Assembly (NCBI GenBank): GCA_027492035.1
Contig: JAOZFT010000004.1
Span: 113,929 to 177,928 of the forward strand
Length of the DNA: 64,000 bases
Origin: Thermoproteota archaeon
GTDB lineage: Archaea; Korarchaeota; JAOZGF01; JAOZFZ01
Direction of reading: 5' to 3'
Part shown: one piece after another, positions 1 through 64,000 of the stretch
Layout: every line of letters begins with the position of its first letter
How positions within the stretch are numbered: the first letter of the stretch is position 1
Notes under the pieces: generated by a model
The model's database searches: none
Told to the model about the DNA's origin: nothing
The model's input: only the letters and a program-made list of their open reading frames with translations
Translations under genes and position numbers: made by a program

Positions 1-245
1 GTAGGGGCGAGAAACTTCGTTTCTATTCCCTTCCTATGTATTTTCCTTACAGTTTTCACTAATCCTTCTCTTTTTAGAATTGAAATGTGGTAATATAATC
101 GTTGCTCGTTTATGTTTAGTTCCTTAGCTAGTTTTTTCGTGTAAAGAGGTTTCTTAGCTAACCTTCTAAGTATTTCGACGCGTGTGGGGTGAGCTAATGC
201 TTTTAGTTCATTTATAGTGAGTAATTTAAACTTTTTATTAATCAC
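1..245 (-). CDS. ArsR/SmtB-family winged-helix transcription regulator, partial (C-terminus runs off the window start)
   Basis: Minus-strand ORF from GTG at 245, opened by in-frame TAG; translation MINKKFKLLTINELKALAHPTRVEILRRLAKKPLYTKKLAKELNINEQRLYYHISILKREGLV matches the ArsR HTH pattern. Not in the ORF track because it is truncated by the window edge. Confidence 0.5.
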   Translation of the reverse strand, partial: MINKKFKLLTINELKALAHPTRVEILRRLAKKPLYTKKLAKELNINEQRLYYHISILKREGLVKTVRKIHRKGIETKFLAP

Positions 246-558
246 CTTTTTCCACCTAAAGTTTAAATTTTCTTATAACGGTATAAATTTTTTTTAGTTC
301 TCTATTTTGAATACAGCTTCTTATTTCAATGAAAAACTCGAAGAAGATCACAGAGAAAAGGAAAGATAAATGTAGAATAATGAAACTTTATTCAGTGATT
401 GTGCAAATGGATTGTATGATTTCACGTTTCTTATCTGTTTTAACAATCTTTAAATGAAGATTTTTATAAGAGCAATCAGTCTCTGAAAGTGTTTTACTTA
501 ATTTAGGGGGATACATGATCCTTCAACTAGCCATTTTCATTGAGTGGGGGAAACAAAC

Positions 559-2367
559 TTGTGCGGCATTGTGGGTGTCATAAGTAAAGAATTTAATGTT
601 GCTCCTTTAATTGTTTCTATGCTGAAAAAATTGGAGTATAGAGGGTATGATTCCGCCGGTGTAGCTTTGGTTCAACCGGGAAAAGTAGTTGTAAAAAAGG
701 ATAGAGGAGTGATTGATGACATCAGGGAGAGGTATAACTTAACCAAAATGGAAGGTAAGGTAGGTTTAGGCCATACAAGATGGGCAACGCATGGGGCTCC
801 TTCACATAAAAATGCTCACCCCCATCAGGATTGCAGGGGTGAAATAGCAGTTGTACATAACGGTATAATTGAAAATTATGTGGAGTTGAAGAGGGAATTA
901 GTTATTCGAGGACATTTATTCAAATCTGAAACAGATACAGAAGTTATACCGCATTTAATAGAAGAAAAGTTAGCTGAAGGATTAGATTTGAAGGAAGCAG
1001 TTAAGGAAACAGTTAAAAAATTAAAGGGTTCCTTTGCTATTGCTGTTGTTTCAAGCAAGTTTCCCCATAAAATAGTTGCAGCTAAGAAAGGTAGTCCACT
1101 GGTGGTAGGTGTGTCTGAAGAAGCTTTATTCATAGCTTCTGATATACCAGCCTTTCTTCAACAAACAAACAAAGTTATTTTCATAAGCGAGGAAGAAATT
1201 GTTACTCTTACTGGTAATAAGGTTGAAATTGAAACTTTTAACGGTCAAAAAGTGAAAAGAACTATTCAAACAATAAACTGGACATATGAAATGGCTCAAA
1301 AATCAGGATATCCACATTTCATGTTAAAAGAAATAGAAGAACAACCCCTAGCTATAAAAGAAACCCTTAGATCAACTAATGGTGAACTAATGGAGATAGT
1401 TGAGGAAATAGTGAAAAATGAGGGAAACCTCTACTTTGTAGCAAGCGGAACCTCTTACCACGCTACACTTGCTGGAAAGTATATTTTCGCAAAAGTGGCG
1501 GGGATACCCTTTGAAACTATGCAATCATCGGAATTTACTGAAGCAATAGTTCCTACTCTTAGCCCAAAATCACTGGTTTTTGCAGTTAGTCAATCGGGAG
1601 AAACTGCTGACACAAAAGTTTCACTTAAAAAAGCTAAAGAAAGGGGGGCTAAAACCATTGCTTTAACAAATGTTTTAGGAAGCTCAATAACTAGGATAGC
1701 TGATGAAGTATGTTACACTTACGCAGGCCCTGAGATAGGAGTAGCTGCAACTAAAACATTCACTTCTCAAATTACGTTGCTGACTTATCTCGCCCTTAAA
1801 TCAGCTGAGGTTTTAGGGCTTGAAGTGGAGGAGAAGTTTAGAAAACTGAAAAAGTTACCTCAATACCTTTCTAAAACTTTAACCACATCCAACCTTGCGC
1901 AAAGAATAGCTAAAGAAATAAAAAGCCATGGAGACGTTTACTTTATTGGAAGAGGAGTAGGATATCCAGTAGCTTTGGAAGGAGCCTTAAAATTGAAGGA
2001 AATAAGTTATATTCATGCGGAGGGAACAGGAGCGGGGGAGTATAAGCATGGTCCACTGGCGTTAATTAGTGAAAACACTCCTGTGGTAGCTGTTGTTACG
2101 CCCGGCCCATCGCAAACAAAGATGGTGGGAAACATAGAAGAAGTAAAAGCAAGAGGAGCTAAAGTTATTTCGATAGCTCCAGAAGGAAACAAAAAAATAG
2201 AGGAAATGTCGAACTTCACCTTTAAAATAAATAGAGAAGTGGATGAATTCCTATCACCAGCACCTTACATAGTTCCTTTACAATATTTAGCTTATTATAC
2301 AGCAGTTTTAAGAGGTTTAAACCCAGACAAGCCTAGAAACCTGGCTAAAAGCGTCACTGTAGAGTAA
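559..2367 (+). CDS. glmS: Glutamine--fructose-6-phosphate aminotransferase (isomerizing)
   Basis: N-terminal nucleophile CGIVGV directly after a TTG at 559, class II amidotransferase domain, two SIS domains, C-terminal ...KSVTVE. Start placed at TTG 559 so Cys is residue 2; ORF track starts at 544. Confidence 0.9.
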   Translation: MCGIVGVISKEFNVAPLIVSMLKKLEYRGYDSAGVALVQPGKVVVKKDRGVIDDIRERYNLTKMEGKVGLGHTRWATHGAPSHKNAHPHQDCRGEIAVVHNGIIENYVELKRELVIRGHLFKSETDTEVIPHLIEEKLAEGLDLKEAVKETVKKLKGSFAIAVVSSKFPHKIVAAKKGSPLVVGVSEEALFIASDIPAFLQQTNKVIFISEEEIVTLTGNKVEIETFNGQKVKRTIQTINWTYEMAQKSGYPHFMLKEIEEQPLAIKETLRSTNGELMEIVEEIVKNEGNLYFVASGTSYHATLAGKYIFAKVAGIPFETMQSSEFTEAIVPTLSPKSLVFAVSQSGETADTKVSLKKAKERGAKTIALTNVLGSSITRIADEVCYTYAGPEIGVAATKTFTSQITLLTYLALKSAEVLGLEVEEKFRKLKKLPQYLSKTLTTSNLAQRIAKEIKSHGDVYFIGRGVGYPVALEGALKLKEISYIHAEGTGAGEYKHGPLALISENTPVVAVVTPGPSQTKMVGNIEEVKARGAKVISIAPEGNKKIEEMSNFTFKINREVDEFLSPAPYIVPLQYLAYYTAVLRGLNPDKPRNLAKSVTVE

Positions 2368-2380
2368 GGAGTTGTTTAGG

Positions 2381-3484
2381 ATGACAGATTTATGTTTCAT
2401 ATCTAACAGTTTTCCTCCGGATAAAGTTGGCAGCAAAGAATATTACGCGTTTCACGTATACAACCGCGTAAAACCAATTTGGGATGTAAAAGTAATAACT
2501 AAACATTGGTTATTAAAAATTCAAGATGAAAACGTTATCCAACTGGATTTCTGGAAAGTAAGAAAGATAGGAACTTACCTCTGGGCTCATAAAGTAGCTA
2601 AGGTTTTGAAGGAACAAAACCCAAAACATGTTCATGCCTTCGATTTTAGATCAATTTATTCAGCTTATTTGAGCGGCTTAAATTTTTCAGGGACATTACA
2701 CCATGAAGACATAAATTACATATCTAAACACTTTCTTCTCAAAAGAGTTTTTAGGAAATACTTTGAGAAAAGCGACAAGGTTTTCGTAACCAACTATAAA
2801 TCGTTAAATCTTCTGAAGAATTCCTTTAAGGATATAACCGATAAACTTGAACTTCTACCTTTAGGAGTTGATGCAAATAAGTTTTCTCCCTTTCAAAAGA
2901 CCAACACTATAAAGAAAAGGCTAAGTCTAGGCGAGAATGTTATTTTGCACGTCAGTGGTGAACTAACCCAAAACCAAGAATTAAAAAATTTAATTGAAGC
3001 ATACCGTAAATTAAAGAAAGAAATAAATGTCTCTTTGCTGATAATAGGGAAACCCTCTGAGAGTTTCAAAGATAAGTACAACCAACTTGTTAGAAACAGT
3101 CCCGACGTGACTTTCCTGGAATTTGTCCCTCACACAGAAATAAACAAGTATTACGCTTTAGCTGATGTTTTTGTTACCTTACCTTTAAAATATGACGGTG
3201 TGGGTTTGTCCATTCTGGAGGCAATGGCTTCAGCCACTCCTGTAATTTGTCCTCCTTCAGAAATCTATAAAGAAATGGGGGAGGAAAATATATTAACAGT
3301 CCCTAATGTAAAGGATGTTAAGGCACTAACAAAAATTCTAAAGGCTGTTCTAACAGATAAGAAATTCTCTAAAACATTAGGCTACAAGTCAAGGAAGTAT
3401 GTGATGGAGAATTATACGATCGAAACAATGATTTCTAAGTTGTCAAAGTATTTTGAAGAGAAAATAAAAAAAGTGAAATCTTGA
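2381..3484 (+). CDS. Glycosyltransferase, family 4 (GT-B fold)
   Basis: C-terminal EAMASATPVICPP motif typical of GT4/group 1 glycosyltransferases; ATG at 2381 preferred over the TTG at 2372. Confidence 0.7.
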   Translation: MTDLCFISNSFPPDKVGSKEYYAFHVYNRVKPIWDVKVITKHWLLKIQDENVIQLDFWKVRKIGTYLWAHKVAKVLKEQNPKHVHAFDFRSIYSAYLSGLNFSGTLHHEDINYISKHFLLKRVFRKYFEKSDKVFVTNYKSLNLLKNSFKDITDKLELLPLGVDANKFSPFQKTNTIKKRLSLGENVILHVSGELTQNQELKNLIEAYRKLKKEINVSLLIIGKPSESFKDKYNQLVRNSPDVTFLEFVPHTEINKYYALADVFVTLPLKYDGVGLSILEAMASATPVICPPSEIYKEMGEENILTVPNVKDVKALTKILKAVLTDKKFSKTLGYKSRKYVMENYTIETMISKLSKYFEEKIKKVKS

Positions 3485-3550
3485 AAGGCTACACCATATT
3501 TCATAACAAGGCTTTTCCGAAGCTAGAAATGCTCTAAGGAATTTAAAAAG

Positions 3551-5146
3551 TTAGGGTAAATATTTGACCATATAAGCCCCCAAGTGTTCGTACCCTAGCC
3601 TTTTATAGTATAATTTTGTACCTAAAGCGCTTGTTACCAGAATTTTCTCTTTACGGTGCTTTTCACTTATTTCTTCAGCTAAAGATAAAAGCTTCTTTCC
3701 TACACCCTTATGCTGGTAAGCATTTTTTTTCTTGGCACCTACAGGAATCATCTCGCCATAAACATGCAGCTCACGAACTAACGCTGACTTACCCCTTATC
3801 TCCCACCTGAAAACCTTTGAAGAAGGAAATCTGAGCCTAAGAAAACCTACCAATGCGTCCTCTAACTTAGCCGTTAAAAAGAATTCACGCCCCCCCGAGG
3901 CTTCATAACTAGTTATTTCATAACTTATTTCACAGGAACCTTCCTTTTTCTTCTTCAAACGACCTATTTCATTACATCTTATGCATTTGCATCTTAACCC
4001 CTTTTCATCCATGTATTCCTTAATAAGTTGTCTTAAATTGCTTTTCTTAACACCAGCTGCTATTTCCGGTGCTGGGATGTCACGTTGAACCCGCATTATC
4101 CGCACCCAAGGCGGAACTAAGGATTTTATTGCAGCAATTACTTCAATTGCAGTTTCTAAACTGTAAGGGATGTACACCCCCTCTTTCCAAAGGGTATAAA
4201 GCTTAGTTCCAGGAATAACCAAGGTGGGGTAGATCTTTAACATGTCAGGTTTAAATTTCTCATCCATGAATATTTCCTTCGCCATTGAAACATCCATCTT
4301 AGGAGTTGAACCAGGTAAACCAGGCATGATATGGTAACATACTTTTAAACCGGAGTCTTTCAGTTGTTGAGTGGCTTCATAAACATCCTTTACTCCATGT
4401 TCCCTATTTATCAAGGAGTATATTTCATCATAAATGGTTTGTACACCTAATTCAACCCTGGTAACACCTAATTCCAGCATTAAGTTTATATGTTCCTTTT
4501 TTGAATAATCAGGCCTTGTCTCCACAGTTAAACCAACATTTCTTATTTCACTTGACTCAGCAAGCCTTTTTGTTTCCTCTAGCGTCCTTCCTATTTTATT
4601 ATTTAAAGCGTCTAAACATTTTTTCACAAACCCCCTTTGATAATTTCTTGACATTGCAGGGAAAGTGCCTCCCATAATAATTAGTTCAACTTTGCTTACG
4701 GTATGTCCTATGGAGGATAATTGCTTTATACGCTGTTTAACTTGCATGTAAGGATTGAATTCGTTTTGAATTGCCCGCATAGCTGCTGGTTCTTTGCCTG
4801 TATAGCTCTGAGGAACGTCGCCAAAAATCGAACTAGGTCCTCCAGGGCAATAAATACATGGTTTATCTTTGGGACAGGGGAAGGGATGAGTCATAACTGC
4901 TATAACATTCACGCCTGAAAGACTTCTGACATTTTTTATCCTCAACAAGTTTTTAAATTGAAACAGCCCCCTCTTTTCCATGTAGGAGATAATCTCTGAA
5001 TTTTTGGGGACCCTTCTCAAGTTTAGCCTTTTAGCTACCTTAATCTTTAATTTATTAAGTTGAACAGGGTCCACAGTTCCTGAATTGGGAATTTCTTTCA
5101 ACAATTCTTCAGAGAAAACATTTGTGGACCAGAGGGTGTTTTCCAA
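3551..5146 (-). CDS. elp3: Elongator Elp3-like tRNA uridine(34) acetyltransferase (radical SAM + GNAT)
   Basis: Radical SAM cysteine motif CIYCPGGP, 531 aa, C-terminal GNAT-like region HKGVGKKLLSLAEE. Confidence 0.85.
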   Translation of the reverse strand: MENTLWSTNVFSEELLKEIPNSGTVDPVQLNKLKIKVAKRLNLRRVPKNSEIISYMEKRGLFQFKNLLRIKNVRSLSGVNVIAVMTHPFPCPKDKPCIYCPGGPSSIFGDVPQSYTGKEPAAMRAIQNEFNPYMQVKQRIKQLSSIGHTVSKVELIIMGGTFPAMSRNYQRGFVKKCLDALNNKIGRTLEETKRLAESSEIRNVGLTVETRPDYSKKEHINLMLELGVTRVELGVQTIYDEIYSLINREHGVKDVYEATQQLKDSGLKVCYHIMPGLPGSTPKMDVSMAKEIFMDEKFKPDMLKIYPTLVIPGTKLYTLWKEGVYIPYSLETAIEVIAAIKSLVPPWVRIMRVQRDIPAPEIAAGVKKSNLRQLIKEYMDEKGLRCKCIRCNEIGRLKKKKEGSCEISYEITSYEASGGREFFLTAKLEDALVGFLRLRFPSSKVFRWEIRGKSALVRELHVYGEMIPVGAKKKNAYQHKGVGKKLLSLAEEISEKHRKEKILVTSALGTKLYYKRLGYEHLGAYMVKYLP

Positions 5147-5465
5147 TTCTATATACCCCTAAATTTAATTAGTTTGGGAAAGGATAGTTTATTAGGGGGA
5201 GAGAGAAACTTTAATAATATTCTTTTAAATTCTCCTTAGCCTTTCATGGGAGTAGAGGAAAAAAGGCAGGTTTACTTACGTTACTTTTTTAAGGTATACC
5301 TTTATATTTTTAAACATTGAAGGAATTTTATGGAAGGGAAACGTGAGCATGGGATTTCTTTATTGCTTCTCTCCTTTTTTTTAAAAAAAAAGGGAGAGTG
5401 AATGAAAAAGAGTAAAGGGTGAGAAGACTTTCTGCAGGTTAAAATTTTGAGGAGGTGATACTTTT

Positions 5466-5647
5466 ATGCCAAGAGGCAGCCACAGGTTTTAACCGGCTAG
5501 GGCAGCTTGGCAAAGGCAGGAAAGGTTAGAAAAGCTACTCCTAAGGTTGAAGGGAAAAAGAGACGCAGTCCCCCAGCTAGGGTAAGAAATAAAAGAAATT
5601 ACATTAAGAGGGTGTTATTGAAAAGAAAAATTGGTCAACCTAAGTAG
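5466..5647 (+). CDS. rps30e: Ribosomal protein S30e, interrupted: ATG exon 5466-5480, 26-nt intervening sequence 5481-5506, body 5507-5647
   Basis: Body frame encodes (GS)LAKAGKVRKATPKVEGKKRRSPPARVRNKRNYIKRVLLKRKIGQPK, matching the S30e HGSLxKAGKVR core. ATG CCA AGA GGC AGC (MPRGS) sits upstream in another frame; deleting 26 nt joins it in frame to give MPRGSLAKAGKVR... Alternative: simple TTG start at 5507. Confidence 0.5.
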
Positions 5648-5681
5648 GGAAGATCCAATTAAAAGACTAAGTAGGTAAAAA

Positions 5682-6860
5682 TTGAAAATGAAAGCTTACC
5701 TAACTGTTTCACCATTGGGAGTGTTAGCAGTAAATGAAAAAAAGGAAATAATTCTAGTTAAGAAATTAAAGGGGGATATAAACCAAGTAACGGACAAATT
5801 TATCTCTTTTTTAGAAAAAAGGACACTTACAGAACTCAATAACGCCTTAGAAGAATTACTAGATATGGGATACCGAGAAATAAACATTGAAGAGAGGGAA
5901 CCTGTAAAGGTAAAGGAAGAAATTAAGGGAGTCATAAAATATAGTATACCAAATAAAGCTGGTTTATTGTTTAGAAGATATTTCACGGCTTTATCAGTTG
6001 AAAAATTTGGTTTCAGAAACAAAAAGGAAGCAAGAAGACGCATTCGTGAAGTAAGTATAAGGGTTACGGTTTATGGAATAAAGAAGGATAGATCCAGAAA
6101 GGATTTATCGATCATTCAAGCCATACATGTATTAGATGACTTGGAAAAAATGCTTAACTCCCTCTTTTTGAGGATAAAGGAATGGTACTCACTATACTTT
6201 CCTGAACTGTTTGATATATTAGAGTCTCAAGAATTAATAATCAAACTAATTTCCAAATTTAAGAAACCAGAAAAGATTAACCCACAAACCCTTAAGGAAG
6301 AATTTAATTTGCCATCAGAGATTATAAATAAAATAGCGAGTTCCATTAATGAAACTGTTGGGGCGAAGTTGCAAGAGAGAGACAGTGAGGTTATAGAGGA
6401 ATTGATTCAGGAGTGGCTTTCTTTAAAAAAGTGCTATGATGCAGTGAGGGGCTACATAGAAGAGGAAATGCCGAAAGTAGCACCAAACACTTCTTCACTT
6501 ACAGGGGCATTAATAGCTGCCCGGCTTATTTCGTCAGCAGGAGGGCTGGAATCACTTGCTAAATTACCCTCAAGCACTATCCAGTTATTAGGAGCTGAAA
6601 AAGCTTTATTCAGGTTTATAAGAGGAAAAGGTACACCCCCAAAACATGGAGTTATTTACCAATACCCTTTAATAAGGAAGTCAAACAAGAAAGTAAGAGG
6701 GAAGCTAGCTCGTAAACTTGCTAACAAGATAGCCATTGCAGCTAGAATTGACATGTTTTCAGGGGGCAGAGGTGAAGGCAAGCTTCAAGAAAAATTTGTG
6801 AGAGAAATCAAAAATATTGTTAAGGAAGAAAGGAATGAAAGTAATAAACAGCAAATTTGA
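5682..6860 (+). CDS. nop5: Box C/D snoRNP protein Nop5 (Nop56/58)
   Basis: NOP domain LIAARLISSAGGLESLAKLPSSTIQLLGAEKALFR, coiled-coil middle region, immediately followed by fibrillarin. Confidence 0.9.
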   Translation: MKMKAYLTVSPLGVLAVNEKKEIILVKKLKGDINQVTDKFISFLEKRTLTELNNALEELLDMGYREINIEEREPVKVKEEIKGVIKYSIPNKAGLLFRRYFTALSVEKFGFRNKKEARRRIREVSIRVTVYGIKKDRSRKDLSIIQAIHVLDDLEKMLNSLFLRIKEWYSLYFPELFDILESQELIIKLISKFKKPEKINPQTLKEEFNLPSEIINKIASSINETVGAKLQERDSEVIEELIQEWLSLKKCYDAVRGYIEEEMPKVAPNTSSLTGALIAARLISSAGGLESLAKLPSSTIQLLGAEKALFRFIRGKGTPPKHGVIYQYPLIRKSNKKVRGKLARKLANKIAIAARIDMFSGGRGEGKLQEKFVREIKNIVKEERNESNKQQI

Positions 6861-7515
6861 GGGAATTTACTGGTTAAAAAAAGGTAAGAGAAAGTTCTTA
6901 GTAACAAAAAATTTAGTGCCTGGATTTAGAAGCTGTAATGAAGAAATAGTTTATGTAAATGGTCGAGAGTATAGAGTATGGGACCCTTACAGGTCAAAAG
7001 CTTCTGCAGCGATACATAAAAAGGTAAAAGAGTTTCCTGTGAAGGAGGGGGACCTAATACTCTACCTTGGAGTAGCTTCTGGTACCACAGCGTCTTATTT
7101 AAGTGACATTATTGGTGAAGAGGGAGTCATCTATGGAGTTGATTTCTCAGCTTCAGCTTTATTACCATTAATCCAAATTGCAAGGAAAAGGGAAAATATT
7201 GTTCCTTTACTCGCAGATGCAAGAACTCCTTCACGGTATATTAACTTCGTCGAAGAAGTTGATGTGGTGTACTGCGACGTTGCGCAACCTAACCCTACTA
7301 GTATTGTGTCGACTAATTCAAATCTTTTTTTGAAAGAGTCAGGTTATGTACTGCTTGCTATAAAAGCCAGCAGCATCGATATTTCAAAAAAACCTAAAGA
7401 AGTGTACCTAGAAGAAGAGAAGAAGCTGAAAGAGACGGGTTTTGAAATAATTGACTCAGTGAATTTAGTGCCTTACCATAAGAAACATGCTTTCCTTCTC
7501 TTGAAAAGGAAGTAA
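6835..7515 (+). CDS. flpA: Fibrillarin-like rRNA/tRNA 2'-O-methyltransferase
   Basis: YRVWDPYRSKASAAI and SAM-binding YLGVASGTTASY motifs; conserved nop5-flpA pair. Start taken at internal ATG (MKVINSKF...) overlapping the nop5 end. Confidence 0.9.
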   Translation: MKVINSKFEGIYWLKKGKRKFLVTKNLVPGFRSCNEEIVYVNGREYRVWDPYRSKASAAIHKKVKEFPVKEGDLILYLGVASGTTASYLSDIIGEEGVIYGVDFSASALLPLIQIARKRENIVPLLADARTPSRYINFVEEVDVVYCDVAQPNPTSIVSTNSNLFLKESGYVLLAIKASSIDISKKPKEVYLEEEKKLKETGFEIIDSVNLVPYHKKHAFLLLKRK

Positions 7516-7532
7516 ATTTAGAGAAAAGAGAC

Positions 7533-8669
7533 ATGAAGCTTAAACTTTATAAGGAGGGAAAAGTTTTCTTCTTTGCTTCCCAAGGAGAACTTAATTCCTC
7601 CGCACCTGTTTTCTATAACCCGAAAATGAAACAGAATAGAGATTTCACAATATTAGTGGGAGCATGGCTTAGGAAAGAAAAGAAAAAAGGAATAAATTAT
7701 TTAGAGCCATTATCAGCTTCTGGAGTTAGAGGGTTAAGGTTTGCAAAAGAAATTGAGGCCTCTAAAGTAATTATTTCAGACAAGAAAAAGACAGCTTACC
7801 AAGTAATGCAGACGAACATCAAAATAAATGAGTTGGAAAGTAAAGTAACTCCTTTCAATTTGAAGGCAATTACCTTAATGGAAATACTTAAAGAAATGAT
7901 GTTCTGGTTTGATTTAGTTGACATAGACCCTTTTGGTTCACCAATCTACTTTGTTGAAGCTGCCTCAGCTATTCTTAAAAGGAGAGGAGTACTAGCGGTT
8001 ACAGCTACGGATTTAGCCACTTTACAAGGTGTTAAACCTGAAACATGTTTTAGAAGATACGGAGTAATGCCTTATAGAACAGATTATTCTAAAGAACTTG
8101 GTCTGAGAGTATTAATAAGTTCAGTAATTTTACGAGTCTCTCCCTCTGAAATATTTCTGGAACCTATTCTGTCCTTTGCAGGTAAGCATTACTACAGAAT
8201 TTTCTTTCAAGAGGTGAAAGGTTTCAATTATAAGAGATGGGGTTACAATCTCTACTGCAAAAGTTGCTTATGGAGAGGAACAACCTCAATTGAAGAGAGT
8301 CACTACCATAAATGCCCCAATTGTGGAGGGAATATAAAGGTTATAGGGCCATTATGGTTAGGCCCTCTGGTATCGTGCAACTTAATTGAAAAATTAAAAG
8401 AAATGCTTAGAAATTTTCGATATATAGAAGATAGAGAGAACCAAAAGTTGCTTAGTTTGTTAAGTCAAGAATGTTCAGCCCCTCCTTTCTATTTCGATCT
8501 TCATTCTTTTTCGTCTAGAATAAGAGTCTCTCCACCAAACATCGAAGAAACAATGCTTAGGGTTAAAGAGCTAGGTTACTCAGCCTACAGAACCCATTTC
8601 TCCTCCACTGCAATAAAATCAAACATTGGCGCAAAGGACTTGACTGAATTGTTACGAAGGAGGAATTAA
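7533..8669 (+). CDS. trm1: tRNA (guanine(26)-N2)-dimethyltransferase
   Basis: VDIDPFGSPIYFVEAA motif and C-terminal Cys cluster (CKSCLW...CPNCGG) typical of archaeal Trm1. Confidence 0.8.
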   Translation: MKLKLYKEGKVFFFASQGELNSSAPVFYNPKMKQNRDFTILVGAWLRKEKKKGINYLEPLSASGVRGLRFAKEIEASKVIISDKKKTAYQVMQTNIKINELESKVTPFNLKAITLMEILKEMMFWFDLVDIDPFGSPIYFVEAASAILKRRGVLAVTATDLATLQGVKPETCFRRYGVMPYRTDYSKELGLRVLISSVILRVSPSEIFLEPILSFAGKHYYRIFFQEVKGFNYKRWGYNLYCKSCLWRGTTSIEESHYHKCPNCGGNIKVIGPLWLGPLVSCNLIEKLKEMLRNFRYIEDRENQKLLSLLSQECSAPPFYFDLHSFSSRIRVSPPNIEETMLRVKELGYSAYRTHFSSTAIKSNIGAKDLTELLRRRN

Positions 8670-8671
8670 TT

Positions 8672-9043
8672 TCAGAGGCTGTTCAGCCATTTAAGTAATT
8701 TGCTGCAGTTATAGCTTCTACGGCGATCAGAGATATTACACTCATGAATGAGTTCACAAGTGAAGCAAGGGGCACTCTTTATTAAAGAGTAATCATGAAG
8801 CACTTTTTCAGGAAAGAAAGGATGATACTTATTCCCTTCGCCGTTAACCAAAAACCCCTTCTTGAGAAGGAAGTTAATAGCTTCATTAATTTTTTCTCGG
8901 GAAATCTGAAGCTTTTTTTCTAAGTCTTTTACTGTTGCCCCTTTTCCGTTGTTGGTTTTACTTATTGCATGGTAAACATCTAAGTATGTCTCTATATCGA
9001 TTTGACCCTTTTCCCCCTCCATTTCCTCCATTTCAAACCACAC
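8672..9043 (-). CDS. Winged-helix protein with C-terminal Cys cluster (possibly TFE-beta/RPC34-like)
   Basis: Winged-helix-like N-terminal region followed by CFTCELIHEC...C; family assignment uncertain. Confidence 0.3.
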   Translation of the reverse strand: MWFEMEEMEGEKGQIDIETYLDVYHAISKTNNGKGATVKDLEKKLQISREKINEAINFLLKKGFLVNGEGNKYHPFFPEKVLHDYSLIKSAPCFTCELIHECNISDRRRSYNCSKLLKWLNSL

Positions 9044-9137
9044 TCACCTTTGAAAAAATTTTCCCAAGAAAAAATTCAGCCAACAAACACCAATAAAAAT
9101 TGTATTTGCTACAATATAAAAATATTAGGTTTAAAAA

Positions 9138-9341
9138 CTATGAATTTGATGATTGAACCAAAACGTACGGTTGAGAAACAGGGCCCAGTACATCTACCAC
9201 TTTGCCTTTTAGGGTTTTCTCCCCCTTAACTGTTACTTTACTGAAGAGCTTGGGTACTTGGGAATGTTTTTTTAACTTGATAAGAAATTTACTTGGTTCA
9301 ATTTCTGTCACAATTTCACCTTCAATAATTATGCTTTTCAT
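9138..9341 (-). CDS. gar1: H/ACA ribonucleoprotein complex subunit Gar1
   Basis: GKVVDVLGPVSQPYVLV motif characteristic of Gar1; 67 aa. Confidence 0.8.
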   Translation of the reverse strand: MKSIIIEGEIVTEIEPSKFLIKLKKHSQVPKLFSKVTVKGEKTLKGKVVDVLGPVSQPYVLVQSSNS

Positions 9342-9355
9342 TGCAAAAAACTTCC

Positions 9356-9643
9356 TCAGCCCTGCTTTACTAGTTTTTCCCCTATCAACTTAAGGATGTA
9401 GGTCTTACTCTGAACTTTTTTGACTTTTAATCTTCCTTTCTCGGTGAACCAAGTTCTTGGGTGTCTTTTATTTTCTTCCAAGATAGGGTTTAGGTTTAAC
9501 CTTTGAGCTATTTGGAAGAGTTTTTGGGGGTCAGGGTTTCTAACTGACAATTTTTTCGGCACTTTTCTCCCTTTTTTCCTCGATTTCTTAGTATCAAAGT
9601 ATAGGGGGTAAATGATGATGTATTTTCCCTTCTCCTCCTTCAT
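9356..9643 (-). CDS. srp19: Signal recognition particle protein SRP19
   Basis: IIIYPLYFDTKKSRKKGRKVPK matches the SRP19 N-terminal signature. Confidence 0.8.
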   Translation of the reverse strand: MKEEKGKYIIIYPLYFDTKKSRKKGRKVPKKLSVRNPDPQKLFQIAQRLNLNPILEENKRHPRTWFTEKGRLKVKKVQSKTYILKLIGEKLVKQG

Positions 9644-10032
9644 TCTTCTTCAACTTTGACCGCGTTTATAACTCCGTTTTGGCCTGGTCGGCTTGTCACT
9701 CTTACCAAGCCCAAAGGAGTTGAGAGAATGGCTCCTTTAGTGATTACTTTCCTTCTTGTATAGATTTTGTTTGCAGGGTTTTCGATTAAGTCTTGTATCT
9801 TTGTTTTCTGTGTTTTCTTTGTTTTTGGGTCATAGACGTTCACTACCTCGTCTCTTAAAAGTTTAAATTTCACTTGCCCCCTTTTCCCCTTTACTTTTTT
9901 AAGTTTTCTTTCCCCTATTTTAGTTTGGGTTGGATAAGACCCTATTAAGGCTTTCTTTTTCGTTTTTCTATGCCTTATAAACTTCTTCCCAGTTTTCGTC
10001 CTTCCTTTCACTTCACCATGATACACAGACAT
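9640..10032 (-). CDS. rps8e: Ribosomal protein S8e
   Basis: Basic 130-aa protein; N-terminal GRTKTGKKFIRHRK and C-terminal TSRPGQNGVINAV match S8e. Confidence 0.85.
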   Translation of the reverse strand: MSVYHGEVKGRTKTGKKFIRHRKTKKKALIGSYPTQTKIGERKLKKVKGKRGQVKFKLLRDEVVNVYDPKTKKTQKTKIQDLIENPANKIYTRRKVITKGAILSTPLGLVRVTSRPGQNGVINAVKVEEE

Positions 10033-10129
10033 GCAAAAGACACCTTTTGTTTAAGAAATATTTTTTGATAAAGTCTTTTTAAAAGAGATACTTCCCAATT
10101 TAAAAAAATGGTAGTGTTTACTCGAGAAA

Positions 10130-11419
10130 CTATGAATAGGTTTTTAAACAATGAACTGAAATTCTTAATGAAGCAGCAAATAAAGCAAGCTCGAAAAGGC
10201 TGAAACCCATCTCGAATTTTGAAACAAGTTCACTTATTAGAATTAGGTAGGATGCTAGACAATGCTCTGCTTTTCTTAACCTGTAATTGAGTCCTAAAAT
10301 AAATCCTAAAAGTAAGGGTAAGGAAATTAATTCAGCTAAACCACCATCCATCACGAAAGGAGCGAAAAAGGATGCGGTTAACCCTTTATTTTTATGGCCA
10401 ATGAAATGGCCTATTACTAAATTTGGGTGGTAGTAAGCTGTCCATACACGTAATCTGAGCCCTTCATAGCCGAAAGGCAAGCTCTTCTTCACTATTTTAT
10501 TGTATAGACCTATATTTACTCCCAACCTGTAAAGTAATAGGTTAAAAGGGTTAGCTTCATTTCTCAAATTTCCGTATTGGGAAGAAGCCTTAAAAAAACC
10601 AAGCAAAGCCACTAAAGAAAACAGGATAGAAACAAAAAGAAATACTGAAAGTAGAGTTTTCCAGGAGAGGGATTTTTTAGCCGTTAAAACTATAAAGAAA
10701 CCTATTAAGAGGAAAGAGATTAGATCTACTCTGTAACCGTAACTTCCATAAATTAGGGCTGATAAGGCAATAAACAACACTTTGTTGAATGTTTTCTTTA
10801 TTTTTTGGAGAGCTGCGGCATAAGTGAACACCCCATAGGCTCTACCTACTGTTGATAAGGGATAGTAAGTTGGTAAACCTTGAGAAGGAAATAAAAGTGG
10901 AAACTTTAACTGAGAAAGCAAAGGAAGGAGGAACATTATGGAGAAAATTGAGTAAAGAGAAAACGTAATCTTAGGAGAAAAATAAAGGAGATATTTAGAT
11001 TCTTTATACCCTTTTATGTATTTCCTGAAGTAAAACGGCACCTTAAAAGATGATTCAAAACTGAACCAAATTGCAGCAGATATTAAGAAACTCTGGAAAT
11101 CAAATAGTTTTTTAAAAAGGATTTCTGAAATCATGAAGCCTGAGATTACGAAGAAGATAAAGGATAAGAACCAAGACCTCTTTACCAGAACGAATTCTTT
11201 ATTGAGCTTAATGTGCAAAGCCAAAAATAAACCGGAATAAATACTAGCCATGCCTAAAACAAAAGTAAAAAATGTTTCTAAGGAGGGTTTATTGAAGTTG
11301 CTTAACCAATTGGAGGTTGGAGTCCAAAAAAAGGCTAATTCCGCCAAAGAAAGGTATAAAAGGAAGATAAGAAATGTGAGCAGGTATGGATTAATTAATG
11401 TTTCAGTTTTAAATTTCAA
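10130..11419 (-). CDS. Polytopic membrane protein, paralog of the upstream neighbor (possibly glycan polymerase/flippase-like)
   Basis: Many hydrophobic segments; shares a motif block with ORF 11421-12728 (LVIGHFIGHKNKGLTASFFAPFVMDGGLAELI vs IITNLIGAEAGVTSTCTIYGQFLADFGLSGIL). Confidence 0.4.
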   Translation of the reverse strand: MKFKTETLINPYLLTFLIFLLYLSLAELAFFWTPTSNWLSNFNKPSLETFFTFVLGMASIYSGLFLALHIKLNKEFVLVKRSWFLSFIFFVISGFMISEILFKKLFDFQSFLISAAIWFSFESSFKVPFYFRKYIKGYKESKYLLYFSPKITFSLYSIFSIMFLLPLLSQLKFPLLFPSQGLPTYYPLSTVGRAYGVFTYAAALQKIKKTFNKVLFIALSALIYGSYGYRVDLISFLLIGFFIVLTAKKSLSWKTLLSVFLFVSILFSLVALLGFFKASSQYGNLRNEANPFNLLLYRLGVNIGLYNKIVKKSLPFGYEGLRLRVWTAYYHPNLVIGHFIGHKNKGLTASFFAPFVMDGGLAELISLPLLLGFILGLNYRLRKAEHCLASYLILISELVSKFEMGFSLFELALFAASLRISVHCLKTYS

Positions 11420-11420
11420 C

Positions 11421-12728
11421 CTAAACCCTCCTTTTCAATGAGCATAGGAATAGAGTAATAGAGATGAAGAGGTAGATGTAAACATTAAAATCTAATATTC
11501 CAGTTTCAATTCCTGGAACAAAGTAAGACATGAAAACAGAATAAGAAAAAATCGGAATAACTTTTCCTTCATTTACTTTACTATGAATTAAACTTATAAC
11601 TAGACCCATCAAAAGAAACTCAAGCAAAATTCCAGATAGGCCAAAATCAGCTAAGAATTGGCCGTAAATTGTGCAAGTTGAGGTGACACCTGCTTCAGCA
11701 CCTATTAGGTTAGTTATTATGGACCTTGGTCCTATTCTTGGACCTGGCAAAAATTTAATAACACTTGTTATTGCTGAATATTGGACAGCACCCCTTGTGT
11801 ACCCGTTAAAACCCACCCTTTTCAAAATCAGTTCTAAATTGTAGGTTGTAATTGTGGACCTGGAGAAAATAAGGGTGAGAAGCAGCAAGGGATTAGCCAC
11901 CCCCCACCTTACTGAACTTACTGCAACATATACCGTTCCACCCATTAAGGCGGGAAGGAGGATATCGATAAACCTAAGGGTGCCAGTCAGGTAGAGCACA
12001 AATATACCTCCTATTGCTTCCGCTAAAACGCCTGTCCTGAAACCTAAAAATGAAACCAAGATAAGGTTAACCAGGAAAAAGAAACCCAGTGAAACCCTAA
12101 TTTTAGAGTTACTGTTTACAGAATATTTATTGCCATAAAAACACAAAATAAAAAGGGAGGAGGGAATAATTGTCCATGCTAGATAGGTAAAACGTACGTA
12201 CTTGTAAAGATACCCCCTAAGCCCTGGCTGAAATAAAGGAATGCCACCTACTGCCCATAACAAGTAAAGTAACGAAGAGAGAGAGAATAGGTAGAGGAGA
12301 ATAAAGGAGCTAAGCAAAAATTTTCCAACTTCCCTCACCTTCATTTTTTGAAAAATTCTCCCTCCTATTTTAGTCCCCAGTAAAAAAGCAACTATTCCTG
12401 AAAAAATAACTGTTAACGCTTCTTTAGTGAGTTTAACACTTGATAAGGAGAAAAAGAGAAATATAAGGAAAGGGAGAAAAAGTGGGCTGAAAAGCAACCT
12501 TAAAAATTTACTATTTCTTTCTAAAATTGAAAAAGAAGAAGTTAACTTGACCCATTTTATGTCAACCCAACTAAACAGTTTAATCAAGCTGTCCAGAAAG
12601 GAGAGAATAAGGCAGCAAATAAGTGAGTGAAGCAAAAGGTTTTTAAGTGATAGAAAAAAATTAGTTGCAACCTTTAACAAAAAGCTTCTTTTGATGTCAC
12701 TTTTCAATTTTTCGAGGAAGGAAGCCAC
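11421..12728 (-). CDS. Polytopic membrane protein, paralog of 10130-11419
   Basis: Multi-TM 435-aa ORF in tandem with and similar in motif pattern to the downstream ORF. Confidence 0.4.
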   Translation of the reverse strand: MASFLEKLKSDIKRSFLLKVATNFFLSLKNLLLHSLICCLILSFLDSLIKLFSWVDIKWVKLTSSFSILERNSKFLRLLFSPLFLPFLIFLFFSLSSVKLTKEALTVIFSGIVAFLLGTKIGGRIFQKMKVREVGKFLLSSFILLYLFSLSSLLYLLWAVGGIPLFQPGLRGYLYKYVRFTYLAWTIIPSSLFILCFYGNKYSVNSNSKIRVSLGFFFLVNLILVSFLGFRTGVLAEAIGGIFVLYLTGTLRFIDILLPALMGGTVYVAVSSVRWGVANPLLLLTLIFSRSTITTYNLELILKRVGFNGYTRGAVQYSAITSVIKFLPGPRIGPRSIITNLIGAEAGVTSTCTIYGQFLADFGLSGILLEFLLMGLVISLIHSKVNEGKVIPIFSYSVFMSYFVPGIETGILDFNVYIYLFISITLFLCSLKRRV

Positions 12729-12785
12729 TTCATTTCTCCTTTCCCTTTTATAAGAAAGCTTGAAGTTAAACTTATATTTTAAAGT

Positions 12786-13640
12786 TCAAGGTAGACTTGG
12801 AACAATTTTTATTTGATCTGTAAAAACTTTGCCCCTCACATTTTTAAGGTTTTCATGAATGACCTTATACCCACGAACAGGGGACATTGCTTTTTCTGTA
12901 CCGATGTAAATAAGCAATCTATTTGTGAGAACTTCCTTGTAACTTATATTAAGTTTGTCTAGTGAACGTTGCAGGAAATAAATTTCATTTTCCCTCCAAT
13001 CTTTAAAATAAGCAGAGATTAATCCTTCACTGAAAACAAAATAAACTTCTCCTGTTAATGGAGCTTCCTCAAACTCTGAAACAAGAGATTGATAGATGTA
13101 AGGGTTAGGTTTTAAATTAGGGACTGTCAATATAAGGACTCCTGTTATTTTGTAGGTTGAAACTCCGTATTTGCCAGCTATTTCTCTTGAAATAAAACTG
13201 AGAGTATTAACAAGCCCATCAATTGTATTGTTTTCCAAAAGATGCGTTCTAACTTTTATAACGGATTTGGAAGCTCCTTTAACTTCTAAGTTCTCAGCCG
13301 CTACGTCTTCTAAATAGGAAGCTGGACCTCCTACGGTTATAGTTTGGTTACGGTAAATTAGGTATATGGAACCCGGGGCTGTTTTAGCTACTACACCTTC
13401 CCCATCAAAAAAGGAGCCATTACCTGTCCACTTACCCTTTACATGAAGAATTACCATGAATCCCTGGGACATTATGTCATTTATTTCATCAACTGTAGTG
13501 TATATTGCAGTTCCTGGGTAATTATGAGGAGAAACCAAGTAGGAAACTTGGCCAAAAATAAACCATAACACAATTAAGAGCAGAACAGAAATGATTGTTA
13601 AGTCAACCAGGTTTAGCTTTGAAAAAAAATATTTATTCAT
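12786..13640 (-). CDS. Membrane-anchored or secreted protein, unknown function
   Basis: N-terminal hydrophobic segment TIISVLLLIVLWFIFG, then a soluble domain; co-oriented with the two membrane proteins. Confidence 0.35.
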   Translation of the reverse strand: MNKYFFSKLNLVDLTIISVLLLIVLWFIFGQVSYLVSPHNYPGTAIYTTVDEINDIMSQGFMVILHVKGKWTGNGSFFDGEGVVAKTAPGSIYLIYRNQTITVGGPASYLEDVAAENLEVKGASKSVIKVRTHLLENNTIDGLVNTLSFISREIAGKYGVSTYKITGVLILTVPNLKPNPYIYQSLVSEFEEAPLTGEVYFVFSEGLISAYFKDWRENEIYFLQRSLDKLNISYKEVLTNRLLIYIGTEKAMSPVRGYKVIHENLKNVRGKVFTDQIKIVPSLP

Positions 13641-13672
13641 AAGAATCTGAAACTCAAAAAAATTAGGAGAGG

Positions 13673-15307
13673 CTACTCAGTTTCTTCCCCTCCCTCCTTA
13701 CCTTCTTTGCCACCTGTTTTCTCTTCAACTCCTTTAGCAGCTAGAATATCATCTATTCGAAGAATCATTGTCGCTGCTTCAACTGCTGACTTGATCTCAT
13801 GTTTCTTAACTCTCCAAGGCTCTATTACACCATTTTGGACCATGTCAACTACTTCACCCGAAAAGACGTCGACGCCTGCATTTTTTACACCTTCCTTATG
13901 CTGCGAAGTCAGTTTACTCATTATTTCTATCGGGTCAAGACCTGCGTTTTCAGCAAGTGAGCGAGGTATTATTTCCAGTGCATCTGCAAATGATTTAATA
14001 GCTAATTGCTCTTTACCACTAACAGATTCAGCGTATTTCTTAACCTCCTTTATTATTTCTGCTTCTACTGCACCTCCACCTGGTAGGATTAAGCCATCTT
14101 CAATAGAGTCTTTGACAACAAACAAAGCATCATGTAGAGCTCTTTCTGCCTCATCAACCACATGTTCAGCTCCCCCTCTTATCAAAATAGTCATTGCCTT
14201 AGGGTTTTTGCAGCCTTCAATGAACACCATTTTGTCGTCCCCTATTTTTCTTTGTGCAACTAAGCCGGCATAACCCACGTCTCTTTCTGTTAAATTATCT
14301 ACGTTCGTTACTATTCGAGCACTGGTTGCCTTGGCTAGCCGGTCCATGTCTTTAGAACTTACTCTCCTAACCGCTAAAATTTCTGCTTTGGCAAGGAAAT
14401 GCTGAGCCATATCATCTATTCCTTTCTGACAGAAAACCACGTTAGCACCTACTTTTTTGATTTTTTCAACCATTTCTCTTAACATTTTAGTTTCTTCATC
14501 CATGAACTGCTTCATTTGAAGGGGGTCTCTTATGTCTATTTCTGCGTCAAATTCTGTCTTCTCTATTTCAAGAGGACTTTTTATAAGAGCTATTTTTGCC
14601 TCTTTAACTGTTTTAGGCATTCCTGCATGTACCACTTCTTTATCTAGCACCACCCCTTTTACGAGAAGTGATTCTTTCAAACTTTTACCTTGTTTTTTCA
14701 CTAATTTTATCTGGTCTAAGTCAACGAAATATTTTCCATCCCTTTCTTCTGCAACTGTTTGCGCGACTTTGACCACAATATCTGCAAGGTATTCTCTTTC
14801 GGTGGCTGTGCTTTTCCCGTGCATTGCAGTCATTGCAATTTTCTTCAGGGTTTCTGTATCTTCTTTTTTAACATGCAGCGACATATTGCGCAAAATTTCT
14901 AATGCTTTACTAGAGGCCTTCCTGAACCCATTTATTATTACTACAGGGTGTATGTTTTTGTTCAGTAATTCTTCAGCTTTGCTTAATAGTTCTCCTGCAA
15001 GAATAACTACTGAAGTTGTTCCATCCCCAGCTTCATTATCCTGTGTTTTCGACAGTTCAACCATTATTTTTGCAGCTGGATGCTCTACATCTATTTCATC
15101 CAAGATTGTTGCGCCGTCGTTAGTAACTACTACATCCCCCAATGAATCAACGAGCATTTTATCCATTCCTTTCGGTCCTAAGGTTGTTTTTATTGCTTCG
15201 CTTATCACTTTGGCAGCTAATATATTTGCTCTTCGTGCATCTCTACCCCTAATTCTTTGAGTACCTTCTTTCAAAATGATAACAGGTGTACCTGATAGAG
15301 TAGACAA
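13673..15307 (-). CDS. ths: Thermosome subunit (group II chaperonin)
   Basis: [26 protein letters not shown], 544 aa, acidic G/K/E C-terminal tail. Confidence 0.95.
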
Positions 15308-15660
15308 CTCTTACACCTCCTTTAAAGATTTTATATTGCTAAGGGCTTTGACCACAATAACGCTAAGGGAAAATTGCTCCTTCAAAAAATAAAAGAAGAG
15401 ACATAAAGTAAGGGGATGAGAATTTTATATTTAAATATATGTACGCTCCTTTTTATATTGTTGCCCTGTACATTTAAAAAATTTTGTCTTAACTGCAGTG
15501 TTAAACCTAGTTAGAATTTTTAAAAAAGTAATAGTGTTTTCCCTTCTTTAGAAAACAAAGTATTGATAATCGGTTATATCTGTAATCTTTTTTCAATGAA
15601 TAAAGCAGCTTTGGGGTTTATTTAGGTTAAAATTTTTGCGGGATGAGGGGTGATTCTGTT

Positions 15661-15807
15661 ATGGAGTTTATATGTCCCTGGTGCCATGAAAAGATAAGAG
15701 TTTCACCTACTACCATCAAGCATTGCCCAAAATGTAAAATGCCAATTCAAGTAAAAACAAGGATTCAAGGGGATAAAATACTTTTCATTATTAAGAAAAA
15801 GATATGA
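15661..15807 (+). CDS. Small zinc-ribbon protein (48 aa)
   Basis: MEFICPWCHEKIRVSPTTIKHCPKCKMPIQVKTRIQGDKILFIIKKKI with CPWC...CPKC; below the ORF-track size cut-off. Confidence 0.35.
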   Translation: MEFICPWCHEKIRVSPTTIKHCPKCKMPIQVKTRIQGDKILFIIKKKI

Positions 15808-15910
15808 ATTTAAATACTTCCCAGATTTTCCTATACAAATTGCCTTTGTTCCTTTTGTTTCTTTGATAAATAAACCTTGAGGGGATTTCTTAAGAGAGAG
15901 ATGTTAAGGA

Positions 15911-16060
15911 ATGTGCTGTGACAAATGCCCTAATTTTTTAGTTTGCGAAAAAAGCAGCAGTAGTTATCAGTCGTGCTGTAACATATGTCCCTATTTTGAT
16001 CCTACACGGAATCCACCCTGCAAGTTAGCTAAAGAAGTAAACTCTATTCTTAAGCTCTAA
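15911..16060 (+). CDS. Small cysteine-rich protein (49 aa, 9 Cys)
   Basis: MCCDKCPNFLVCEKSSSSYQSCCNICPYFDPTRNPPCKLAKEVNSILKL; upstream of the oxidoreductase operon. Confidence 0.3.
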   Translation: MCCDKCPNFLVCEKSSSSYQSCCNICPYFDPTRNPPCKLAKEVNSILKL

Positions 16061-16203
16061 CTTTTTAGAGGGAAAAATTTAAGTAATTCATTGTGTCCTT
16101 CCCTTCTTTACATTCATTACCATGTAAAGTTTTATATATAGGCTGCTATTCAGAAGTGAAGTGAGAAGCTTTCTCTTTTATTATATAGAGAGGAGAAGAA
16201 GGG

Positions 16204-16770
16204 ATGAGTTTAACTGAAGTAAGATTTCATGGGAGAGGAGGTCAAGGTGCTTGGACAGCAAGTCAGTTACTTGCTTTAGCTGCCCTGAAGGAAGGAAAAT
16301 ATGTTCAAAGTTTTCCAGAGTTCGGTCCTGAAAGAATGGGTGCACCTATTACAGCCTTTACGAGAATTTCAGATGAGAAAATGACTATTCATTGTAACGT
16401 TTACAATCCAGATGCAGTGTTGGTGCTAGATTCCACATTGATGTCCACAGTGAATGTGTTGAAAGGAGTAAAGAGAGGAGGCGTCTTAATTATTAACACA
16501 AAGGATGACCCTGAGAAAGTCAAAGCTGAACTTAAAAATGTTGAAGGTGTAATGATTGCTACCGTACCGGCTTCTGAATTAGCTCTCAACATATTAGGAA
16601 GAGATATAACCAATACTGCAATTCTTGGTTCTCTGATAAAAGTTAAACCTGTAACCTCCCTTTCTTCAGTGATTGAAGTAACAAAACAAAGATTCCCCGG
16701 AGAGTTAGGAGAAAATAACGTTGAAGTTATTAAAAAGGCTTACGAAAAAACCTTTATGGGTGAAAAGTAA
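16204..16770 (+). CDS. porG: 2-oxoacid (pyruvate-type):ferredoxin oxidoreductase, gamma subunit
   Basis: FHGRGGQGAWTASQLLA N-terminal motif; first gene of a gamma-delta-alpha-beta operon. Confidence 0.85.
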   Translation: MSLTEVRFHGRGGQGAWTASQLLALAALKEGKYVQSFPEFGPERMGAPITAFTRISDEKMTIHCNVYNPDAVLVLDSTLMSTVNVLKGVKRGGVLIINTKDDPEKVKAELKNVEGVMIATVPASELALNILGRDITNTAILGSLIKVKPVTSLSSVIEVTKQRFPGELGENNVEVIKKAYEKTFMGEK

Positions 16771-17037
16771 ATGAAGAAAGGATGGAGAGAAATACCAATA
16801 GCAGGGATGCCTTGGGTGCCAGCTACAGAATATAAAACAGGTTCTTGGAGGTCCTTTAAACCTGTAATAGATCACGGAAAATGTGTGAAGTGCTTAATTT
16901 GCTGGGTCTATTGCCCAGAGGGATCTGTAAAATGGGATGGGAATAAGGTTTCAATAGACTATGAGTATTGTAAAGGATGTGGAATATGTGCAGAAGAGTG
17001 CCCAGTTAAAGCTATTGAAATGTTAAAGGAGGAGTGA
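16771..17037 (+). CDS. porD: 2-oxoacid:ferredoxin oxidoreductase, delta subunit (2x[4Fe-4S] ferredoxin)
   Basis: Two CxxCxxCxxxCP clusters (CVKCLICWVYCP, CKGCGICAEECP). Confidence 0.85.
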   Translation: MKKGWREIPIAGMPWVPATEYKTGSWRSFKPVIDHGKCVKCLICWVYCPEGSVKWDGNKVSIDYEYCKGCGICAEECPVKAIEMLKEE

Positions 17038-17041
17038 GGGA

Positions 17042-18265
17042 ATGATTTCGCAACAAGTTTTAGGTATGAATGGTGATGAAGCAGTAGCCTATGCTGTTAA
17101 ACAATGTAATGTAGATGTGGTTGCAGCTTATCCAATAACGCCTCAAACAATAATTGTTGAAAAGTTTTCTGAATACGTAGCCAACAGAGAAGTTCATACA
17201 GAGTTTGTACCTGTTGAAAGCGAGCACAGTGCATTGTCAGCTTGTGTAGGCGCCTCTGCAACGGGTGCAAGGGTTTTCACTTCAACAGCTGCAAACGGCT
17301 TAGCCTTAATGCATGAAATAGTATACATAGCTGCAAGTTTAAGGCTTCCAATTGTCATGGCCGTAGTGAATAGAGCTTTAAGCGGGCCAATAAATATCCA
17401 CTGCGACCACAGCGACAGCATGGCTGAAAGAGATTCATCTTGGATACAGATTTACACAGAAGATGCACAAGAGGCTTATGATTCAGTAATCCAAGCATTT
17501 AAAATAGCTGAAAACCATGAAGTGCTTCTTCCAGTTATGGTTACCTTGGACGGCTTCTTTATAAGCCACACTCTTCAAAACGTGTCAGTTCTTCCTGATA
17601 AAGAGGTCTTAAGTTTCATAGGCGAGAGAAGGGTAGTACCTGAGATTGATGTCGGAGGAAAGAAATTCAAACTAAAACTTGACCCAGTGCAACCTCTAAC
17701 CTTCGGCCCCCTTGACCTATATGACTATTACTTTGAACATAAAAGACAGCAGGTTGAAGCTATGAAGAAAGCACCTAAAGTAATCGAAAAGGTGAGTAGG
17801 GAATATGCATCCTTAAGTGGCAGAAGTTATGGAAACGGGTTAGTTGAGCCTTATAAATTAGAAGATGCAGAGGTAGCAGTAGTTTGTTTAGGTTCAACAA
17901 GTGGCACAGCCAAATATGTAGTTGATGATTTAAGAAAGAGGGGGTTAAATGTAGGATGTTTGAGGGTAAGAACCTTCAGACCTTTCCCAGCTGCAGATAT
18001 AAAAAGGAATTTAACAGGCAAAGAAGTTGTAGGGGTGCTTGACAGGAGCATATCTTTTGGCGGGTTGGGAGGACCTGTATTCACTGAAATAGAAGCTTTA
18101 TTCTCTGACGAAACAGAAAAACCGAAAATTATAAACTATGTTTATGGTTTAGGGGGCCGTGACATGTCGCCACAACTGATAGAAAAAGTTTTTATGGAGC
18201 TGAATGAGTTGAAGGGTAAACCCTTACCTAAGGATACTTTAAGGTTTTCTGGGTTGAGGGAATGA
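17042..18265 (+). CDS. porA: 2-oxoacid:ferredoxin oxidoreductase, alpha subunit
   Basis: 407 aa, position and conserved N-terminal region of the PFOR alpha subunit. Confidence 0.85.
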   Translation: MISQQVLGMNGDEAVAYAVKQCNVDVVAAYPITPQTIIVEKFSEYVANREVHTEFVPVESEHSALSACVGASATGARVFTSTAANGLALMHEIVYIAASLRLPIVMAVVNRALSGPINIHCDHSDSMAERDSSWIQIYTEDAQEAYDSVIQAFKIAENHEVLLPVMVTLDGFFISHTLQNVSVLPDKEVLSFIGERRVVPEIDVGGKKFKLKLDPVQPLTFGPLDLYDYYFEHKRQQVEAMKKAPKVIEKVSREYASLSGRSYGNGLVEPYKLEDAEVAVVCLGSTSGTAKYVVDDLRKRGLNVGCLRVRTFRPFPAADIKRNLTGKEVVGVLDRSISFGGLGGPVFTEIEALFSDETEKPKIINYVYGLGGRDMSPQLIEKVFMELNELKGKPLPKDTLRFSGLRE

Positions 18266-18268
18266 AAA

Positions 18269-19216
18269 ATGAACCTAAAAAAAGTTGCACTTAGAGAAAG
18301 CTGGATTTCACCTGGGCATAGATTATGTGCAGGTTGTATGGCACCAGTTATAATTAGGCAGGCACTTTATGCACTTGACAAAAAACCTATCGTTACTAAC
18401 GCAACAGGTTGTTTAGAAGTTGCAACCACTATTTTCCCTTACACAGCTTGGAGAGTACCTTGGATCCATAATGCATTTGAAAATGCAGCTGCAACAGCAA
18501 GTGGAATAGAAGCAGCCCTTACAGCTTTCAAAAGGAAAGGAGAGTTAAAAGAGGATATACCTGTGATAGCCATAGGCGGCGACGGTGGAACTTACGATAT
18601 AGGGCTTCAAGCATTGAGCGGTGCAATAGAGAGAGGCCATGATTTTCTTTATTTACTATATGACAACGAAGCCTACATGAACACAGGCATTCAAAGGTCA
18701 GGAGGAACCCCCTTTACTGCTTGGACCACTACAACTCCAGTAGGCACTAAAATAAAGGGGAAAGTTCAATGGAAGAAACCAATAGCAAAAATAGTGGCTG
18801 CACATAGACAAATAAAGTATGTAGCTACTGCTTCACCTGCTTATTGGCTTGATTTAATGCAAAAAGTTAAGAAGGGAGTAGATGTGAAAGGCCCTGCTTT
18901 CATCCATGCAATTTCCACATGTCCACGTGGATGGAGGACGGACACAAAGTATAGTGTCAAAATTGCCAGATTAGCAGTACAAACCTGCTACTTCCCATTG
19001 TGGGAATACGAAAATGGGAAATATAAACTATCCACACCAAGTAAAGCAATAGCTTCTAACCCAGAAAAGAAACTTAAAGTTGAAGAATTTTTGAAAATGC
19101 AGGGGCGGTTTAGACACTTGTTCAAGCCAAGAAAGGACGTTGAAACCCTGAACTATATTCAGGAGGAGATAGATAAAGAATGGGAGAAACTGCTTAGGTT
19201 AACAGGTGAAGCATAG
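18269..19216 (+). CDS. porB: 2-oxoacid:ferredoxin oxidoreductase, beta subunit (TPP-binding)
   Basis: GHRLCAGCMAP and GGDGGTYDIG thiamine-diphosphate motifs. Confidence 0.85.
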   Translation: MNLKKVALRESWISPGHRLCAGCMAPVIIRQALYALDKKPIVTNATGCLEVATTIFPYTAWRVPWIHNAFENAAATASGIEAALTAFKRKGELKEDIPVIAIGGDGGTYDIGLQALSGAIERGHDFLYLLYDNEAYMNTGIQRSGGTPFTAWTTTTPVGTKIKGKVQWKKPIAKIVAAHRQIKYVATASPAYWLDLMQKVKKGVDVKGPAFIHAISTCPRGWRTDTKYSVKIARLAVQTCYFPLWEYENGKYKLSTPSKAIASNPEKKLKVEEFLKMQGRFRHLFKPRKDVETLNYIQEEIDKEWEKLLRLTGEA

Positions 19217-19265
19217 TCAGTAAAGGAGGGAAGAAAAAAATGAAAAAGCAGCACAAGGTGAACCG

Positions 19266-20336
19266 ATGCAAAACAACCAAAGACAAGTAAACGAAGAAGT
19301 TTTTCTTTCCACTTCCAGATCCCTCCCTTTCCTTTTATTAGGGTTTGTTATTTTAGGAATTTACGTTTACTTCTTTGTGGATTTTAAGAAATTAATTGAA
19401 GTGATTACTCGAATCAGTAAAGTTTATCTCTTATTAGCTTTTTTAGCTGGAACACTCGGTCTTATTTGCTACGCTACAGCGTGGCACTATTTAACTAAGG
19501 CAGTTGGCCTCAAAATAAATTGGAAATTCACCTACCCTTTAACTCTATCAAGTGTTTTTTTTAACGTAATGATTCCTTCAGCTGCATTAAGCGGCGAGGT
19601 TTATAGAACTTATGTGATTTCAAAAAGCCCTTTACCCTTAGAGGAGGGAATTGCTTCAATTGCTCTACATCGTGTAATCGCCATCTTACCTTTTATAGCT
19701 GGTTTAACAATCGGAACATTTGTAAGTTGGTTTTTCTCCCCTGTTTCAACCCAAATGTTTTTACTCTTAATCTTCTTAACAATTTTTTCAGCTGCAGTCT
19801 TCACCTTGTTTCTTTTATTCATGTTTAAGGCAGAAAAAGCATTAAAAATAATAAAATTTGTTGAAAAAATAGTAAAAGTAAAAAGAGTCAGAGACAAACT
19901 TGAAAAAATAGAGGAAGACTTCCTTGAAAAAATTGAAAAATTCAAAAACAGCCTAAAGAAAGCTGGAAAGGAAAAGAGAGAATTACTTCTTTCCATAACA
20001 TATGCCTTCCTTTACTGGTTCCTAGACATAAATGTAATCACTATTCTTTTCTATGGCTTCAATGTAAACGTTCCATTCTTTGCTGTACTTTTCGTTTACA
20101 CAGTAACCATACTCCTTCAGAGTGCACCCTTAATGGTTCCTGGAATGATTGGTTTTGCAGACCTTATAAGAACAGAATTTTTCAACCTTTTAGGGATACC
20201 TGGGGTGACAAGAGAAGTAGCTCTTTCAGTAAGTTTGCTTACAGACGCTATAGTTGTTTTTTACTACTCTTTAATAGGTTTTTTCGCTTTACTTATTCTT
20301 AATTTTCAAGCAAAAAACATAAACCTGGAAAGCTAA
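19266..20336 (+). CDS. Membrane protein, flippase-like / UPF0104-like
   Basis: Multiple TM segments with a central charged coiled segment (KIIKFVEKIVKVKRVRDKLEKIEEDF). Confidence 0.4.
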   Translation: MQNNQRQVNEEVFLSTSRSLPFLLLGFVILGIYVYFFVDFKKLIEVITRISKVYLLLAFLAGTLGLICYATAWHYLTKAVGLKINWKFTYPLTLSSVFFNVMIPSAALSGEVYRTYVISKSPLPLEEGIASIALHRVIAILPFIAGLTIGTFVSWFFSPVSTQMFLLLIFLTIFSAAVFTLFLLFMFKAEKALKIIKFVEKIVKVKRVRDKLEKIEEDFLEKIEKFKNSLKKAGKEKRELLLSITYAFLYWFLDINVITILFYGFNVNVPFFAVLFVYTVTILLQSAPLMVPGMIGFADLIRTEFFNLLGIPGVTREVALSVSLLTDAIVVFYYSLIGFFALLILNFQAKNINLES

Positions 20337-20373
20337 CTTAAAGGAGCCTAAGAAATTTAAGAGGAAATGAAAA

Positions 20374-20952
20374 TTGTTTAGAAAAGTTTTTATTACAGGT
20401 ACTCCGCGAACAGGAAAAACCACTTTAGTTTCCGAAATTATAAAGTGGGCAAATGAAAAAGGGGTAACCGTCGGAGGAATAATAACACCAGAAATAAAAA
20501 AAGGAAATACTCGAATCGGTTTTAAAGTTATTGATGTACTAACTAAAAAAGAAGGAATATTCGCCTATACCAGAATAAAGAAAGGGCTGAAGTTCGGCAA
20601 ATATAAAGTTGACATTGAGACCTTTGAGGAAATAAGTCTACCAGCAATTCAAGAATCACTTAAAAAAGCTGAAATTATTGTTATAGATGAGATAGGCAAA
20701 ATGGAGCTGTTAAGCGAAAAATTCCACAATATGTTAAGTAAGTTATTGACTGAACGAATGAACATAGCAGGAGAGAGAATATTAATAGCTACTGTTCATA
20801 GAACCCTTAAAAATGAATTTAGTGGGTTAGGAGACATGATCTGGTTAACTAAAGAAAACAGAAAAACAGTGTACCTTAAAATCTTAGATATTTTAAAGAA
20901 AATAACCAAGAAAAAAGGTGGAGACCCTTTACAAAGCTTAAACAGTAAGTGA
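20374..20952 (+). CDS. Nucleoside-triphosphatase, THEP1/MJ1559 family
   Basis: Walker A ITGTPRTGKTT at the N-terminus, Walker B IVIDEIGKME, about 190 aa. Confidence 0.7.
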   Translation: MFRKVFITGTPRTGKTTLVSEIIKWANEKGVTVGGIITPEIKKGNTRIGFKVIDVLTKKEGIFAYTRIKKGLKFGKYKVDIETFEEISLPAIQESLKKAEIIVIDEIGKMELLSEKFHNMLSKLLTERMNIAGERILIATVHRTLKNEFSGLGDMIWLTKENRKTVYLKILDILKKITKKKGGDPLQSLNSK

Positions 20953-20958
20953 GGGGGA

Positions 20959-21561
20959 ATGAACGGGAAACAATTGAAATTAGAATTTTTCGAAAGGATA
21001 TCCTCGGAATTAACTGGAATGGAAAAAGAACGTGAAAAAATTTTGCAGAAAATAAGACAGTGGCTAATTGAAACACGGAAAGTTTTCAATTTAATAAATG
21101 AAGAAAAAACTGAAGAAGCTAATTTAATTTTGCACAAAATATATGAGGAAGTTCGAAAATTTAAAGAAGAAGTTAAGAATTTTTCAGAATATAAAATTTA
21201 TTTTCATCCATTGTACAGGGAACTTGCCGAAGCCTTCTGTTTTTTGGGGATAATTAAGTCTGGAGAAGTTATCAATCCTTATTTACTTGATTTTCCCATA
21301 ATTTCTTTCTTACATGGTTTAACTGAGTCTATAGGTGAATTAAAAAGATTTACATTAAATCAAGTCATAAAAGGGGAAATTAACAAGGCTAAAAAAACCT
21401 TTAATTACATGGAGTCTATTTTTAATGCAATTTCTTTATTAACTGAGTTTCCAGATTCGTTAACCCTGAACCTAAGAAGGAAAATAGATGTAGCCAGGAG
21501 AAACGTTGAAGAAACTAGAAACATTATTGCGTATACAACTCTGCACCAAATGAGGGAATAA
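20959..21561 (+). CDS. Helical protein, possibly translin family
   Basis: 200-aa all-helical ORF; region SEYKIYFHPLYRELAEAFCFLGII resembles the translin core. Weak. Confidence 0.35.
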   Translation: MNGKQLKLEFFERISSELTGMEKEREKILQKIRQWLIETRKVFNLINEEKTEEANLILHKIYEEVRKFKEEVKNFSEYKIYFHPLYRELAEAFCFLGIIKSGEVINPYLLDFPIISFLHGLTESIGELKRFTLNQVIKGEINKAKKTFNYMESIFNAISLLTEFPDSLTLNLRRKIDVARRNVEETRNIIAYTTLHQMRE

Positions 21562-21562
21562 A

Positions 21563-22270
21563 ATGAGAAATGAACAGTTGAATTCTCTTTCAAAAATTCT
21601 CCTCTTCTACCTTTCAAAAATAAAAGGGGAATCATTTACATCCTTAAAACTTGAACCCTTCTTTGCCTTAACGAAAAAAAAGAAGGAAGAAATTAGAACC
21701 ACCCTTAACTTACTAAAAATATTGGGGTATATAGTTGAGAATTCAGAAGAAGGCCCGCAGCTTAGGGTGTCATTAACAGAAAAAGGCTTCAGGTTAGCTT
21801 CAACATTAGATAAAAGGGATATCCTACACTTTATTCAACCCTACATTAAAGAGAGAATAGAAATAAAAGGTAAAGTTTTCACAGGGAAAGGGGAAGGAAG
21901 ATACTACATGAGATTGCCACAATATGTTCAGCAATTCAGAGAAAAATTAGGATTCACTCCTTACCCAGGCACGCTAAACATAAAGATTTCATCGATTAAT
22001 TTCTTACATTCAGTGATCCTAGATATTTTACCAGGTATTGTGATTGAAGGATTTGAAGTAGATGGAAAAGTTTATGGCTCCGTTAAATGCTTCCCAGCAG
22101 AAATGGATAAAGAGGTGCTTGGTGCAGTGATAAAGATTGAGAGAACAGATTATTCCTCAGAAGTAATAGAGATAATATCTCCTCACTATTTAAGGAAGAA
22201 ATTAAACCTTGTTGACGGTTCAGTTTTGGAAGTAAGGGTTAAAACCAAACCGAGAAGCCGTAATATTTAA
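21563..22270 (+). CDS. ribK: CTP-dependent riboflavin kinase with N-terminal winged-helix domain (RbkR-like)
   Basis: C-terminal domain matches archaeal riboflavin kinase (GKGEGRYYMRLPQY, YPGTLNIKI, SSEVIEIISPHYLRKKLNLVDG); about 100 extra N-terminal residues look like a DNA-binding domain. Confidence 0.75.
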   Translation: MRNEQLNSLSKILLFYLSKIKGESFTSLKLEPFFALTKKKKEEIRTTLNLLKILGYIVENSEEGPQLRVSLTEKGFRLASTLDKRDILHFIQPYIKERIEIKGKVFTGKGEGRYYMRLPQYVQQFREKLGFTPYPGTLNIKISSINFLHSVILDILPGIVIEGFEVDGKVYGSVKCFPAEMDKEVLGAVIKIERTDYSSEVIEIISPHYLRKKLNLVDGSVLEVRVKTKPRSRNI

Positions 22271-22284
22271 ATTTACATACAATT

Positions 22285-22743
22285 TTAAGGTTTGCAAAAA
22301 ATCTGTTTAATTCTCTCCACTATTTTCTTTGTTCTACAAAGAGGAAAATCTTCAAAAGATCTGTTTAATCTTTTAACTTCTACCTTTAAACCCCTTGCCT
22401 CTAAAGCTGCCTTCAACTCATTTTGGTTGTAGGGTTGATCAGGACCAAGTATTAATATGTCAGGCTTAATTTCTTCTATTATTTTCAGTTTATCCTCACC
22501 CTTTTTACCTAATAAAACTTTTTCCACCCCCTTAATTTGTTTGATCATAAACCTCCTTTGGTCCTCAGGGATAATTGGATCCCTCCCCCTAAGGGTTCTT
22601 ACAGTTTCATCCCTTGAAACAACAACCCAAACATCACCGAATCTTTTAGCATAACTTATCAAGGCTACATGGCCTGGGTGGAGGATCTCAAATGTTCCGG
22701 CCACCACCACCTTTCTCCTCTCCTTATTACTCATATAAAACAC
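22285..22743 (-). CDS. ribL: FAD synthase (FMN adenylyltransferase), archaeal RibL type
   Basis: Cytidylyltransferase motif VVAGTFEILHPGH plus VVVSRDETV, RGRDPIIPEDQR, ILGPDQ. Confidence 0.85.
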   Translation of the reverse strand: MFYMSNKERRKVVVAGTFEILHPGHVALISYAKRFGDVWVVVSRDETVRTLRGRDPIIPEDQRRFMIKQIKGVEKVLLGKKGEDKLKIIEEIKPDILILGPDQPYNQNELKAALEARGLKVEVKRLNRSFEDFPLCRTKKIVERIKQIFCKP

Positions 22744-22800
22744 CTTTAAAAAGGGGAAAATGAATTTTATAGCTTTAAATAAATTTAGAGGGGGAGAGGA

Positions 22801-23574
22801 ATGCTGATTTTAATTGGGTTAGGATTACACAACGAAGAGGGAATGACATTGAGAGGAATCCACCTAGCTAGGGAAGCTGATGAAGTGTACCTCGAACAAT
22901 ATACTAACAAGATGTTTATAAATAAAAGTAATTTAGACTCACTACTCCATAAGGAAGTGAAAATTGTAGAAAGAAGAAACCTGGAAGAGGAGTCTGAATG
23001 GATAATAGAAAAAAGTAGGAACAAAAAAATTGCTTTACTTATTCCAGGCAATGTTTTTATTGCCACAACCCACATAGCTTTGCAAACAGAAGCTTTACAA
23101 AAAGGGATAGAAGTGAAAGTTGAACCTGGTACATCTATTTATTGTGCAGCAATAGCTTTAACTGGTTTACAGATATATAAATTCGGCCCTGCAGCCACTA
23201 TTCCACTAGAAGGAAAATCTGAAAGAATTTACACTGTGTTAGAACAAAACAAAGAAAGGGGGCTCCACACTTTCTTCTTCCTTGACATAAAATATGAAAA
23301 AAACAGGTTCTTGACAATACCTGAAGCCCTTAAAAAGCTTTTAGACTTAGAAATGGAAAAAAGAAGGAAAGTTGTGTTAAAGAATGATTTAGTCATAGGT
23401 CTTGCCCACGTAGGAGGGGAGGATTCATTAATAGAAGTGGGAAGTATTGAAGAAGTTATGAAGAAAAATTTCGGGCCCCCTCCCCAGTGTCTAATTTACC
23501 CAGGAAAACTTCACTTTATGGAGAAAGAGTTTTTAGAACTTATCAGAGAGAGGAAAGTGAAAAAAGTCCAATAA
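22801..23574 (+). CDS. dph5: Diphthine synthase
   Basis: N-terminal MLILIGLGL...GIHLAREADEVYLEQYT of the tetrapyrrole-methylase-fold Dph5; 257 aa; EF-2 (its substrate) is in this window. Confidence 0.85.
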   Translation: MLILIGLGLHNEEGMTLRGIHLAREADEVYLEQYTNKMFINKSNLDSLLHKEVKIVERRNLEEESEWIIEKSRNKKIALLIPGNVFIATTHIALQTEALQKGIEVKVEPGTSIYCAAIALTGLQIYKFGPAATIPLEGKSERIYTVLEQNKERGLHTFFFLDIKYEKNRFLTIPEALKKLLDLEMEKRRKVVLKNDLVIGLAHVGGEDSLIEVGSIEEVMKKNFGPPPQCLIYPGKLHFMEKEFLELIRERKVKKVQ

Positions 23575-24177
23575 AATAGATGGCTCGATAGTATACAATT
23601 AAATAATTAAGTGAATCCCATTGCTACTTGCTTGCAAGCCCTTTAGGTTAGAATAAAAATACTTCTTGGATTTAAGCAGAATTATTGTGGAGGAGTTTGA
23701 CAAAACATTTCTATTTAAGTAATCCTATTAATGTTATGTGTTTGCATTTACTCAAGCTTAAATAAGGTTTTAAGTGTCCCTTTAACCTTTAACTATGTAA
23801 AGTAAAGGTTTCTGGAAACGACTCTAGTGAGCATTGTGGAATCATCTTTGATGAGAGAAGTAAGTTTAGGGACAAAAGTAAACAACAGCACTCTATCCTC
23901 CAGTTAGGGATGTGGAGGATGACACCCGCGATGATGCCCCGGCTACAGTTATGAAAAATTATAAAAGTAGCGGAGAGAGAACCAGAACGGCTTCGTTTCT
24001 TAACCTACATAGTTGATAAAGCAGTACTTGGAGAAATGGTTAGACTGGGCCAGGTACTCCTACCATGATCCCTTTTTCTATGCAACCTTTTTCACGACTT
24101 CACTAACATATGGTTTAGATATAACCCTTAGTTAGTTCCGGGATTGAACTAAAGAGTTTTGGCTCTCTTTAACAGAA

Positions 24178-24662
24178 ATGGTCCTTAAAGGTCTGAGTTT
24201 AAAGATACAGGAAAAAGAATTTTATGCCCTTATGGGACCCAACGGTGCTGGAAAAACAACTTTAGTCGCTATCATAGCCTCTGTGATTTTACCTACCGAG
24301 GGTAAGGTAGAAATTTATGGGAAGGAACCTCAGTTTATAAGGAAATTTATTGGTTATGTACCTCAAGAAAATTTTTCTTCCCCAACGCTTAGTGGTAGAG
24401 AGAATTTGATGTACTTTGCTAGACTTGTGGGTATTCAAAGGATAAGGCTAAGGAACTTGTGAACGAAATACTGGAAAAAAAATTGGTTTGTCTAAGGATG
24501 CTGATAAGAGAGTTTCTACATATTCGGAGGTATGAGAAAAAGGTTGGAAGTTGCAACAGCCTTCTTTCCTAATATCAAATTTTGATTTTAAGTGAACCAA
24601 CTACAGGCCTGGACCCCTCGGCAAGAAGAGAATTTTTGGGCTTAATTCAAGATATTCCCTAA
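24178..24662 (+). pseudogene. ABC transporter ATP-binding protein, truncated and frameshifted remnant
   Basis: Walker A GPNGAGKTT in frame 1, signature-like GGMRKRLEVA in a second frame, Walker B-like ILILSEPTTGLDP in a third frame, then an early stop; N-terminal 25 or so residues missing. Confidence 0.75.
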
Positions 24663-25144
24663 ATAAATTTGTAGTCTGCTCAGGGATGAATGCAAAATAT
24701 TGATTCCTAGTTTTACTTAAACTCCTTCTAACAACGAGTATCGTCGGTACCTTCTCAAACTCGATGCTGTCAGCCTTTATCTCAGCTTTAAGAAAATCTC
24801 TAAGCTTCAACACATCAGTTCCATCATAGCTTCCTAAGCTCTGAAGCCTTAAACCGAAAAAGCCATCAACGCTATAGTAATCCTAGCTCTGGGTATAGCC
24901 ATCCTAATAATCTTATCCAACTCAGCTTTACCTGGAACCCTTTCGTCAGCTATAGTTTGGTGTCTCGTATTACTTTAGCAATATTAACCTTAAGCTTGAC
25001 ATCCAATCCGTTAAAAGAAAGCCAGGAACATAGGGCTTTCTTAAACCTAGCTACATATGAACCAGCCTTACCTTCCGATTCAAGCTCTCTAACGAAATCC
25101 ATAAACCTATCTCTAAAGAACTTAGTCCCAGCTACCTTAAGCAA
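24663..25144 (-). pseudogene. Tyrosine recombinase/integrase, frameshifted and C-terminally truncated remnant
   Basis: N-terminal SAM-like region (MLKVAGTKFFRDRFMDFVRELESEGKAGSYVARFKKALCSWL) and box I region (ITIALMAFS / GLRLQSLGSYDGTDV) appear in three successive frames; catalytic HxxR/Y region absent. Lower boundary approximate because the far end overlaps the ABC fragment antisense. Confidence 0.55.
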
Positions 25145-25356
25145 AGCCTCAGGATCAGTTTTATTCGATTCACAGTAAAGCCCTAGGTCCTAAGGCAAAC
25201 TGTAGCTGTAATGATGGATTTAGCTGCTAGGTTACCAAACCCACGCTTAACATCCTCATCCTCAAGGAGGTAAGAATACTTATTCGGCAACTCTTGTTGA
25301 GTTGAGTTAAAGGTTGAAACCGTGTTTAAAATTTAAGGGTTCACTTGAAAAGTTAG

Positions 25357-25481
25357 TGGGCCCGGCGGGATTTGAACCCGCGACCCTCGGGTTGCTCCTC
25401 CAAAGGGGAGTACTTCTTTGGGATTAAGAGCCCGGTGCTTTAGGCAAATGAGAGGTTTCTACCTTGCTGAGCTACGGGCCC
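25357..25481 (-). tRNA. tRNA-Lys(CUU) with two predicted introns (about 19 nt in the D-stem, about 32 nt in the anticodon loop)
   Basis: 7-bp acceptor GGGCCCG/CGGGCCC, T-arm GCGGG-UUCAAAU-CCCGC. Removing AACCUCUCAUUUGCCUAAA restores D-arm GCUC-AGCAAGGUA-GAGC; anticodon stem CCGGG with loop CUCUUAA after removing a hairpin-forming intron. Isotype from hand folding. Confidence 0.6.
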
Positions 25482-25534
25482 AGAGATTAAATGTTAAAGG
25501 GGTGATTATTAAACCTTTTTAAGGGATTTTTTAT

Positions 25535-25975
25535 TTAAATGTTGCATTCTTTTTGAGTGGAAACTTCAACTGTAACTATAACTTTTCCTCCTTTCTTGAT
25601 TTCGTTAATTAGTGCCCTGTTGAAGTCTATAGCTGCTTTATCAGCTAGAATTGCCAGTGTTCTTGAACAAATGAATTTGCTTTTCCTTACAACCATATCT
25701 TCGTGATGGTTTAGAGGGAGATCGGGGTGTCCATGAGCTTTAATTATTTCTGTTTTGTTTCCAGCTTTCACTTTTATCTCTATTAACGCATTCTCCTTTC
25801 TAATTAAGTCCTTAACTTTTTCATTGAAATGTTTTAAGGCTTTGTTACAGTTAACAGCTATTATGCAGTTCCCTTTTTCTGTTAGGTAAGGTGCGCAAGT
25901 TAGTTCAAATGTTGTTTTATGAGTAGCTGTGACTAGGGGGTGTCCCTTACAAATTATTGTAACTTTTTCTTTCAT
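25535..25975 (-). CDS. DUF371-like protein
   Basis: MKEKVTIICKGHPLVTATHKTTFELT... resembles the archaeal DUF371 family; start taken at the internal Met rather than the upstream extension in the ORF track. Confidence 0.4.
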   Translation of the reverse strand: MKEKVTIICKGHPLVTATHKTTFELTCAPYLTEKGNCIIAVNCNKALKHFNEKVKDLIRKENALIEIKVKAGNKTEIIKAHGHPDLPLNHHEDMVVRKSKFICSRTLAILADKAAIDFNRALINEIKKGGKVIVTVEVSTQKECNI

Positions 25976-26202
25976 CTCTTTACTCCATTCCCTTCTTTTT
26001 GAAGAAAGTTTTGTATGCCGATTTTGAAAGGAAGCAATTGTTTCATGAGTCGACAGCTTATTCCTAAAAAATTTTGTATTTCCTATTTTTATCTCTTTCT
26101 TTCCCCTTTTCTGTTTTGGATTTCCTAAACAATTTTTTAACAAAGGGTCACCTATCTAAAATATAGATGAAGGAGATTGTAAGGAAGAGTTAGGGGAAGG
26201 AT

Positions 26203-26880
26203 GTGGCTGATTTAGTAGTTGAGAAAGAGAAACTTATCAAGTATTACGTTAGGACAGGAATCTTAAAATCAAGTAAAGTAATTGAAGCTTTCAGGAAAAT
26301 ACCTAGGGAAGAATTTGTTCTTCCAGAGTATTTTGATGCAGCTTACCAGGATACCCCCTTACCTATAGGATTCGGGCAAACAATCAGTGCGCCCCATATG
26401 GTTTGCATGTACGCTGAAATACTGTCATTAAAGCCGGGATTGAAGGTTTTGGAGGTGGGGGCTGGATCTGGATATAACGCAGCCATTTTTGCAGAGCTAG
26501 TGGCAAGTTTAGATGTTCCTAAGTCGGAATGGGGGCATGTGTATACATTAGAAATAATTCCGGAACTTTGTGAATTTGCAAGAAGTAACTTAGCTAAAAC
26601 AGGTTTCATTGACAGGGTGACTGTGATCTGCCAAGATGGAAGTTTAGGTTTGGCGGAGTACGCACCCTTTGATCGAATATCAGTGGCTGCAGCAGCCCCT
26701 GACATTCCTACACCTTTAATTGACCAGTTAAGGGAGGGAGGGTTAATATTGATACCTGTCGGGTCATCCTTCTATCAAAAACTTGTTTTGGGGCATAAGG
26801 TTGGGGGGAAATTAATTAGAGAAGAAGTAGCGTCTGTTGCTTTTGTAGCTTTAAGGGGAAGGTATGGTTGGAAAGAGTGA
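26203..26880 (+). CDS. pcm: Protein-L-isoaspartate O-methyltransferase
   Basis: QTISAPHMV and SAM-binding VLEVGAGSGYNAA motifs; 225 aa. Confidence 0.9.
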   Translation: MADLVVEKEKLIKYYVRTGILKSSKVIEAFRKIPREEFVLPEYFDAAYQDTPLPIGFGQTISAPHMVCMYAEILSLKPGLKVLEVGAGSGYNAAIFAELVASLDVPKSEWGHVYTLEIIPELCEFARSNLAKTGFIDRVTVICQDGSLGLAEYAPFDRISVAAAAPDIPTPLIDQLREGGLILIPVGSSFYQKLVLGHKVGGKLIREEVASVAFVALRGRYGWKE

Positions 26881-27105
26881 ATTCACTTCCAGCTTTTTAT
26901 AGAGGTTCCCTGCCCCAGTCAGAATTGACCTTCTTCCGTTGGGAGTGAAGGTTTCAGTGAGTGAAACCTTTTCCCTGAAACTCATGTAGAGGAGGTTACA
27001 AAAACATGATTTTTCAGCAGGTATAACTTAAGCCTGTCCTTCAGCCCTACACAAGTTCATAGGCAAGCGGAGAAAATGTATAAAAGGAGCTTCTTCATGA
27101 CAGAG

Positions 27106-28134
27106 CTAAAACCATTTCTCTAAACCGGTAACTGCGAAGTACTTATTGTAAGATTCAACTAGCCTGTTTAAGGCTTTCTGGACACGTGAAAGTGAAAAGT
27201 CGTGTTTTCTACAGAGGAACTCAATTATTTCTTCAGTTTGAGGCTTCTCCCAACTTATTTTGTAGTTGTCTGTGACTAATGGTTTTTGGAAAACTTCCAT
27301 TATTTCCTGTAAGTTCTCAGGAGGCTTCTCCCCCTTCTCCTCATAAATTTTGTTTAAGTCCCCACCGTATTTTTTAAGTAATTTAACTGCTGTCTTTGCA
27401 CCACAACCTTTAAGCCCCTTATTAAAGTCTGTCCCGACCAATATCCCACATAGGATTAGTTCATTTAATGTTAAACTGTTTTTATCAATTAATTCATCTA
27501 GAAAAATTATTTCAGGCTGAATTTGAATATATTGTTTTTTCCCCGGCAGTTTACGTCTGCCACTTATCGTTAAATTTCTTACAAGTCGGGGTGCACCGAA
27601 GAGTAAGGCGTCATAATCCTGTGAAGCTACAGCCCAGCAATCGCCTTTCTTTGCCATGTATGCTGCTTGTGCTTCGCCTTCTTGTGGTGATTTTATATAA
27701 GGGATGCCCATGTACCCCAAAAGGGTACATGCACCTTCTACTAACTCGTCTGTGAGTCTTGATGATGCTTGAGCATATTTACGGGCCAGTTCTAGGTCGC
27801 CTATTTCTAACGCCCTTTTCCACAATGTTTCAGCTGATTCTCGACTTTCTTTCCTTCTTTCAAGCTCTTTCTTCTTAAGTTTAGGTGGAACGCCGTCGAA
27901 GACATAGATTGGTTTTATTCCGTTCTCATACAGGTTGATTGTCCTATAGAATAAACCAGAAAGGTGGCTAGTTACTTTTCCTGTGTGATCCTTTAAGGGG
28001 GTTCCGTCAGGTTGCCTTATAATGGCTAGAAATTGGTAAAGAGTATTTGCTGAATCTATACATATTTTTTTGCCGTTTAAATCCCCAAAAGATATAGGTT
28101 TAGGATGTGTTATTCCCCTTAATTTAACCCCCAT
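27106..28134 (-). CDS. fen: Flap endonuclease 1
   Basis: N-terminal MGVKLRG...ICIDSANTLYQFL and IYVFDG motifs of FEN-1/XPG; start at the MGV Met. Confidence 0.9.
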   Translation of the reverse strand: MGVKLRGITHPKPISFGDLNGKKICIDSANTLYQFLAIIRQPDGTPLKDHTGKVTSHLSGLFYRTINLYENGIKPIYVFDGVPPKLKKKELERRKESRESAETLWKRALEIGDLELARKYAQASSRLTDELVEGACTLLGYMGIPYIKSPQEGEAQAAYMAKKGDCWAVASQDYDALLFGAPRLVRNLTISGRRKLPGKKQYIQIQPEIIFLDELIDKNSLTLNELILCGILVGTDFNKGLKGCGAKTAVKLLKKYGGDLNKIYEEKGEKPPENLQEIMEVFQKPLVTDNYKISWEKPQTEEIIEFLCRKHDFSLSRVQKALNRLVESYNKYFAVTGLEKWF

Positions 28135-28171
28135 TTCTTTAGTTTTCACCCTCCTAATAAAAATAAGCTTA

Positions 28172-28393
28172 CTAAATCAGTTCAACTTTACGTTGTTTTT
28201 TATTTATCTGAACAAAAGTTATTTTTCGTTTCGTTTCTAGTTCTAAAAGAGTTTTTAAGACAGTGTGCTCCGAAACGTCAGGGTAATATTGCCTTACATA
28301 GTTTAGAAGTTTATCTAAAAGAACTACCCTGTTTTTTTCTAAAAACTCAAGTATAACATTTCTTAGAGGAATCGGTCTCCAAATCATTTCCAA
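28172..28393 (-). CDS. Small protein, unknown function (73 aa)
   Basis: ORF between cdc48 and fen on the same strand; no recognized motif. Confidence 0.3.
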   Translation of the reverse strand: MEMIWRPIPLRNVILEFLEKNRVVLLDKLLNYVRQYYPDVSEHTVLKTLLELETKRKITFVQINKKQRKVELI

Positions 28394-28397
28394 ATCA

Positions 28398-30599
28398 TCA
28401 CATAGTCTCTAAGGAAAACTTTTTTAATGAAGGCTTCCTAAAGTTTTTTTCAAAACTTTTGTACCAACTCGTCAATTCAGGGGATATGGAAGGAGAAACA
28501 AGAAGTAGTGCCTCCTCAAAATCTTGCATCCTAACCTTTACAGGTTGCATTTTGTTTTTCCTTAAAGCTATAAAGCCTGCCTCACGGCAAATAGATTTTA
28601 TATCGGCACCTGAGTAACCTTGTGTTTTTTCAGCAAGTTTTTCTAAGTCAACATCATTTTTAAGTTTCATCTTTCTAGTGTAAATTTTGAATATTTCCAC
28701 TCTTGAGTAGAAGTCAGGCTCGCCTACATATATTAATTTCTCCAGTCTACCTGGCCTAAATAAAGCAGGATCCACTAAATCTGGCCTGTTAGTGGCTGCT
28801 ATGACTGTTACGTTTTTTAGTTCCTTAACTCCATCTATCTCAGTTAAAAGTTGACTTACTGCTCTTTCCATAGCATTATTTAATGAACCACTTCTCTTAG
28901 GGGCTATAGCATCTACCTCATCGAAGAAAACAATTGAAGGGGCAGCTAACTTTGCTTTACGGAAAATTTCACGTACTGCCCTTTCAGTTTCACCCATCCA
29001 CATGCTTATTATTTCTGGGCCGTTTATAGCTATGAAATTTGCCTCTGTTTCATTAGCTACAGCCTTAGCAAGTAAAGTTTTACCGCAACCAGGAGGACCA
29101 TAAAGTAAAACACCACTAGGAGGCTCAATACCCATTTCTTCAATGACTTCTCGGTGTTTTAATGGCCATTCTACAGCTTCTCTTAAGCTTGACTTAGCTT
29201 CATGTAATCCGCCGATGTCGCCCCATTTCACATCCGCTTTTTCGAGGATTATTTCCCTTAATGCACTTGGTTGAACTCTTTTTAAAGCTTTTTGGAAGTC
29301 GCAAGCCTTTATTTTTATCTCATCAAAGATTTCAGGTGAGAATTTCCCTTTTTCCGAATCTATTGTTGGTATATATCGTCTTAAGGCTATTATCGCAGCT
29401 TCTTTCGCAAGAGCAGATAAGTCAGCCCCTACAAATCCATGGGTTACTTCAGCTATTTCTTCAAGGTTCACATCTTCGGCTAAGGGCATGTTTCGAGTAT
29501 GTATTTTCAATATTTCCAGTCTTTCCTTTTTATCGGGAACTTTTATCTCTATTTCCCTATCTAATCTCCCAGGTCTTCTTAAGGCAGGTTCCAGTGCATT
29601 GGGTCGGTTAGTAGCTGCTATAACTATTACCTTCCCTCTTGTTGAAAGCCCGTCCATTAACGCTAAAAGTTGGGCCACTACCCTTCTCTCAACTTCACCT
29701 GTAACCTCTTCCCTTTTAGGGGCTATAGCATCTATTTCATCAATGAAAATGATTGAAGGAGACTTATTTTTTGCTTCATTAAATATTTTTCTAAGCCTGC
29801 GTTCTGATTCACCATAGAATTTGTTCATTATTTCTGGGCCGTTTATAGCTATGAAATTTGCCTCTGTTTCATTAGCTACAGCCTTAGCAAGTAAAGTTTT
29901 ACCGCAACCAGGAGGACCATAAAGTAAAACACCACTAGGAGGCTCAATACCAAGTTTTTGGAAAAGCTCCGGGTATTTTAAGGGAAGTTCAACCATTTCC
30001 CGGATTCTTTGGATTTCTTCTTTTAAACCACCAATGTCTTCGTAGGTCACATAGGGAATATTGCCGGTGGTTGAAACTGATTTTTCCCGAAGCACGATTG
30101 CAGTATTTGCTTCAACTACTACAATGCCTTTCGGCTTAGTATTTACTACCTTTAGGTTTAGGCTGTGATGATAAAAGTTTACAGGTTTTAGGTCTCCTAC
30201 AACTAAGGGAACTCCTATTAACTTCTTTTTAATATATTTAGTTATGTTTCCTGGTAATTTAGATTGGACAGGTGCTAAAATTATTTTTTCAGCTTTGCCA
30301 GGGTAAGCTTTCTCGACATATACCCTCTCTCCCAAACTGACATCTGCATTCCTCCTTGTTATGCCATCCATTCTAATTAAGCCTAGGTTTTCATCCTCCG
30401 GGTAGGCTCTCCAAACAATTGCTGCAGTGGTTTTTTTGCCTGTAATTTTCACTATGTCTCCAATGTTTAGGTTAAGTAAACGTCTGGTTGCAGAGTCTAA
30501 CCTAACAGCTTCCTTACCTACGTCTTCTATCTTGGCATTAGCTACTTTCACAACAACTTTCACTGTTTTCAAAGGAATCCCTTTCAAAAAAATTAACAA
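28398..30599 (-). CDS. cdc48: Cdc48/VCP-like AAA+ ATPase (two AAA domains)
   Basis: N-domain plus two Walker A (GPPGCGKT) and Walker B ([16 protein letters not shown]) modules; 733 aa. Confidence 0.95.
29008..29132. repeat. 125-bp perfect direct repeat, copy 1 (cdc48 D2 Walker A region)
   Basis: Identical at every base to 29827-29951; both encode [38 protein letters not shown]. Confidence 0.9.
29827..29951. repeat. 125-bp perfect direct repeat, copy 2 (cdc48 D1 Walker A region)
   Basis: Identical to 29008-29132; flanking bases differ on both sides. Confidence 0.9.
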
Positions 30600-30764
30600 G
30601 TTTGGGCAATATTTTCTTTAACTTTAAAATGAACAAGTCTTTTAAATGTTTTTCTGAAAAGGAGATATGAAAAGAAAGGAATTTTTACCTAGAATGAACT
30701 TTAAAGAGGTGAATAAACTGGGTTATTATTTAATCTTTCCACTTTTTTAAGGTGTTTGTTCAAT

Positions 30765-31031
30765 TTAAAGGGCTCTTGATACATTCTCTATATAAACTGA
30801 ACTCACGTGGTCTATGGCAACAAGCCTTTCTTCGATTTTGTTCATTAGTTCATGTTTTTCTTCAACCAAAAGAATTAATTCAATTGTGTTGAGGCCAAAA
30901 GCTAATGGTTTAAACTGGATCTTGTTTATTACTCCTAGTTTAGAGGCCACTCCTTTAACTTCCTCCTTTAATTTACCCATGTCAACTTCTGCAGAATCTG
31001 GTGTAACCCTTACTTTCACCAAAACAGACAT
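30765..31031 (-). CDS. ef1b: Elongation factor 1-beta
   Basis: 88 aa; MSVLVKVRV...VEEKHEL...VSSVYIEN pattern of archaeal aEF-1beta. Confidence 0.8.
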   Translation of the reverse strand: MSVLVKVRVTPDSAEVDMGKLKEEVKGVASKLGVINKIQFKPLAFGLNTIELILLVEEKHELMNKIEERLVAIDHVSSVYIENVSRAL

Positions 31032-31040
31032 TTTTTCACC

Positions 31041-31217
31041 TCAAGGACCTTCAAATCCACAGTTCGGACATTTATATTCATTGCCAAATTTTCTGCATAC
31101 CTCACAACGGAAAATTTCAACTTTTTCACAATTGGGACATTTAAAGGAAACAGCACCTGTCCCTGCCACAATTTTTTTCCCGCAACTGGTGCATACATGG
31201 AATAATTTGCTTTCCAT
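31041..31217 (-). CDS. Zn-ribbon protein (58 aa), the small protein usually found upstream of aEF-1beta
   Basis: MESKLFHVCTSCGKKIVAGTGAVSFKCPNCEKVEIFRCEVCRKFGNEYKCPNCGFEGP with four CxxC pairs. ORF track lists a different frame (31016-31198), which I consider wrong. Confidence 0.7.
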   Translation of the reverse strand: MESKLFHVCTSCGKKIVAGTGAVSFKCPNCEKVEIFRCEVCRKFGNEYKCPNCGFEGP

Positions 31218-31222
31218 TTTTT

Positions 31223-32350
31223 TTAACCCCTGAGCAGTTTCCTCACTTCCTCTGAGACAGTAATTAGGTAAGTTTTACCAAGTCTCTCCTTCTTTAAAAT
31301 GTTTCTCATAACAAGTTCAGAAATTACCCTACTTGTTGTGGGCTTTGTTAACCCTACAATTGAGGCCAGGTCATCCTGCGTTATTTTTCCCTTTCTCATA
31401 ACTGCTTTAAAAATTTCTCTTTCATCGTATGTTAAAAATGTATTTAAAAAGTTTTTGATCGGCTGAATTTTCTTTTGTTTCAGAAAGGAAGTAAGAAATA
31501 CAAAGGCTATAAGTGCACCTATGGAAAGGCCTAAAAACAGTCTGTAATCTATAAATTCAGAAATTACTGTTAATAAAGGTTCGAAGTTGGTTTTGTTTTC
31601 CGGAGAGACATAGGAACTGTTCATTGAAACAAGATACGTTTTTTTACCCAATTCTTCAACTTCCTTAAGTACTTTATTGGATAAGTTTGTGTCAAGAATG
31701 TATATTTCCTTTACTTCAGTGAGATAGTTAAGAATTACTCTTACAGTGCTCTCAGGTAGTTCATCTTTTTTTATGTAAAGGACAGGAGTCCCTTTCTCCA
31801 TTGAAATAGATAATGCAGCAAAAGCAGCAGTTGGGTTATAACCATCAACCAAAACTACAGCTTTGGTTTTTTCTTTACTCCACAGCCTAGCTGCAACTTC
31901 AGCTGAAGTTTCAATCCTTGTTGTGCCCCAAATTCTTTCCACAGAAAACCCCATCTTTTTTAGCTCTAACTCGGTAGATTTAGGTATAGCTAACTCCTCT
32001 CCAAGAATTAAAATGTTCTTTCTTCCTATTAAACATAAACCTGAAAGTAAAGCTTTAGTTATTTCATCTATCCCCCCTTTTTTAGCCACCATCAAAACAG
32101 GAATATTTACTTCATTAGCATAAGATTCTGCAATAACCCAGTCAGCAGGAATGTCACCCCTGACAAGGATTGCTGAGTAACTACTTTCTTGGGCAAACAT
32201 ATTTAGGGTTGAAAAAAGGATAGGAATAAGAAGTAATGTAAGAAGGAAAGTTGTTTTTGGTATTTCCTTTTGGAACTTGTTAAGCACCCTAAGAACCTCC
32301 TCTCTTCTTAAAACTTTTTGGAAGACATAGGTGAAAAGGGAGAAATACAT
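31223..32350 (-). CDS. Membrane-anchored protein with extracellular repeat domain and C-terminal winged-helix domain
   Basis: N-terminal hydrophobic segment, soluble region, second TM (LGLSIGALIAFVFLTSFL), then HTH-like tail ITQDDLASIVGLTKPTTSRVISEL. Confidence 0.4.
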   Translation of the reverse strand: MYFSLFTYVFQKVLRREEVLRVLNKFQKEIPKTTFLLTLLLIPILFSTLNMFAQESSYSAILVRGDIPADWVIAESYANEVNIPVLMVAKKGGIDEITKALLSGLCLIGRKNILILGEELAIPKSTELELKKMGFSVERIWGTTRIETSAEVAARLWSKEKTKAVVLVDGYNPTAAFAALSISMEKGTPVLYIKKDELPESTVRVILNYLTEVKEIYILDTNLSNKVLKEVEELGKKTYLVSMNSSYVSPENKTNFEPLLTVISEFIDYRLFLGLSIGALIAFVFLTSFLKQKKIQPIKNFLNTFLTYDEREIFKAVMRKGKITQDDLASIVGLTKPTTSRVISELVMRNILKKERLGKTYLITVSEEVRKLLRG

Positions 32351-32439
32351 AGAATAAAAGATTTTAAAAAGACAGTTTTAAAAGTATACCTTTTAAAGCC
32401 TTTCTTTTTCGTTTCAGAAATTTCTGGTTAGAAAATAAT

Positions 32440-32526
32440 GGGCCCGTGGCCTAACATGGATAAGGCGTCGGCCTGCGGTTTTTAGAAGAAAGCCGGAGGA
32501 TGCGGGTTCAAATCCCGCCGGGCCCG
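32440..32526 (+). tRNA. tRNA-Arg(GCG) with 12-nt anticodon-loop intron
   Basis: Acceptor GGGCCCG/CGGGCCC, D-arm GCCU-AACAUGGAUA-AGGC, anticodon stem UCGGC/GCCGG with loop CUGCGG + intron UUUUUAGAAGAA, T-arm GCGGG-UUCAAAU-CCCGC. Confidence 0.75.
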
Positions 32527-32829
32527 TTTTTTACATACCTTGAACTAAGTTAAAGATGGATCTTGAAAAGTAAAGCGTGAAAAAAGGGAAAAATGAACCT
32601 TGCAAGTTACAGCTTTTAAAAAGATGAAAGTGCCAATTCTTTGAGGAGAATATTTCTAGAATTTTATTTTTAATAACCTTTTAGAGCCTAAAATAGAAGA
32701 GAAATATGCGGTATTCGTAAAAAAGATGGTTGGTGATTTAGTCTGAAAGTACTTTTTCTAGGTAGTTATTTCCCTAAACCAGCAGGTGCAGAGGTTTACT
32801 GCTTTGAGTTAAATAGGGAATTTTTAAGC

Positions 32830-33852
32830 ATGGGAATCAAAACAGAAGTAATAACTTACAGCTACGCTAAAGGTGTGTATGGCGAGAAAGTAACTAGGTT
32901 GAAAACTTTAAATTACCCTTTCCTGCGCGGTTTCTCATTTATCATGTCCAGTTTTTCACATTTATTAAGAAGAAAAGATTTAGAGGTGAGAGATGCCGTT
33001 GTTAATGCACATTTTGCTCTTACATCTGGTTTTTCAGCATCCCTAGCTAGGTTTTTTAGGGATTTCCCTCTATTGACAACATGTCACGGCTCTGATATTT
33101 ATTTAGCGAGGAACGACATTAAATACCGGCGAGTTATGTCATTAGCTTTTCAGAGAACGGATAAAGTGATTACAGTAAGTAATTTCTTGAGGAAAGAAAT
33201 AACAAAAATGAAATTAACTAAGAAGAAACCTTTAGTGATCCATGGAGGGGTTAATAGGGAAAGGTTCAATGAAAAGATTTCTAGGAAGGAATCTAAACAT
33301 AGACTTAAGCTTAATTTAAATAGGGAATACTTGCTTTTTATAGGAGGCTCGAGAGAAATAAAGGGGCTGAAGTTTTTGTTAGAAGCCTTTAACAGAATTA
33401 TTTACAAGTATCCGAAAATTGATCTTTTAATAGTGGGGAGGATAAGGAAAGACAAATTAGTAAAGAGTCACAAAGAGAGAATTAAGGTTTTAGGAGTGCA
33501 ACCCTATGAAAACATGCCCTATGTTTTTCGAAGTTCAAAAGCATATATCTCTGCTTCTTTATTTGAAGGTTTCGGGTTATCTGTGTTAGAGGCTTTAGCT
33601 TCTGGAGTACCTGTAGTTTCAACAAAGGTTGGAGGAGTTATGGAAGTTACTGGAAGCAAAACTGCTCTACTTATTCCCCCCAGAGATTCTGCGGCGATAT
33701 ACGACGCCTGTGACGAAATAATTTCAAATAAAGATTTAAGAAAAGAATTAATTGAGAAGGGTGTGGAGAGATCTAAACAGTTCCCTTGGAGCAAAACAGC
33801 AAACGAAACTTTGAAGACAATGGAGGAAATATTGAGGGATGGAAGAAGTTAA
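32830..33852 (+). CDS. Glycosyltransferase, family 4; conserved N-terminus extends upstream to about 32743 without a canonical start
   Basis: EALASGVPVVSTKVGG GT4 motif. In-frame upstream region encodes KVLFLGSYFPKPAGAEVYCFELNREFLS with no ATG/GTG/TTG; a CTG at 32743 would give MKVLFLG. Confidence 0.7.
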   Translation: MGIKTEVITYSYAKGVYGEKVTRLKTLNYPFLRGFSFIMSSFSHLLRRKDLEVRDAVVNAHFALTSGFSASLARFFRDFPLLTTCHGSDIYLARNDIKYRRVMSLAFQRTDKVITVSNFLRKEITKMKLTKKKPLVIHGGVNRERFNEKISRKESKHRLKLNLNREYLLFIGGSREIKGLKFLLEAFNRIIYKYPKIDLLIVGRIRKDKLVKSHKERIKVLGVQPYENMPYVFRSSKAYISASLFEGFGLSVLEALASGVPVVSTKVGGVMEVTGSKTALLIPPRDSAAIYDACDEIISNKDLRKELIEKGVERSKQFPWSKTANETLKTMEEILRDGRS

Positions 33853-34210
33853 ACAGGTAATAGTGTTAAGAACAGACTTAGAAATTAGTGCCGGAAAATT
33901 AATTGTCCAAGCTTGCCATGCTTCATGCTCTTCTTTACTAAAAGCCGAAAAAACTGAGATAATTGACAAATGGGTAAGGGAAGGAAGTAAAAAAGTTATT
34001 TTGCAGGTGAAAAGCGAAGAAGAACTTAAAAAACTTTACTTTAAAGCCTTAAGATTAGGCTTACCATGTTATTTAGTACAAGATGCAGGACTAACTGAGT
34101 TGAAGCCTGGAACCATCACGGCTCTTGGAATAGGTCCAGAGTCTTCATCATTGATAGATAAGGTTACTGGCTCCATTCCCTTGCTTAAGGGGGAAATAGC
34201 CTTTGTTTAA
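33839..34210 (+). CDS. pth2: Peptidyl-tRNA hydrolase, archaeal Pth2 type
   Basis: VLRTDLEISAGKLIVQACHAS and LVQDAGLTELKPGTITALGIGP motifs. Confidence 0.85.
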   Translation: MEEVKQVIVLRTDLEISAGKLIVQACHASCSSLLKAEKTEIIDKWVREGSKKVILQVKSEEELKKLYFKALRLGLPCYLVQDAGLTELKPGTITALGIGPESSSLIDKVTGSIPLLKGEIAFV

Positions 34211-35408
34211 CGAATTACTAGGAAAGATAGGTATAAGATTTCGTAATTTTAGTATGAGTAAATTTAACGGTTCAATAAGGACATTGCCTGAAGACTTTGT
34301 TGTAGTAGAGGTAATGGAGAACATTGATTCATTAAGTAATACCAGCAAGTTTTTCTTACACTGCCTGCTCAAGAAAGAGGGAATTGATACATTTTCAGCC
34401 TTCCAAGCAATGTCGAGAAGGTTAAGAGTGAGAATTAGTGAGGTGGGGTTCTCTGGAACAAAGGACAAGAAAGCAATTACTTTTCAGAGAGTAAGTTTAC
34501 CCAGCAGAGTCAACATCACCGCCTCTTTAACCTTATTACAAGGAAAAATCAAACTGTATCCCCTAGGTTTTTATAAAATTAGGCTTTACCTAGGGATGCA
34601 TAAGGGAAATTACTTTAAAATAAGAATCAGAGGTTTATCTGGCGTTTCTTACTGGGAAAAAACATTAAAAGAAATTGAGGGTAAGGGTGATGAGATCTAC
34701 TTCCCAAATTTTTTCGGTAGCCAAAGATTTGGAGAAAGAGCACCTTTTAACCACGAGATAGGGAGATTAATTGTTAAAAAGAAATTCAAGGAAGCTGCCT
34801 TGCTTATAGCATCAAAATCACCATTTAAGGAACACTCTAATAATTTTGAAGCTACATATGAAGAGAAAGTGAAAAAGTATTTAGAAAACAACCCCACTAA
34901 TTACTTGAATGCCTTAAAAAGGGTTCCTTTGTTCATATTAAAATTTTTTGTGGCTGCTTACCAATCATATCTCTTTAATTTGCTTCTTTCAAAGAGAATT
35001 GAAATGAGCTACCCCTACAACAGGCCATTAATAGGCGACTTGGTTTTCTCGAAAAAAAAGAACTCATTTCTTTTTTATTCACCCGCTCAAACAGTAAATG
35101 AAACTGAAAAAGGTAATTATGACGTTTATTTGCCTTTACCTGGTTATATGTTGAAATTTCGCAGCGGGAAAAGTTGGAAACTATTAAAAGAAATTTTTCA
35201 AGAAGAGGAAATTTCCCCAGAAGATTTCTTTGTAAAACAGATCCCTCAAATCAGTGCAGCAGGAGGATTTAGGCCATCAAGTTCTGGTGCAAAAAATTTC
35301 CATTACAAGCTAGACAAAGAGCAGAGAAGGGTCATTTTGAATTTTTTCTTACCTAAAGGGAGTTACGCAACAGTGTTTCTTAAATTCTTCATGACAGGCA
35401 ATTTTTAG
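34203..35408 (+). CDS. truD: tRNA pseudouridine(13) synthase TruD
   Basis: PEDFVVVEV and FFGSQRFG motifs; about 400 aa. Confidence 0.8.
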   Translation: MFNELLGKIGIRFRNFSMSKFNGSIRTLPEDFVVVEVMENIDSLSNTSKFFLHCLLKKEGIDTFSAFQAMSRRLRVRISEVGFSGTKDKKAITFQRVSLPSRVNITASLTLLQGKIKLYPLGFYKIRLYLGMHKGNYFKIRIRGLSGVSYWEKTLKEIEGKGDEIYFPNFFGSQRFGERAPFNHEIGRLIVKKKFKEAALLIASKSPFKEHSNNFEATYEEKVKKYLENNPTNYLNALKRVPLFILKFFVAAYQSYLFNLLLSKRIEMSYPYNRPLIGDLVFSKKKNSFLFYSPAQTVNETEKGNYDVYLPLPGYMLKFRSGKSWKLLKEIFQEEEISPEDFFVKQIPQISAAGGFRPSSSGAKNFHYKLDKEQRRVILNFFLPKGSYATVFLKFFMTGNF

Positions 35409-35421
35409 CTGTTAACAGGGG

Positions 35422-35970
35422 TCAGGGGGATAATTCAACATAGCTTACTCCAGTAATTTCTTTTATTAAGTCTTCATAAACTTCTTTCTCTTTTTTTATT
35501 TTGTTAAAATCTCTTTTGTCAATCTTAATTGTTAGAACTACAAAGTCGCCCGGGTAATATACGGTGTTAAAGTTTATGATGGGTATGGGTAAAAGTTCCC
35601 TAATCATTTCATTTTCATCTTTCGAGTACTCTAAAACTCTTATTTTGCGATTCAATGTTTTTTCCAGTTTCTTAATAAGTTTAAAACCCCCATGTGAGAA
35701 GAAATCCCCCAAGCTTCCCTTACCAAAAATTAAAACAAGTAAACCGTTTTTTTCAATCGATTTTTCGAAAGAAAGGTTATTGATCCCTGTTTCTTTCCCA
35801 AAAAAGTTTAAGATTTCTTTGCAGACTATTAAATCTGTGGTGGAGTATTTACCGCTTTCTATTTTCTGTTCACAGACACCGCAAAGCACGCCTGTTTTTA
35901 TACATGTCTTGCAAAAGGGAAGCTTAATTTGTTTCAAAACAGGAACCTCCTTAACCCTCCTTCTTTCCAC
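35422..35970 (-). CDS. Protein with N-terminal C4 zinc ribbon, unknown function
   Basis: CKTCIKTGVLCGVCEQ near the N-terminus; remainder possibly KH-like; no confident family. Confidence 0.3.
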   Translation of the reverse strand: MERRRVKEVPVLKQIKLPFCKTCIKTGVLCGVCEQKIESGKYSTTDLIVCKEILNFFGKETGINNLSFEKSIEKNGLLVLIFGKGSLGDFFSHGGFKLIKKLEKTLNRKIRVLEYSKDENEMIRELLPIPIINFNTVYYPGDFVVLTIKIDKRDFNKIKKEKEVYEDLIKEITGVSYVELSP

Positions 35971-36241
35971 CAGCCCTTTTTCTTTTCCTTCCTTTATTTT
36001 TTACCTGTACTTCTTCATTACCTTCTTTATTTCCCAAACCTTCTTTTGTTAGAAGGCTGAAAAATCTGTAGCCCCCATGCATTGTTTCTTTTACTACTTC
36101 CTTCTCTTTAAGAGCTTCTAAGGCTTTAATTATCTGCTCAGGTTCTCCCGGCACTCTTTGAATTATTTTTCTTAAATGAATAACCTTCTTTTTCTTAATT
36201 AAGGAAACAAGTATTTGCTCAAGATCCTCTTGATTAGACAT
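35951..36241 (-). CDS. Small winged-helix protein with basic C-terminal tail
   Basis: 96 aa; helical N-terminal region then KNKGRKRKRAGGKKEG tail. Confidence 0.35.
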   Translation of the reverse strand: MSNQEDLEQILVSLIKKKKVIHLRKIIQRVPGEPEQIIKALEALKEKEVVKETMHGGYRFFSLLTKEGLGNKEGNEEVQVKNKGRKRKRAGGKKEG

Positions 36242-36402
36242 TGCGACACCTGTTCAGAAGGTTGTGAGTATTAAAAATGTGGAGCAAATATATAAAGGTT
36301 TTCACACAGGTGATTGGTAAAGTGAAGAAACGAAAAATTTTTATTGGCATGGAAATAGAACACAAAAGAACTATATTTAAAGTAAAAAGGGGTTGAAAGA
36401 GT

Positions 36403-36567
36403 ATGAGTCGAGTTGAAAGTGAAGATTTATCGGTAGCTTATAGTCATTTATTAAACTATAAAATTTGCAGGAAATGTGGAAGCAGAAATCCCCCAAGAGC
36501 AACTAAGTGTAGGAGATGTAAAAGCAAAAATTTAAGGATGAAAAAGAGATATGTTAAGAAGAAGTAA
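36403..36567 (+). CDS. rpl40e: Ribosomal protein L40e
   Basis: MSRVESEDLSVAYSHLLNYKICRKCGSRNPPRATKCRRCKSKNLRMKKRYVKKK contains the L40e KICRKCGxRN...CRxC zinc-binding core; below ORF-track cut-off. Confidence 0.8.
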   Translation: MSRVESEDLSVAYSHLLNYKICRKCGSRNPPRATKCRRCKSKNLRMKKRYVKKK

Positions 36568-36573
36568 ATTAAA

Positions 36574-36664
36574 TGGGCCGGGTGGGATTCGAACCCACGA
36601 CCTCCGCCTTTTTCCAAGGAACAAAACGTGAAGGCGACGTCATAACCATCTAGACCACCGGCCC
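36574..36664 (-). tRNA. tRNA-Val(CAC) with 17-nt anticodon-loop intron
   Basis: Acceptor GGGCCGG/CCGGCCC, anticodon stem UCGCC/GGCGG with loop UUCACG + intron UUUUGUUCCUUGGAAAA, T-arm GUGGG-UUCGAAU-CCCAC. Confidence 0.7.
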
Positions 36665-36796
36665 ATTAAGGTGGTTCTGAATTTTTGTAAAGAAAAGTTA
36701 AGTTACAATTTAAAAGCTTTTTTAGTTGGAATATAAATATAGTATTTTTTTACCTTTAATTTTGGGTTAAGAACTTGTTCGGGGCTGATTAATAAA

Positions 36797-37093
36797 ATGG
36801 AGATATATGCACATAAACTGAAAGATAAACCTATACTTAGTGATCTAGGCTATGAAATAGGATATATTAGGGATTTAATATTGGATGAAAGAACTGGCAA
36901 GGTTTTATTTTATCTCTGCATTCCTCCTGACGTTGAATTGGCAGAGATGCCGGAAACTGTAAGGAATTTGCCTAAAGACAAAGAGGGAAGAATTTTAGTA
37001 CCAGCCCACTCCGTAAAAAGTATAGGCACAGTTGTTGTAGCTCAGGATAGGCTGTTAAAGCTTTTCATCATGAAACAAAGCAGAAAAATTTAA
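36797..37093 (+). CDS. PRC-barrel domain protein
   Basis: 98 aa; LKDKPILSDLGYEIGYIRDLILDERTGKV fits the PRC-barrel fold pattern. Confidence 0.6.
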   Translation: MEIYAHKLKDKPILSDLGYEIGYIRDLILDERTGKVLFYLCIPPDVELAEMPETVRNLPKDKEGRILVPAHSVKSIGTVVVAQDRLLKLFIMKQSRKI

Positions 37094-37144
37094 TTAAATT
37101 TAGTATTTATAATATTTTCTTTATATACAGAGGAAACAGTAAAG

Positions 37145-37912
37145 ATGAATAGAAAACTTGAAGCTCAGTATTGTGAGGAAGAGGGAGCAATAATTAAATA
37201 TTTAGCGAAGATTCCTAGATCAAAAAATTCTTTTGTAGTGATGGGAGTGCCAAGTTTATTTGATCTTGGAGCCAACACTGTCCGCTTCTTAGTTGACACC
37301 TTTGAAGCTGAAGAAGTAGCTGAGATATATTTTCACGGTTTTGCTAGTTTTGTCTCGGTTATGCCAGACGGCACTGTTTTCATTCCCCACATGAACCTTT
37401 ACCACAAGGAAATGAATGGAAACAAGCATCTCTTCTTCTTGTTTGGGAGTGGAGTGCTAGAAAACCAGGATTTCTATGATTTCTCAAAAGTTATTTTAAA
37501 ACTTTTAAAAGAAATAAAACCGAAATTAACAATTGTACTAGGAGGCGTAAAAGGTTTAACCACAAAAATGGAAATTTCAGGAGCTGCTTCAGATAAAGGA
37601 TCTTTCCGTTTGCTTACCCAAAAAAATGTGAAACCAATGAAGGGAAGATTTGCAGGGGTGGAGGGACATATTTTAACTTTGTCAGGTGAAGAAAAGATAA
37701 ACTCCATTGTTTTATCCTTAAATTACCAGCCTGATAGAGAAATAGAAGCAATGAAAAAATTAATCTCAACTTTAACTGAATTCATCGGAGTAGAAATTAA
37801 TTTAAGGAAGTTAGATGAGTTAGGTAGAAAAGCTAAGGATATGAGTGAGAAATTTTCTGAAATAATAAACCAGGTTTACCTCAAAAAGGAAAGGGGGATG
37901 GAGGTAATTTAA
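37145..37912 (+). CDS. Proteasome assembly chaperone (PAC2) family protein
   Basis: 255 aa with layout resembling archaeal PAC2/PbaA; from memory, moderate. Confidence 0.45.
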   Translation: MNRKLEAQYCEEEGAIIKYLAKIPRSKNSFVVMGVPSLFDLGANTVRFLVDTFEAEEVAEIYFHGFASFVSVMPDGTVFIPHMNLYHKEMNGNKHLFFLFGSGVLENQDFYDFSKVILKLLKEIKPKLTIVLGGVKGLTTKMEISGAASDKGSFRLLTQKNVKPMKGRFAGVEGHILTLSGEEKINSIVLSLNYQPDREIEAMKKLISTLTEFIGVEINLRKLDELGRKAKDMSEKFSEIINQVYLKKERGMEVI

Positions 37913-38325
37913 GACTGATTTCCTTTCACAATTTTTTCATATATTGCTCTCACTCTATCAGCTACAGGCCCTGAGCCTTCAACTCCGTTTTTTGTGACTT
38001 TTATCCTTTTCATCACTAGGATAACTCCTGCTTCTTCATACAATTCAACCATGTTTGGGAACTGCTTTTCCATTTCTTCAGCAATTTTTTTGAGGTCAAT
38101 AGCTCCTTCCTCCCTTAAGATTTCTAGAATGTTGCCGCCAGAAATAAATATTCTGTGATATTTCCGGTCCTTTGTTTTAACATTAGCTAAGCATATACTG
38201 AAAGTGTCGGAGTCATATCCTAGGAGAGTACCAGTATATTCTCCATCTTTAGTTTTAACCGTTACAACTGAATCTAATAGTTTAATTAATTCAGAATTGA
38301 ACCTTCTTTCCGGAATACTACTCAT
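37909..38325 (-). CDS. Sm-like (Lsm) protein with C-terminal extension
   Basis: Sm1/Sm2-like pattern VVTVKTKDGEYTGTLLGYDSDTFSICLANV...RIFISGGNILEI. Confidence 0.5.
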   Translation of the reverse strand: MSSIPERRFNSELIKLLDSVVTVKTKDGEYTGTLLGYDSDTFSICLANVKTKDRKYHRIFISGGNILEILREEGAIDLKKIAEEMEKQFPNMVELYEEAGVILVMKRIKVTKNGVEGSGPVADRVRAIYEKIVKGNQS

Positions 38326-38347
38326 TCAGAATCAATCCTCTCTTTAT

Positions 38348-39328
38348 TTATTCAGCATCTCTAACACCTTCCTCAGTGATTTTAAAAAGTGTTTCTGAGG
38401 AGGGGAGGATGGGGCTGTCAACTATCTTTGCAGCCCTTAAATTTTCTTTTCTTTTAGTTAAGAAGACCCTGGTGGTTACGGTATGTGCAACAATATTTCC
38501 GCCGGCAGGTATTAAGGGATTACCGTAAAAAACGTCGGGTCTAGCGATTACTTGGTTTGTTACAACTACTGCACAATCATAGATATCGCTTAATCTTAAA
38601 AGGTCATGAAGGTGCTTATTAAGTTTCTGTTGCCTTTTCACTAGGCTTTCTCTTCCAGGGAATTCACTCCTGAAATGGGAAACTATTGAGTCAATAATGA
38701 CTAGTTTTATGTTTGAAGAGGTTATGACTTCATCCAGATTTTTAACTAAGAAAAGCTGGTGATCTGTGCTGTAGGCCCTGCCATATATTATATTGGACAA
38801 GGTCTTCTCTGGGTCTAAGTTTAGACTGAGAGCCATTTGTTCGATTCTTTCGGGTCTAAAAGTGCCTTCTGTGTCAATATACACTGCTCCAGCGTTTAAG
38901 CCACCCTTGTCTTGCGGTAGTTGAACAGTGACTGAAAGTTGATGACAAATCTGAGTTTTGCCTGTAGCATATTCTCCAAAGAATTCGGTAATGCCCCTAG
39001 TTTCTATACCCCCTCCTAAAATGTTGTCTAAGTTACTGGAACCAGTGGTTATCTTATAAATTACCCTTCTTTTATCTAGAAGCTCTTTTGCAGTCATAAA
39101 TTGTATTTTCAAAAGAGATTGTGCAGCTTTTATTATTTTTCTCGCTGTTGATTCACCTATTTCCACAGATGCAGCTAGTTCAGCTGCTGTGGCAACAGCT
39201 ATTGATTCAATAGTGGAAAAACCACTTTCCCTAAGTTTATTAGCGATAGCAGGGCCAACTCCCTTTATTTTTTCGATTTCAGAACTTATATTCTCCTCTT
39301 CTTCCTCCAATTTAACCAAGCACCTCAA
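38348..39328 (-). CDS. radA: DNA repair and recombination protein RadA
   Basis: N-terminal HhH region, Walker A GEYATGKTQICHQLSV, Walker B LVIIDSIVSHFR; 326 aa. Confidence 0.95.
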   Translation of the reverse strand: MRCLVKLEEEEENISSEIEKIKGVGPAIANKLRESGFSTIESIAVATAAELAASVEIGESTARKIIKAAQSLLKIQFMTAKELLDKRRVIYKITTGSSNLDNILGGGIETRGITEFFGEYATGKTQICHQLSVTVQLPQDKGGLNAGAVYIDTEGTFRPERIEQMALSLNLDPEKTLSNIIYGRAYSTDHQLFLVKNLDEVITSSNIKLVIIDSIVSHFRSEFPGRESLVKRQQKLNKHLHDLLRLSDIYDCAVVVTNQVIARPDVFYGNPLIPAGGNIVAHTVTTRVFLTKRKENLRAAKIVDSPILPSSETLFKITEEGVRDAE

Positions 39329-40466
39329 TTCTTCTTCTATTTATTTGTTCAACTATGTCAGGGTTTATTCTGTACATTCTTCCCTTTCTATGGATAATAT
39401 CCATATCCGCCAGTTCCTCTATTCGGAAAAATTCTTTCTCTAGAGGGATACCCATAACTACTGCTGCTTGTTCCAATGTGAATTGTTCATTTTGGAAAGT
39501 GTTAAAGAGGAGTCTAAGTTCCCTTTTAAGCGTGTAGGGCAAGTCCCCCAATTCTTCTATAGGCTCTTCCAGGTAAAGGAATGCGTTAAAAATTTCTTCA
39601 GTGACTTTTACTATCCTCTTCCTCAAAGCTATTTCTATACATAAATTAAGAACCCTCATCAGTTCTAAAGGTATCCCTTTCGAGAAATTGTTTGCCCTCT
39701 CTATTATTTCCTCATTAAAAGGGAACAATGCATCCCCTGTAGGGTGGATACGAAGTCTAGCTAACCTTTTCTGCGTAAAGGCCAGTGCTTCATCAACGTT
39801 GAATGGATTTACCTCCATAAATGTGTGAATTCTGGAAGTAAAGGCTGAATAATCTCTCTCAAGCAGCTCATATGCTTGGGGGGTAACTGCTAAAACAAAT
39901 AAAACTCCTTCAGGCATGCTGCTCACTAAATGCCTTAACATTTCTATTAAATAAAACCTCCACTCAGCTGAAGAGAAATATATGTTTTGCAAGTCATCTA
40001 TGAGGATGGCAGCTGGGAAATTCGTTTTAAAAGAATTGATTACTATTTCAGCTGCGTCTGTAGGGGATAAGCTACCGTCACTTAGCCCTTCAACCTTTGC
40101 ATAAATTGGAAACCCTAATTTCCTCTTTAGTCTGGAAACAAAACTTTTTTCAGCGTTTATAGATTCAATTAATACTTTCCTTATTAAGTTACTTACTACA
40201 CCAGGTTCCGCTTTATTAAATGAACAAAAGGCCTCCCTTACAGTGAAGAAGTTCCTAATTCTCATTAACCTGGTGGTTTTCCCGAATCCTTTCTCCCCAA
40301 TTAAAAGGATTAAACCTGACCCTTCCATAGCGGCAGATTCGTTTACTATTTCATCTAAGACATAATCCCCTCTAGTCTTGACAAAAACCGATTCTACATC
40401 AGGAAACCAAAGTTCACTTATTTCTTCAAATGGGTTCCCTTTTAAATTAAGATCAGCTAGTGACAT
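39312..40466 (-). CDS. AAA+ ATPase with C-terminal winged-helix-like region (archaeal ATPase family)
   Basis: Walker A LLIGEKGFGKTT, Walker B-like AILIDDLQ; overlaps the radA start by 17 nt on the same strand. Confidence 0.45.
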   Translation of the reverse strand: MSLADLNLKGNPFEEISELWFPDVESVFVKTRGDYVLDEIVNESAAMEGSGLILLIGEKGFGKTTRLMRIRNFFTVREAFCSFNKAEPGVVSNLIRKVLIESINAEKSFVSRLKRKLGFPIYAKVEGLSDGSLSPTDAAEIVINSFKTNFPAAILIDDLQNIYFSSAEWRFYLIEMLRHLVSSMPEGVLFVLAVTPQAYELLERDYSAFTSRIHTFMEVNPFNVDEALAFTQKRLARLRIHPTGDALFPFNEEIIERANNFSKGIPLELMRVLNLCIEIALRKRIVKVTEEIFNAFLYLEEPIEELGDLPYTLKRELRLLFNTFQNEQFTLEQAAVVMGIPLEKEFFRIEELADMDIIHRKGRMYRINPDIVEQINRRRIEVLG

Positions 40467-40737
40467 AGTTTTTTGAACCTCGAATCTCTTTTTAATATTT
40501 AGAGTGAGGGTTTACAGGTTTGAAAACATCTTCTTAAACCCTTTAAGATTTAAAAAGGAGTTCCAATTTTTTAAAAGGAGGGAAGGAGTAAATTACTCTT
40601 TACTTAAGTTTAAGATTTTTAAAAATTAAAGTCTTTCCTTTAACTTGAAAAACGAACAAAGAAAGGAAAAGTTAAAGAAAAGAATCTTTAAAAATAAAAT
40701 TCTCATTTCCAAGTGAAACTTCAGGTGAAAATTTATA

Positions 40738-40944
40738 ATGAAACCGAATTTTAGAAAGAGAAGCAATGCAGTTGTAATATCAGTTTCCATGCCTTTAAAA
40801 TATGTGAAAGCCATAGACGCTTTAGTAAACGAAAAAATTTATTATTCAAGAAGTGATTTAGTGAGGGATGCTTTAAGGAATTTCTTTATTTCTAAATTTC
40901 CTGATTTGCTTGGGAAACAGGAAAAAACTTTTCCAGAAGAGTAA
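40738..40944 (+). CDS. Ribbon-helix-helix (CopG-like) DNA-binding protein
   Basis: VISVSMPLKYVKAIDALVNEKIYYSRSDLVRDALRNF matches the RHH beta-strand/helix pattern. Confidence 0.5.
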   Translation: MKPNFRKRSNAVVISVSMPLKYVKAIDALVNEKIYYSRSDLVRDALRNFFISKFPDLLGKQEKTFPEE

Positions 40945-41046
40945 ATAACGGCGACCCTTAATGCAAATATTTAAATTAAAAGGAGGCTGCACTTTTAGGA
41001 TACTGAAAGAAAAAATTACGAAAATACATTATATGCAGGTGCTTAT

Positions 41047-43248
41047 ATGCCAAGGATAGAGATTGAATCCCTAAGAGAACTTATGCAGCAAAAGGAGAGA
41101 ATAAGGAACATAGGAATAATTGCCCACATTGATCATGGAAAAACCACTATGTCAGATAGTTTATTAGCTGCTGCAGGTATTCTCTCACCCAGAATAGCTG
41201 GAGTAGCTAGAAAATTAGACTACTTAGAAGTTGAGCAAAAAAGAGGAATAACAATAAAGAGTGCTAACATCTCCCTCTTGCATGAAGTGAATGGGAAAAA
41301 ATATGTCATAAACTTAGTGGATACACCGGGACACGTTGATTTTACTGGACATGTAACCAGAGCACTTAGAGTTATTGACGGAGCTATTTGTGTTGTTGAT
41401 GCCGTAGAGGAAGTGATGGTTCAAACTGAAACTGTTACGCGGCAAGCATTAGAGATGCGAGTTAAACCTACCCTCTTCATAAACAAGGTTGATAGGTTAA
41501 TTACGGAGCTTAAACTTAAACCCCAAGAAATCCAGAAGAAGATAGAAAGGATAATAAAGAGCTATAATAATTTAATAGATATTTATGCGGAACCTGAATA
41601 TAAGGAAAAGTGGAAAATTAATTTTATGGAAGGCAATGTTTCATTCGGTTCAGCACTTGATAAGTGGGGCTTAACTTTTGATATAACCCAGAATAAGGGG
41701 ATAAAGTTTTCAGATATAATAAAGGCTTACGAAGAAGAGAAAGTAGGTGAACTTCAAGAGAAGTTACCTCTTCATGAAGCAATACTTGACATGGTAATAA
41801 AACATTTACCGAATCCGGCTGAAGCCCAAAAGTACAGAATCGAAAGCCTTTGGAAGGGGGATTTAAATAGTGAACTTGGACAAGCTATGCTTAATTGCGA
41901 CGAGGATGGACCTTTGGCAATAGCTGTCAATAAAATTAACATAGACCCACATGCAGGTGTAATAGCTACAGGCAGAGTGTTGTCAGGCACTGTTAGAGGG
42001 GGGGATGAAGTGTTTCTGTTAATGGCCAGAAGTAAACATAGAATTCAACAAGTTTCACTTTACATGGGTGCAGATCGTGAAATAGTGGACGCCATACCAG
42101 CCGGAAACATAGTTGCATTGCTAGGCTTGCCAACAGCACGGGCTGGAGAAACTATAGTGACACCGCAGTACTCAGATTACCCTCCATTTGAAAAAATAAA
42201 ATATGTAACAGAGCCTGTTGTTACTGTAGCTATCGAACCTAAAAGACCTGCAGATTTACCTAAACTTATAGATCACATAAGAAAAGTGTCAATTGAGGAC
42301 CCTAACTTGGTTTACACAATTAATGAAGAAACAGGCGAAACCTTGATTTCAGGAATGGGAGAGCTTCACATGGAAATTGTTATAAATAATATAAGGGAAT
42401 CTGGAATCGAGATAGTGACGTCGCCACCCGTGGTTGTGTACCGCGAGACAGTGAAAGGAAAATCTTATCAACCAGTACTTGCGAAATCACCAAATAAACA
42501 CAACAGATTTTGGCTAGTTGCAGAGCCATTAAATCAAGAAACAATTAAGCTGCTTGAGACAGGAGAAGTAACTGATGAAATGGCTTGGAGAAAAAGAGCT
42601 AAAATTTTGAGAGAGAAGGCTAATTGGTCAGCTGAGGATGCACGTAACATTTGGGTGATTGACGAGTACTTAAACATTTTTGTAAACAAAACTTCAGGAG
42701 TTCAGTACCTTGAAGAGGTGAAAGAAATGATAATAAGTGCTTTCAGATGGGCTACGAAGGAGGGCCCTTTATGTAGGGAACCTTTGAGAGGGGTGAAAGT
42801 GAACTTAGTTGACATTCAAATTCATGAAGATCCTGTACATAGGGGACCTGCTCAAGTAATGCCTGCCATTAGAAGATCAGTTTACGGTGCAGTTTTATCT
42901 GCTCAGCCATGTTTACTAGAACCTATTTACAAAATACAAGTTACAGTTCCTCCGGACATGGTTGGTAAAATCATAGGGGTTCTTACCACGAAGAGAGGGA
43001 GAGTTGAGAAAATAGAGGAAAGAGGGCATCTTTCGGTCATTCACGGCTTTATCCCAGTAGCTGAAACCATAGGCTTCGCTAGTGTAATGAGGCAAGCATC
43101 AAGCGGCAAGGCTTTTTGGCAAAATACATTCTCACATTGGGAGTTGCTTCCCGAAAAATTAACAAGGGATTTGATAATTAAGATAAGGAAAAGGAAAGGA
43201 CTGAAACCAGAGGTTCCACGCGCTGAGGAATATATGGATAAACTTTAA
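41047..43248 (+). CDS. fusA: Elongation factor 2 (aEF-2)
   Basis: GTPase motifs AHIDHGKTT and DTPGHVDF; 733 aa. Confidence 0.95.
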   Translation: MPRIEIESLRELMQQKERIRNIGIIAHIDHGKTTMSDSLLAAAGILSPRIAGVARKLDYLEVEQKRGITIKSANISLLHEVNGKKYVINLVDTPGHVDFTGHVTRALRVIDGAICVVDAVEEVMVQTETVTRQALEMRVKPTLFINKVDRLITELKLKPQEIQKKIERIIKSYNNLIDIYAEPEYKEKWKINFMEGNVSFGSALDKWGLTFDITQNKGIKFSDIIKAYEEEKVGELQEKLPLHEAILDMVIKHLPNPAEAQKYRIESLWKGDLNSELGQAMLNCDEDGPLAIAVNKINIDPHAGVIATGRVLSGTVRGGDEVFLLMARSKHRIQQVSLYMGADREIVDAIPAGNIVALLGLPTARAGETIVTPQYSDYPPFEKIKYVTEPVVTVAIEPKRPADLPKLIDHIRKVSIEDPNLVYTINEETGETLISGMGELHMEIVINNIRESGIEIVTSPPVVVYRETVKGKSYQPVLAKSPNKHNRFWLVAEPLNQETIKLLETGEVTDEMAWRKRAKILREKANWSAEDARNIWVIDEYLNIFVNKTSGVQYLEEVKEMIISAFRWATKEGPLCREPLRGVKVNLVDIQIHEDPVHRGPAQVMPAIRRSVYGAVLSAQPCLLEPIYKIQVTVPPDMVGKIIGVLTTKRGRVEKIEERGHLSVIHGFIPVAETIGFASVMRQASSGKAFWQNTFSHWELLPEKLTRDLIIKIRKRKGLKPEVPRAEEYMDKL

Positions 43249-43262
43249 ATGAAAGGATACCT

Positions 43263-43961
43263 ATGAAACCTCAAGCTGAAAAAATAATAAGGGAAGTACT
43301 AGATTCAGGAAGAAAGAACTTAACTGAACATGAGTCAAAGGAACTGCTTAGAGCATACAACATCCCAGTTTCAGTAACGAAAGTAGCTAAAACAGCATCA
43401 GAAGCAGTAAAAATAGCTGAAGAGATAGGTTATCCAGTGGTGTTGAAGGTACTATCTCCAAAAATCATCCATAAATCAGATATTCAAGGCGTACAGGTCA
43501 ATCTCCGAAACAAAGGAGAGGTGCTCCAAGCTTTTAAGAGAATAATGGAAAATGCAAAACTGAAAGTTGCAGAAAAAGAAATCTGGGGAGTGACGGTTCA
43601 AAAGTATTACCTTAAAGGAAGAGAGGCAATAGTTGGGGTAATAAATGACCCACAATTTGGGCCAACTTTAATGTTTGGGCTAGGGGGTATTTTCGTCGAA
43701 ATCTATCGCGACGTTTCCTTCAGAGTTTTACCTGTAACTTCAGAGGATATAGAAGAAATGATAAAGGAAGTTAAGGGATACAAAATTTTAGAGGGGTACA
43801 GAGGAGAAAAACCTATTGATTTTTCTTTATTAAAAGACCTTCTGTTTAAAGTTTCAGAAATGGCGCTCAATATTCCTTTAATAAAAGAAATGGATTTAAA
43901 CCCTGTTGCACTTTATGAAAATTTAGTTGTAGTATTGGATGCACGCGTAGTTTTGAAATAA
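43263..43961 (+). CDS. acdB: Acetate--CoA ligase (ADP-forming), beta subunit
   Basis: Near-colinear match to remembered Pyrococcus ACS beta (GYPVVLKVLSPKIIHKSDIQGV, DPQFGPTLMFGLGGIFVEI, EMDLNPV); no alpha subunit adjacent. Confidence 0.8.
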   Translation: MKPQAEKIIREVLDSGRKNLTEHESKELLRAYNIPVSVTKVAKTASEAVKIAEEIGYPVVLKVLSPKIIHKSDIQGVQVNLRNKGEVLQAFKRIMENAKLKVAEKEIWGVTVQKYYLKGREAIVGVINDPQFGPTLMFGLGGIFVEIYRDVSFRVLPVTSEDIEEMIKEVKGYKILEGYRGEKPIDFSLLKDLLFKVSEMALNIPLIKEMDLNPVALYENLVVVLDARVVLK

Positions 43962-43979
43962 AAGAAAAGGGGGGGATAA

Positions 43980-44192
43980 GAAATACCTATAAAAGCATCA
44001 ACCCTATATGATAAAGAAGTATATACTTTAAATGCAGCATTTGTGGGTGTTGTAGATCACTTGATTTTTGACACAGTCCAAGGTCGTATTTCCTCTCTGG
44101 AGGTAATAACTAAAGATAAGAGAAGAGCGAAAATACCTTTCCATCTGGTTTCGAAAGTAAAAGATATTATTCTTCTCAAGTCAGCCCTATAG
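43980..44192 (+). CDS. PRC-barrel domain protein, second copy; conserved N-terminus has no canonical start codon
   Basis: Open frame after TAA at 43977-79 encodes EIPIKASTLYDKEVYTLNAAFVGVVDHLIFDTVQGRISSLEVITKDKRRAKIPFHLVSKVKDIILLKSAL, parallel to the 36797 paralog. First canonical start is GTG at 44043, inside the domain. Confidence 0.45.
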   Translation, partial: EIPIKASTLYDKEVYTLNAAFVGVVDHLIFDTVQGRISSLEVITKDKRRAKIPFHLVSKVKDIILLKSAL

Positions 44193-44218
44193 CAGTTAAG
44201 CAGTACACGGGGACCAGG

Positions 44219-45088
44219 ATGCTAGAGGAATATTATAAACAGTTGGATATTTTACAAGACAAACTTTTGGGACAAAAAGAAGAAAGAGAAAAGCATCTTA
44301 AAGAATTGAAAGAAATAAGAAAGAAAGAAAAGGAATTGAAAGAAAAATATAAAGAAATGCTTAAGAAAGCTTTGGAAATGAAGGAAAAAAGGGATGCCTA
44401 TAACGAACTCGTAAAAAAGGCTAAAGAGAAAAGAGAGAAAGTAAAGGAAAAGTTAAAGGAAATATTAAAAAAAGCCAGAGAACATAAAGAGCAGTATAGG
44501 GATTGTATAAAAAATATCAAAACCCCGGGGAGAGTATTGAGGTCAAAAATAGATAAGATAGAATGGTTAATCCAAACAAATCCCTTGACTCAAGAACAAG
44601 AAAAGAAATTAATTGACCAGCTTAGTAAACTGCAACAAACTTATAAAATGAGACTTGAAGCAAATGCATTGAAACAAAAAGCATTTGAATACTATGCGGA
44701 AGTTGGAAAATTGAAACTGGAGGATAACAAGTTCCATCGAGAGGTGCTGGAAAAAGCAGAATTAGCTCAGAAGTGCCATGAAACAATGAAAAAATATTTT
44801 AAAAAGGTCGACGAAATAAAGGAGGAAATTGATAAAGTAAAAAAGGAAATGCAACCATATATAGAAAAAGTTAATTACTATCAACAAGAAATGGACAAGA
44901 TTAGGAACAAAATCCGTGAAATAAGGGAGAAAATACAGGAGGAGAAAAGAAAAATAAAAGAAAAAGAGCAAAAAACAGTGGAGGACATGAGAAAAAAGAA
45001 GTTAAAGGAAGCACTTGAAAAATTAAACAATAAAGAAAAGATATCAATGGAAGAGTTTTTTCTATTGGTTAAAGAAGGATATTTATGA
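44219..45088 (+). CDS. Lys/Glu-rich coiled-coil protein
   Basis: 289 aa of charged heptad-like sequence; overlaps the start of the next ORF by 4 nt. Confidence 0.4.
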   Translation: MLEEYYKQLDILQDKLLGQKEEREKHLKELKEIRKKEKELKEKYKEMLKKALEMKEKRDAYNELVKKAKEKREKVKEKLKEILKKAREHKEQYRDCIKNIKTPGRVLRSKIDKIEWLIQTNPLTQEQEKKLIDQLSKLQQTYKMRLEANALKQKAFEYYAEVGKLKLEDNKFHREVLEKAELAQKCHETMKKYFKKVDEIKEEIDKVKKEMQPYIEKVNYYQQEMDKIRNKIREIREKIQEEKRKIKEKEQKTVEDMRKKKLKEALEKLNNKEKISMEEFFLLVKEGYL

Positions 45089-46110
45089 AAACGAAAACCT
45101 TAATTATTTGTATAGATAGAGATAATGACGTAGGCAAAAAAACAGGTAAGTCAGGGCCAATAATTGGAAGAGATGCAAATATAAAGGTAGCTACAGATCT
45201 TTTGTTGCAGGATCCAGCTGAATCTGATGCTAATGCCATATTTGCTGCAGTGAAAGTGTATGACAACTTAAAAAAGGAAGGTGAAGATGTAGAAGTAGCT
45301 ACAATTACCGGACATGAAAAGAAGGGGTTGGTAGCCGATAAAATTATTAATGAACAATTAAATAAAGTTTTATTGGGTTACAATGCAGAAAGAGCTATTG
45401 TAGTGACAGATGGAGCTGATGATGAGTTTATTTTACCAATCGTTCAATCCAAGATACCTATATACTCTATGCAGAGAGTAATTGTTCAACAAAGTCAAGA
45501 AATAGAAACTACAGTTATTATATTAATGAATTATATAAAAAGATATGCTAGGATTGTTTTAGGCATTCCAGGGATTTTTTTCATTGCTGCAGCTATTCTT
45601 TATCTCTTGAATCAATTGCAATATCTCTCATCAATGTTCCTGCTTTTAGTTGGTAGTACATTAGCTATTAAAGGTTTTAAGCTAGATACTGCAGTAAAGA
45701 AAATGTTAACCGGAAGAATCGAGTTCTTCACAATGGTTTCAGGGTTAATAATAATTTTTTCAGTTCTTTTCGCGATTTACCAATCTATATTTACAAAAAC
45801 AAACCTGTCACTTTCCACCCTCTTAATTGAAACCTCATCCACTTATTTATGGTTAATTATTTTAGGTTTTGTTGTTTGGTTCTCCGGTGGAGTTGTAGAG
45901 GCTTTAATAAAGGGGTCGAAAGTTGTCTGGGATAGAGTAACTCTTATAGTTACAACTGTAACATTGTACCCGGTATTATTGAATTCCCTACCTATACTCT
46001 TATTTGGTTACTCGCCAGAGAGACTTTTAAATTTACTAATTTATGTCATGCTCGGGATGGTGGTAGTATCAATTACTTTCCTCATTGCTTGGAAGAAAAA
46101 GAGAGTTTAA
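45085..46110 (+). CDS. Membrane protein with N-terminal cytoplasmic domain (DUF373-like)
   Basis: Soluble N-terminal part (LIICIDRDNDVGKKTG...) then several TM segments; family from memory. Confidence 0.4.
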   Translation: MKTKTLIICIDRDNDVGKKTGKSGPIIGRDANIKVATDLLLQDPAESDANAIFAAVKVYDNLKKEGEDVEVATITGHEKKGLVADKIINEQLNKVLLGYNAERAIVVTDGADDEFILPIVQSKIPIYSMQRVIVQQSQEIETTVIILMNYIKRYARIVLGIPGIFFIAAAILYLLNQLQYLSSMFLLLVGSTLAIKGFKLDTAVKKMLTGRIEFFTMVSGLIIIFSVLFAIYQSIFTKTNLSLSTLLIETSSTYLWLIILGFVVWFSGGVVEALIKGSKVVWDRVTLIVTTVTLYPVLLNSLPILLFGYSPERLLNLLIYVMLGMVVVSITFLIAWKKKRV

Positions 46111-46119
46111 TGTTTCCAT

Positions 46120-46395
46120 TCAGCCGTTGTCCCTCTCCATTTCTTGCAAAAATTTAACGAAAAGAGAAACCTCGCCTCTTTTAAGATTTAAACAGTACTT
46201 ACGGGGACGGTAAGGGAAAGTTTTGAGCCATTTCACCTCCTCAAGGTCTTTCAAGTACTTTCCTAAAGTTTTTGAGTCAATACCTAAACTTTTTCTAATT
46301 TGGTACTTGGTGTAAAGTAGTGAAGGATTTTTAGCGAGGAAACGAATAAGTTGAACTTTTCGGTAACTTCCTAACACTTTCTTAATTTTATCCAT
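46120..46395 (-). CDS. Small winged-helix transcription regulator
   Basis: 91 aa, HTH-like pattern; divergent from orc1/cdc6. Confidence 0.4.
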   Translation of the reverse strand: MDKIKKVLGSYRKVQLIRFLAKNPSLLYTKYQIRKSLGIDSKTLGKYLKDLEEVKWLKTFPYRPRKYCLNLKRGEVSLFVKFLQEMERDNG

Positions 46396-46563
46396 GAATA
46401 TGAACCTGAAGTTTTGTAGTATTTATTTCTTTTGAACGATTAGAGTTAGAGAAATAACCAGCAAAGAACTTAGAACAATTATTTACCCCCCCTCCCCCAA
46501 AAAAACAACCCCACAATATAAAAAGTTGATAAAATGAAGAAATTTCAAGGAGGGGGTTGAGAC

Positions 46564-47751
46564 ATGGGAAGCAATTTTTTAACTTTAAAGGGGTGGCATT
46601 CACCCATTTTCAGGGATGAAACAAAACTTTACTTAGAGTATGTCCCTAAAGATCTTCCTCACCGAGAGGATACAATGAAAAAACTAACCTATTTATTTTG
46701 GCCAATTATTTCCTCTACTGGAAATTTTTCAGCTAGTGCCTGGATACATGGGGCTGTAGGAACAGGTAAAACCGCTGTTTCTAAGAAGTTTGGATTTCTC
46801 TTTGAGAAAATCAGTAAACAGAAATCATTTCTTTTAAAGTATATTCACATAAATTGTAAACAGAAAAGAACAGGCTCTAATGTGATTTTATCCATCTTGG
46901 ATAATTTAAACGTGACAGTGCCTTCTAGAGGACTTTCTTTTCAAGAATTAGCCTCAATACTTAAAAAAATTCTGTTCAAGAAGAAAAGATATATCCTTTT
47001 AGTTTTGGATGAGGCAGGTTATCTTTTGAAAAAGGAAGGATCCGACATTATTTACAGCCTTGCACGGCTAACAGAGGAAGAATTTAATCAGAGGCCTTTA
47101 TTCTCATTTATTTTTACCTCTAAACAAGGTAGAGATGCCTTTCTTCTAGATCAAAGTACAAGAAGTTCACTTGCACCAACTAAAATTCATTTACCAAAAT
47201 ACAATAAGAATGAGTTAAAAGATATACTAACTCTAAGAACTGAGGAAGCTTTAAGAAAGGGAGTGATAAAGGAGGAAGTAATAGATTTAATAGCAGAAAT
47301 TGCTTCTTCAAAAGGAGATGCTCGATATGCCATAGAGCTCTTGTGGAAAGCTGGTAAAGAAGCTGAAATGGAGGATTCAAAAGAAATACTTCCCTCTCAT
47401 GTCCACAAAGTTAATTTATCTATTATGGAACCTAGACAATATGAGGAGATAAATAACTTGCCGAGACATGAAAAGATGGTTTTGTTAGCGATCATAAAAG
47501 AAAATCTGAGTGGAGAGAGGAAATATGCAAGGATTAAAAGGATAGTGGAGAGGTACAGGGGCATTTGTAGAAAATATGGTGAAGAACCTAGGTCCTATAC
47601 TAGGGTTTGGCAATTCATAAAGGATTTACAGCACGCAGGGTTAATAGAAGTTAATAGGTTAAGTGAAGGTGAAAGAGGAACCTTAAAGATAAGGGTTACC
47701 CATGAAGAACTAAACAGTTTGGAGGGAGTAATAAAGGGGCAACTTTGCTAA
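46564..47751 (+). CDS. cdc6: Orc1/Cdc6 replication initiator
   Basis: Walker A GAVGTGKTAV, Walker B LLVLDEAGYL, C-terminal winged helix; 395 aa. Confidence 0.9.
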   Translation: MGSNFLTLKGWHSPIFRDETKLYLEYVPKDLPHREDTMKKLTYLFWPIISSTGNFSASAWIHGAVGTGKTAVSKKFGFLFEKISKQKSFLLKYIHINCKQKRTGSNVILSILDNLNVTVPSRGLSFQELASILKKILFKKKRYILLVLDEAGYLLKKEGSDIIYSLARLTEEEFNQRPLFSFIFTSKQGRDAFLLDQSTRSSLAPTKIHLPKYNKNELKDILTLRTEEALRKGVIKEEVIDLIAEIASSKGDARYAIELLWKAGKEAEMEDSKEILPSHVHKVNLSIMEPRQYEEINNLPRHEKMVLLAIIKENLSGERKYARIKRIVERYRGICRKYGEEPRSYTRVWQFIKDLQHAGLIEVNRLSEGERGTLKIRVTHEELNSLEGVIKGQLC

Positions 47752-48062
47752 AATCTACGGAGAGGTGTTTTCTAGTGCCTACTCTCCCACAAAAAATTAG
47801 TTTAGAGGAGGTATTCTCAACAAAGGCCCGAGTACGAATTATTAAATTGCTTATTTCAGAGGGAGAGATGAACATTACCCAGTTAACTAGAAAAACATGT
47901 TTAAATCACAAAATAGTTTCTTCAAACATTAAAGTTCTGTCAGAGAAAGGAATAATCTCTACAGAAAAAATAGGAAGAATTAGAACTTGCAAAATAAATA
48001 AATCAAACCCAAGAGCTAAATTATTAGCTAAATTTATTTCAGAATGGCAAAAAAGGCTATGA
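47745..48062 (+). CDS. Winged-helix (ArsR-like) transcription regulator
   Basis: EEVFSTKARVRIIKLLISEGEMNITQLTRKTCLNHKIVSSNIKVLSEKGII; overlaps the cdc6 stop. Confidence 0.5.
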   Translation: MLKSTERCFLVPTLPQKISLEEVFSTKARVRIIKLLISEGEMNITQLTRKTCLNHKIVSSNIKVLSEKGIISTEKIGRIRTCKINKSNPRAKLLAKFISEWQKRL

Positions 48063-49253
48063 AAGATGTATTAACTTTTTAACTTCATCTCTACCTAGTG
48101 AAAGGTAATTTATGACTTCTTTCCTATATTTACTCTGTTTCTGAACAAGCAATTTAATGAAAGGCAAATACTCAGAAATTACTTTTTTGCTTGAAACATG
48201 ACATTTGCTTGAAATCTTAGCCACTAATTCTTTTTCTTCACCCCTATCTTTCCTAGAAGAACTGATCTTCTTCAAGTAGGTGGGGAATTTAAAGGGGATG
48301 AATTTTTTCCTTTTTCCTACTGAAACAAAAGCCACCGTACCAAACATTAAATCAAAAAAATACTTTAGAAGAGACCAGTTTCCTTCCTTCTTTATTCTTC
48401 CAAGAAAAATGTCGGCTTTTGAGAGTTTCTCATAAGCCATGACTAAACCACGAGGTTCATTATAGATGAGAGGGAGGTTTTCAGCAACCCATTGAAAGAG
48501 AAGAGGGTAGTCTATTTCCAATTCTTCAAACACCCTTAGACCTTCTTCGAAACTTTTAGCCCTTAATAATTTATTAATTGCGGCAAAAACATCTATTTTA
48601 ATGTCACGTGCATGAATTTGCGTTTTATAGAGGAGAATACTTTGTAAATCGTTTAAAGCAGCCCTTACATCACCTTTTGCATTCTCCGCTATTGCATTAA
48701 GAATTTTATTATCTACATGACCCCCTTCTAACTGAACTACCCTTTTTAAGTAATGGAGGATAGTGGGTTTAGGTATTCTTCGAAATTTAATGGTTTCACT
48801 TTTCAAACGGATATCCCTAAGTCCCAAAGCGTAAGCGTTATTTGCAATCAACACTATTGGATATTTAGATTTCTCAATGACATGGATAAGGAAGGAAATG
48901 AATCTTGGAAAAAGGCTTCTTAACCCTTCTACTTCATCAATTAATATTATTTTTCCCTGGGAACCAAATAAACTAGTTGACGTCAAAGTGGAGCTCAGTG
49001 CTCTACAAAGCTCCTCAAAAGAGGAAATGGATACGGGGTCGATTTTTACTAGCTCAAAACCTAGTTCTTTGGCCTCTAACTCAACTAGAAGCGTTTTACC
49101 TGAACCTGAAGGCCCGAAAAGCAATGCAGGCTTACTAGTTTCTCCTTTAATAAATTTTTTAAGCCAAGTATTGAATTTTTCAGTAGCTTCTTTTTGATCC
49201 AAGTACTCAGATAAACTTTTGGGTTTGTATTTTTCAATGAAAAGAGTGGACAT
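48057..49253 (-). CDS. rfcL: Replication factor C, large subunit
   Basis: EKYKPKSLSEYLDQ then Walker A GPSGSGKT, Walker B LIDEVEG; 398 aa; adjacent to the small subunit. Confidence 0.9.
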   Translation of the reverse strand: MSTLFIEKYKPKSLSEYLDQKEATEKFNTWLKKFIKGETSKPALLFGPSGSGKTLLVELEAKELGFELVKIDPVSISSFEELCRALSSTLTSTSLFGSQGKIILIDEVEGLRSLFPRFISFLIHVIEKSKYPIVLIANNAYALGLRDIRLKSETIKFRRIPKPTILHYLKRVVQLEGGHVDNKILNAIAENAKGDVRAALNDLQSILLYKTQIHARDIKIDVFAAINKLLRAKSFEEGLRVFEELEIDYPLLFQWVAENLPLIYNEPRGLVMAYEKLSKADIFLGRIKKEGNWSLLKYFFDLMFGTVAFVSVGKRKKFIPFKFPTYLKKISSSRKDRGEEKELVAKISSKCHVSSKKVISEYLPFIKLLVQKQSKYRKEVINYLSLGRDEVKKLIHLS

Positions 49254-49259
49254 TCCTGA

Positions 49260-50222
49260 TCACACAGCACCGAAAAGGGAAAATTTAGCTAGAAGAGCAC
49301 TTAGCTGGACATCTGGATGTGCTCCTTCACTTAACCTAAAGTCAACTTCACCTACGTAGTCTAGTAAGGCCGTCTTTCTTTCTTCTTCTATATCCATGTT
49401 AAGAATTTCTCTATGAACTTGTTGCAAAATGTCAGAAGCAGAAACTCCATACCTTGTCATCAAATTGTAAAGGGTATCACGTGCCTCCTTGAATTTACCT
49501 TCTAAAGAGAGAGTCAACATTTTCCTTATTTCAGCAGGGTGAGCCCTGCCAGCTACCTTAAAGACTATTTCTTCAGTAATCTCTTCATTAAGAGCTGCAG
49601 AGGTTTGTAATAAATTTATTGCCCTCCTTAGGTCGCCTTCAGTGATGTAAACTATTGCATCAAGCCCCTTTCCAGAAATCGAAACCTTCTCCTTCTCAGC
49701 AATATAGAGGAGTCTTTCTTTAATCTTCTCTTCACTGATTCTTTGAAACCTGAAAATAGCACATCGTGACTGTATAGGTTCAATTATTTTAGAAGAGTAA
49801 TTACAAATTAATATGAATCTGCAATTGTGTGAAAAAATCTCCATTGTTCGCCTTAATGCCTGTTGAGCATCGCTGGTTAAATTATCAGCTTCATCTAGAC
49901 AAATTATTTTATAGGGGAACTCTCCTATTGGAGATGTTCTTGCAAAATCCTTAACTCTGGTTCTAATTGTCTCTATACCCCTTTCATCTGATGCATTCAA
50001 CTCAATAAAGTTGGATCTAAAACTCCCTGGACCGAACAATTCTTTAGCTAAACAAATCGCAGCAGTAGTTTTTCCGGTTCCTGGAGGACCTGCAAATAAC
50101 ATATGAGGAATTGATTTAGTAGCTACGAACCTTTTTAACCTTTCAACTGTCTCCTCTTGGTCAGTAATTTCTTTTAAAGTCTGAGGCCTATATTTCTCGG
50201 TCCAGATGCCATTAGCGCTCAT
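49260..50222 (-). CDS. rfcS: Replication factor C, small subunit
   Basis: WTEKYRP, GPPGTGKT, CLDEAD, SRC motifs; start taken at the Met preceding WTEKYRP (ORF track starts 27 nt upstream). Confidence 0.9.
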   Translation of the reverse strand: MSANGIWTEKYRPQTLKEITDQEETVERLKRFVATKSIPHMLFAGPPGTGKTTAAICLAKELFGPGSFRSNFIELNASDERGIETIRTRVKDFARTSPIGEFPYKIICLDEADNLTSDAQQALRRTMEIFSHNCRFILICNYSSKIIEPIQSRCAIFRFQRISEEKIKERLLYIAEKEKVSISGKGLDAIVYITEGDLRRAINLLQTSAALNEEITEEIVFKVAGRAHPAEIRKMLTLSLEGKFKEARDTLYNLMTRYGVSASDILQQVHREILNMDIEEERKTALLDYVGEVDFRLSEGAHPDVQLSALLAKFSLFGAV

Positions 50223-50331
50223 CAAAACAACCTCTAAACCCTGAACCAAAAATTTAAAATACCTTTCAAAAACAATGAACTACTATATTTATTTAATGCC
50301 CCTTATAAAAAATAAATGCTCAGCTATAACA

Positions 50332-50363
50332 AAAAAGTTTTCTTCTTAAGAGAAGAAAACTTT
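50332..50363. promoter_or_regulatory. Perfect inverted repeat (14-bp arms, 4-nt centre) in the rfcS / GINS-mcm divergent intergenic region
   Basis: AAAAGTTTTCTTCT-TAAG-AGAAGAAAACTTTT; followed by tandem AGAAAACAG AGAAAACAG at 50370-50387. Confidence 0.5.
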
Positions 50364-50407
50364 TCACGGCAGAAAACAGAGAAAACAGAAGAAAAAGCAA
50401 GAGGGAT

Positions 50408-50947
50408 ATGGAAGGAGAAGAGTGGGAGTTGGAAACAAAAACTAAGAAAAGAATAAAGAATCAATATAATCTCTTAAATGATGCCCGAGTAAAATCAAAA
50501 AGGGGCTTCTACCTACTGAATGAGGAAGGAAACAAGGAAGAAATTAAAAAAGATGAAATTATTAATGTACCGGTTTGGCAAGCTGAATTCTTGATAAGGG
50601 AAAACCTTGCAGAACCCATATATGAGAAAATAAATAATGAAACCTTAATGAGGATTCTTTCACTTGAGCAACTGAATACGTTTTCGTTGTATGAATTACC
50701 AAAAGATTTTTACCTTAACTGCCTACATACATTGGAACAATTAAAAAAGAGTAAGGATAAAGCAGCAAATGACTTCCTGAACCGACTAGAAAACTTAATA
50801 ACGCTTAGGTTACAGAAGATACTTAAGATGGCGGCTAAGAACTTAGAAAAAAGAAAAGAAAGGGAAAAGATGACAGCTGAGGAAGAACTGCTGTATGATT
50901 GGGTAAGGAAATTAGTAAATGATTGGGTTAAATCATTAATAGTTTAA
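50408..50947 (+). CDS. GINS subunit (Gins23-like), putative
   Basis: 179-aa helical protein directly upstream of and co-oriented with mcm, as in the Sulfolobus gins23-mcm pair; assignment by position and size only. Confidence 0.4.
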   Translation: MEGEEWELETKTKKRIKNQYNLLNDARVKSKRGFYLLNEEGNKEEIKKDEIINVPVWQAEFLIRENLAEPIYEKINNETLMRILSLEQLNTFSLYELPKDFYLNCLHTLEQLKKSKDKAANDFLNRLENLITLRLQKILKMAAKNLEKRKEREKMTAEEELLYDWVRKLVNDWVKSLIV

Positions 50948-50964
50948 GTAACTTAGGGAGAGGT

Positions 50965-53046
50965 ATGGAATTGCAACAGCTAAAAATATCACAAGAAACT
51001 TTAATCAAGACATTCCAAGATTTTCTGCTTAGCTTTCAAAGTGGAGGCAGAAAAGGATATTATGAACAACTTAAAGGTTTACCTGAAACAGGAGGAATTT
51101 CGATAAACGTTAATTACAGCGATGTTTTAATGTACAACCCAGAAATAGCGAATACTTTATTAGAGAAACCAGAAAAAATAATTAAGTCAGCATCTGAAGC
51201 ACTTAAAAGAACAATCTCCCAAATAGACCCTGAATATGCTAGATATAAGAAAAGATTTTACGTGAGGTTTCATAATTTACCCTATAAATCAGCTATAAGA
51301 GATCTACGTGCAAGTCAGATAGGGAAACTAGTGGAAATAGAGGGAGTGGTAACGCAGGCCTCAGCAATTCAAGCCCAGATGATAACAGCAACATATGAAT
51401 GTAGGAGTTGCTCCTCTATTTTTGAGGTTCCAATAGATGAAGATAACCCAAGTTTCCAAAAAAGTGTTTTAATTTGCCCAAATTGTGGAAGAAAAGGCCT
51501 ACACAAGCTACAGCTGGAAAACTGTACTTTCATGGACTGGCAAAGTATAAGGCTGCAGGAGGACCATGAAAACCTTCCTCCAGGTAGGTTACCTCGATCA
51601 ATATTATGTATTCTAAAGGAAGATTTAGCTGATAAAGTTAGGCCGGGGGACCATGTGCAACTTGTAGGTATACTAAAACCTATAAGGTTAATCCGCAAAG
51701 GGGAAGTAAGTAAGCTAAATTATTCCATTTATTTAGAGGGAAACTATGTAAAAGCATTAGGTGAAGAAGTAGAGACTGAGGAATTAAGTGAAGAAGACAT
51801 TGAAAAGATAAAATCTTTAGCAAAAGACCCAAATATAGCAGAAAGAATAGTAAACTCCATTTCTCCTTCGATATATGGCTTAAGCGAAGTTAAAAAAGCA
51901 ATAACTTTACTGCTTTTTGGTGGAAACCCAAAACATTTAGAAGGAGGAGGAAAAATAAGAGGGGATCTAAACATATTGTTAGTAGGTGATCCTGGAACTG
52001 GCAAAAGCCAAATATTAAAAAATGTAGCGAGAGTAGCACCAAGAGGATTATACACTACGGGTAAAGGATCTACAGCTGCAGGGTTAACGGCAGCTGTAGT
52101 TAAGGATTCATTGACAGGGAATTGGAGTCTGGAAGCAGGGGCTTTAGTTTTAGCTGATAAAGGAGTTGCATGTATAGATGAGTTTGATAAAATGAGCAAC
52201 AATGACAGAGTTGCAATTCATGAGGCTATGGAACAACAAACTATTTCGATAGCAAAGGCAGGCATAGTTGCGACTTTAAACGCTAGAACATCAATATTAG
52301 CGGCAGCCAATCCTGCTTGGGGCAGGTATGATGAAGATAGAAGCCCAGCTGAGAACATAAATTTGCCAGTTACGATACTGTCAAGATTTGATTTGATATT
52401 TCTAATTAAAGATGCGCCTGAGGCTCCAAAGGATAAAAATGTAGCCGAATTCATCCTTAAACTTCACGCTGGCAGAGGGGAAAATAATCAAGACTTGATA
52501 GAGCCTGTTCTCCTGAAAAAGTATATCCTTTACGCAAGAAAAAACATAAAGCCCCGTTTGACAAGGCAAGCTTTAGGAAGAATAAAACAGTTTTATTTAA
52601 AATTAAGGAAGGAAAGCGAAGAAAAACAAGTGATTGCGATAACGCCTAGGCAATTAGAGGCAGTAATTAGAATGAGTGAAGCAAGGGCGAAAATGGAACT
52701 TAGAAAACAAGTAAAAGAAACAGATGCTGAATTCGCAATCAATTTAATGGAAGAGTTCCTTAACCAAATAGGCTACGAAAGGAAAGAGGGTGCATACGAT
52801 ATAGATAGAGTAATCACAGGAGTGTCCTTCTCAAAAAGAAAAAGAATATTAGCCCTTGAATCTTTAATAAAGGAACTTTATGAAGACAATGGAAAAAGGC
52901 CTGTTGAAATATCAACCGTTATAGATACTTTTAAAGAGAAACATGGAATACAGGAGACATTAATAAGGGAAGATCTTGCCAGACTAAAGAAGGAGGGAAG
53001 AGTACTCTTTCCAAAAGAGGGATATGTGATACCTCTCGGATCCTAA
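50965..53046 (+). CDS. mcm: MCM replicative helicase
   Basis: Zn finger CRSC...CPNCG, Walker A GDPGTGKSQ, Walker B CIDEFDKM, arginine finger SRFDL; 693 aa, no intein. Confidence 0.95.
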   Translation: MELQQLKISQETLIKTFQDFLLSFQSGGRKGYYEQLKGLPETGGISINVNYSDVLMYNPEIANTLLEKPEKIIKSASEALKRTISQIDPEYARYKKRFYVRFHNLPYKSAIRDLRASQIGKLVEIEGVVTQASAIQAQMITATYECRSCSSIFEVPIDEDNPSFQKSVLICPNCGRKGLHKLQLENCTFMDWQSIRLQEDHENLPPGRLPRSILCILKEDLADKVRPGDHVQLVGILKPIRLIRKGEVSKLNYSIYLEGNYVKALGEEVETEELSEEDIEKIKSLAKDPNIAERIVNSISPSIYGLSEVKKAITLLLFGGNPKHLEGGGKIRGDLNILLVGDPGTGKSQILKNVARVAPRGLYTTGKGSTAAGLTAAVVKDSLTGNWSLEAGALVLADKGVACIDEFDKMSNNDRVAIHEAMEQQTISIAKAGIVATLNARTSILAAANPAWGRYDEDRSPAENINLPVTILSRFDLIFLIKDAPEAPKDKNVAEFILKLHAGRGENNQDLIEPVLLKKYILYARKNIKPRLTRQALGRIKQFYLKLRKESEEKQVIAITPRQLEAVIRMSEARAKMELRKQVKETDAEFAINLMEEFLNQIGYERKEGAYDIDRVITGVSFSKRKRILALESLIKELYEDNGKRPVEISTVIDTFKEKHGIQETLIREDLARLKKEGRVLFPKEGYVIPLGS

Positions 53047-53051
53047 GGTGT

Positions 53052-55625
53052 GTAAAGATAAAGGAACCTAATCTCCCGGAAAAAGTTGCACAAGCAGCTG
53101 CGAAATTAGGCATAAGGGCCCTTTTCCCGCCTCAAATAAGAGCTATAAAGAAGGGAATTCTAAAGGGTAAAAATTTCGTCATAGCTACACCTACAGCTAG
53201 TGGAAAAACATTTATAGCATTAGCTGCGATAATAACCAAGTTAAATAAACACAGTGATAAAGCTATTTATTTAGCACCTCTACGGAGTATAGCATCGGAA
53301 AAATACAGTGAATTCAAAGAATTATTTGATGAATTAGGGTTAAGGACGGCTATTTCCACCGGTGACTTCGATCTTTCACCCGACTGGTTGAAAGGATATA
53401 ACATAATTATTTCCACGAATGAAAAAATTGACTCAATCATTAGACACAACCCAAAGTGGTTACAAGACGTAAAGGTAGTTGTAGTGGATGAAGTGCACCT
53501 TATTGACAGTTTGAAACGTGGCCCAATAATCGAACTCTTAATCGCTAAACTAAGGAAGAAAATAGAAAACCCACAAATTTTGTGCTTAAGTGCAACAATT
53601 AAAAATGTGAAAGAACTAGCGGAATGGATTAATGGAACATATATAAGCAGCAACTGGAGACCCGTAGAACTCAGGGAGGGAGTATTTTATGATTACAAAA
53701 TCTATTGGAGCAATGGAACAAAAAACGTAAGGAAAATTAAGGGGGAGAAATACACAGACCTCTGTCTAGATACATTAAAGGAGAAAGGGCAGGTACTTGT
53801 TTTTTTAAACACCAGAAAAAACGCAGAAAACACCGCAGAAAAAGTAAAGAACGCTATTTCCAACACTCTTACTGAAGAAGAGAAAAAGGAACTTAAAAAA
53901 ACAGCTAGAAGGATTATTTCAGAAGGAGAACAAACTAAACTTTCGAAAAAACTAGCTAACCTAATAATGAGTGGAGTTGCATATCATCACGCAGGTTTAA
54001 GGCATATTCATCGTGCAATAGTAGAGGAAGCATTCAGAAGTAATTTTCTAAAAGTTATTTGTGCAACCCCCACCTTAGCTGCAGGAGTTAACCTCCCAGC
54101 TAGGAGGGTAATAATAGGGCAAATTCATAGATTTTCAAAGGGAAAAGGAAGTCAACCTATTTCTGTAATGGAGTACAAACAAATGTGTCTGCCGTATGAC
54201 ACGCTGATCTTAACAGAAGAAGGGGAGATAGAGATAGGGGAGATAGTTGAAAAGAGAACTCCAAAAAAAGTTGTCAGTTTAGATCTTGAAACCGGTAAAG
54301 TAACCTTGAGCAAGATATTATCCTTTTTTGAAAGGAAAACTAATTTTTTGGTTAAACTCTTTTTAACTACTGGCTTAAACCTAGAACTGACACCTAACCA
54401 TCCATTGCTGGCAGTTAAAAACGGAAGGTACGGATGGTTACTTGCAAAAAGAATACGGAGAGGCGATGTTGTATTTACGTTAGATAAAGGGCTAATGAGA
54501 AAGATAAAAGTGAAAAAGGTAAAAAGAATAAACTTAGATAGCCCGATCACTGTCTTCAATTTGAAAACAGAAAAGGAAACCTTTTTTGCGGAAAGAATTG
54601 TATTGCATAATTGTGGACGGGCAGGTAGACCAAAGTATGATGAAATAGGGGAGGCGGTTCTTATAGCAAACACTGAAGAAAGAAAGGAAAAGTACTTAAA
54701 AAAGTACGTGAACTCGAAACCAGAAAAAATAAAATCGAAACTGGTTGATTCACCTGCCCTAAGAGCGCAGATTCTGTCACTAATAACTTCTAATTTGGCA
54801 TTCACTCCTGAAGATATGAGGGACATATTTAAGTTGACTTTTTATTACAGCCAAACTAAAGAGAAAAAGAAAATAGAGAGAAAGATTAAAGAAACATTAG
54901 ATTTCTTGTTACTTAACGGATTTATAAAGAAAACAGGGGACTTGCTTCATGCTACAAAGTTAGGAAAAAGGGTTTCTTTACTTTATTTAGATCCTCTTAC
55001 AGCAATAATTTTACTTAAAGGAATGGAAAAACTAGAAAAGAAGAAAGTCACTCCTCTTTCATTACTAACACTGATCTGCCTCACTCCAGACATGGAAACA
55101 CTAAGTTACCGTAAGGCATTCTATCACGAAATGAACAACTTACTTAAAGAAAGAGAGGAAGAACTACCCCTAGAAGTTTATTATACTTCAACCTATTACT
55201 TGCTCGATCAAGACTGGCTGCAAGCAATATGGACTGCAAATATGCTTGAGAAATGGATAAATGAAGAAAATGAAGACACTTTAAACTTTAAGTACGGAGT
55301 TGGCCCAGGAGACATAAGAAGAGTAAATGAAAGTGCTGATTGGCTCCTCTACTCCATGCAGGAATTAGCCAAAACGTTTAAACATGAGAATTACATTCCT
55401 TTAATTGAAGAACTAAGGCAAAGAATAAAATATGGAGTGAAGAAGGAACTAATTGAATTAACTACCATAAAGGGTATTGGAAGGGTAAGAGCCAGAGTCC
55501 TCTACAATAAGGGATACAAACGTTTAGAAGATTTGAGTAAGGCGTCTATAAATGAACTTGCTAAACTTCCAGCTATAGGCGAAGCCTTAGCAAAAAGTAT
55601 TAAAGAACAACTAAATGAGGAATAG
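53052..55625 (+). CDS. hel308: Hel308 (Hjm) Ski2-like helicase, containing a mini-intein; true start codon unresolved
   Basis: Walker A ATPTASGKT, DEVH box VVVVDEVHL, motif VI QM-CGRAGRP interrupted by intein, C-terminal HhH (IKGIGRVRARVL). Homologous N-terminus lies upstream of the ORF-track start (53388) with no ATG/GTG/TTG in frame back to the stop at 52905; 53052 is a frame-consistent placeholder. Confidence 0.8.
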   Translation, partial: VKIKEPNLPEKVAQAAAKLGIRALFPPQIRAIKKGILKGKNFVIATPTASGKTFIALAAIITKLNKHSDKAIYLAPLRSIASEKYSEFKELFDELGLRTAISTGDFDLSPDWLKGYNIIISTNEKIDSIIRHNPKWLQDVKVVVVDEVHLIDSLKRGPIIELLIAKLRKKIENPQILCLSATIKNVKELAEWINGTYISSNWRPVELREGVFYDYKIYWSNGTKNVRKIKGEKYTDLCLDTLKEKGQVLVFLNTRKNAENTAEKVKNAISNTLTEEEKKELKKTARRIISEGEQTKLSKKLANLIMSGVAYHHAGLRHIHRAIVEEAFRSNFLKVICATPTLAAGVNLPARRVIIGQIHRFSKGKGSQPISVMEYKQMCLPYDTLILTEEGEIEIGEIVEKRTPKKVVSLDLETGKVTLSKILSFFERKTNFLVKLFLTTGLNLELTPNHPLLAVKNGRYGWLLAKRIRRGDVVFTLDKGLMRKIKVKKVKRINLDSPITVFNLKTEKETFFAERIVLHNCGRAGRPKYDEIGEAVLIANTEERKEKYLKKYVNSKPEKIKSKLVDSPALRAQILSLITSNLAFTPEDMRDIFKLTFYYSQTKEKKKIERKIKETLDFLLLNGFIKKTGDLLHATKLGKRVSLLYLDPLTAIILLKGMEKLEKKKVTPLSLLTLICLTPDMETLSYRKAFYHEMNNLLKEREEELPLEVYYTSTYYLLDQDWLQAIWTANMLEKWINEENEDTLNFKYGVGPGDIRRVNESADWLLYSMQELAKTFKHENYIPLIEELRQRIKYGVKKELIELTTIKGIGRVRARVLYNKGYKRLEDLSKASINELAKLPAIGEALAKSIKEQLNEE
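54186..54611 (+). other. Mini-intein (142 aa, no homing-endonuclease domain) in Hel308 motif VI
   Basis: Begins with Cys (CLPYDTLILTEEG, block A), contains TPNHPLL (block B TxxH), ends FFAERIVLHN followed by Cys +1; flanking exteins YKQM / CGRAGRP reconstitute motif VI. Confidence 0.8.
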
Positions 55626-55655
55626 TGGAAGGTAAGGGTGAGTTGGTGGTAGCAT

Positions 55656-57059
55656 ATGTCTGTTTGCCCAATTGACACCGGAAGATATGGAAGAGAACCC
55701 TTAAAGAAAATTTTTACTGAAGAGGGACGTATAGAAAGGCTGCTAAAAGTTGAAGCCACCATAGCCAAAACACATGCTGAAATAGGAATCATACCTAAGG
55801 AAGCAGCACAAGAGATAGAGAAGAAGGCTTCCTTAAAATATGTAAAAATAGAGAGGATAAAGGAGATAGAAAAAGAAATACACCATGAAACAATGGCGAT
55901 GGTTCTTGCGTTAGCGGAACAATGTGGGAAATATGGGGGATACGTGCATTTAGGTTTAACAAGTAGTGATGCTTTAGATACTGCACTAGCAATCCAAATA
56001 AAGGATGCATTAAAAATAATTGAAGGCAAGCTAGAGAAATTGATTCTTAAACTAGTGGAGAAAGCTTTAAAGTATAAAAGTTTACCTATGATCGGAAGAA
56101 CCCATGGACAGCATGCAATACCTATAACTCTCGGTTTTAAATTTGCCCTGTTCGCTTCAGAGTTTCATAGACATTATGAAAGATTACAAGAAATAAAATC
56201 TCGAATTTTAGTTGGGAAAATCTCCGGTGCAACAGGTACGTTTGCAGCTTTGGGTAAAAAGGGCATCTTGATACAAAAGAGAACGTTAGAGAAATTGGGG
56301 CTGGGTGAACCCTTAATTACGACACAAATAATACAGAGAGATAGACATGCTGAACTAATTTTTCTGCTTGCATTAATAGGTACTTCTTTAGATAAGTTAG
56401 CAACAGAGATAAGGAACTTACAAAGGACAGAGATAAGTGAAGTCTCTGAGCCATTCAATAAACAGCAGATAGGTTCCAGCACAATGCCTCAGAAAAGAAA
56501 CCCTACGAAATCAGAGAGAATAACAAGTTTATCCCGACTTTTAAGATCAATGGTTTACCCAAGTCTAGAAAATATTGTCACGTGGCATGAAAGAGACCTA
56601 ACCAACTCAGCAAATGAAAGATTTACAGTGCCTGAGTCATTTATTTTGCTAGACGAGATGTTGACTGAGATGATTGAAATAATAGAGAAAATCAAGGTTA
56701 ACAAAGAAAAAATAAAGGAAAATCTTCACTTAACAAAAGGGTTAGTGATGTCGGAAAGAATAATGATGGCATTAACCAAAAAGGGGATGGGTAGACAGGA
56801 GGCCCACCAAACGTTGCGAAAAATAGCACTCAAATCGGTAAATGAAAACAAAGAATTCAGAATTACTCTTCTCCAAGACAAAGAAATAAAGAAGAAATTA
56901 ACCAGGAAAGAAATAGATGAACTTTTGAACCCTGAAACTTACACAGGTTTAGCAGAGAAAGTAATTGAAAGGACAATTCAGGCAATAAACAACTCGTTAA
57001 ACAAAAAAAGAGGGGAGGGGTTGGGAGAAGCTGATGCTATTCTTTTTAAACGCCTCTAA
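55656..57059 (+). CDS. purB: Adenylosuccinate lyase
   Basis: Fumarate-lyase family; GLTSSDALDTA and the SSTMPQKRNP signature; 467 aa. Confidence 0.9.
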   Translation: MSVCPIDTGRYGREPLKKIFTEEGRIERLLKVEATIAKTHAEIGIIPKEAAQEIEKKASLKYVKIERIKEIEKEIHHETMAMVLALAEQCGKYGGYVHLGLTSSDALDTALAIQIKDALKIIEGKLEKLILKLVEKALKYKSLPMIGRTHGQHAIPITLGFKFALFASEFHRHYERLQEIKSRILVGKISGATGTFAALGKKGILIQKRTLEKLGLGEPLITTQIIQRDRHAELIFLLALIGTSLDKLATEIRNLQRTEISEVSEPFNKQQIGSSTMPQKRNPTKSERITSLSRLLRSMVYPSLENIVTWHERDLTNSANERFTVPESFILLDEMLTEMIEIIEKIKVNKEKIKENLHLTKGLVMSERIMMALTKKGMGRQEAHQTLRKIALKSVNENKEFRITLLQDKEIKKKLTRKEIDELLNPETYTGLAEKVIERTIQAINNSLNKKRGEGLGEADAILFKRL

Positions 57060-57252
57060 CAGCCAATTTAACGTCTTCTTCGAGAACTGTTTTCCTACCT
57101 GCATGTTTAGCGAAGTCTGCAGCTCTCCGGCTGAGTTTTTCGGCGTAATTTTCAACCACGTCCCTTAACACTAACCTTGCATTCTCACTTACTCTGACCG
57201 CACCGGCTTTCCTCATAATTTTATCCAAAGGAGCTAATGGTAATTCAGCCAT
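57046..57252 (-). CDS. Archaeal histone (HMf-type histone fold)
   Basis: MAELPLAPLDKIMRKAGAVRVSENARLVLRDVVENYAEKLSRRAADFAKHAGRKTVLEEDVKLAVRGV matches the archaeal histone pattern. Confidence 0.85.
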   Translation of the reverse strand: MAELPLAPLDKIMRKAGAVRVSENARLVLRDVVENYAEKLSRRAADFAKHAGRKTVLEEDVKLAVRGV

Positions 57253-57521
57253 ACAAAACTCACCTAACGAAAAAACTTATACAAATTTATATTTAAATCT
57301 TCCCTTTTTCTTAATGCTCCATTGACCACAAACCACGAAACAAATCAAAAAAGTTACTGCCATTAAGTGACATAAGGGAAACCCTAGCAAAAATTTTGCG
57401 AAAAAGGAAGAAAAAATCAAATAATTTTAGGAAAATATTTCAAAAATTCGCGAATAAGAGAAAGGGAATAAAACAAAACAAAAAAATTTAAATTATGCTG
57501 ATTAACATAATATAAAGAGAA

Positions 57522-57640
57522 GGGGCCGTAGTCCAGCCAGAGGGAAGCCTAGATATGGGCTTTTCAGGCAAGGTAGGATGCCTGCCTGGGGAAATTAGCC
57601 GGAACGCAGGTGGTCCCGGGTTCAAATCCCGGCGGCCCCA
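57522..57640 (+). tRNA. tRNA-Pro(GGG) with two predicted introns (about 31 nt in the D-loop, about 13 nt in the anticodon loop); CCA encoded (to 57643)
   Basis: Acceptor GGGGCCG/CGGCCCC, D-stem GUCC/GGAU with insertion in the loop, anticodon stem CCUGC/GCAGG with loop CUGGGG + short intron, T-arm CCGGG-UUCAAAU-CCCGG, then A-CCA in the genome. Confidence 0.6.
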
Positions 57641-57721
57641 CCATTCCCAGCTTTTAAAATGTAGAGACGTAAAGAAGGGAATAAGTATTTTTTGAGTATA
57701 ACTCTTTGGAGAAAAGAAACT

Positions 57722-59173
57722 TTAAACCCAAACTTTTTCGGTTAAAACTCCCGAAAGGAAAAGGCTGAGGCCTTTCTTATATACCCCCTCGATCTGCTCA
57801 CTCCCCAAAATTTTGAAAGAAGAGACTAAGTTTTTCTCAACCATGGATTTTCTGTTTAACTTCTTCTTTATAATTTGGGACAATATCTCTTTAACTGAAG
57901 TTTCCTCTCTTTTTAAGTCAACTACTAAACGCTGTCCCTCCAAATAGGGACCTTTCAGAACCAATTTGTTGTTTTCATACTTTTTTAGGAAACTTATAAC
58001 ATTTTCTTTGCTCTTTTGAAGAACCGGTGGACCATAATGTTTTTTGATAGGTAACAACCTCTTTGTAACTGTTTCAAAGATTATGCAACATTTGGTTTGC
58101 TCATTAGTCCAGTAATACTTCCCAATTATTTCTACCCCTTCTTGGCTCATAAGCATAGCTAATTTCTTTGTCGTTTTTTTAAGCTGAGGCCAGATAATAT
58201 CTGGAGACTCTTCTTTTTCTAAACTGAAATCTATAAATAGCCAATAAGAACCTCGTCTCAATACTTTCCTGTTAATTTCATTTAAAGATAAAATTTGAGT
58301 TTTACCAGGGAAAAAGAAGGATAAACTAGGTTTTTTTAAGAAATTAATTGCAGAAATTATGAATTTACTCAAATTTTTATCTGAAACAGCTGCAGCTACA
58401 TTTCTTTCCTTATCAACAGGGTCTATAACGATCAAAGAGCCAGGAAAACTAGCAATTAATTTTTCAGTTAAAGGAAATCTTTCAATGTTTATTATTTCTC
58501 GTTGAGACCACTTTATAGATTCTTGAAGAAGTTTTAAGAAATTGCCATAGTGTAAAATGAGAAGCTCACAAAGATAACCAGAGAAACCTTCAGTTTTTGC
58601 GTCAGCCCCATAAACCGCTATCCCCTTCATAAACTGTTTCAGAATCCTTACTTCAGCAGCTTTTTCCTCTGTAATTTTCCCTTTCAAGTACCTATTGTGG
58701 AAAATTGTTCTATCAACAGAAGATTTTTTCTCTTCTAAACTTTTTATTTGAAAACAAGGCACTAGATCAATTTCGTAAGAGTTAATAATTAACCGGGCAT
58801 AAGGGTGCTCCGCATACTTTATAATTAAGTTTTGTGTTATTTCTTTAGCTATTTTCACTGTTTCATTCTCTAATTCTTCTTTACTGAATGATAAGGGGAA
58901 AGACAAGAAAATATCTATGTCTTTGTCACCTTTTAGCCAAGTATTTCTTGCAGTTGAACCCACTAACTCTGGTTTTGCAGGAATATTTCTTTCTTTACAA
59001 ATTTCTTTTATTTTGCAGAGTAACTTGCTCGTGAACATCTTAACATATTCTATTTCTTTTTTAGAAGGCTCTACCCTATTCAAAACATTTTTAAGGATGT
59101 CTTCAATGAGTTTTCTTTTATTACTGGAAAATGCCTCTTCAACTAGCCAATTTGACTGAAAATAAGGTTTCAT
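57722..59173 (-). CDS. cca: CCA-adding enzyme (archaeal class I tRNA nucleotidyltransferase)
   Basis: GSTARNTWLKGDKDIDIF nucleotidyltransferase motif; 483 aa. Confidence 0.85.
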   Translation of the reverse strand: MKPYFQSNWLVEEAFSSNKRKLIEDILKNVLNRVEPSKKEIEYVKMFTSKLLCKIKEICKERNIPAKPELVGSTARNTWLKGDKDIDIFLSFPLSFSKEELENETVKIAKEITQNLIIKYAEHPYARLIINSYEIDLVPCFQIKSLEEKKSSVDRTIFHNRYLKGKITEEKAAEVRILKQFMKGIAVYGADAKTEGFSGYLCELLILHYGNFLKLLQESIKWSQREIINIERFPLTEKLIASFPGSLIVIDPVDKERNVAAAVSDKNLSKFIISAINFLKKPSLSFFFPGKTQILSLNEINRKVLRRGSYWLFIDFSLEKEESPDIIWPQLKKTTKKLAMLMSQEGVEIIGKYYWTNEQTKCCIIFETVTKRLLPIKKHYGPPVLQKSKENVISFLKKYENNKLVLKGPYLEGQRLVVDLKREETSVKEILSQIIKKKLNRKSMVEKNLVSSFKILGSEQIEGVYKKGLSLFLSGVLTEKVWV

Positions 59174-59702
59174 AAACAGGACCCTTTGGCGTAAGTACAG
59201 ATTTCTTTAACTTAATTTCATTAACCTCTAACGGACCGAAATCCATGTTTTTGAGGGTTAAAAGCGCACTAACTAAGCTTTTCTCCTTAACGAAACGTTT
59301 AACTCTACCCAATGTTATATGGGAAGTAAACTCTTTTCCCAAGTCATAATTTATGTCTTTCCCAAACGAAGAAAGTAAGGCGTTGTAGACCTCCCTTATT
59401 TTTTCGTTATTTTCAGAAACTCCCACCCAGATTACTCTGGGTTTTTTCATGTTTGGAAATGCCCCTACACCACTTAACTTTACAATGAATGACTTTATAT
59501 CTGAGAGAGGCTTCATCCGTTCCTTTATTAACTTTATTTCTTCATTGTTTTTTTCTCCTAAAAAAATTAGGGTGATATGCAAATTCTGAGGCTCTACCAA
59601 TTTTATAGGAATGTTTAAAGAAGCTAATTTATTTTGAACAGTCATTATTTTATTTCTCACTTCTTTATCAGTAACATCAATTGAAATAAAACAACGAACC
59701 AA
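59139..59702 (-). CDS. thpR: RNA 2',3'-cyclic phosphodiesterase (2H family, LigT/ThpR)
   Basis: Two HxT motifs (HITLIFLG and HITLGRV); 187 aa; overlaps the cca start. Confidence 0.8.
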   Translation of the reverse strand: MVRCFISIDVTDKEVRNKIMTVQNKLASLNIPIKLVEPQNLHITLIFLGEKNNEEIKLIKERMKPLSDIKSFIVKLSGVGAFPNMKKPRVIWVGVSENNEKIREVYNALLSSFGKDINYDLGKEFTSHITLGRVKRFVKEKSLVSALLTLKNMDFGPLEVNEIKLKKSVLTPKGPVYETLFSVKLAS

Positions 59703-59824
59703 GCTTTCGCCACCTTCCTATAAAGTTTTATTAAATTTAAAAATAAAGAACAACGTGGAAAATTTAAGTTTGTAACAGATTAAAAAATTTCTTTAAAAGA
59801 GATTTATTGAAAAGATGAAAAGCC

Positions 59825-60226
59825 TTGCTTGTAAGGGCATACACGCGAGTTAATCCAACTGAAAGCCGAGAGAAAGTAGAGAAAGCTCTAAAAAATATAG
59901 TCTCGAAAGGAAAAATTCGTTGTTTCAGAAAGGGAGATGTAGATGTACTGGAAATAGAGGGATATGGTGAAGAAAGTCTTGAAACAATTTTTTACAAGAT
60001 AAGACAGAAAAAAATAGTTGATTCCTTCCGAAAGTTACTTCGCCGTAATAGAGGTGGAAATGAAACAGTTATCATGCTTAACAAACAGTCAGCCTATGTT
60101 GGTGTGATAACAGTTTGTGAAACAGAAAAGGAATCCCCTTTAGGTCCTGTGTTTTTGCAAATAAAATCTCAAAATCAAAAAATAGAAGAAATAATTGACT
60201 GGTTGGCACCTGAAACTAAAGCTTAA
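59825..60226 (+). CDS. Protein of unknown function (possibly UPF0201-like)
   Basis: 133-aa ORF from a TTG start (MLVRAYTRVNPTE...); no confident family. Confidence 0.35.
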   Translation: MLVRAYTRVNPTESREKVEKALKNIVSKGKIRCFRKGDVDVLEIEGYGEESLETIFYKIRQKKIVDSFRKLLRRNRGGNETVIMLNKQSAYVGVITVCETEKESPLGPVFLQIKSQNQKIEEIIDWLAPETKA

Positions 60227-61166
60227 CTTTTTTATTGGGAAGGAAAATTTCCGGTTCCCCCTTTTCCGGGTAAGGTATGTGAACCTTCAAAAAATCTTCA
60301 GCGATTATCACCTTTTTAGGCAATGAATCTAAACCTTTCATATATTCTTCTTGGGTCGCATATCGGTTACTTATGTGGGTAGCAACAACTAACTTAGTAC
60401 TTGTTTCTTCCGCTAACTTTACCACGTCTTGGATTGTAGAATGCGATTTCTCTTCTGCATGCTGTAAATCCTTCGCTGAGAAAGGGGCGTTGTAGATTAC
60501 TAAATCTGAACCCTGTGCAATTGAAATTAATTCCTCAAAAAACACGGTATCTGGTATATAAACTATTTTTCTTCCTTTCCTAGGAGGACCTATTATGTCA
60601 GAGGGCTTAATTATCCGCCCTCCCCAAGTAATTGTTTCACCTTTGATTAAAAGAGGCCTTAAATTGTTTGGAATACTGAGTTTTTGAGCTTTTTCCCCAT
60701 TGAACTTCCCTCTTCTATTTTTCTCTAAAAGAGCAACCCCTAGACAGTCAATAGAGTGCTTCACTCCAAAAAAGTTCAAGAAGTATTCATCATAAGAGTA
60801 AATGCTTCCGTCGGAAATAGGAAGAAAGGTTACTTCAAAGTTTGGATTAAGCTTGAAAAAATTTGCATGAAAAAGCAGGAAACTTCTTAATTTCTTAGGT
60901 CCAAACAGTTCTAGCTGAGTTTTGCGTCTAAACATTTTCATTGATTGAAGTAATCCTGGTAAGCCGAGTATGTGGTCCCCGTGTACATGAGAAACAATTA
61001 TTTTCATTGGTTTACAGAAACCTAATTTAGATTTAGCTAGAAGGAATTGTGCCCCTTCAGCCGGATCAAGCATAATTAGTTCCTTTTTTCGCTTAATCAC
61101 TACGCAGAAGGGGTTCCTGTTCCCTAAAGAGGCTGAAGCGCCTGTTCCTAGAAAGTACACATCCAT
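60216..61166 (-). CDS. rnz: Ribonuclease Z (tRNA 3' endonuclease)
   Basis: Metallo-beta-lactamase motif VSHVHGDHILGLPGLL; about 316 aa. Confidence 0.8.
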   Translation of the reverse strand: MDVYFLGTGASASLGNRNPFCVVIKRKKELIMLDPAEGAQFLLAKSKLGFCKPMKIIVSHVHGDHILGLPGLLQSMKMFRRKTQLELFGPKKLRSFLLFHANFFKLNPNFEVTFLPISDGSIYSYDEYFLNFFGVKHSIDCLGVALLEKNRRGKFNGEKAQKLSIPNNLRPLLIKGETITWGGRIIKPSDIIGPPRKGRKIVYIPDTVFFEELISIAQGSDLVIYNAPFSAKDLQHAEEKSHSTIQDVVKLAEETSTKLVVATHISNRYATQEEYMKGLDSLPKKVIIAEDFLKVHIPYPEKGEPEIFLPNKKVKL

Positions 61167-61214
61167 TTTCTATCATTCTCTCAGGTAAGTTAATTCTAAA
61201 AGAAAATAGTATTA

Positions 61215-62255
61215 TTAGGGTTTAAAGTAAAGGTCCACTTTGCGTATAAGGTGACGATGTAGGTAAACATTAAAAGAAGCAACAAGTTTAAACCCTATCT
61301 CTTCAGCATATTTGTGAATATTTATTCTGTTAGGGTAGGAGATACACATATATTTTCCTTTTTTCAAGGACTTAAAGGCAGATGGGATAAATTTTTTCAA
61401 CAGCTCAATAAGGGATCTACCATAAGAACTTGTTGAAATGGAATAAGGAGGATCTGTTACTATAGCATCAACTTTTTCATTTAATGAACAGGCATCACCT
61501 ACCTTCACCTCAAAATCTGTTTTACCTGTGAAAAGTAGGTTTATTTTGGCTAATTCCACAATTTGAGGGTTTAGGTCAATCCCTATTGCCTTGCAATTTA
61601 TGTTTAGGGCTTCAACAAGTATTCCACCTGGTCCACAGAAAGGGTCCAAGACAACGTCGCCTTTTTTGACATGTGCTAGGTTTACCATAGCCCGGGCTAA
61701 TGCAGCGTTCATCATTCCGCTTCTAACAATAGGTAGAGAAACCCCTCTCCCGAAAAGTAGTTTAGTTCTATCCACTTCCTCCAACTTTTTACCAAAAATA
61801 AATTTGTTTTGGATAAGAAGACCTAAATAAGTGATTTCAGGTCTTTCCAGGTTAACTTTAAAGGTGCTTTTCTTAGATTTAATTATAGCCCCTATTTCTT
61901 TGGTTAATAGTTGAGTTGAAACGTGTTTCGAGCTTCCTCTCACCCTAATGATTTCAACTTTAAAACCTAATTCGCCCTTGTTCGAGTTAATTTCTAATTT
62001 TTTGGTTGCTTCAAGAATTTTCTTCTCCTCCGAAGTACAAGCGAAGTAGAGCTCACTGATTATTTTTGTGAATGCGGCCCGGTTTGAAATAGAGGCAACT
62101 GATTGTTCATTTGACTCAAAAACTAGGCACTGAGGCAGAGAAAGGAGTTCACGATATGGTTTATTTTCTCCTTTAAGTATTGATTCAACTTCTAAGGCTG
62201 CTAATTCAGGATTTTCACCTGAAAGAAAACAAAAGAAATTCTTCACTGACCTCAC
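61215..62255 (-). CDS. tRNA (guanine(10)-N2)-methyltransferase, Trm11/Trm-G10 type (THUMP + methyltransferase)
   Basis: SAM-binding VLDPFCGPGGILVEA and catalytic DPPY (IVTDPPYSIS); N-terminal THUMP-like region. Confidence 0.75.
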   Translation of the reverse strand: MRSVKNFFCFLSGENPELAALEVESILKGENKPYRELLSLPQCLVFESNEQSVASISNRAAFTKIISELYFACTSEEKKILEATKKLEINSNKGELGFKVEIIRVRGSSKHVSTQLLTKEIGAIIKSKKSTFKVNLERPEITYLGLLIQNKFIFGKKLEEVDRTKLLFGRGVSLPIVRSGMMNAALARAMVNLAHVKKGDVVLDPFCGPGGILVEALNINCKAIGIDLNPQIVELAKINLLFTGKTDFEVKVGDACSLNEKVDAIVTDPPYSISTSSYGRSLIELLKKFIPSAFKSLKKGKYMCISYPNRINIHKYAEEIGFKLVASFNVYLHRHLIRKVDLYFKP

Positions 62256-63193
62256 TCTTTTTTCATAAAGTTATTAATTTGCTGAACAAGTTGACAGGCC
62301 TTACAAATGTCATGTGACGAAGGTTCGCCACATATTTCGCAAGTTTTAAGCTCTATTTTTCCTATGAACCTTTTTTTCATGAGTGAAAGAGTATTTAACA
62401 TGTAATTGTAAAAGTTAATTTTTGCGCCAGGCATAAAATTTTCAACTGAATTTATAGTTTCTCTCATGAGATTCCTCATTCCTTCCCAAGAATAGGGGCA
62501 TTCACCAAAATACACGGGGATTTTCTTTAACAGGACATAAGCTGCTATTTCTTTTTCAGGAATGTTAGCGAGAGGTTTTATCCTTTTCACAAAGGATTTA
62601 CTTATCTTTCTTTCAGGGTAGGATTTCAATATTGACTTTACATCACCTCTCACCACGTTCATAAAAAGGGTTTGTATATTATCATCTAAGTTGTGCCCCG
62701 TTGCTATTTTAGTTGCATTCAATTCACGTGCAGTGTTATTTAAAATTCTTCGCCTAAACACACCACAGAAGGTACAGGGACTTCTAGGCTCTTTGAGAGT
62801 ATCCGGCCAAGAATTAACTACTTCATCCAAACTAAAACCGAAAAAATCTTTAAATGAAACTATGTGATAATTTACGCCGAGAAATTCGCAATTTCGAACA
62901 GCTAACTCTATGCTTTTCTCTCTGTACCCCCTTATTCCTTCATCCACAATCAACGCAAACAGTTCAAATTTTTCTTTTTGTCGCAGATTATTGAGAATAT
63001 AAAGAGTCAACGTGCTGTCTTTCCCACCCGATAAAGCAACAGCTACCCTGTCATTTTTACTTATTAACCTTTGCTGAACAAAGGTTTTTCTTATTTTCTC
63101 CTGGAAGTAATTAAAGAAACATTCTTTACAAAGAACTTGACCCAAGTACCTTATACTTATGACCCCTCTCCCCCCGCATTTACTACATTCCAA
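62252..63193 (-). CDS. ttuA: tRNA 2-thiolation protein, TtuA/NcsA family (PP-loop ATPase)
   Basis: N-terminal CSKCGG...CKEC, PP-loop SGGKDS, C-terminal CEICGEPS...CKAC. Confidence 0.8.
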   Translation of the reverse strand: MECSKCGGRGVISIRYLGQVLCKECFFNYFQEKIRKTFVQQRLISKNDRVAVALSGGKDSTLTLYILNNLRQKEKFELFALIVDEGIRGYREKSIELAVRNCEFLGVNYHIVSFKDFFGFSLDEVVNSWPDTLKEPRSPCTFCGVFRRRILNNTARELNATKIATGHNLDDNIQTLFMNVVRGDVKSILKSYPERKISKSFVKRIKPLANIPEKEIAAYVLLKKIPVYFGECPYSWEGMRNLMRETINSVENFMPGAKINFYNYMLNTLSLMKKRFIGKIELKTCEICGEPSSHDICKACQLVQQINNFMKKE

Positions 63194-63201
63194 AGTCTTT
63201 C

Positions 63202-63411
63202 TTAACCTCCACTGATAACTTGCAAAATTTCGACTTCATCCCCATCAGTGACATATTCTTCTTCAGGGGTTAATTCACCATGAACCAATACCAGAACAGT
63301 CTCTCGATCTATTCCTAAATCCTCAAGTATGTCCATAATTCTAATTTTACTCTTTTTAAATTGAACATTAACTTCTTTTTCTCCTGGAACAAGTTTAACT
63401 TTAACTTTCAT
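63202..63411 (-). CDS. Ubiquitin-like sulfur carrier (MoaD/ThiS fold, TtuB/SAMP-like)
   Basis: 69 aa ending in Gly-Gly (...ILQVISGG); immediately upstream of and co-oriented with the TtuA-like gene. Confidence 0.7.
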   Translation of the reverse strand: MKVKVKLVPGEKEVNVQFKKSKIRIMDILEDLGIDRETVLVLVHGELTPEEEYVTDGDEVEILQVISGG

Positions 63412-63520
63412 AGCGTTTTCATCTCTATCTACACAAGAAAGGAAAAATAAGAATTATAAAGTTTAAGGAGGAGGTATATCATAAAAGGTTATAGGGGCTA
63501 TAGGGGCTTGAGGTTATTCC

Positions 63521-63769
63521 GTGAAAGGTGAAATTAAGGAAATATTCAGTAAAGCGAAATGGGACCCATCCTTTAAAAACAGAGAAATTGAAATAGTAAT
63601 AATTGATCGTTTAGTTAAAAATGGAAGGCGAATAATTAAATTTAGTGAAAAAATAAAGGTCAAGGATTCACTAATAATAGAAGAAAATGGCAATTGGATA
63701 CCGTTCCATAGAATTTTAGAAATAAGGGACAAAAATACCGGTGAAGTGTTTTGGAGGAAAAAACTGTAA
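63521..63769 (+). CDS. Small conserved protein (UPF0248/DUF504-like), unknown function
   Basis: 82-aa ORF from GTG; family from memory, low confidence. Confidence 0.3.
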   Translation: MKGEIKEIFSKAKWDPSFKNREIEIVIIDRLVKNGRRIIKFSEKIKVKDSLIIEENGNWIPFHRILEIRDKNTGEVFWRKKL

Positions 63770-64000
63770 TTTCTTTTAAAAATATTCCGCCAGTGCTTTC
63801 AGCAGAGAAAATAATAGACAAGGCATTCCGTAAAGCGTCTAGATCAGCAAAAGCAATCAATGTAAGAGGCTCTCCTTTAAGAAAAGCAGAAATTAGAGAA
63901 AAAAATAGAGTTACTGTTGCATGGCAAGTAATGGACAATGAACTCACCAAAATTGTAAATAATTTTCCAAGGCTATCAGAGTTACCTAGATTTTATTTTG
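63751..64000 (+). CDS. NOG1-family GTP-binding protein, N-terminal part (continues past window end)
   Basis: From TTG at 63751: MEEKTVISFKNIPPVLSAEKIIDKAFRKASRSAKAINVRGSPLRKAEIREKNRVTVAWQVMDNELTKIVNNFPRLSELPRFYF matches the Nog1 N-terminal region. Confidence 0.55.
   Translation, partial: MEEKTVISFKNIPPVLSAEKIIDKAFRKASRSAKAINVRGSPLRKAEIREKNRVTVAWQVMDNELTKIVNNFPRLSELPRFYF

Follow-up and report, generated by a model that had tools for sequence, protein, structure and literature searches.

A promoter-proximal dyad between the clamp-loader and replicative-helicase genes of an uncultured heat-loving archaeon

A perfect palindrome of 14 + 14 bases lies between the clamp-loader and replicative-helicase genes of an uncultured heat-loving archaeon. 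Does it control the expression of these genes, mark a site of replication or recombination, or simply record how the DNA between them arose? A first-pass annotation of the window (the whole 64-kb stretch of DNA analyzed here) had described the inverted repeat together with a tandem 9-mer, and proposed a shared operator for a cell-cycle regulator or an origin-associated sequence. We find that the palindrome is real and the tandem repeat ordinary, and the feature is at most a promoter-proximal dyad.

Geometry and rarity of the inverted repeat

The flanking genes are those originally described, with RFC genes (RfcS, RfcL) on the minus strand facing away from the GINS/mcm/hel308 genes (Gins23, MCM, Hel308) on the plus strand. 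The intergenic region, given as 158 bp, in fact spans 185 bp (50223-50407, 29% G+C), rfcS starting at ATG 50222 and not at TTG 50249. The 320-aa product read from this ATG is identical to database protein P0006, and the same call is found in three public assemblies. Features of the locus are as follows, with TATA-model matches explained below.

46564-47751: orc1/cdc6, 2.5 kb from the palindrome, with three genes between.
47745-48062, plus strand: ArsR/SmtB-type winged-helix (wHTH) gene directly 3' of cdc6 (NCBI call: 95 aa from 47775).
49260-50222, minus strand: rfcS, replication factor C small subunit, 320 aa.
50252-50261, no strand assigned: rfcS TATA box candidate ATTTAAAATA / TATTTTAAAT, a TATA-model match, palindromic, 30 nt from the rfcS ATG.
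50310-50301, minus strand: TATA-model match.
50303-50312, plus strand: TTATAAAAAA, best gins TATA candidate by eye, below 7 bits in the TATA model.
50333-50346, no strand assigned: left arm of the palindrome, AAAAGTTTTCTTCT, found by direct reading and inverted-repeat search.
50347-50350, no strand assigned: spacer or loop TAAG, 4 nt, by direct reading.
50350-50341, minus strand: TATA-model match CTTAAGAAGA at the palindrome centre, 9.6 bits, the best minus-strand match of the region.
50351-50364, no strand assigned: right arm of the palindrome, AGAAGAAAACTTTT, with AGAAAAC inside at 50354-50360.
50371-50388, plus strand: tandem AGAAAACAG, two copies, found by direct reading and TRF, at a frequency that is background for the genome.
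50387-50395, plus strand: AGAAGAAAA, third copy of the arm core, perfectly complementary to 50338-50346.
50401-50405, plus strand: GAGGG, Shine-Dalgarno-like, 2 nt 5' of the gins ATG, by direct reading.
50408-50947, plus strand: gins23, 179 aa (Pfam Sld5 at cut-off; NCBIfam Gins23, E 2.5e-20).
50965-53046, plus strand: mcm, 693 aa.

Direct reading and repeat search both recover the palindrome in the divergent region, perfect and with 14-bp arms, at coordinates one base higher than the 50332-50363 first assigned to it. It is 32 bp long in total, lies 44-75 nt 5' of the gins23 start and has the half-site sequence AGAAGAAAAC. Three of the 14 stem pairs are G-C and 11 are A-T (A-U in RNA), and CTTAAG at 50345-50350 forms a small offset palindrome across the junction of arm and loop. 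A window-wide search returned no longer perfect inverted repeat. First-order Markov simulations of the whole window never reached 14 bp (0 of 40), and second-order simulations of all 8.3 kb of its intergenic DNA did so once in 300 (P ~0.003); scaled to the whole genome, about 0.05-0.1 such palindromes would be expected by chance. The dyad symmetry is therefore beyond chance.

The same does not hold for the tandem repeat. The 9-mer is present, one base to the right of the interval 50370-50387 initially given, and six bases separate the right arm from AGAAAACAG AGAAAACAG. As previously claimed, AGAAAAC also occurs inside the palindrome, and its reverse complement lies in the left arm. With three plus-strand copies (50354, 50371 and 50380) and one on the minus strand (50336-50342), these four occurrences in 50 bp are the densest cluster of the window; they are not independent, as the inverted repeat accounts for two of them and the duplication for the other two. 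TRF reports 37 small arrays in the window, this one included, and perfect two-copy tandems with units of 8-12 nt number four, compared with 0-7 in simulations, so that the tandem AGAAAACAG is not beyond chance. Similar AGAAAACAN tandems (AGAAAACAA/AGAAAACAC) are found inside a coding region at 9798-9825. The genome is purine-rich, and the tandem stands at its background level.

We searched for further copies of the motif, as the first-pass annotation had proposed to do upstream of other replication or cell-cycle genes. Within the 64 kb, no intergenic copy with up to two mismatches was found 5' of cdc6, fen1, radA or any other gene, and 11-mers of the palindrome show no meaningful recurrence in other intergenic regions of the window. 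The genes fen1 (27106-28149, minus strand) and radA (38348-39328, minus strand) thus lie in the window without the motif upstream, as does a gene for a 384-aa AAA_22 ATPase (39312-40466, minus strand), which radA follows. The only other exact copy of the 14-nt arm in the window (7559-7572, minus strand, with AGAAAACAG 34 nt away) falls within the coding sequence of trm1, the gene for tRNA m2,2G methyltransferase; we judge it coincidental, because the codons there encode KVFFF and PVFY. A hit with two mismatches at 40919 lies inside an unannotated RHH ORF described below. A metagenome scan with the 10-4-10 core returned 20 contigs, all of unrelated context and none encoding proteins of the replication gene island, and a scan of viral sequences returned zero copies.

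Promoter assignments and the transcribed leader

Candidate promoters were assigned with a TATA model derived by EM from 33 upstream regions of the window, a small number of sequences, with the consensus (A/C)TTTAAAAG(A/C). Boxes resembling CTTTTAAA precede tRNA genes and many protein genes in the window. The box at 50252-50261 is likely the rfcS promoter, and MAFFT aligns it with a conserved CTTAAAAG box of Thorarchaeota; nothing on the rfcS side points to a site shared with that gene. For gins, the TTATAAAAAA box would predict a transcript start at ~50332, beside the left arm of the palindrome; the start stays a prediction, since the EM model gave ambiguous promoter assignments. The palindrome lies 3' of the TTATAAAAAA box and overlaps a minus-strand TATA-model match at its own centre, so that under every box assignment the dyad is predicted to fall within either the core promoter or the leader's first 35 nt.

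The last match raises the question of whether the palindrome centre, CTTAAG with its flanks, might itself be a TATA box, serving a shared bidirectional core promoter or the gins promoter. Its minus-strand match CTTAAGAAGA has the best score of the region on that strand, the orthologous region of Thorarchaeota has CTTAAAAG and CTTTAT boxes, and a start ~25 nt downstream would give gins a leader of ~33 nt, like that of relatives. The plus-strand version nevertheless scores below 7 bits in a model built on few sequences, and the DNA 5' of the box is rich in T, unlike the A-rich, BRE-like sequence found in front of strong sites in this genome. With a shared promoter, moreover, the rfcS leader would measure ~95 nt, despite a good box 30 nt from the ATG of that gene. 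We regard this assignment as improbable.

Were transcription to start at ~50332, the palindrome would fold at the very 5' end of the mRNA, followed by an unstructured purine-rich leader and GAGGG. Such a hairpin could keep 5'-to-3' exonucleases off the gins-mcm-hel308 mRNA, or serve as the target of an RNA-binding protein. In E. coli, ompA provides an example of a 5'-terminal stabilizing mRNA stem-loop, and the arrangement here is alike in that a hairpin at the predicted 5' end precedes a single-stranded leader with a ribosome-binding site. The TATA-like box at 50303-50312 is suitably placed, ~22 nt 5' of the first arm; the hairpin is predicted to fold cleanly (-13.7 kcal/mol at 37 °C) with the leader after it wholly unpaired, and the leader stretch 50365-50407 contains a single T in 43 nt. 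Unlike stem-loops of the ompA type, the hairpin would be only marginally stable at the growth temperature estimated below and is not conserved, being absent from the orthologous leaders of Thorarchaeota and of a sister lineage. From the IVYWREL fraction of the proteome (0.444) we estimate a growth optimum of ~81 °C, a rough figure by which the organism is probably a hyperthermophile. With 11 of 14 pairs A-U, the predicted free energy of the hairpin falls to -3.7 kcal/mol at 70 °C and -0.8 kcal/mol at 80 °C, and as RNA it would be nearly melted at ~80 °C. The tRNAs of this genome carry ~60% G+C. These points weaken a role as RNA structure and favor one as DNA. The stem has zero G-U pairs, its only homologous copies are identical and so offer no covariation, no Rfam match has an E below ~1, the ribosome-binding site is not sequestered by the hairpin, and the start site is a prediction only. 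An RNA element is, on balance, unlikely.

As for the tRNAs themselves, ARAGORN missed two of the three that Rfam found. A further tRNA gene with an intron and encoded CCA, recognized by eye at 57523-57643 on the plus strand (GGGGCCGTAGTC...GGTTCAAATCCCGGCGGCCCCACCA), was missed by both the Rfam gathering search and ARAGORN.

A bidirectional transcription terminator, an outcome that the first-pass annotation had named as speaking against its proposal, deserves hardly any credence. The hairpin is flanked by short T runs on both strands, but rfcS on the minus strand and gins on the plus strand both start here and no gene ends; the stem is A+T-rich, with 3 of 14 pairs G-C, and a terminator scan makes no call.

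Replication context and related genomes

The island of replication genes around the palindrome, with orc1/cdc6 2.5 kb away, and the A+T-richness of the intergenic region (29% G+C) could suggest that the locus belongs to a replication origin, in which the palindrome would be recognized by Orc1/Cdc6 or form a cruciform. Archaeal ORB and mini-ORB repeats go back to Robinson et al. 2004, as cited in PMC12680538. We required at least two such repeats, with a TCCA-N-TGGAAAC-like core that is often followed by a G-string. Origins of this type resemble the present locus in having repeats near orc1/cdc6 in A+T-rich intergenic DNA. They differ as follows: the ORB core has four weak matches in the window, where ten are expected, and none within 50223-50407, and the number and spacing of the repeats are wrong, there being just two arms. 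As these are 4 bp apart, no unwinding element is flanked by inverted boxes. A G+C content of 29% is ordinary among promoters of the window, the element shares no repeats with the cdc6 upstream region and is not conserved at syntenic loci, and cumulative GC skew over the 64 kb tracks gene orientation with no turn at 50.3 kb. Searches for ORB and other repeats around cdc6 in five lineages gave nothing convincing. With cdc6 lying 2.5 kb off beyond three genes, the proposed association with an origin finds no support, and we hold it to be highly improbable.

The intergenic gap next to cdc6 has features of its own. Divergent from cdc6 lies orf91 (46120-46395, minus strand), which encodes a winged-helix-like protein of 91 aa. 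The 168-bp gap between the two (46396-46563) contains a C-rich tract, CCCCCCCTCCCCC, and imperfect inverted repeats at 46409-46471; no ORB-like repeats were recognized in it.

The geometry can also be read as 13-6-13 or 12-8-12, like that of lox- or dif-type sites, and the element is single-copy in the 64 kb. It might thus be a site for site-specific recombination, dif- or att-like, with arms of 12-13 bp around an asymmetric centre of 6-8 bp. The window ORFs that were scanned contain no tyrosine recombinase, integrase or Xer domain, the viral scan was empty, a mobile-element context is absent, and synteny with relatives is unbroken on both sides. The chance that this is a recombination site appears very small.

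Synteny is extensive. Replication gene clusters of this sort have been described for Asgard archaea (PMC12680538), and the order cdc6, wHTH, rfcL, rfcS, and divergently gins, mcm, hel308 is kept in at least about 25 Thorarchaeota loci and in the sister lineage; the part comprising rfcS and the divergent gins-mcm-hel308 is also kept in Nitrosopumilaceae. Relatives used for synteny came from an MCM-based contig scan and were all, among the matches listed, at most 48% identical, and no homologue of the GINS protein was found beyond its own 90% cluster. The sister lineage, recovered through its RfcS homologue, is the closest relative outside the species (RfcS 69%, MCM 61% and GINS 48% identical) and keeps the whole island, including the wHTH as an uncalled ORF, without the palindrome. 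Across ~40 orthologous rfcS-gins regions examined, no perfect inverted repeat of 12 bp or more and no AGAAAAC repeats were found. The Thorarchaeota regions have two promoter boxes that are conserved, CTTAAAAG(C/A)TTC ~45 nt from rfcS and (G/C)TCTTTAT ~40 nt from gins, and in the MAFFT alignment the palindrome and its repeats appear, relative to Thorarchaeota, as ~65 inserted nt that separate the promoter region from the gins start. Absent from ~40 orthologous regions and from the sister lineage, the element is specific to the species or genus. Since even the nearest relative is distant (RfcS 69% identical), turnover of an operator is possible. Three other assemblies (GCA_027491775.1, GCA_027491625.1 and GCA_027492235.1) are 99.7-99.9% identical to the window and carry an identical rfcS-gins intergenic sequence; the palindrome is thus fixed in four assemblies from different samples, which are nearly clonal and have no power to detect constraint.

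This distribution bears on the possibility that the palindrome arose recently as a by-product of mutation and serves no selected function. The purine-rich gins leader would have grown by slippage, giving the AGAAAACAG duplication and the repeated AGAAGAAAA; a template switch would then have copied 14 nt of AGAAGAAAACTTTT in inverted orientation, and the resulting palindrome would have drifted to fixation. Several observations fit such a route. The repeat is perfect, without decay, and its 14 perfect positions per arm are more than transcription factor sites usually keep, which points to recent origin and not to long selection. The arm core recurs next door as a direct repeat, the neighboring repeats look like slippage products, similar AGAAAACAN tandems occur in coding DNA, and small tandem repeats are at background level in the window; the element is missing from the sister lineage and all other orthologous regions, it aligns as an insertion relative to Thorarchaeota, and no regulon is detectable within 64 kb. 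Against this, a perfect 14-bp inverted repeat is rare even at such a composition, a strong dyad or hairpin is not obviously neutral in the control region of essential genes, and the palindrome is fixed in the four assemblies, nearly clonal as they are. An origin as a by-product is a serious possibility, almost as likely as an operator.

Other lineages have dyads of their own in the orthologous region. In one subgroup of Thorarchaeota (L021, L022, L035, L046 and L059), a perfectly conserved GCTTCTCCGGAAGC inverted repeat adjoins the rfcS TATA box CTTAAAAG, ~48 nt from rfcS (L021 5136-5149, for example); other subgroups keep the CTTAAAAG box and not the dyad. We considered GCTTCTCCGGAAGC as a homologue of the palindrome and rejected it, as it is confined to one subgroup and does not recur elsewhere in those loci. 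In Nitrosopumilaceae (L063-L080), the region contains several repeats of the GATC-rich palindromes GGATCAATTGATC and AATTGATCGATCC (L070 5361-5484, for example), which are conserved across genera while their flanks vary, and which look like a real lineage-specific regulatory motif.

A possible operator and its candidate binders

The reading that we tentatively place first is an operator: the palindrome would act as DNA, specifically in this lineage, within the promoter or leader of the gins23-mcm-hel308 operon. A DNA-binding protein, as one dimer or two, might occupy the 14-4-14 dyad; bound at or just 3' of the TATA box, it would block the recruitment or escape of RNA polymerase and so repress the helicase operon gins-mcm-hel308. 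Cooperative binding might reach further, onto the AGAAAAC copies that follow in the same sense after 17, 26 and 36 bp. The dyad, its statistical rarity, its placement relative to the genes and TATA-like boxes and the absence of known alternatives are observed; the start of transcription, any binding of protein and the direction of regulation are inferred. What places an operator first are the dyad symmetry and where it lies, the argument from temperature and the aCcr1/2/3 precedent, although the aCcr motif is absent here; the clustered AGAAAAC cores and the three small DNA-binding proteins encoded nearby also speak for it. It is, at best, an ordinary candidate regulator-binding site.

Known archaeal repressors offer a measure of this proposal. 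MDR1, Phr, NrpR (GGAA-N6-TTCC) and TrmBL1 (TGM) act at or 3' of the TATA box. Their operators share with the present element the dyad symmetry and a position from which polymerase recruitment would be blocked, and some have extra tandem sites; by this analogy, the position of the dyad at or just 3' of the TATA-like gins box suits an archaeal repressor site. Known archaeal operators generally have imperfect arms of 4-8 bp and are conserved among relatives or repeated within a regulon, whereas the arms here are perfect over 14 bp and neither conservation nor a regulon was found. In the ~40 orthologous promoter regions and the sister lineage the dyad is not conserved, and within the 64 kb it does not recur 5' of co-regulated genes. 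An operator is possible, but neither conservation nor recurrence speaks for it.

The nearest functional precedent comes from Saccharolobus, where the RHH repressors aCcr1/2/3 bind palindromic motifs up to 50 nt from start codons, among them the gins, orc1 and whiP starts (PMC13199686). In Sulfolobales generally, aCcr1, aCcr2 and aCcr3 act as repressors on palindromes that are, like the one here, promoter-proximal to replication and division genes (PMC13199686, PMC9976878). The aCcr motif, A(T/G)G(A)TA(G)A(T/G)TACN, differs from our element, and with no GTA on the plus strand of 50223-50407 the region has no GTA..TAC dyad. The aCcr sites are ~10-12 bp long and found at ~100 promoters, no further than 50 nt from the start codon; the present element measures 32 bp, occurs once in 64 kb and lies 44-75 nt upstream.

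Candidate binders encoded in the window would be the ArsR-type wHTH (47745-48062), orf91 (46120-46395) and a 68-aa RHH protein (40738-40944). The RHH (CopG-type) ORF, unannotated and on the plus strand, matches Pfam RHH_1 with an E of 8.5e-7 and lies inside what looks like a 580-bp gap 5' of EF-2. It is preceded, at a distance of 55-105 nt, by an imperfect inverted repeat of 15 bp (40632-40683).

We infer the wHTH to be a candidate regulator. Genes of this ArsR/SmtB type stand directly 3' of orc1/cdc6 here, in the sister lineage, in a third lineage (L107) and in at least about 25 Thorarchaeota; coordinates in relatives are 8202-8459 (L105), 9115-9396 (L107) and 1830-2087 (L021, Thorarchaeota). 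By its sequence, the cdc6-linked wHTH is a conserved initiator-linked putative DNA-binding protein. In ArsR/SmtB operators of the 12-2-12 type, one or two winged-helix dimers bind a long, A+T-rich inverted repeat. The palindrome is alike in being a long A+T-rich repeat, with a protein of this type encoded in the island, but does not resemble TGAA..TTCA-type ArsR/SmtB boxes. A link between the two is speculative, because the wHTH is conserved next to cdc6 in lineages without the palindrome, and we think it improbable that the dyad is the binding site of this protein. If it were, control would run directly from the initiator module (cdc6-wHTH) to the helicase module gins-mcm-hel308, making a simple replication-licensing circuit in an Asgard-like hyperthermophile, with an operator rebuilt in a lineage-specific manner.

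Should the palindrome be an operator of any kind, it would offer a first handle on the control of helicase expression in an uncultured Asgard-like thermophile. Its general importance is low, as it is a feature of one species that is neither conserved nor part of a recognizable regulon. What should last longer is the finding on context: the entire replication island, its cdc6-linked ArsR-type protein included, is conserved across distant archaeal lineages, while the rfcS-gins control region turns over freely.

The last gene of the operon shows some peculiarities. Hel308 carries an intein, and the sister lineage is without one. Directly behind the mcm stop the hel308 frame is already open, through 53049-53387 and then 53388-55625, and its first part encodes an otherwise missing N-terminal portion of the helicase, including the Walker A motif ATPTASGKTF. 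The public call (713 aa) is N-terminally truncated. The frame contains no ATG, GTG or TTG before 53388, which suggests a non-canonical start codon or an unusual coupling of hel308 to mcm.

Follow-up and report, generated by a model that had tools for sequence, protein, structure and literature searches.

An archaeal hel308 gene without a canonical start codon, probably translated from a near-cognate AUA

The mcm–hel308 locus and the encoded helicase

The 64,000-nucleotide stretch of archaeal DNA analysed here (the window) carries hel308/hjm directly downstream of mcm, and both genes lie on the plus strand, as do all features described below. The GTDB species set does not contain the window's genome (best match 50%), and the taxon was deduced from sibling accessions, JAOZFL01 and JAOZFZ01 denoting clades of Korarchaeota (PMC12787533). 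The upstream operon gene mcm (50965..53046), defined from the open reading frame (ORF) list and its translation, encodes 693 amino acids and ends with a TAA at 53044-53046. It matches the Pfam families MCM_N, MCM_OB, MCM and MCM_lid, as scored on the identical gene in locus L001. The hel308 coding sequence, as we propose it on the basis of Pfam and PDB matches, spans 53058..55625 with its stop codon at 55623-55625, and encodes 855 amino acids including an intein.

Judged by its domains, motifs and structure matches, the hel308 product is Hel308/Hjm, a Ski2-like SF2 DNA helicase with predicted 3'-5' helicase activity. RecA domain 1 contains the Q motif FPPQ (53124..53135), the Walker A sequence or motif I, ATPTASGKT (53184..53210), and the DExH motif (motif II), here DEVH (53487-98), and is matched by Pfam DEAD (1.3e-35). 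RecA domain 2 is represented by a Pfam Helicase_C match and by motif VI (QMxGRAGRP), which is split by the intein. The C-terminal winged-helix, ratchet and helix-hairpin-helix domains of Hel308 are also present (Pfam HTH_61, 1.5e-10; Helicase_dom4_arc, 4.7e-34; HHH_5, 4e-12). For the N-terminal 380 residues, the best PDB matches are all Hel308/Hjm proteins (2va8, 3.4e-93; 2zj2, 1.8e-92; 2p6r, 3.1e-86). The mini-intein (54186..54611, 142 amino acids; Pfam Intein_splicing, 3.5e-10) has the features of a HINT domain: it begins with Cys1, ends in His-Asn and is followed by a +1 Cys. It interrupts motif VI (EYKQM/C...VLHN/CGRAGRP, with slashes at the intein boundaries), and the same insertion site is occupied in loci L004, L005, L006 and L012. 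Between two strains of the sister species, hel308 shows 11 synonymous differences (481 sites) but just 2 nonsynonymous ones (1703 sites), the same purifying selection as in mcm. The difference counts and sites correspond to a dN/dS of ~0.05, and the excess of synonymous changes indicates that hel308 is not a pseudogene.

Absence of a canonical start codon in the window and in other lineages

The hel308 frame (positions divisible by three) is bounded upstream by an in-frame TAA (52932..52934) and is open from 52935 to 55625, with no ATG, GTG or TTG before the TTG at 53388..53390. A preliminary description of this DNA had noted the lack of start codons up to that TTG, as we find, but had the frame opening at 52908, which the in-frame TAA corrects to 52935. 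It had also placed the mcm stop at 53044-53046 and the conserved N-terminus with Walker A upstream of the first TTG, in agreement with the sequence. Both the Q motif and Walker A are encoded 5' of the first ATG, GTG or TTG of the frame, and the residues KIKEPNLPEKV..., encoded upstream of TTG 53388, form the conserved Hel308 N-terminus. The open frame holds 151 codons before its first canonical start codon; the remaining 58 long ORFs of the window reach at most 51, and most of them have fewer than 20. Given that ATG, GTG and TTG make up 4.0% of the codons in the rest of hel308, the probability that 110 coding codons contain none of them is ~0.011. A nearby canonical start is thus absent from 1 of 59 long ORFs in the window, hel308 alone, which makes the loss gene-specific. 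A genome-wide change of the code or of start codon usage was rejected, since each of the other 58 ORFs has a canonical start close by; it is also countered by an ATA inside hel308 that encodes a conserved isoleucine.

Three assemblies of the window's species, 99.93-99.94% identical and differing elsewhere at 6-7 positions, including a homopolymer indel, have exactly the same junction. The preliminary description had advised comparing orthologous mcm–hel308 junctions, and this comparison revealed that the canonical start is also missing from the sister species and from seven further loci. The sister species is the closest one, with about 59-60% amino acid identity (59% over the N-terminal 380 residues). 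Its two strains (L002 and L026) differ by 55 mismatches over 6.6 kb, and both lack ATG, GTG and TTG in every reading frame of the segment from the mcm stop to the conserved LP codons; their junction reads GGGGAGGG, 7 nt, ATT-AAA-ATA. The seven further hel308 loci stem from other projects, and the sources of the non-canonical loci include JGI, Logan and ENA data. L027 has GGAGGTG, followed after 7 nt by ATA. L110 and L111 both have GGAGGG, with ATA after 7 nt (L110, where an in-frame TAA immediately precedes the ATA) or 8 nt (L111), and in L028 GGAGGG is followed by ATA ATT. L005 has an ATT, L112 has GAGGT-AG, in which TAG is an in-frame stop, leading directly into ATT ATT ATC, and L029 has GAGAGGT, 8 nt and CTG. 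In each of the seven, the next canonical codon is located 5-21 codons downstream, within the conserved fold.

The trait is rare, as no non-canonical start occurs among the 80 metagenome hel308 loci listed with an 11-sequence profile (43-49% identity) from at most 600 candidate stretches, which serve as a background set. The canonical starts of 86 dereplicated hel308 loci are ATG in 22, GTG in 35 and TTG in 29, and Hel308 starts in general lean toward weak codons. As a control, mcm genes start with ATG in 16, GTG in 3 and TTG in 10 cases, counts that are rough because mcm N-termini align poorly.

Candidate initiation sites at the junction

The window junction reads TAAGGTG-tgtaaag-ATA. Its Shine-Dalgarno-like (SD) motif AGGTG, a 5-mer of GGAGGTGATC, lies at 53046..53050 and overlaps the last base of the mcm stop; the ATA at 53058..53060 follows GGTG after 7 nt. 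GGTG, GAGG or GGAG is found 4-10 nt 5' of many starts in the window. An Rfam scan of the window detected three tRNAs only and no rRNA that would show the anti-SD. The gap between the mcm stop and the hel308 start is 11-29 nt in the window and the sister species, with 11 nt in the window.

All nine lineages have a 5-7-nt SD match 5' of ATA, ATT, ATC or CTG at or near the start column of the homologues, although in some relatives (L028, L112) the near-cognate codon was assigned partly with the help of SD spacing. The distance from the GGAGG-equivalent position to the start codon is 8-9 nt in eight of the nine. ATA or ATT is placed alike relative to the SD in L002, L027, L028, L110 and L111, and ATA is kept in 4/4 of L027, L110, L028 and L111, whose mutual identity is 60-80%. 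An SD match of at least 5 bases is present in 9/9 non-canonical but only 7/86 canonical hel308 loci, a comparison confounded by lineage, as SD use varies among the archaea sampled, and in which the non-canonical cases were selected via truncated gene calls.

We conclude that hel308 is probably a working gene, transcribed together with mcm and translated from a near-cognate codon, most likely the AUA at 53058-53060. AUA or another non-canonical initiator was among the options of the preliminary description, and it gains support from AGGTG, the 7-nt spacer and the ATA, and from the pairing of an SD with a near-cognate codon in eight other lineages. In the mechanism we propose, the anti-SD end of 16S rRNA would pair with AGGTG (53046-53050), overlapping the mcm stop, and this pairing would set the AUA, 7 nt 3', in the P site. 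The initiator Met-tRNA would then read AUA with a mismatch at the third position, so that methionine would be inserted. Because near-cognate codons initiate poorly, initiation at AUA would depend on the strong SD and on ribosomes that finish mcm 11 nt upstream, and Hel308 output would be kept low and tied to MCM synthesis. Low, mcm-coupled expression may be the purpose of the arrangement. Physical coupling of hel308 to mcm through the common mRNA and the 11-nt gap is likely.

The exact initiator is ambiguous, because the ancestral start column corresponds to the GTA at 53052..53054, two codons 5' of the ATA. This column, placed by homologue alignment 25 codons 5' of PPQ, falls inside the interval 53049-53060 that the preliminary description had estimated for the start. 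The GTA is probably a decayed GTG and is the alternative candidate, a weak one, for the initiator. It aligns with Met1 of Pyrococcus furiosus Hjm and with the GTG, TTG or ATG start column of about 86 homologues (N-termini VKI..LPIP), while the ATA (query residue 4) aligns with residue 3 of P. furiosus Hjm (2zj2). We nonetheless consider it unlikely that translation starts at another codon of the junction, mainly this GUA or else the AAG at 53055: the GTA is only 1 nt past GGTG, against an SD-to-start distance of 4-8 nt in the other lineages, and GUA differs from AUG at two positions, for which established knowledge predicts near-background initiation. Considerably less plausible is a start at the GTG at 53048 with a +1 shift to the frame of hel308 no more than five codons on, at AAA-G for instance. 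This GTG opens a seven-codon ORF that lies at -1 to the hel308 frame (GTG TGT AAA GAT AAA GGA ACC TAA, 53048..53071), and comparable short ORFs exist in L027 (GTG overlapping TAG) and L028 (TAATG), but no such start is present in any frame in the sister species (L002, L026), L005 or L029. In the window and in L027 the GTG is part of the GGTG SD, and its frame follows from the 7-nt spacing; a prfB-like shift site is absent, and the L027 and L028 ORFs overlap conserved ELPIP codons that are necessarily read in the hel308 frame. The window ORF is therefore probably incidental.

A further reading is an MCM–Hel308 fusion, produced through a -1 frameshift within the 37 terminal codons of mcm, or through stop readthrough in lineages where the two genes are in frame. 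The hel308 frame is indeed the -1 frame of mcm and is open for 37 codons into mcm in the window's species and for 31 in the sister species, and hel308 is in frame with mcm, with a stop between them, in L027, L028, L111 and L112. However, neither an X XXY YYZ heptamer nor an A-site run occurs in the overlap (window 52930-53046, and the L002 overlap), and the junction RNA (53010-53110), modelled with pseudoknot-free folds, is unexceptional (z = -0.99, rounded -1.0). Neither the frame relation nor the open overlap is conserved among relatives: hel308 is in the -1 frame in four lineages and in the 0 frame in four, which no single recoding route fits. A hel308-frame TAA separates the mcm stop from ATA in L110, an extra in-frame TAG is found in L112, the -1 frame within mcm (RETWNTGDINKGRS...) is unlike any Hel308, and the SD, kept in 9/9 lineages, would be superfluous for a fusion. 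We regard recoding as very improbable, and the frameshift coupling to mcm raised in the preliminary description is not supported, given the missing slippery site, the unexceptional local fold, the varying frame relation and the stops before the start in L110 and L112. The local base error it had also considered is rejected, given the agreement of three assemblies and the absence of a canonical start from both strains of the sister species. One substitution, turning ATA into ATG or GTA into GTG, is all that a canonical start would require, and a single accession batch supplied every species-level assembly, but these assemblies differ elsewhere, including at the homopolymer indel, and the canonical start is equally missing in JGI, Logan and ENA loci. 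The frame is intact, the helicase motifs are complete, the intein is retained and dN/dS is about 0.05 in the sister species; sequencing or assembly error, or a decaying pseudogene, is hence hardly credible. The same low credence applies to a real start at TTG 53388, used in the 745-amino-acid public gene call P0121 (on a 666-kb contig), or at GTG 53484..53486, used in the 713-amino-acid calls P0001 and P0122. These are the first canonical starts and were chosen as such by gene finders, yet neither is preceded by an SD-like motif, a protein begun there would be missing the Q motif, Walker A and the greater part of RecA domain 1, the defining features of SF2 helicases, and the 110 codons upstream of TTG 53388 show in-frame conservation when aligned to homologues and solved structures.

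Beyond initiation at AUA as such, one may speculate that AUA, AUU or CUG can be used solely by ribosomes fresh from terminating mcm and retained by the SD across its stop codon, so that Hel308 would be strictly slaved to MCM. We consider this conditional start doubtful. If true, it would hold Hel308 at a fixed low ratio to MCM and amount to a dedicated device for setting the stoichiometry of two replication-fork helicases, one that emerged or was retained in several archaeal lineages. More extreme still, and for the window's species and its sister only, the open -1 overlap may allow a low-frequency MCM–Hel308 fusion.

Implications and comparison with known systems

In public databases, the Hel308 proteins of these lineages are shortened by standard gene finders, losing 9 to 140 residues. 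Examples are the calls of 713, 745 and 687 amino acids, from which the Q motif is missing together with some or all of Walker A, and P0079 is another truncated call. In comparative or metabolic work on uncultured archaea, such calls can give the impression of a defective hel308. A recurrent, conserved AUA, AUU or CUG start on one identifiable and often essential gene offers a test case for the acceptance of near-cognate codons by archaeal ribosomes, and also for why a fork-repair helicase stays scarce relative to MCM. Our literature search returned nothing specific on the Hel308 start codon, archaeal AUA or AUU starts, or Hel308 overexpression toxicity, and we found no earlier report of a near-cognate start on archaeal hel308. 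To our knowledge, experimentally supported starts other than AUG, GUG and UUG are very rare in archaea, and we know of no biochemical demonstration of AUA or AUU initiation in Thermoproteota or Korarchaeota.

At the protein level, the hel308 product resembles the solved Hel308/Hjm structures of Sulfolobus solfataricus (2va8), P. furiosus (2zj2) and Archaeoglobus fulgidus (2p6r) in domain order and motifs, and its N-terminus aligns within 2 residues of Met1 of P. furiosus Hjm. It differs from them in its motif VI mini-intein and in the lack of a canonical start codon. Termination-reinitiation as a means of translationally coupling neighbouring operon genes in prokaryotes was reportedly described by Huber and colleagues in 2019. 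The mcm stop and the hel308 SD and start fit such coupling, lying within 11-29 nt of each other with the SD overlapping the stop; unlike known coupled genes, which have canonical starts, hel308 has a near-cognate one, and its coupling is suggested by geometry only.

The archaeal initiation machinery resembles that of eukaryotes, and start checking at hel308 would involve aIF1, aIF1A and aIF2. In Haloferax volcanii, ribosome profiling assigned ~30% of the harringtonine-defined putative alternative initiation sites to near-cognate codons (PMC7261190). This is evidence of an ability of archaeal ribosomes to initiate at such codons, although those sites are alternative or internal, belong to a mostly leaderless transcriptome and were not pursued by the study's authors, who saw them as potential false positives (PMC7261190). 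In contrast, the near-cognate codon proposed for hel308 follows an SD and would be the only start that a conserved gene has.

The closest parallels are bacterial. Attenuated expression is the effect of the rare AUU start in infC, pcnB and ebpA. AUU starts are reported to limit expression of infC (IF3), pcnB (poly(A) polymerase I) and Enterococcus faecalis ebpA (PMC4447247, PMC3561954, PMC1865079). With all three, hel308 shares a near-cognate AUH standing where a conserved protein would normally have its canonical start, an upstream SD and conservation of the codon among relatives, and shares with ebpA the tendency of annotation toward a downstream canonical codon. Unlike these genes, hel308 is archaeal, so its start would be checked by factors other than IF3; it has no evident autoregulatory loop, and it is a DNA helicase gene positioned 11 nt after mcm whose proposed start is AUA and not AUU.

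Absence of a canonical start from the hel308 N-terminus

The mcm gene (50965-53046) ends with TAA 53044-53046 and is followed by a frame, at positions equal to 0 modulo 3 and with its stop at 55623-55625, that encodes a full Hel308/Hjm helicase. The product matches the Pfam families DEAD, Helicase_C, HTH_61, archaeal helicase domain 4 and HHH_5, and its top solved relatives are S. solfataricus Hel308 (2va8), P. furiosus Hjm (2zj2) and A. fulgidus Hel308 (2p6r), with E values of 1e-86 to 1e-93. As the preliminary description had stated, its N-terminus lacks a canonical start (ATG, GTG or TTG): the earliest in frame is TTG 53388, and the 110 codons upstream of it form the conserved N-terminus, including the Q motif FPPQ (53124-53135) and Walker A, ATPTASGKT (53184-53210). 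The frame had been described as open from 52908; an in-frame TAA at 52932-52934 moves the opening to 52935. Among 59 long ORFs of the window, hel308 is the sole outlier in codons preceding the earliest canonical start (151 versus at most 51 elsewhere). Because ATG, GTG and TTG make up 4.0% of codons in the remainder of the gene, 110 coding codons without any have a probability of about 0.011.

In a multiple alignment, and across some 100 surveyed loci, the Hel308 start column falls 25 codons upstream of the first proline in PPQ. In the window this column is GTA 53052, with ATA 53058 two codons downstream; the isoleucine of ATA 53058 aligns with residue 3 of Hjm. Hjm/Hel308 is essential in S. 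islandicus (PMC4080772), which fits a need for the full-length protein. Motif VI is interrupted by a 142-aa mini-intein (C...VLHN|C, 54186-54611); same-site inteins (QM|C) occur at loci L004, L005, L006 and L012, and are absent from the sister species and from L003, a third relative with an ordinary ATG start for hel308.

The local base error considered in the preliminary description is ruled out. Two other public assemblies of the window species, GCA_027491625.1 (L001) and GCA_027491775.1 (L025), show 6-7 differences from the window elsewhere, a homopolymer indel among them (99.94% and 99.93% identity), yet both match its mcm-hel308 junction base for base. The sister species, the nearest relative outside the window species and represented by strains L002 (GCA_027492105.1) and L026 (GCA_027491455.1), also lacks a canonical start: all frames from the mcm stop to the conserved LP codons are free of ATG, GTG and TTG, and its hel308 gene call begins at an internal ATG, "MVIATPTASGKT". 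Over the first 380 aa, L002 Hel308 shares 59% identity with the window protein (57% in alignment A1). The two sister strains are 99.2% identical, and their hel308 genes differ by 11 synonymous (481 sites) and 2 nonsynonymous (1703 sites) changes; the same holds for mcm. We take this as a sign of strong purifying selection and reject a pseudogene. Two sibling accessions of the same batch, JAOZFL01 and JAOZFZ01, are named as marine hydrothermal Korarchaeota clades (PMC12787533), so the window probably belongs to that group as well.

Near-cognate codons behind Shine-Dalgarno motifs

Several of the best 120 database relatives have N-terminally short gene calls. In all six such loci retrieved, the homologous N-terminus has no canonical start, and a near-cognate codon follows a Shine-Dalgarno (SD) match; a genome scan added a seventh, L005 (Thermofilum sp. 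ex4484_15). Four loci have ATA, the sequences being given into hel308 from the stop of the preceding gene or from the SD: L027, TAG-t-GGAGGTG-caaacaa-ATA TTA GTC GAT GAA CTG CCC (N-terminus ILVDELPIP); L110, TAG-c-GGAGGG-tcaa-TAA-ATA CTA GTT GAA GAA CTC CCA (ILVEELPIP), where an in-frame TAA abuts ATA on its 5' side; L111, GGAGGG-ttacaaaa-ATA GAA ATT GCC GAG CTT CCC (IEIAELPLP); and L028, TAA-t-GGAGGG-aagag-ATA ATT CGA (IIRVRELPIP). These form a clade of 60-80% identity with ATA in every member. L112, with GAGGT-AG (its TAG an in-frame stop) and at once ATT ATT ATC (IIIALKIYNLPLP), and L005, with GGGGGAGGGA-gc-ATT AAG GTA AGC GAA TTG (IKVSELPLS; the TTG is five codons downstream of ATT), share 56-61% identity with that clade. 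L029, GAGAGGT-ctgttagt-CTG AGA ATT (LRIQDLPID), is about 50% identical to all other loci. Because all 80 loci of a metagenome sample at 43-49% identity have canonical hel308 starts, the predicted near-cognate start is uncommon and lineage-restricted, yet recurrent. Eleven public Hel308 calls (P0001, P0121, P0122, P0003, P0123, P0033, P0041, P0043, P0075, P0078 and P0084) start at internal TTG, GTG or ATG codons and miss 9 to about 140 N-terminal residues, with the Q motif and Walker A gone in several.

In the window the junction reads TAAGGTG-tgtaaag-ATA: AGGTG (53046-53050), a 5-mer within the archaeal SD consensus GGAGGTGATC, is separated by a 7-nt spacer from ATA 53058. Since GGTG, GAGG or GGAG precedes many other window starts at 4-10 nt, the organism is predicted to use SD-led initiation. 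An SD match of at least 5 bases, no more than 20 nt from the proposed start, is found in 9/9 non-canonical lineages and in 7/86 canonical hel308 loci, a lineage-confounded comparison. By manual count, eight of the nine lineages have a spacer of 8-9 nt from the GGAGG-equivalent position. Counted likewise, the proposed start follows the mcm stop by 11 nt in the window, and by 11-29 nt across six measured lineages, leaving no room for a promoter.

Proposed initiation at AUA and its alternatives

From the SD, the spacing and the short gap to mcm, we infer SD-led initiation of hel308 at AUA. The non-canonical initiator proposed in the preliminary description thus gains support from the window junction and from the near-cognate codons behind SD matches at seven more loci. 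The initiator tRNA would start at AUA with a wobble-position mismatch, and ribosomes terminating on mcm probably feed this initiation. The consequence would be low Hel308 synthesis, linked to mcm.

One rival is an MCM-Hel308 fusion, made by frameshift or stop readthrough: in the window and sister species hel308 lies in the -1 frame of mcm, which stays open within mcm for 37 and 31 codons, respectively. However, no slippery heptamer was found, the computed fold of the junction (53010-53110) does not stand out (z = -1.0), hel308 is in the -1 frame of mcm in four lineages but in frame with it in four others, and in-frame stops lie just upstream of the start in L110 and L112; the frameshift coupling raised earlier is therefore not borne out. 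A +1 shift out of the short ORF that begins with GTG 53048 is made unlikely by the lack of canonical starts, whatever the frame, in the sister species, L005 and L029. Out-of-frame short ORFs of 7-14 codons cross the hel308 start region in the window (53048-53071), L027 (2922-2951) and L028 (2940-2984). Each starts at a GTG or ATG that overlaps or directly adjoins the mcm stop (TAAgGTG, TAGTG, TAATG); missing from other lineages, these ORFs are either incidental or possible competitors of hel308 initiation. GUA 53052 is a further, less likely candidate initiator: it lies 1 nt past the SD, and two of its bases differ from those of AUG. The starts in public calls P0121, P0001 and P0122, at TTG 53388 or GTG 53484, would remove the Q motif and Walker A.

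Canonical hel308 starts comprise 22 ATG (26%), 35 GTG and 29 TTG among 86 dereplicated but phylogenetically redundant loci (L004-L109, column 25 codons before PPQ). A rough mcm control at the same loci gave 16 ATG, 3 GTG and 10 TTG (55% ATG). These counts fit, and suggest, selection for weak initiation of hel308 in general.

Genomic setting and precedents

The gene lies in a replication-gene island (46564-57059) that runs from orc1/cdc6 (46564-47751) through a small HTH gene, the genes for the large and small RFC subunits (minus strand), a GINS-like gene (50408-50947), mcm and hel308 to adenylosuccinate lyase (55656-57059). The order GINS-mcm-hel308 is common to the window, L002, L003, L027, L028, L110 and L111. 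Adjoining orc1/cdc6 upstream is an A/T- and C-rich intergenic region (46423-46560), a possible replication-origin region, with a weak inverted repeat (46409-46471) and a C-run at 46486 one C longer than in L001. Rfam identifies three tRNAs of 87-125 nt, apparently intron-bearing, at 25357-25481 (minus), 32440-32526 (plus) and 36574-36664 (minus). Default ARAGORN gives one; its intron search adds a fourth candidate (57522-57643), and the two modes conflict on the anticodon at 36573-36665 (Arg-CCT versus Phe). Next to the first tRNA, a plus-strand ORF (24804-25178) has the second-largest pre-start gap in the window, TTG coming first after 51 of 125 open codons; it may be spurious or another unusual start.

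Ribosome profiling of H. volcanii detected near-cognate sites, which its authors set aside (PMC7261190). Our literature search turned up no published case of a non-canonical hel308 start, nor of archaeal AUA/AUU starts that are conserved. In bacteria, AUU starts throttle infC, pcnB and ebpA, and these are the closest precedents for the proposed near-cognate start of hel308.

Follow-up and report, generated by a model that had tools for sequence, protein, structure and literature searches.

The Hel308 protein MJ1124 of M. jannaschii carries an intein, PI-MjaHel, which has entries in InBase and UniProt. As our scan of species genomes for the junction pattern did not return Methanocaldococcus, PI-MjaHel may occupy a site other than the one described below. 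According to the survey by Novikova et al. 2016, 11 inteins occur in Ski2-like helicases of Euryarchaeota, i.e. in the Ski2-like/Hel308 family (COG1204) to which the host protein of this study also belongs (PMC4760082). Inteins have also been described in the RecA2 domain of aLhr2 from P. horikoshii and others, and the same paper raises the idea of conditional splicing for helicase inteins too (PMC8301817). Two further papers document conditional splicing for inteins located in ATPase domains (PMC4513877, PMC6195587).

The closest solved structures by sequence are those of the Pyrococcus PolII (DP2) mini-inteins (5bkh, 7oec, 2lcj) and of the P. horikoshii RadA intein (4e2u). Like the insert described here, they are archaeal mini-inteins of class 1, have the HINT fold and lack an endonuclease. 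They differ from it in host, in insertion site and in length (168-186 aa vs 142 aa), and the aligned PolII chain ends in ...VTHQ/C (the slash marks a splice junction here and below), i.e. it has a Gln where our sequence has an Asn.

The locus was found in the window, i.e. the whole 64,000-nucleotide stretch of archaeal DNA that was analysed. With a probability of roughly 0.88, we read 142 codons within the RecA2 domain of a Hel308/Hjm helicase as a canonical class 1 mini-intein that is spliced out to restore the helicase, and that is old, immobile and vertically inherited.

The interrupted Hel308 gene

The gene lies directly downstream of MCM, in a reading frame that is open from 52935 to 55622 and is closed by a stop codon at 55623-55625. 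In the PDB the host protein is matched by 2zj2 (E 4.9e-154), 2p6r (2.1e-140) and 2va8 (1.4e-139), and its Pfam domains are DEAD (123 bits), Helicase_C, HTH_61, Helicase_dom4_arc (117 bits) and HHH_5. This is the architecture of Hel308/Hjm, i.e. the SF2 domains RecA1 and RecA2, a winged helix, the ratchet domain 4 and a C-terminal HhH. The NCBIfam equivalog cut-offs are missed by the intein-split, divergent precursor (NF002654, 794 vs 887; NF040935 helicase_Hel308, 582 vs 1200). The nearest named exteins are those of Thermofilum (46%) and of other Thermoproteota.

The alignment to Hjm falls into two blocks (phmmer against the PDB, with query residues numbered from 53052): query residues 3-378 correspond to Hjm 3-365, and 520-850 to Hjm 365-695. 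In A. fulgidus Hel308 the first block ends at residue 366 and the second one starts at 367. Since the blocks abut in the targets, the 142 residues are a clean insertion between the M and the xGRAGRP of motif VI. The preliminary description had placed a QM/CGRAGRP split in motif VI of a Hel308/Hjm protein, and the 2zj2 match, the Pfam domains and the alignment blocks bear this out. The alignment to intein-free Hel308/Hjm that it had proposed as a check is contiguous around the insert, with the splicing residues present; once the insert is taken out, the flanks match the solved Hel308/Hjm structures with no gap. At the junction, EYKQM[S/V]GRAGRP is found in P0002 and P0003, two relatives free of the intein.

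The N-extein (376 aa, 53058-54185, forward strand) comprises RecA1, with motifs Q, I (PTASGKT) and II (DEVH), and most of RecA2, as judged from Pfam and from the Hjm alignment. It ends in ...SVMEYKQM, and its alignment to Hjm 3-365 and to the A. fulgidus protein stops exactly at QM. The C-extein (337 aa, 54612-55625 with the stop codon, forward strand) begins with CGRAGRP and contains the winged helix, ratchet domain 4 and HhH regions found by Pfam; its alignment restarts at Hjm residue 365 and A. fulgidus residue 367. The arginines of motif VI are sensors of the ATP gamma-phosphate. The precursor has 855 aa if counted from ATA at 53058 or 857 aa from GTA at 53052, which corrects an earlier count of about 858 aa. 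The spliced product would have 713 aa (376 + 337) vs 702-720 aa in the solved Hel308/Hjm chains, so the size is indeed normal for Hel308 once the insert is subtracted.

The beginning of the gene is unusual. No in-frame ATG, GTG or TTG is present from the upstream stop (52932) to 53388, a stretch that includes the first 110 codons. The probable start (53045-53060, forward strand) consists of an SD-like AAGGTG at 53045-53050, a 7-nt spacer and an ATA at 53058-53060; the GTA at 53052 is an alternative start codon. The N-terminal alignment begins at Hjm residue 3. A like arrangement, i.e. an SD-like sequence and then a near-cognate codon, is seen in the relatives L065 (ATT) and L004 (ATA). In other words, this Hel308 gene and two of its relatives are without an ATG, GTG or TTG start, and from their sequences initiation is probably at ATA or ATT in all three. 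We note that the missing canonical start codon could in principle mean a decaying gene. The public gene calls are cut to 713 or 745 aa and have lost the Walker A motif.

A frameshift fusion of MCM and Hel308 was considered as the cause of the missing start and was set aside, as inspection by eye revealed no good slippery heptamer; it is also countered by the fact that three genomes share the SD-like sequence and ATA/ATT at the position of the aligned N-terminus. A second assembly has identical DNA at 52900-53500, upstream of the intein, and the Hel308 protein of the window is called identically in three assemblies.

Anatomy and predicted fold of the insert

The insert (54186-54611, forward strand) consists of 142 codons without a stop, running in translation from CLPYDTLILTEEG to FFAERIVLHN. 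Its residues, CLPYD...IVLHN, are in frame within the Hel308/Hjm gene, with ...EYKQM before and CGRAGRP of motif VI after them. Stops are abundant on the strand opposite 54186-54611. A 224-aa antisense ORF at 54152-54826 is taken as a by-product of the AT-rich, Lys-rich sense strand.

The conserved blocks of inteins can be located along the forward strand. Block A (CLPYDTLILTEEG, 54186-54224) starts with the nucleophile Cys1 (54186-54188), and block B (GLNLELTPNHPLL, 54372-54410) contains the TxxH signature as T69-P-N-H72 (T69 at 54390-54392, H72 at 54399-54401). Blocks F and G (ITVFNLKTEKETFFA-ERIVLHN, 54546-54611) contain N125 and the C-terminal His-Asn of block G, i.e. the penultimate H141 and the terminal N142 (54609-54611) of ...IVLH141N142. 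The first residue of the C-extein is the +1 Cys (TGT, 54612-54614, forward strand), after which GRAGRP comes next. Class 1 inteins have Cys or Ser at position 1 and Cys, Ser or Thr at +1; here Cys1 is the sole cysteine of the intein, and Cys+1 adjoins it. The N-terminal Cys, the TPNH of block B, the HN end and the +1 Cys that had been reported earlier were all found again by translation. The canonical Asp and His of block F are absent from ITVFN125LKTEKETFFA (VFNLKTEKETFF), where an Asn replaces the Asp and the His is missing. Asp and His in block F are common among inteins and are no universal requirement.

The family membership is equally clear. The insert scores 49.4 bits against PF14890 Intein_splicing (cut-off 35.8, E 5.6e-13) and 48.8 bits against TIGR01445 intein_Nterm (cut-off 24.5, E 1e-12); at the level of sequence this match is far beyond chance. 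A phmmer search against the PDB returned the PolII and RadA mini-inteins of P. horikoshii and P. abyssi with E values from 5.8e-11 to 2e-9. The AF2 model, built on a 9-sequence alignment, has a mean pLDDT of 85.1, and the block means within the intein are 82-97, mostly at least 90. Its best Foldseek matches in the PDB are all solved inteins or HINT domains (TM 0.77-0.87, lowest E 8.5e-12 for 6rpq). They include the PolII intein 7oec and the Mtu RecA mini-intein (TM 0.86, rmsd 2.2-2.4). The insert is thus confidently predicted to have the HINT fold of solved mini-inteins, and the profile hits above cut-off together with this fold uphold its identification as a mini-intein.

The preliminary description had also held that the insert is too short for a homing endonuclease, and three observations agree with it. 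The Pfam scan found only HINT-type families in the 142 aa, with no endonuclease domain (LAGLIDADG, HNH or other); blocks B and F are spaced by about 45 residues; and the allelic inteins of 451-476 aa carry the endonuclease family PF14528. A family HMM run over all six-frame ORFs detected no other intein in the window, and no rRNA was found in the window.

Splicing, descent and alternative readings

The chemistry and the splicing are carried over from the intein family, and by this analogy the following steps would be expected. With the insertion between Met376 and the residue preceding GRAGRP of motif VI, the gene would give a precursor of about 855 aa without an intact motif VI. An N-S acyl shift at Cys1, aided by the block B residues T69 and H72, would be followed by transfer of the N-extein to the thiol of Cys+1 (trans-thioesterification). 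Asn142 would then cyclise with the help of His141 and free the intein, and an S-N shift would leave a normal peptide bond, ...EYKQM-CGRAGRPKY..., in a 713-aa helicase. Selection for a working helicase would preserve the splicing competence.

Most probably the intein is old and immobile and has come down by vertical inheritance from the LAGLIDADG-bearing inteins found at this site in other archaea. This is read from the absence of the endonuclease and from a base composition equal to that of the host gene (GC 0.357 for the intein vs 0.369 and 0.356 for the exteins). A recent horizontal acquisition was rejected because the intein and the exteins have matching GC.

The intein could have been co-opted as a conditional switch that keeps the Hel308 precursor inactive until a cue arrives, the candidate cues being reduction of a Cys1-Cys+1 disulfide, temperature, and ssDNA or DNA damage. 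This reading is compatible with the main one, and we regard it as unlikely. Conditional splicing has reportedly been seen in the inteins of P. horikoshii RadA and mycobacterial DnaB. Here a repair helicase is interrupted in one of its catalytic motifs, and its precursor must therefore be inactive; the endonuclease is gone, yet every splicing residue is kept; and the only cysteine of the intein, Cys1, has Cys+1 next to it. However, retained splicing residues are equally expected of a pure parasite in a useful gene, and the sequence holds nothing by which regulated and constitutive inteins could be told apart. Moreover, the closest extein relatives, P0002 and P0003, are without the intein, which is therefore dispensable for the lineage. 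A somewhat longer shot is that the output of Hel308 is throttled twice, by the conserved ATA/ATT start after MCM and by conditional splicing of the endonuclease-free motif VI intein (redox-controlled through Cys1/Cys+1, or ssDNA-controlled). If this were true, the intein would not be a passive parasite but would gate a repair helicase post-translationally.

It is very unlikely that the insert is a decayed, splicing-dead remnant in a non-functional Hel308 pseudogene. The 110 initial codons lacking ATG, GTG and TTG, the short public calls without Walker A and the non-canonical block F would fit such a decay, but the 855-codon frame is intact and retains all the helicase motifs and all the catalytic residues of the intein. 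The Asn of block F is the norm of the allelic family (65/65). Three genomes with exteins of only 41-57% identity have the SD-like sequence and ATA/ATT where the N-termini align, which marks the near-cognate start as a conserved feature and not as decay. Hardly credible, finally, is the reading as a non-splicing insertion peculiar to the lineage, or as a HINT/BIL-type domain that cleaves without ligating the exteins: PF01079 (Hint) is below threshold (28.6 vs 29.7), PF07591 (PT-HINT) is borderline (28.7 vs 27.7) and a bacterial intein-like domain and hedgehog Hint domains are among the fold matches, but the best profile matches are intein-specific and above threshold, the HN/Cys+1 pair required for ligation is present, the interrupted motif is essential and needs rejoining, and 65 allelic copies share the junction, half of them with homing endonucleases.

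Comparison with allelic and related inteins

Hel308 motif VI is a widely used intein site, occupied in Thermoproteota, DPANN, Asgard and methanogen-related MAGs. A search for this insertion site, which the preliminary description had suggested for intein databases, yielded at least 62 loci with an intein there in species-representative genomes of other archaea. We could read 42 of them end to end and verify both junctions: 7 minis have 129-153 aa, and the other 35 inteins have 451-476 aa, the large forms examined carrying LAGLIDADG PF14528. Endonuclease loss has occurred repeatedly at this site. HN/CGRAGR is found at the same position in 36 proteins, 6 of which come from the P0004 cluster or are the protein of the window itself, and HN/CGRAGRP is present in every intein-bearing Hel308 recovered. 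A Cys at the +1 position (Q[ML]CGRAGR) is also found in at least 19 of the intein-free Hel308 proteins listed.

The residues T69, H72, W84 and N125 are invariant in the 65 distinct allelic inteins (65/65), and T69 and H72 were not demanded by the extraction pattern. Cys1, H141 and N142 are likewise present in 65/65, but these were demanded by the pattern. Pro3 is found in 62/65. The 65 inteins are only 30-45% identical overall. The window's intein has 40-46% identity to its nearest relatives, at most about 46%, and at this distance evidence of purifying selection on this copy from close relatives is absent. In an indicative NJ tree it falls into a loose group with the minis L003 and L004. A full HMMER scan with the intein gave 769 matches at E <=1e-3, of which the protein of the window was alone in reaching E 1e-30; the intein by itself as query of a word-indexed protein search gave no match. 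Hel308 has at least two further intein sites, one in motif V (ATPTL/C...HN/SAGVNLPA) and one near motif II. Our literature search found no paper on the Hel308 motif VI site.

The intein of the window, divergent and unannotated, is real yet ordinary, as it lies at an already crowded site; the dense occupation of this site in public archaeal genomes makes the finding less novel, and the intein opens no new biological question. Its value lies in annotation, since the public calls at the locus are short and leave the intein unmarked, the predicted real product being a 713-aa spliced Hel308. With its 142 residues and its archaeal source of presumably moderate AT richness, the intein may also be a candidate for protein-engineering toolkits.

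The allelic Hel308 inteins are the nearest counterparts. Those of Thermofilum sp. ex4484_15 (OYT62923.1, P0004 cluster) and Thermoprotei B14_G17 (L003) have the same insertion point, and further ones come from Bathyarchaeia, Nitrososphaerales, DPANN and Asgard MAGs. They have in common with the window's copy the junction ...EYKQ[MF]/C[LFMVI]P ... HN/CGRAGRP, the signatures of blocks A, B, F and G, and the invariant T, H, W and N. They differ from it in sequence (36-46% identity) and mostly in size, as 35 of the 42 verified copies have 451-476 aa whereas ours is a mini. The source names examined do not mention an intein for any of them.

A second counterpart is the 139-aa mini-intein of the Lhr helicase P0125, which shares 38% identity with that of the window. 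Its insertion point within SF2 motif VI is equivalent (TLQR/CLPYDSKILLSDG...THN/CGRSGH), and its N-terminal block, CLPYD..G...IGEIVEK, is near-identical. The host is different from Hel308, as it belongs to the Lhr family and has a WH_Lhr domain. The wide use of motif VI in Hel308, together with a related intein in the corresponding motif of Lhr, agrees with the known preference of inteins for the ATPase motifs of replication and repair proteins.

The insert and its host helicase

The segment 54186-54611 (+) is translated without a stop into 142 residues (CLPYDTLILTEEGEIEIGEIVEKR...TEKETFFAERIVLHN), and its reverse strand contains many stops. It lies in frame with a long ORF (open over 52935-55622, stop at 55623-55625), preceded by ...SVMEYKQM and followed by CGRAGRPKYDEIGEA; the coordinates and residues quoted in the preliminary description proved exact. 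The host protein has the Pfam domains DEAD, Helicase_C, HTH_61, Helicase_dom4_arc and HHH_5, and the solved structures that match it best are P. furiosus Hjm (2zj2, E 4.9e-154) and the Hel308 proteins of A. fulgidus (2p6r, E 2.1e-140) and S. solfataricus (2va8, E 1.4e-139). The alignment to P. furiosus Hjm falls into two blocks, one running up to target residue 365 and the other resuming from 365; in A. fulgidus Hel308, ...YKQM ends at 366 and AGRAGRP starts at 367. Since the blocks abut in each target, i.e. the flanks are contiguous once the insert is removed, the 142 residues are a clean insertion inside motif VI (QMxGRAGR), the site proposed from the first reading. The closest intein-free homologues (54-57% identical) have EYKQMSGRAGRP (P0002) and EYKQMVGRAGRP (P0003) at the junction. 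We note that an antisense ORF of 224 aa (54152-54826, minus strand), rich in Phe, Ser and Leu, overlaps the intein; it resembles an artefact that mirrors the Lys/Glu-rich sense strand, and nothing indicates a gene.

The interpretation of the insert as an intein is supported by two curated models, PF14890 (49.4 bits vs a cut-off of 35.8) and TIGR01445 (48.8 vs 24.5). The four splicing features named in the preliminary description are all there, i.e. Cys1, the block B residues T69-P-N-H72, the terminal H141-N142 and Cys+1. It had also been described as free of a homing endonuclease; no endonuclease family was detected in the insert with Pfam, and blocks B and F are only ~45 residues apart. Block F of inteins commonly has an Asp and a His, which are absent here (VFN125LKTEKETFF). 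As the Asn at position 125 is invariant in every allelic relative, i.e. in the inteins at the same Hel308 junction, the lack of Asp/His characterises the family and is no sign of decay. An AlphaFold2 model was built from an alignment of nine same-site mini-inteins (mean pLDDT 85.1, intein block means 82-97, the low values falling in the 15-residue extein stubs). The predicted fold is that of solved inteins, which came out on top when the model was compared with the PDB by Foldseek, among them PhoCDC21-1 (6rpq, E 8.5e-12), a PolII intein (7oec), NpuDnaB and the Mtu RecA mini-intein (TM 0.86, rmsd 2.2-2.4 A). By sequence, the Pyrococcus PolII mini-inteins (E 5.8e-11) come closest among solved chains, along with the Pho RadA intein.

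By analogy with the intein family, splicing of the 855-aa precursor would begin with an N-S acyl shift at Cys1, trans-thioesterification would move the N-extein onto Cys+1, Asn142 would cyclise with the assistance of His141, and an S-N shift would then give EYKQM-CGRAGRP in a 713-aa helicase. In SF2 helicases it is the arginines of motif VI that touch the gamma-phosphate of ATP, in the cleft between RecA1 and RecA2. With this motif split by the intein, the precursor should have no coupled ATPase and helicase activity before splicing. That the intein acts as a switch, with splicing conditional instead of constitutive, appears improbable to us.

Inteins at the same site

Among the best 120 Hel308 homologues of a full-length search, all those longer than ~860 aa contain HN/CGRAGRP (the slash marks the junction); five of these 120 carry mini-inteins of 143-151 aa (P0004, P0006, P0008, P0011 and P0018) and about 20 carry inteins of 452-476 aa with a LAGLIDADG domain (PF14528). 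A scan with the two junction peptides, one genome per GTDB species, found the motif VI site occupied in 62 loci. The hosts are Thermoproteota (Thermofilum, Thermoprotei, Bathyarchaeia, Nitrososphaeria and one Kor3 MAG), DPANN (Woese-, Pace-, Micr-, Aenigm-, Nanohalo- and Iainarchaeota), Asgard archaea (Hod- and Heimdallarchaeota), and Methanosarcinales and Methanobacteriota MAGs. Where the intein could be read over its full length and its two junctions were verified, it was 129-153 aa long in 7/42 loci and 451-476 aa in 35/42; L033 and L039 were left out of this count as their N-junction was mis-assigned by the extraction pattern. T69, H72, W84 and N125 are invariant in 65/65 distinct allelic inteins whose overall identity is only 30-45%. 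None of these residues was imposed by the extraction pattern, and such invariance is the mark that selection for splicing leaves.

In a rough NJ tree the mini-inteins are scattered among the endonuclease-bearing ones, e.g. P0018 (143 aa) and P0040 (243 aa) nest amid inteins of 452-463 aa, which indicates repeated loss of the endonuclease at this site. The window's intein groups loosely in the same tree (~40% identity) with the minis of L003 and L004, two loci from Thermoprotei/Thermoproteales MAGs. Its GC content (0.357) matches that of the exteins (0.369 and 0.356), which fits long residence, not recent invasion. A contig assigned to a bacterial MAG titled 'Colwellia polaris' (L060, JBLGBK010000002.1) codes for an archaeal Hel308 whose motif VI intein is 456 aa long; in the NJ tree its sister is the intein of a Nanohaloarchaea MAG (L037), and the contig was probably binned wrongly.

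Genomic setting and start codon

The same DNA is found in GCA_027491775.1 (contig JAOZGG010000006.1), and two further assemblies carry the locus, GCA_027491625.1 and one that has it on a 666-kb contig. Hel308 is part of a replication cluster (46564-57252; coordinates of locus L001 plus 44964, labels from Pfam except for the 179-aa ORF): Cdc6 (46564-47751), the large and small RFC subunits (48057-50222, minus strand), a 179-aa ORF (50408-50947) in the position of a GINS23-like gene in the relative L065, MCM (50965-53046), Hel308, adenylosuccinate lyase (55656-57059) and a histone. The order MCM-Hel308-lyase is kept in L065, which is intein-free. MCM and RFC are common intein hosts; those of the window contain none. 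Elsewhere in the window, Rfam matches tRNAs at 25357-25481 (-, 125 nt), 32440-32526 (+, 87 nt) and 36574-36664 (-, 91 nt) that exceed standard tRNA size, and ARAGORN finds only one (tRNA-Arg CCT); they are probably archaeal tRNAs with introns.

The Hel308 reading frame lacks ATG, GTG and TTG between the upstream stop (52932) and 53388, yet the conserved N-terminus with Walker A (PTASGKT) is encoded by the 110 codons ahead of 53388. The likely start is ATA 53058, which follows an SD-like AAGGTG (53045-50) after 7 nt. About 20 relatives have a canonical start two codons before the aligned position. Two others have a near-cognate codon behind an SD at exactly that place: L065 (3082-3220) has ATT with GGGGAGGG before it; L004 (1883-1900) has ATA with GGTGA before it, and an in-frame TGA precedes it by only three codons. 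Near-cognate starts (ATA or ATT) thus appear to serve three Hel308 genes whose exteins are 41-57% identical, which suggests that such initiation directly downstream of MCM is conserved. As a consequence public gene calls are shortened: those of the window's gene (713 aa from 53484; 745 aa from TTG 53388) omit helicase motifs Q, I and Ia and leave the intein unmarked, and the L065 protein P0002 is reduced to 687 aa.

Other insertion sites and other helicases

Besides motif VI, inteins occur in Hel308 of other organisms in motif V (ATPTL/C...HN/SAGVNLPA in P0028 and P0040) and near motif II (P0113), which makes at least three sites in all; some Hel308 proteins contain two inteins. An intein is on record for M. 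jannaschii Hel308 (MJ1124) in UniProt and InBase; Methanocaldococcus is absent from the loci of the two-peptide junction scan (one genome per GTDB species).

An intein-only HMMER scan gave 769 related proteins (E <= 1e-3). Among its best matches is P0125, an Lhr-type helicase (WH_Lhr domain) whose residues 297-435 are a 139-aa mini-intein, 38% identical to that of the window, at the equivalent motif VI position (TLQR/CLPYDSKILLSDG...THN/CGRSGH). Related inteins therefore share a structural site in two SF2 helicase families, which suggests that they moved between Hel308 and Lhr. Inteins that split RecA2 have been described in archaeal Lhr (PMC8301817), and the survey of Novikova et al. (PMC4760082) counts Ski2-like helicases (COG1204, the COG of Hel308), with 11 inteins, among the top 15 intein hosts of archaea. 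The window adds a divergent and unannotated intein to a large family that occupies a well populated site, in a host family already known for inteins.

Follow-up and report, generated by a model that had tools for sequence, protein, structure and literature searches.

The locus at positions 57522-57643 on the forward strand of the window, as we call the whole stretch of 64,000 nucleotides analysed here, is confirmed as a class I tRNA-Pro gene with anticodon GGG, carrying two inserts. The source MAG, INS_M21_B37 (1.8 Mb, 36.6% GC), belongs to the class Korarchaeia, without an order, and was recovered from sediment of the Bruse vent field, Jan Mayen, with temperatures of about 49-74 C (PMC10667645, Table S1); the window itself has a GC content of ~36%. 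The tRNA gene, its flanks and two neighbouring genes are laid out as follows, L004, L006 and L011 being homologous tRNA-Pro loci that are described below.

57487..57495 (+): TATA-like box TTTAAATTA with an A-run before it, 27-35 nt upstream of the tRNA 5' end; putative archaeal promoter (read from the sequence)
57522..57540 (+): exon 1, made of the acceptor 5' strand GGGGCCG, U8 and A9, the D-stem strand GUCC and the D-loop portion AGCCAG (to G18)
57541..57572 (+): intron 1, 32 nt, in the D-loop, AGGGAAGCCUAGAUAUGGGCUUUUCAGGCAAG (RNAfold; size set by L011 and spliced L004, whose D-loops are 9 nt long)
57573..57591 (+): exon 2, made of the D-loop portion GUA, the D-stem 3' strand GGAU, G26, the anticodon stem 5' strand CCUGC and the loop portion CUGGGG
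57592..57604 (+): intron 2, 13 nt, at the canonical position 37/38, AAAUUAGCCGGAA (RNAfold; the predicted C38 is the same in L011, L004 and L006)
57605..57640 (+): exon 3, made of C38, the anticodon stem strand GCAGG, the variable loop UGGUC, the T-arm CCGGG-UUCAAAU-CCCGG, the acceptor 3' strand CGGCCCC and the discriminator A73
57641..57643 (+): CCA, directly 3' of A73 (read from the sequence)
57652..57655 (+): T-run TTTT, 9 nt past the CCA; putative archaeal terminator (read from the sequence)
57722..59173 (-): archaeal class I CCA-adding enzyme gene (NCBIfam cca_archaeal, 449 bits against a cut-off of 281; Pfam)
60216..61166 (-): RNase Z gene (NCBIfam NF000801, 253.8 bits against a cut-off of 252), 2.6 kb from the tRNA-Pro gene

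The gene for the CCA-adding enzyme is convergent with the tRNA gene, from which it is separated by a gap of 78 nt. It belongs to a row of minus-strand neighbours that encode the CCA-adding enzyme, ThpR/LigT, a PF01877 protein, RNase Z, a Trm14-like methyltransferase and an NcsA/TtuA-like thiolase with SAMP. The RNase Z is a candidate for the enzyme that would process the 3' end of this tRNA-Pro. TTTAWA boxes similar in kind to the one upstream of the tRNA-Pro gene are found upstream of the remaining tRNA genes of the window and of the orthologs.

Excision of 57541-57572 and 57592-57604 leaves a 74-nt tRNA plus CCA, which ARAGORN calls as a clean tRNA-Pro(ggg). The spliced product folds into a perfect cloverleaf, with stems of 7, 4, 5 and 5 bp, a 7-nt anticodon loop, a 5-nt variable loop and the T-loop UUCAAAU. 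The anticodon GGG lies at 57588-57590 and is followed by G37. The determinants recognized by ProRS and Trm5 are an anticodon GGG with G37, A73 and the G1-C72 pair; G1-C72, A73, G35, G36 and G37 can all be read in the spliced tRNA. In its unspliced form, the gene at 57522-57643 is not called by default ARAGORN. Nor does it match Rfam RF00005 at the gathering threshold or in a permissive local scan, as expected from the presence of the D-loop insert. A tmRNA identity was considered and rejected, the Rfam tmRNA matches aligning just the acceptor and the T-arm, far below the gathering threshold.

Natural homologs of the predicted product were found by pattern scans of genomes and metagenomes, using the shared anticodon arm as query. 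These scans returned only L009 (on the contig of L006), L011 and three chance matches in coding DNA (L007, L008 and L010). L011, found in the metagenome scan, is an intron-less tRNA-Pro(GGG) which reaches 67 bits in Rfam (threshold 29) and which is identical to the predicted spliced product at 72 of 74 positions, differing just at D-loop positions 17 and 17a. This match covers the 9-nt length of the D-loop and also C38, which had been predicted beforehand from the bulge geometry. Because its spliced product comes so close to an intron-less gene of that score, the tRNA nature of 57522-57643 is far above chance level. We rejected the idea that L011 comes from a close relative that has lost the introns, since its TyrRS is nearest to Aenigmatarchaeota. 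As a gene of an Aenigmatarchaeota-like organism, in another phylum, it validates the product and is silent on intron gain or loss in Korarchaeia.

Two further tRNA-Pro genes carry inserts of their own. The protein of the window CCA-adding enzyme is present in three NCBI MAG assemblies, all with an identical tRNA-Pro, and its nearest homologs share only 43-48% identity with it. In L004 (GCA_027491945.1), a tRNA-Pro(GGG) gene lies between cca and adenylosuccinate lyase, in synteny with the window, and contains inserts of 15 nt (AGGTTAACCGGCAAG) and 11 nt at the two sites seen in the window gene. Its D-loop intron has the same core AGG...GGCAAG as in the window, with no extra A and a minimal GG-UUAA-CC hairpin. 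L006 (INS_M21_B31) is a tRNA-Pro(GGG) with a different acceptor stem and with inserts of ~30 and 11 nt at both sites, the length of the D-loop insert being approximate because the ARAGORN enumeration takes nearly any D-loop length. No tRNA-Pro gene adjoins the other CCA-enzyme homologs that were inspected (P0005, P0006 and P0008). When the four genes are aligned, the cloverleaf over the split exons is paired in 98.8% of cells versus 46-58% in slid controls, and compensatory double changes occur at four pairs of the acceptor and T stems. The positions of the predicted inserts are shown by this comparison to be conserved over three divergent lineages, while the insert sequences diverge. The earlier note, made from this DNA alone, had proposed a tRNA-Pro with anticodon GGG and with introns in the D-loop and the anticodon loop; the intron-less twin and the two orthologs bear out both the identity and the two intron positions. 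Its estimate of about 31 nt for the D-loop insert was right as to the insert and has to be set at exactly 32 nt, and the about 13 nt given for the second insert is the exact size.

Concerning the junctions, archaeal bulge-helix-bulge (BHB) motifs are cut after the second nucleotide of a 3-nt bulge, and a 4-bp helix lies between the two bulges. Following this rule, cuts are predicted after gene positions 19 and 51 (D-loop) and after positions 70 and 83 (anticodon loop). AG is present at both D-loop junctions, and cuts located 1 or 2 nt more 5' would give an identical product. In the RNAfold model, intron 1 forms a 10-bp hairpin and contributes to a 3-bp helix, GCC(15-17)/GGC, with exon 1, plus an A-A mismatch. 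The 5' cut falls within the 3-nt bulge AG/A (the slash marking the cut) and the 3' site, AG/G, in an enlarged bulge beside the D-stem; one extra A, at gene position 45, is bulged, and the BHB score in strict register is 3/0/0. Intron 2 adopts an hBH, or bulge-helix-loop (BHL), form in which CUGG(32-35) pairs with CCGG of the intron, thereby extending the anticodon stem. Its 3' cut falls in the 3-nt bulge AA/C and its 5' site in a 9-nt loop (H = 4/4 and h = 7 in strict register). The partner of U33 is a G in the window gene and an A in L004 and L006, so that the pair is retained. Both junctions of tRNA-Pro fall in bulge/helix surroundings in RNAfold, and cutting as predicted yields a D-loop of 9 nt and a CUGGGGC anticodon loop, just as in the intron-less L011. 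Both motifs would be classed as relaxed, and their modelled geometry is consistent with splicing and no proof of it, because motif scans are unspecific: a blind strict-BHB scan of the precursors, which we discarded as evidence, gave matches even in the intron-less gene, and ~1,456 matches are expected by chance in the window.

The three other tRNA genes of the window are interrupted as well:

25357-25481 (-): tRNA-Lys(CUU), with 19 nt at the D-stem position 22/23 and 32 nt at 37/38 (strict BHB)
32440-32526 (+): tRNA-Arg(GCG), with one intron of 12 nt
36574-36664 (-): tRNA-Val(CAC), with one intron of 17 nt

Introns are thus found in four of the four tRNA genes of the window, six in total in this small sample. 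The Lys(CUU), Arg(GCG) and Val(CAC) genes become clean ARAGORN tRNAs only after intron excision, which argues that intron splicing is routine in this genome; when given unspliced, they are mis-assigned by ARAGORN too. A family relation among the six introns was considered and dropped, pairwise comparison having revealed no similarity.

The 3' end of the tRNA-Pro gene calls for a separate discussion. As the earlier note had read it, a CCA directly follows A73; that this CCA is functionally encoded is a different matter, the triplet being indistinguishable from a chance occurrence. The note had also presented the CCA as being there even though a CCA-adding enzyme gene is nearby. There is no contradiction in this, because the enzyme is required for most tRNAs here: no CCA follows the other three tRNA genes of the window, and the count of CCA-encoding genes there is one of four. 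Archaeal genomes commonly mix CCA-encoding and CCA-less tRNA genes (PMC7479834). The chances are about even that the CCA is a coincidental trailer, without function as an encoded end, with RNase Z cutting after the discriminator and the CCA-adding enzyme rebuilding the end. The trinucleotide that follows the discriminator in the homologous tRNA-Pro genes points in this direction (TAG in L004, TTT in L006 and TGG in L011, hence CCA in 0/3), as does the lack of CCA after the other three tRNAs of the window and after the four tRNAs of L011 (0/4). The frequency of CCA is 0.011 in the window and 0.008 in tRNA flanks, and the chance of meeting it is P = 0.043 for at least one of 4 genes and P = 0.40 for at least one of 46; ~19 kb of extra flank (~9 kb on the right and ~10 kb on the left) yielded no more tRNA genes. 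On the other side, the sequence is the same in three assemblies and a minority of CCA-encoding genes is frequent in archaea: in Methanococcus maripaludis and Methanolobus psychrophilus, 25-26% of tRNA genes carry CCA, and archaeal RNase Z was demonstrated to cut in vitro precisely behind the encoded CCA (PMC7479834). By this precedent, the window CCA, if present in the transcript, would most likely be used, with RNase Z expected to cut behind it. From the counts available in the window and its homologs, the CCA of this tRNA-Pro cannot be told from chance, and selection on it appears unsupported.

For the gene as a whole, it is very improbable that we are dealing with a decaying tRNA pseudogene, in which insertions broke the D-loop and the anticodon loop and were never removed. 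Such decay would agree with the failure of default ARAGORN and Rfam to call the gene and with the imperfect BHB of the D-loop. However, the exons are intact and covary in three lineages whose CCA-adding enzymes are only 43-48% identical, promoter-like and terminator-like signals flank the gene, and, with four of the four tRNA genes of the window interrupted, it is implausible that all are pseudogenes. Moreover, exons under tRNA-type selection, combined with inserts fixed in position and free in sequence and length, argue for maintained introns rather than for a pseudogene. Still further from credible is a tRNA-Arg(CCU) with a single 26-nt intron and a long extra arm, the model that ARAGORN -i gives for 57522-57643 and by which this intron-aware search recovers the boundaries expected from the earlier note and misses the identity: the model is forced, since ARAGORN permits one intron only, and it entails mismatches in the D-stem, an anticodon stem with G-U and mismatched pairs, an intron on the 5' side of the anticodon (33/34) and a variable arm that is long, mismatched and foreign to tRNA-Arg, whereas under the two-intron Pro model the cloverleaf is flawless and agrees with natural tRNA-Pro genes, and ARAGORN is wrong on the other intron-bearing tRNAs of the window too. 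We regard 57522-57643 as, in all likelihood, a functional tRNA-Pro(GGG) gene of a deep-branching korarchaeon, whose precursor of ~120 nt would contain two protein-spliced introns, removed by endonuclease and ligase.

The maturation of this precursor could proceed in the following way. The archaeal splicing endonuclease, EndA, would cut the 13-nt intron at 37/38 through the bulge-helix-loop motif, and the 32-nt D-loop intron through the relaxed bulge-helix-bulge motif. In the latter, the 5' site would be the 3-nt bulge located between the short exon-1 helix and the 10-bp intron hairpin, and the 3' site the enlarged bulge next to the D-stem. Excision at such sites would call for a splicing endonuclease of broad specificity, which may be of the (alpha-beta)2, the epsilon2 or the korarchaeal alpha2 type, the last with the specific loop. 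Broad-specificity EndA cleaves both D-loop introns and relaxed BHB/BHL motifs in vitro (PMC3241643; PMC3239211). A tblastn search with the EndA from L017 as query found no EndA homolog in the window, the fetched flanks or ~250 kb of loci. The exons would then be joined by an RtcB-type ligase and the ends trimmed by RNase P and RNase Z. The CCA after A73 could be exposed directly by RNase Z, as it is by the methanogen enzymes; alternatively, it could be removed and then re-added by the neighbouring CCA-adding enzyme.

A further intron is predicted at the other end of the window, in a gene for the ribosomal protein eS30:

5466-5647 (+): eS30 gene, whose spliced protein matches Pfam Ribosomal_S30
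5484..5500 (+): eS30 intron, 17 nt, strict BHB, AGGTTTTAACCGGCTAG (DNA alignment to the ortholog; minimum-free-energy fold)

This region was reached through a GC-island scan of the window. A strong Shine-Dalgarno sequence (GAGGAGGTGA) and an ATG open a frame which reads MPRGSH and then meets a stop. When the 17 nt at 5484-5500 are excised, a 54-aa protein is obtained, and its Ribosomal_S30 match spans the junction, with 40 bits versus a cut-off of 27. The closest eS30 homolog is uninterrupted and 80% identical over its full length. It belongs to a sister MAG in which the locus is fully syntenic (GlmS, glycosyltransferase, Elp3, eS30, Nop5 and fibrillarin). At the DNA level, the alignment reveals an exact 17-nt insertion following the His6 codon of eS30, with an unambiguous junction, and of the 54 codons of the exons, 22 differ from the ortholog synonymously and 11 non-synonymously. 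The local minimum-free-energy fold is a textbook hBHBh' (3-4-3), which places the cuts exactly at the insertion junction; the same agreement of fold and cuts is reached by 2.4e-4 of random 17-nt segments of the window. The insert is the same in an independent assembly, and eS30 is not called as a gene in either assembly. We also screened the whole window for more introns in coding sequences, by looking for BHB motifs whose removal merges open reading frames; this screen returned 600 matches and was unspecific, and we base no claim on it.

The eS30 intron is a near-copy of the tRNA-Pro D-loop intron found in L004, which represents the sister lineage: 14 of 15 aligned positions are identical, with a TT indel in the hairpin loop. 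None of 20,000 full shuffles gave as good a match, and 8 of 20,000 did so when only the hairpin part, unconstrained by the exons, was shuffled. It is the only strong match among the introns compared, and the shared motif occurs nowhere in the rest of the window or in 23 loci. The insertion targets are alike as well, CCAGCCAG immediately preceding the insertion in tRNA-Pro and GCAGCCAC in eS30 (look-alike CAGCCA). We hold with moderate confidence that the tRNA-Pro D-loop intron belongs to a mobile family of BHB introns, which would have spread from a tRNA gene into the protein-coding eS30 in this deep korarchaeal lineage. Three lineages share the tRNA site, and the sister lineage lacks the one in eS30; this is most simply read as the transposition of a tRNA intron into an mRNA, the direction being deduced from two to three genomes. 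A copy of an intron family inside a ribosomal-protein gene is much rarer than short introns in archaeal tRNA. Reviews list cbf5 and HVO_1309 as the only archaeal mRNAs spliced by the endonuclease (PMC10485636, PMC7714728), and our literature search found no report of an eS30 intron. These precedents, namely the intron of the cbf5 pre-mRNA of Crenarchaeota and the 5'-UTR intron of HVO_1309 of Haloferax (PMC2738675; PMC10485636; PMC7714728), resemble eS30 in that an mRNA contains a BHB intron whose excision is presumably carried out by the tRNA splicing endonuclease. The eS30 case differs from them by the gene, by the lineage and by its strict 3-4-3 BHB motif. It also appears homologous to a tRNA intron, whereas no such homology is reported for cbf5 or HVO_1309 (PMC2738675; PMC10485636; PMC7714728).

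Regarding tRNA introns, the closest parallels are the multi-intron tRNAs of Thermoproteales. A survey of 217 archaeal genomes counted 673 non-canonical introns, with as many as three in one gene; for Thermoproteales the figure is 0.84 introns per gene (PMC8450103). As in the window gene, a canonical 37/38 intron and a non-canonical one can occur there in a single gene, and standard finders miss or mis-call such genes; their relaxed HBh'/hBH motifs are of the kind predicted for the window gene. For instance, the tRNA-Pro(UGG) of Pyrobaculum islandicum is described in a review text as having introns at 25/26, 37/38 and 56/57 (PMC4090602). Transposition of introns from tRNA to tRNA is known in the same order (Fujishima 2010, as cited in PMC4090602). 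The window gene differs in belonging to deep-branching Korarchaeia. Its D-loop site, 17a-19, is not among the positions named in that review text, which include 20/21, 22/23 and 25/26 (PMC4090602).

Within Korarchaeia, tRNA introns that are non-canonical and multiple are listed for Korarchaeum cryptofilum, whose alpha2 EndA carries the specific loop (PMC3239211; PMC4033280). As a member of the same class, it provides a precedent that a korarchaeal EndA must handle non-canonical sites; it is described with one such tRNA, whereas two introns are present in each of two of the four genes sampled in the window. The pre-tRNA-Pro(GGG) of ARMAN-2 is the same isoacceptor and also has two introns, at 53/54 and 59/60 (PMC3239211), in a genome that encodes a broad-specificity endonuclease. 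In contrast to the window gene, these are T-loop introns with a strict BHB, in a DPANN host with an epsilon2 enzyme. An intron in the D-loop is found in Aeropyrum pernix, where EndA alone, given its Crenarchaea-specific loop, removes it in vitro (PMC3241643). That intron has a canonical BHB and is the sole one in its gene, whereas the window gene combines a predicted relaxed motif with a second intron. As for the CCA, the methanogens resemble the present case in that a minority of genes have it after the discriminator and that both RNase Z and the CCA-adding enzyme are encoded in the genome. They differ in that the window CCA occurs in one of four sampled genes and is unconserved in the orthologs.

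Earlier work has described multi-intron tRNAs, D-loop introns and relaxed BHB sites, in Korarchaeum among others. What is new is the lineage, together with the conservation of both intron sites over three deep korarchaeal lineages; the exact D-loop site, 17a-19, is possibly also new. Multi-intron tRNAs and conserved non-canonical positions are hence extended to several deep korarchaeal lineages, which is relevant to how intron diversity and the korarchaeal endonuclease have co-evolved. With six introns in four sampled genes, the tRNA intron load of this lineage may rival the Thermoproteales record. There is also a consequence for annotation. Every intron-bearing tRNA of the window is missed or mis-named by standard tools, and the tRNA complements of deep Korarchaeia MAGs will look incomplete unless the searches are intron-aware. 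The eS30 intron, if it is spliced, would make this mRNA only the third known in archaea to depend on the tRNA splicing endonuclease and the first with a traceable tRNA-intron origin. It would then offer a concrete example, open to dating, of an mRNA colonised by an intron of tRNA type. Because this intron is absent in the sister lineage and has a donor-like copy in tRNA-Pro, it would open to direct testing both the mechanism by which archaeal introns transpose and the range of substrates that EndA accepts.

The introns of this region may not be restricted to tRNA genes. We found a ribosomal protein gene, eS30, carrying an insert that folds as a strict 3-4-3 bulge-helix-bulge (BHB), the splicing motif:

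Window 5449-5458, + strand: Shine-Dalgarno of the eS30 gene
Window 5466-5647, + strand: eS30 gene, with a 17-nt insert after codon 6
Window 5484-5500, + strand: predicted eS30 intron, 17 nt

Without the insert, the gene encodes a complete eS30 of 54 aa (Pfam, 40 bits), colinear with and 80% identical to its uninterrupted syntenic ortholog, and the DNA alignment with the uninterrupted ortholog pins the junction to a single nucleotide. The insert is found in two assemblies, both of which leave the gene un-annotated. In reviews, the endonuclease-spliced archaeal mRNAs are cbf5 and HVO_1309 only (PMC10485636, PMC7714728).

This eS30 intron is a near copy of the D-loop intron of tRNA-Pro(GGG) in L004, the syntenic sister-lineage locus (3412-3426, - strand): 14 of 15 aligned positions are identical, a TT indel in the loop lying outside them, and only 8 of 20,000 conservative shuffles equal this match. 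The two insertion targets are also alike (CAGCCA), and the comparison suggests that a tRNA intron was transposed into a protein-coding gene.

An intron-less version of the same tRNA was found on a metagenome contig:

L011 7018-7091, + strand: intron-less tRNA-Pro(GGG), Aenigmatarchaeota-like contig

It is identical to the korarchaeal spliced product at 72 of 74 positions. At the sequence level, tRNA-Pro(GGG) is thus strikingly conserved across phyla, which makes tRNA identity a poor guide to relatedness here.

Beside the tRNA-Pro gene lies a tRNA-maturation cluster:

Window 57722-63193, - strand: tRNA-maturation gene cluster, extending into L012, the right-hand continuation of the window

It encodes the CCA-adding enzyme (cca) and a ThpR/LigT 2',3'-cyclic phosphodiesterase, whose genes share 35 nt, along with a PF01877 RNA-binding protein (on the + strand), RNase Z, a Trm14-like methyltransferase, an NcsA/TtuA-like tRNA thiolase and SAMP/ThiS. 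About 4 kb past the cluster follows an RNA 3'-phosphate cyclase gene. The thpR-cca pairing recurs in further loci (L005, L017/L018 and L019), and in L017 the gene of the tRNA splicing endonuclease EndA lies about 0.6 kb upstream of the pair. Other neighbors are an archaeal histone gene (window 57046-57252, - strand) between tRNA-Pro and adenylosuccinate lyase, missing from the corresponding place in L004; a Hel308/Ski2-type helicase (window 53388-55625, + strand) containing an intein (Pfam Intein_splicing, precomputed annotation of L001/L012), with no intein match in its L004 ortholog; and an actin-family (crenactin-like) gene immediately past the right end of the window (L012 2225-3499).

Three other tRNA genes of the window bear introns, one of them two:

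Window 25357-25481, - strand: tRNA-Lys(CUU), two introns, no CCA
Window 25440-25458, - strand: its intron at D-stem position 22/23, 19 nt, HBh' type
Window 25393-25424, - strand: its intron at 37/38, 32 nt, strict BHB
Window 32440-32526, + strand: tRNA-Arg(GCG), after excision of a 12-nt intron at 37/38
Window 36574-36664, - strand: tRNA-Val(CAC), after excision of a 17-nt intron at 37/38

Rfam detects the tRNA-Lys gene (43.7 bits), in which ARAGORN in intron mode (-i) wrongly sees only one intron, of 41 nt, naming the tRNA Lys(ttt). ARAGORN also misnames the two single-intron genes, calling tRNA-Arg Cys/gca and tRNA-Val Arg/cct or Phe/aaa; the automatic tRNA inventories of these korarchaeal MAGs are therefore likely wrong. 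The split tRNA-Pro genes also attract the Rfam tmRNA model, with low E-values but scores of 20-30 bits, short of the gathering score (47):

Window 57400-57643: sub-threshold tmRNA match
L004 3343-3396: sub-threshold tmRNA match
L006 (INS_M21_B31 locus) 4517-4636: sub-threshold tmRNA match

We rejected a tmRNA identity, as the model aligns only the acceptor and T-arm; such matches on split tRNAs are an artefact to watch for in archaeal MAGs.
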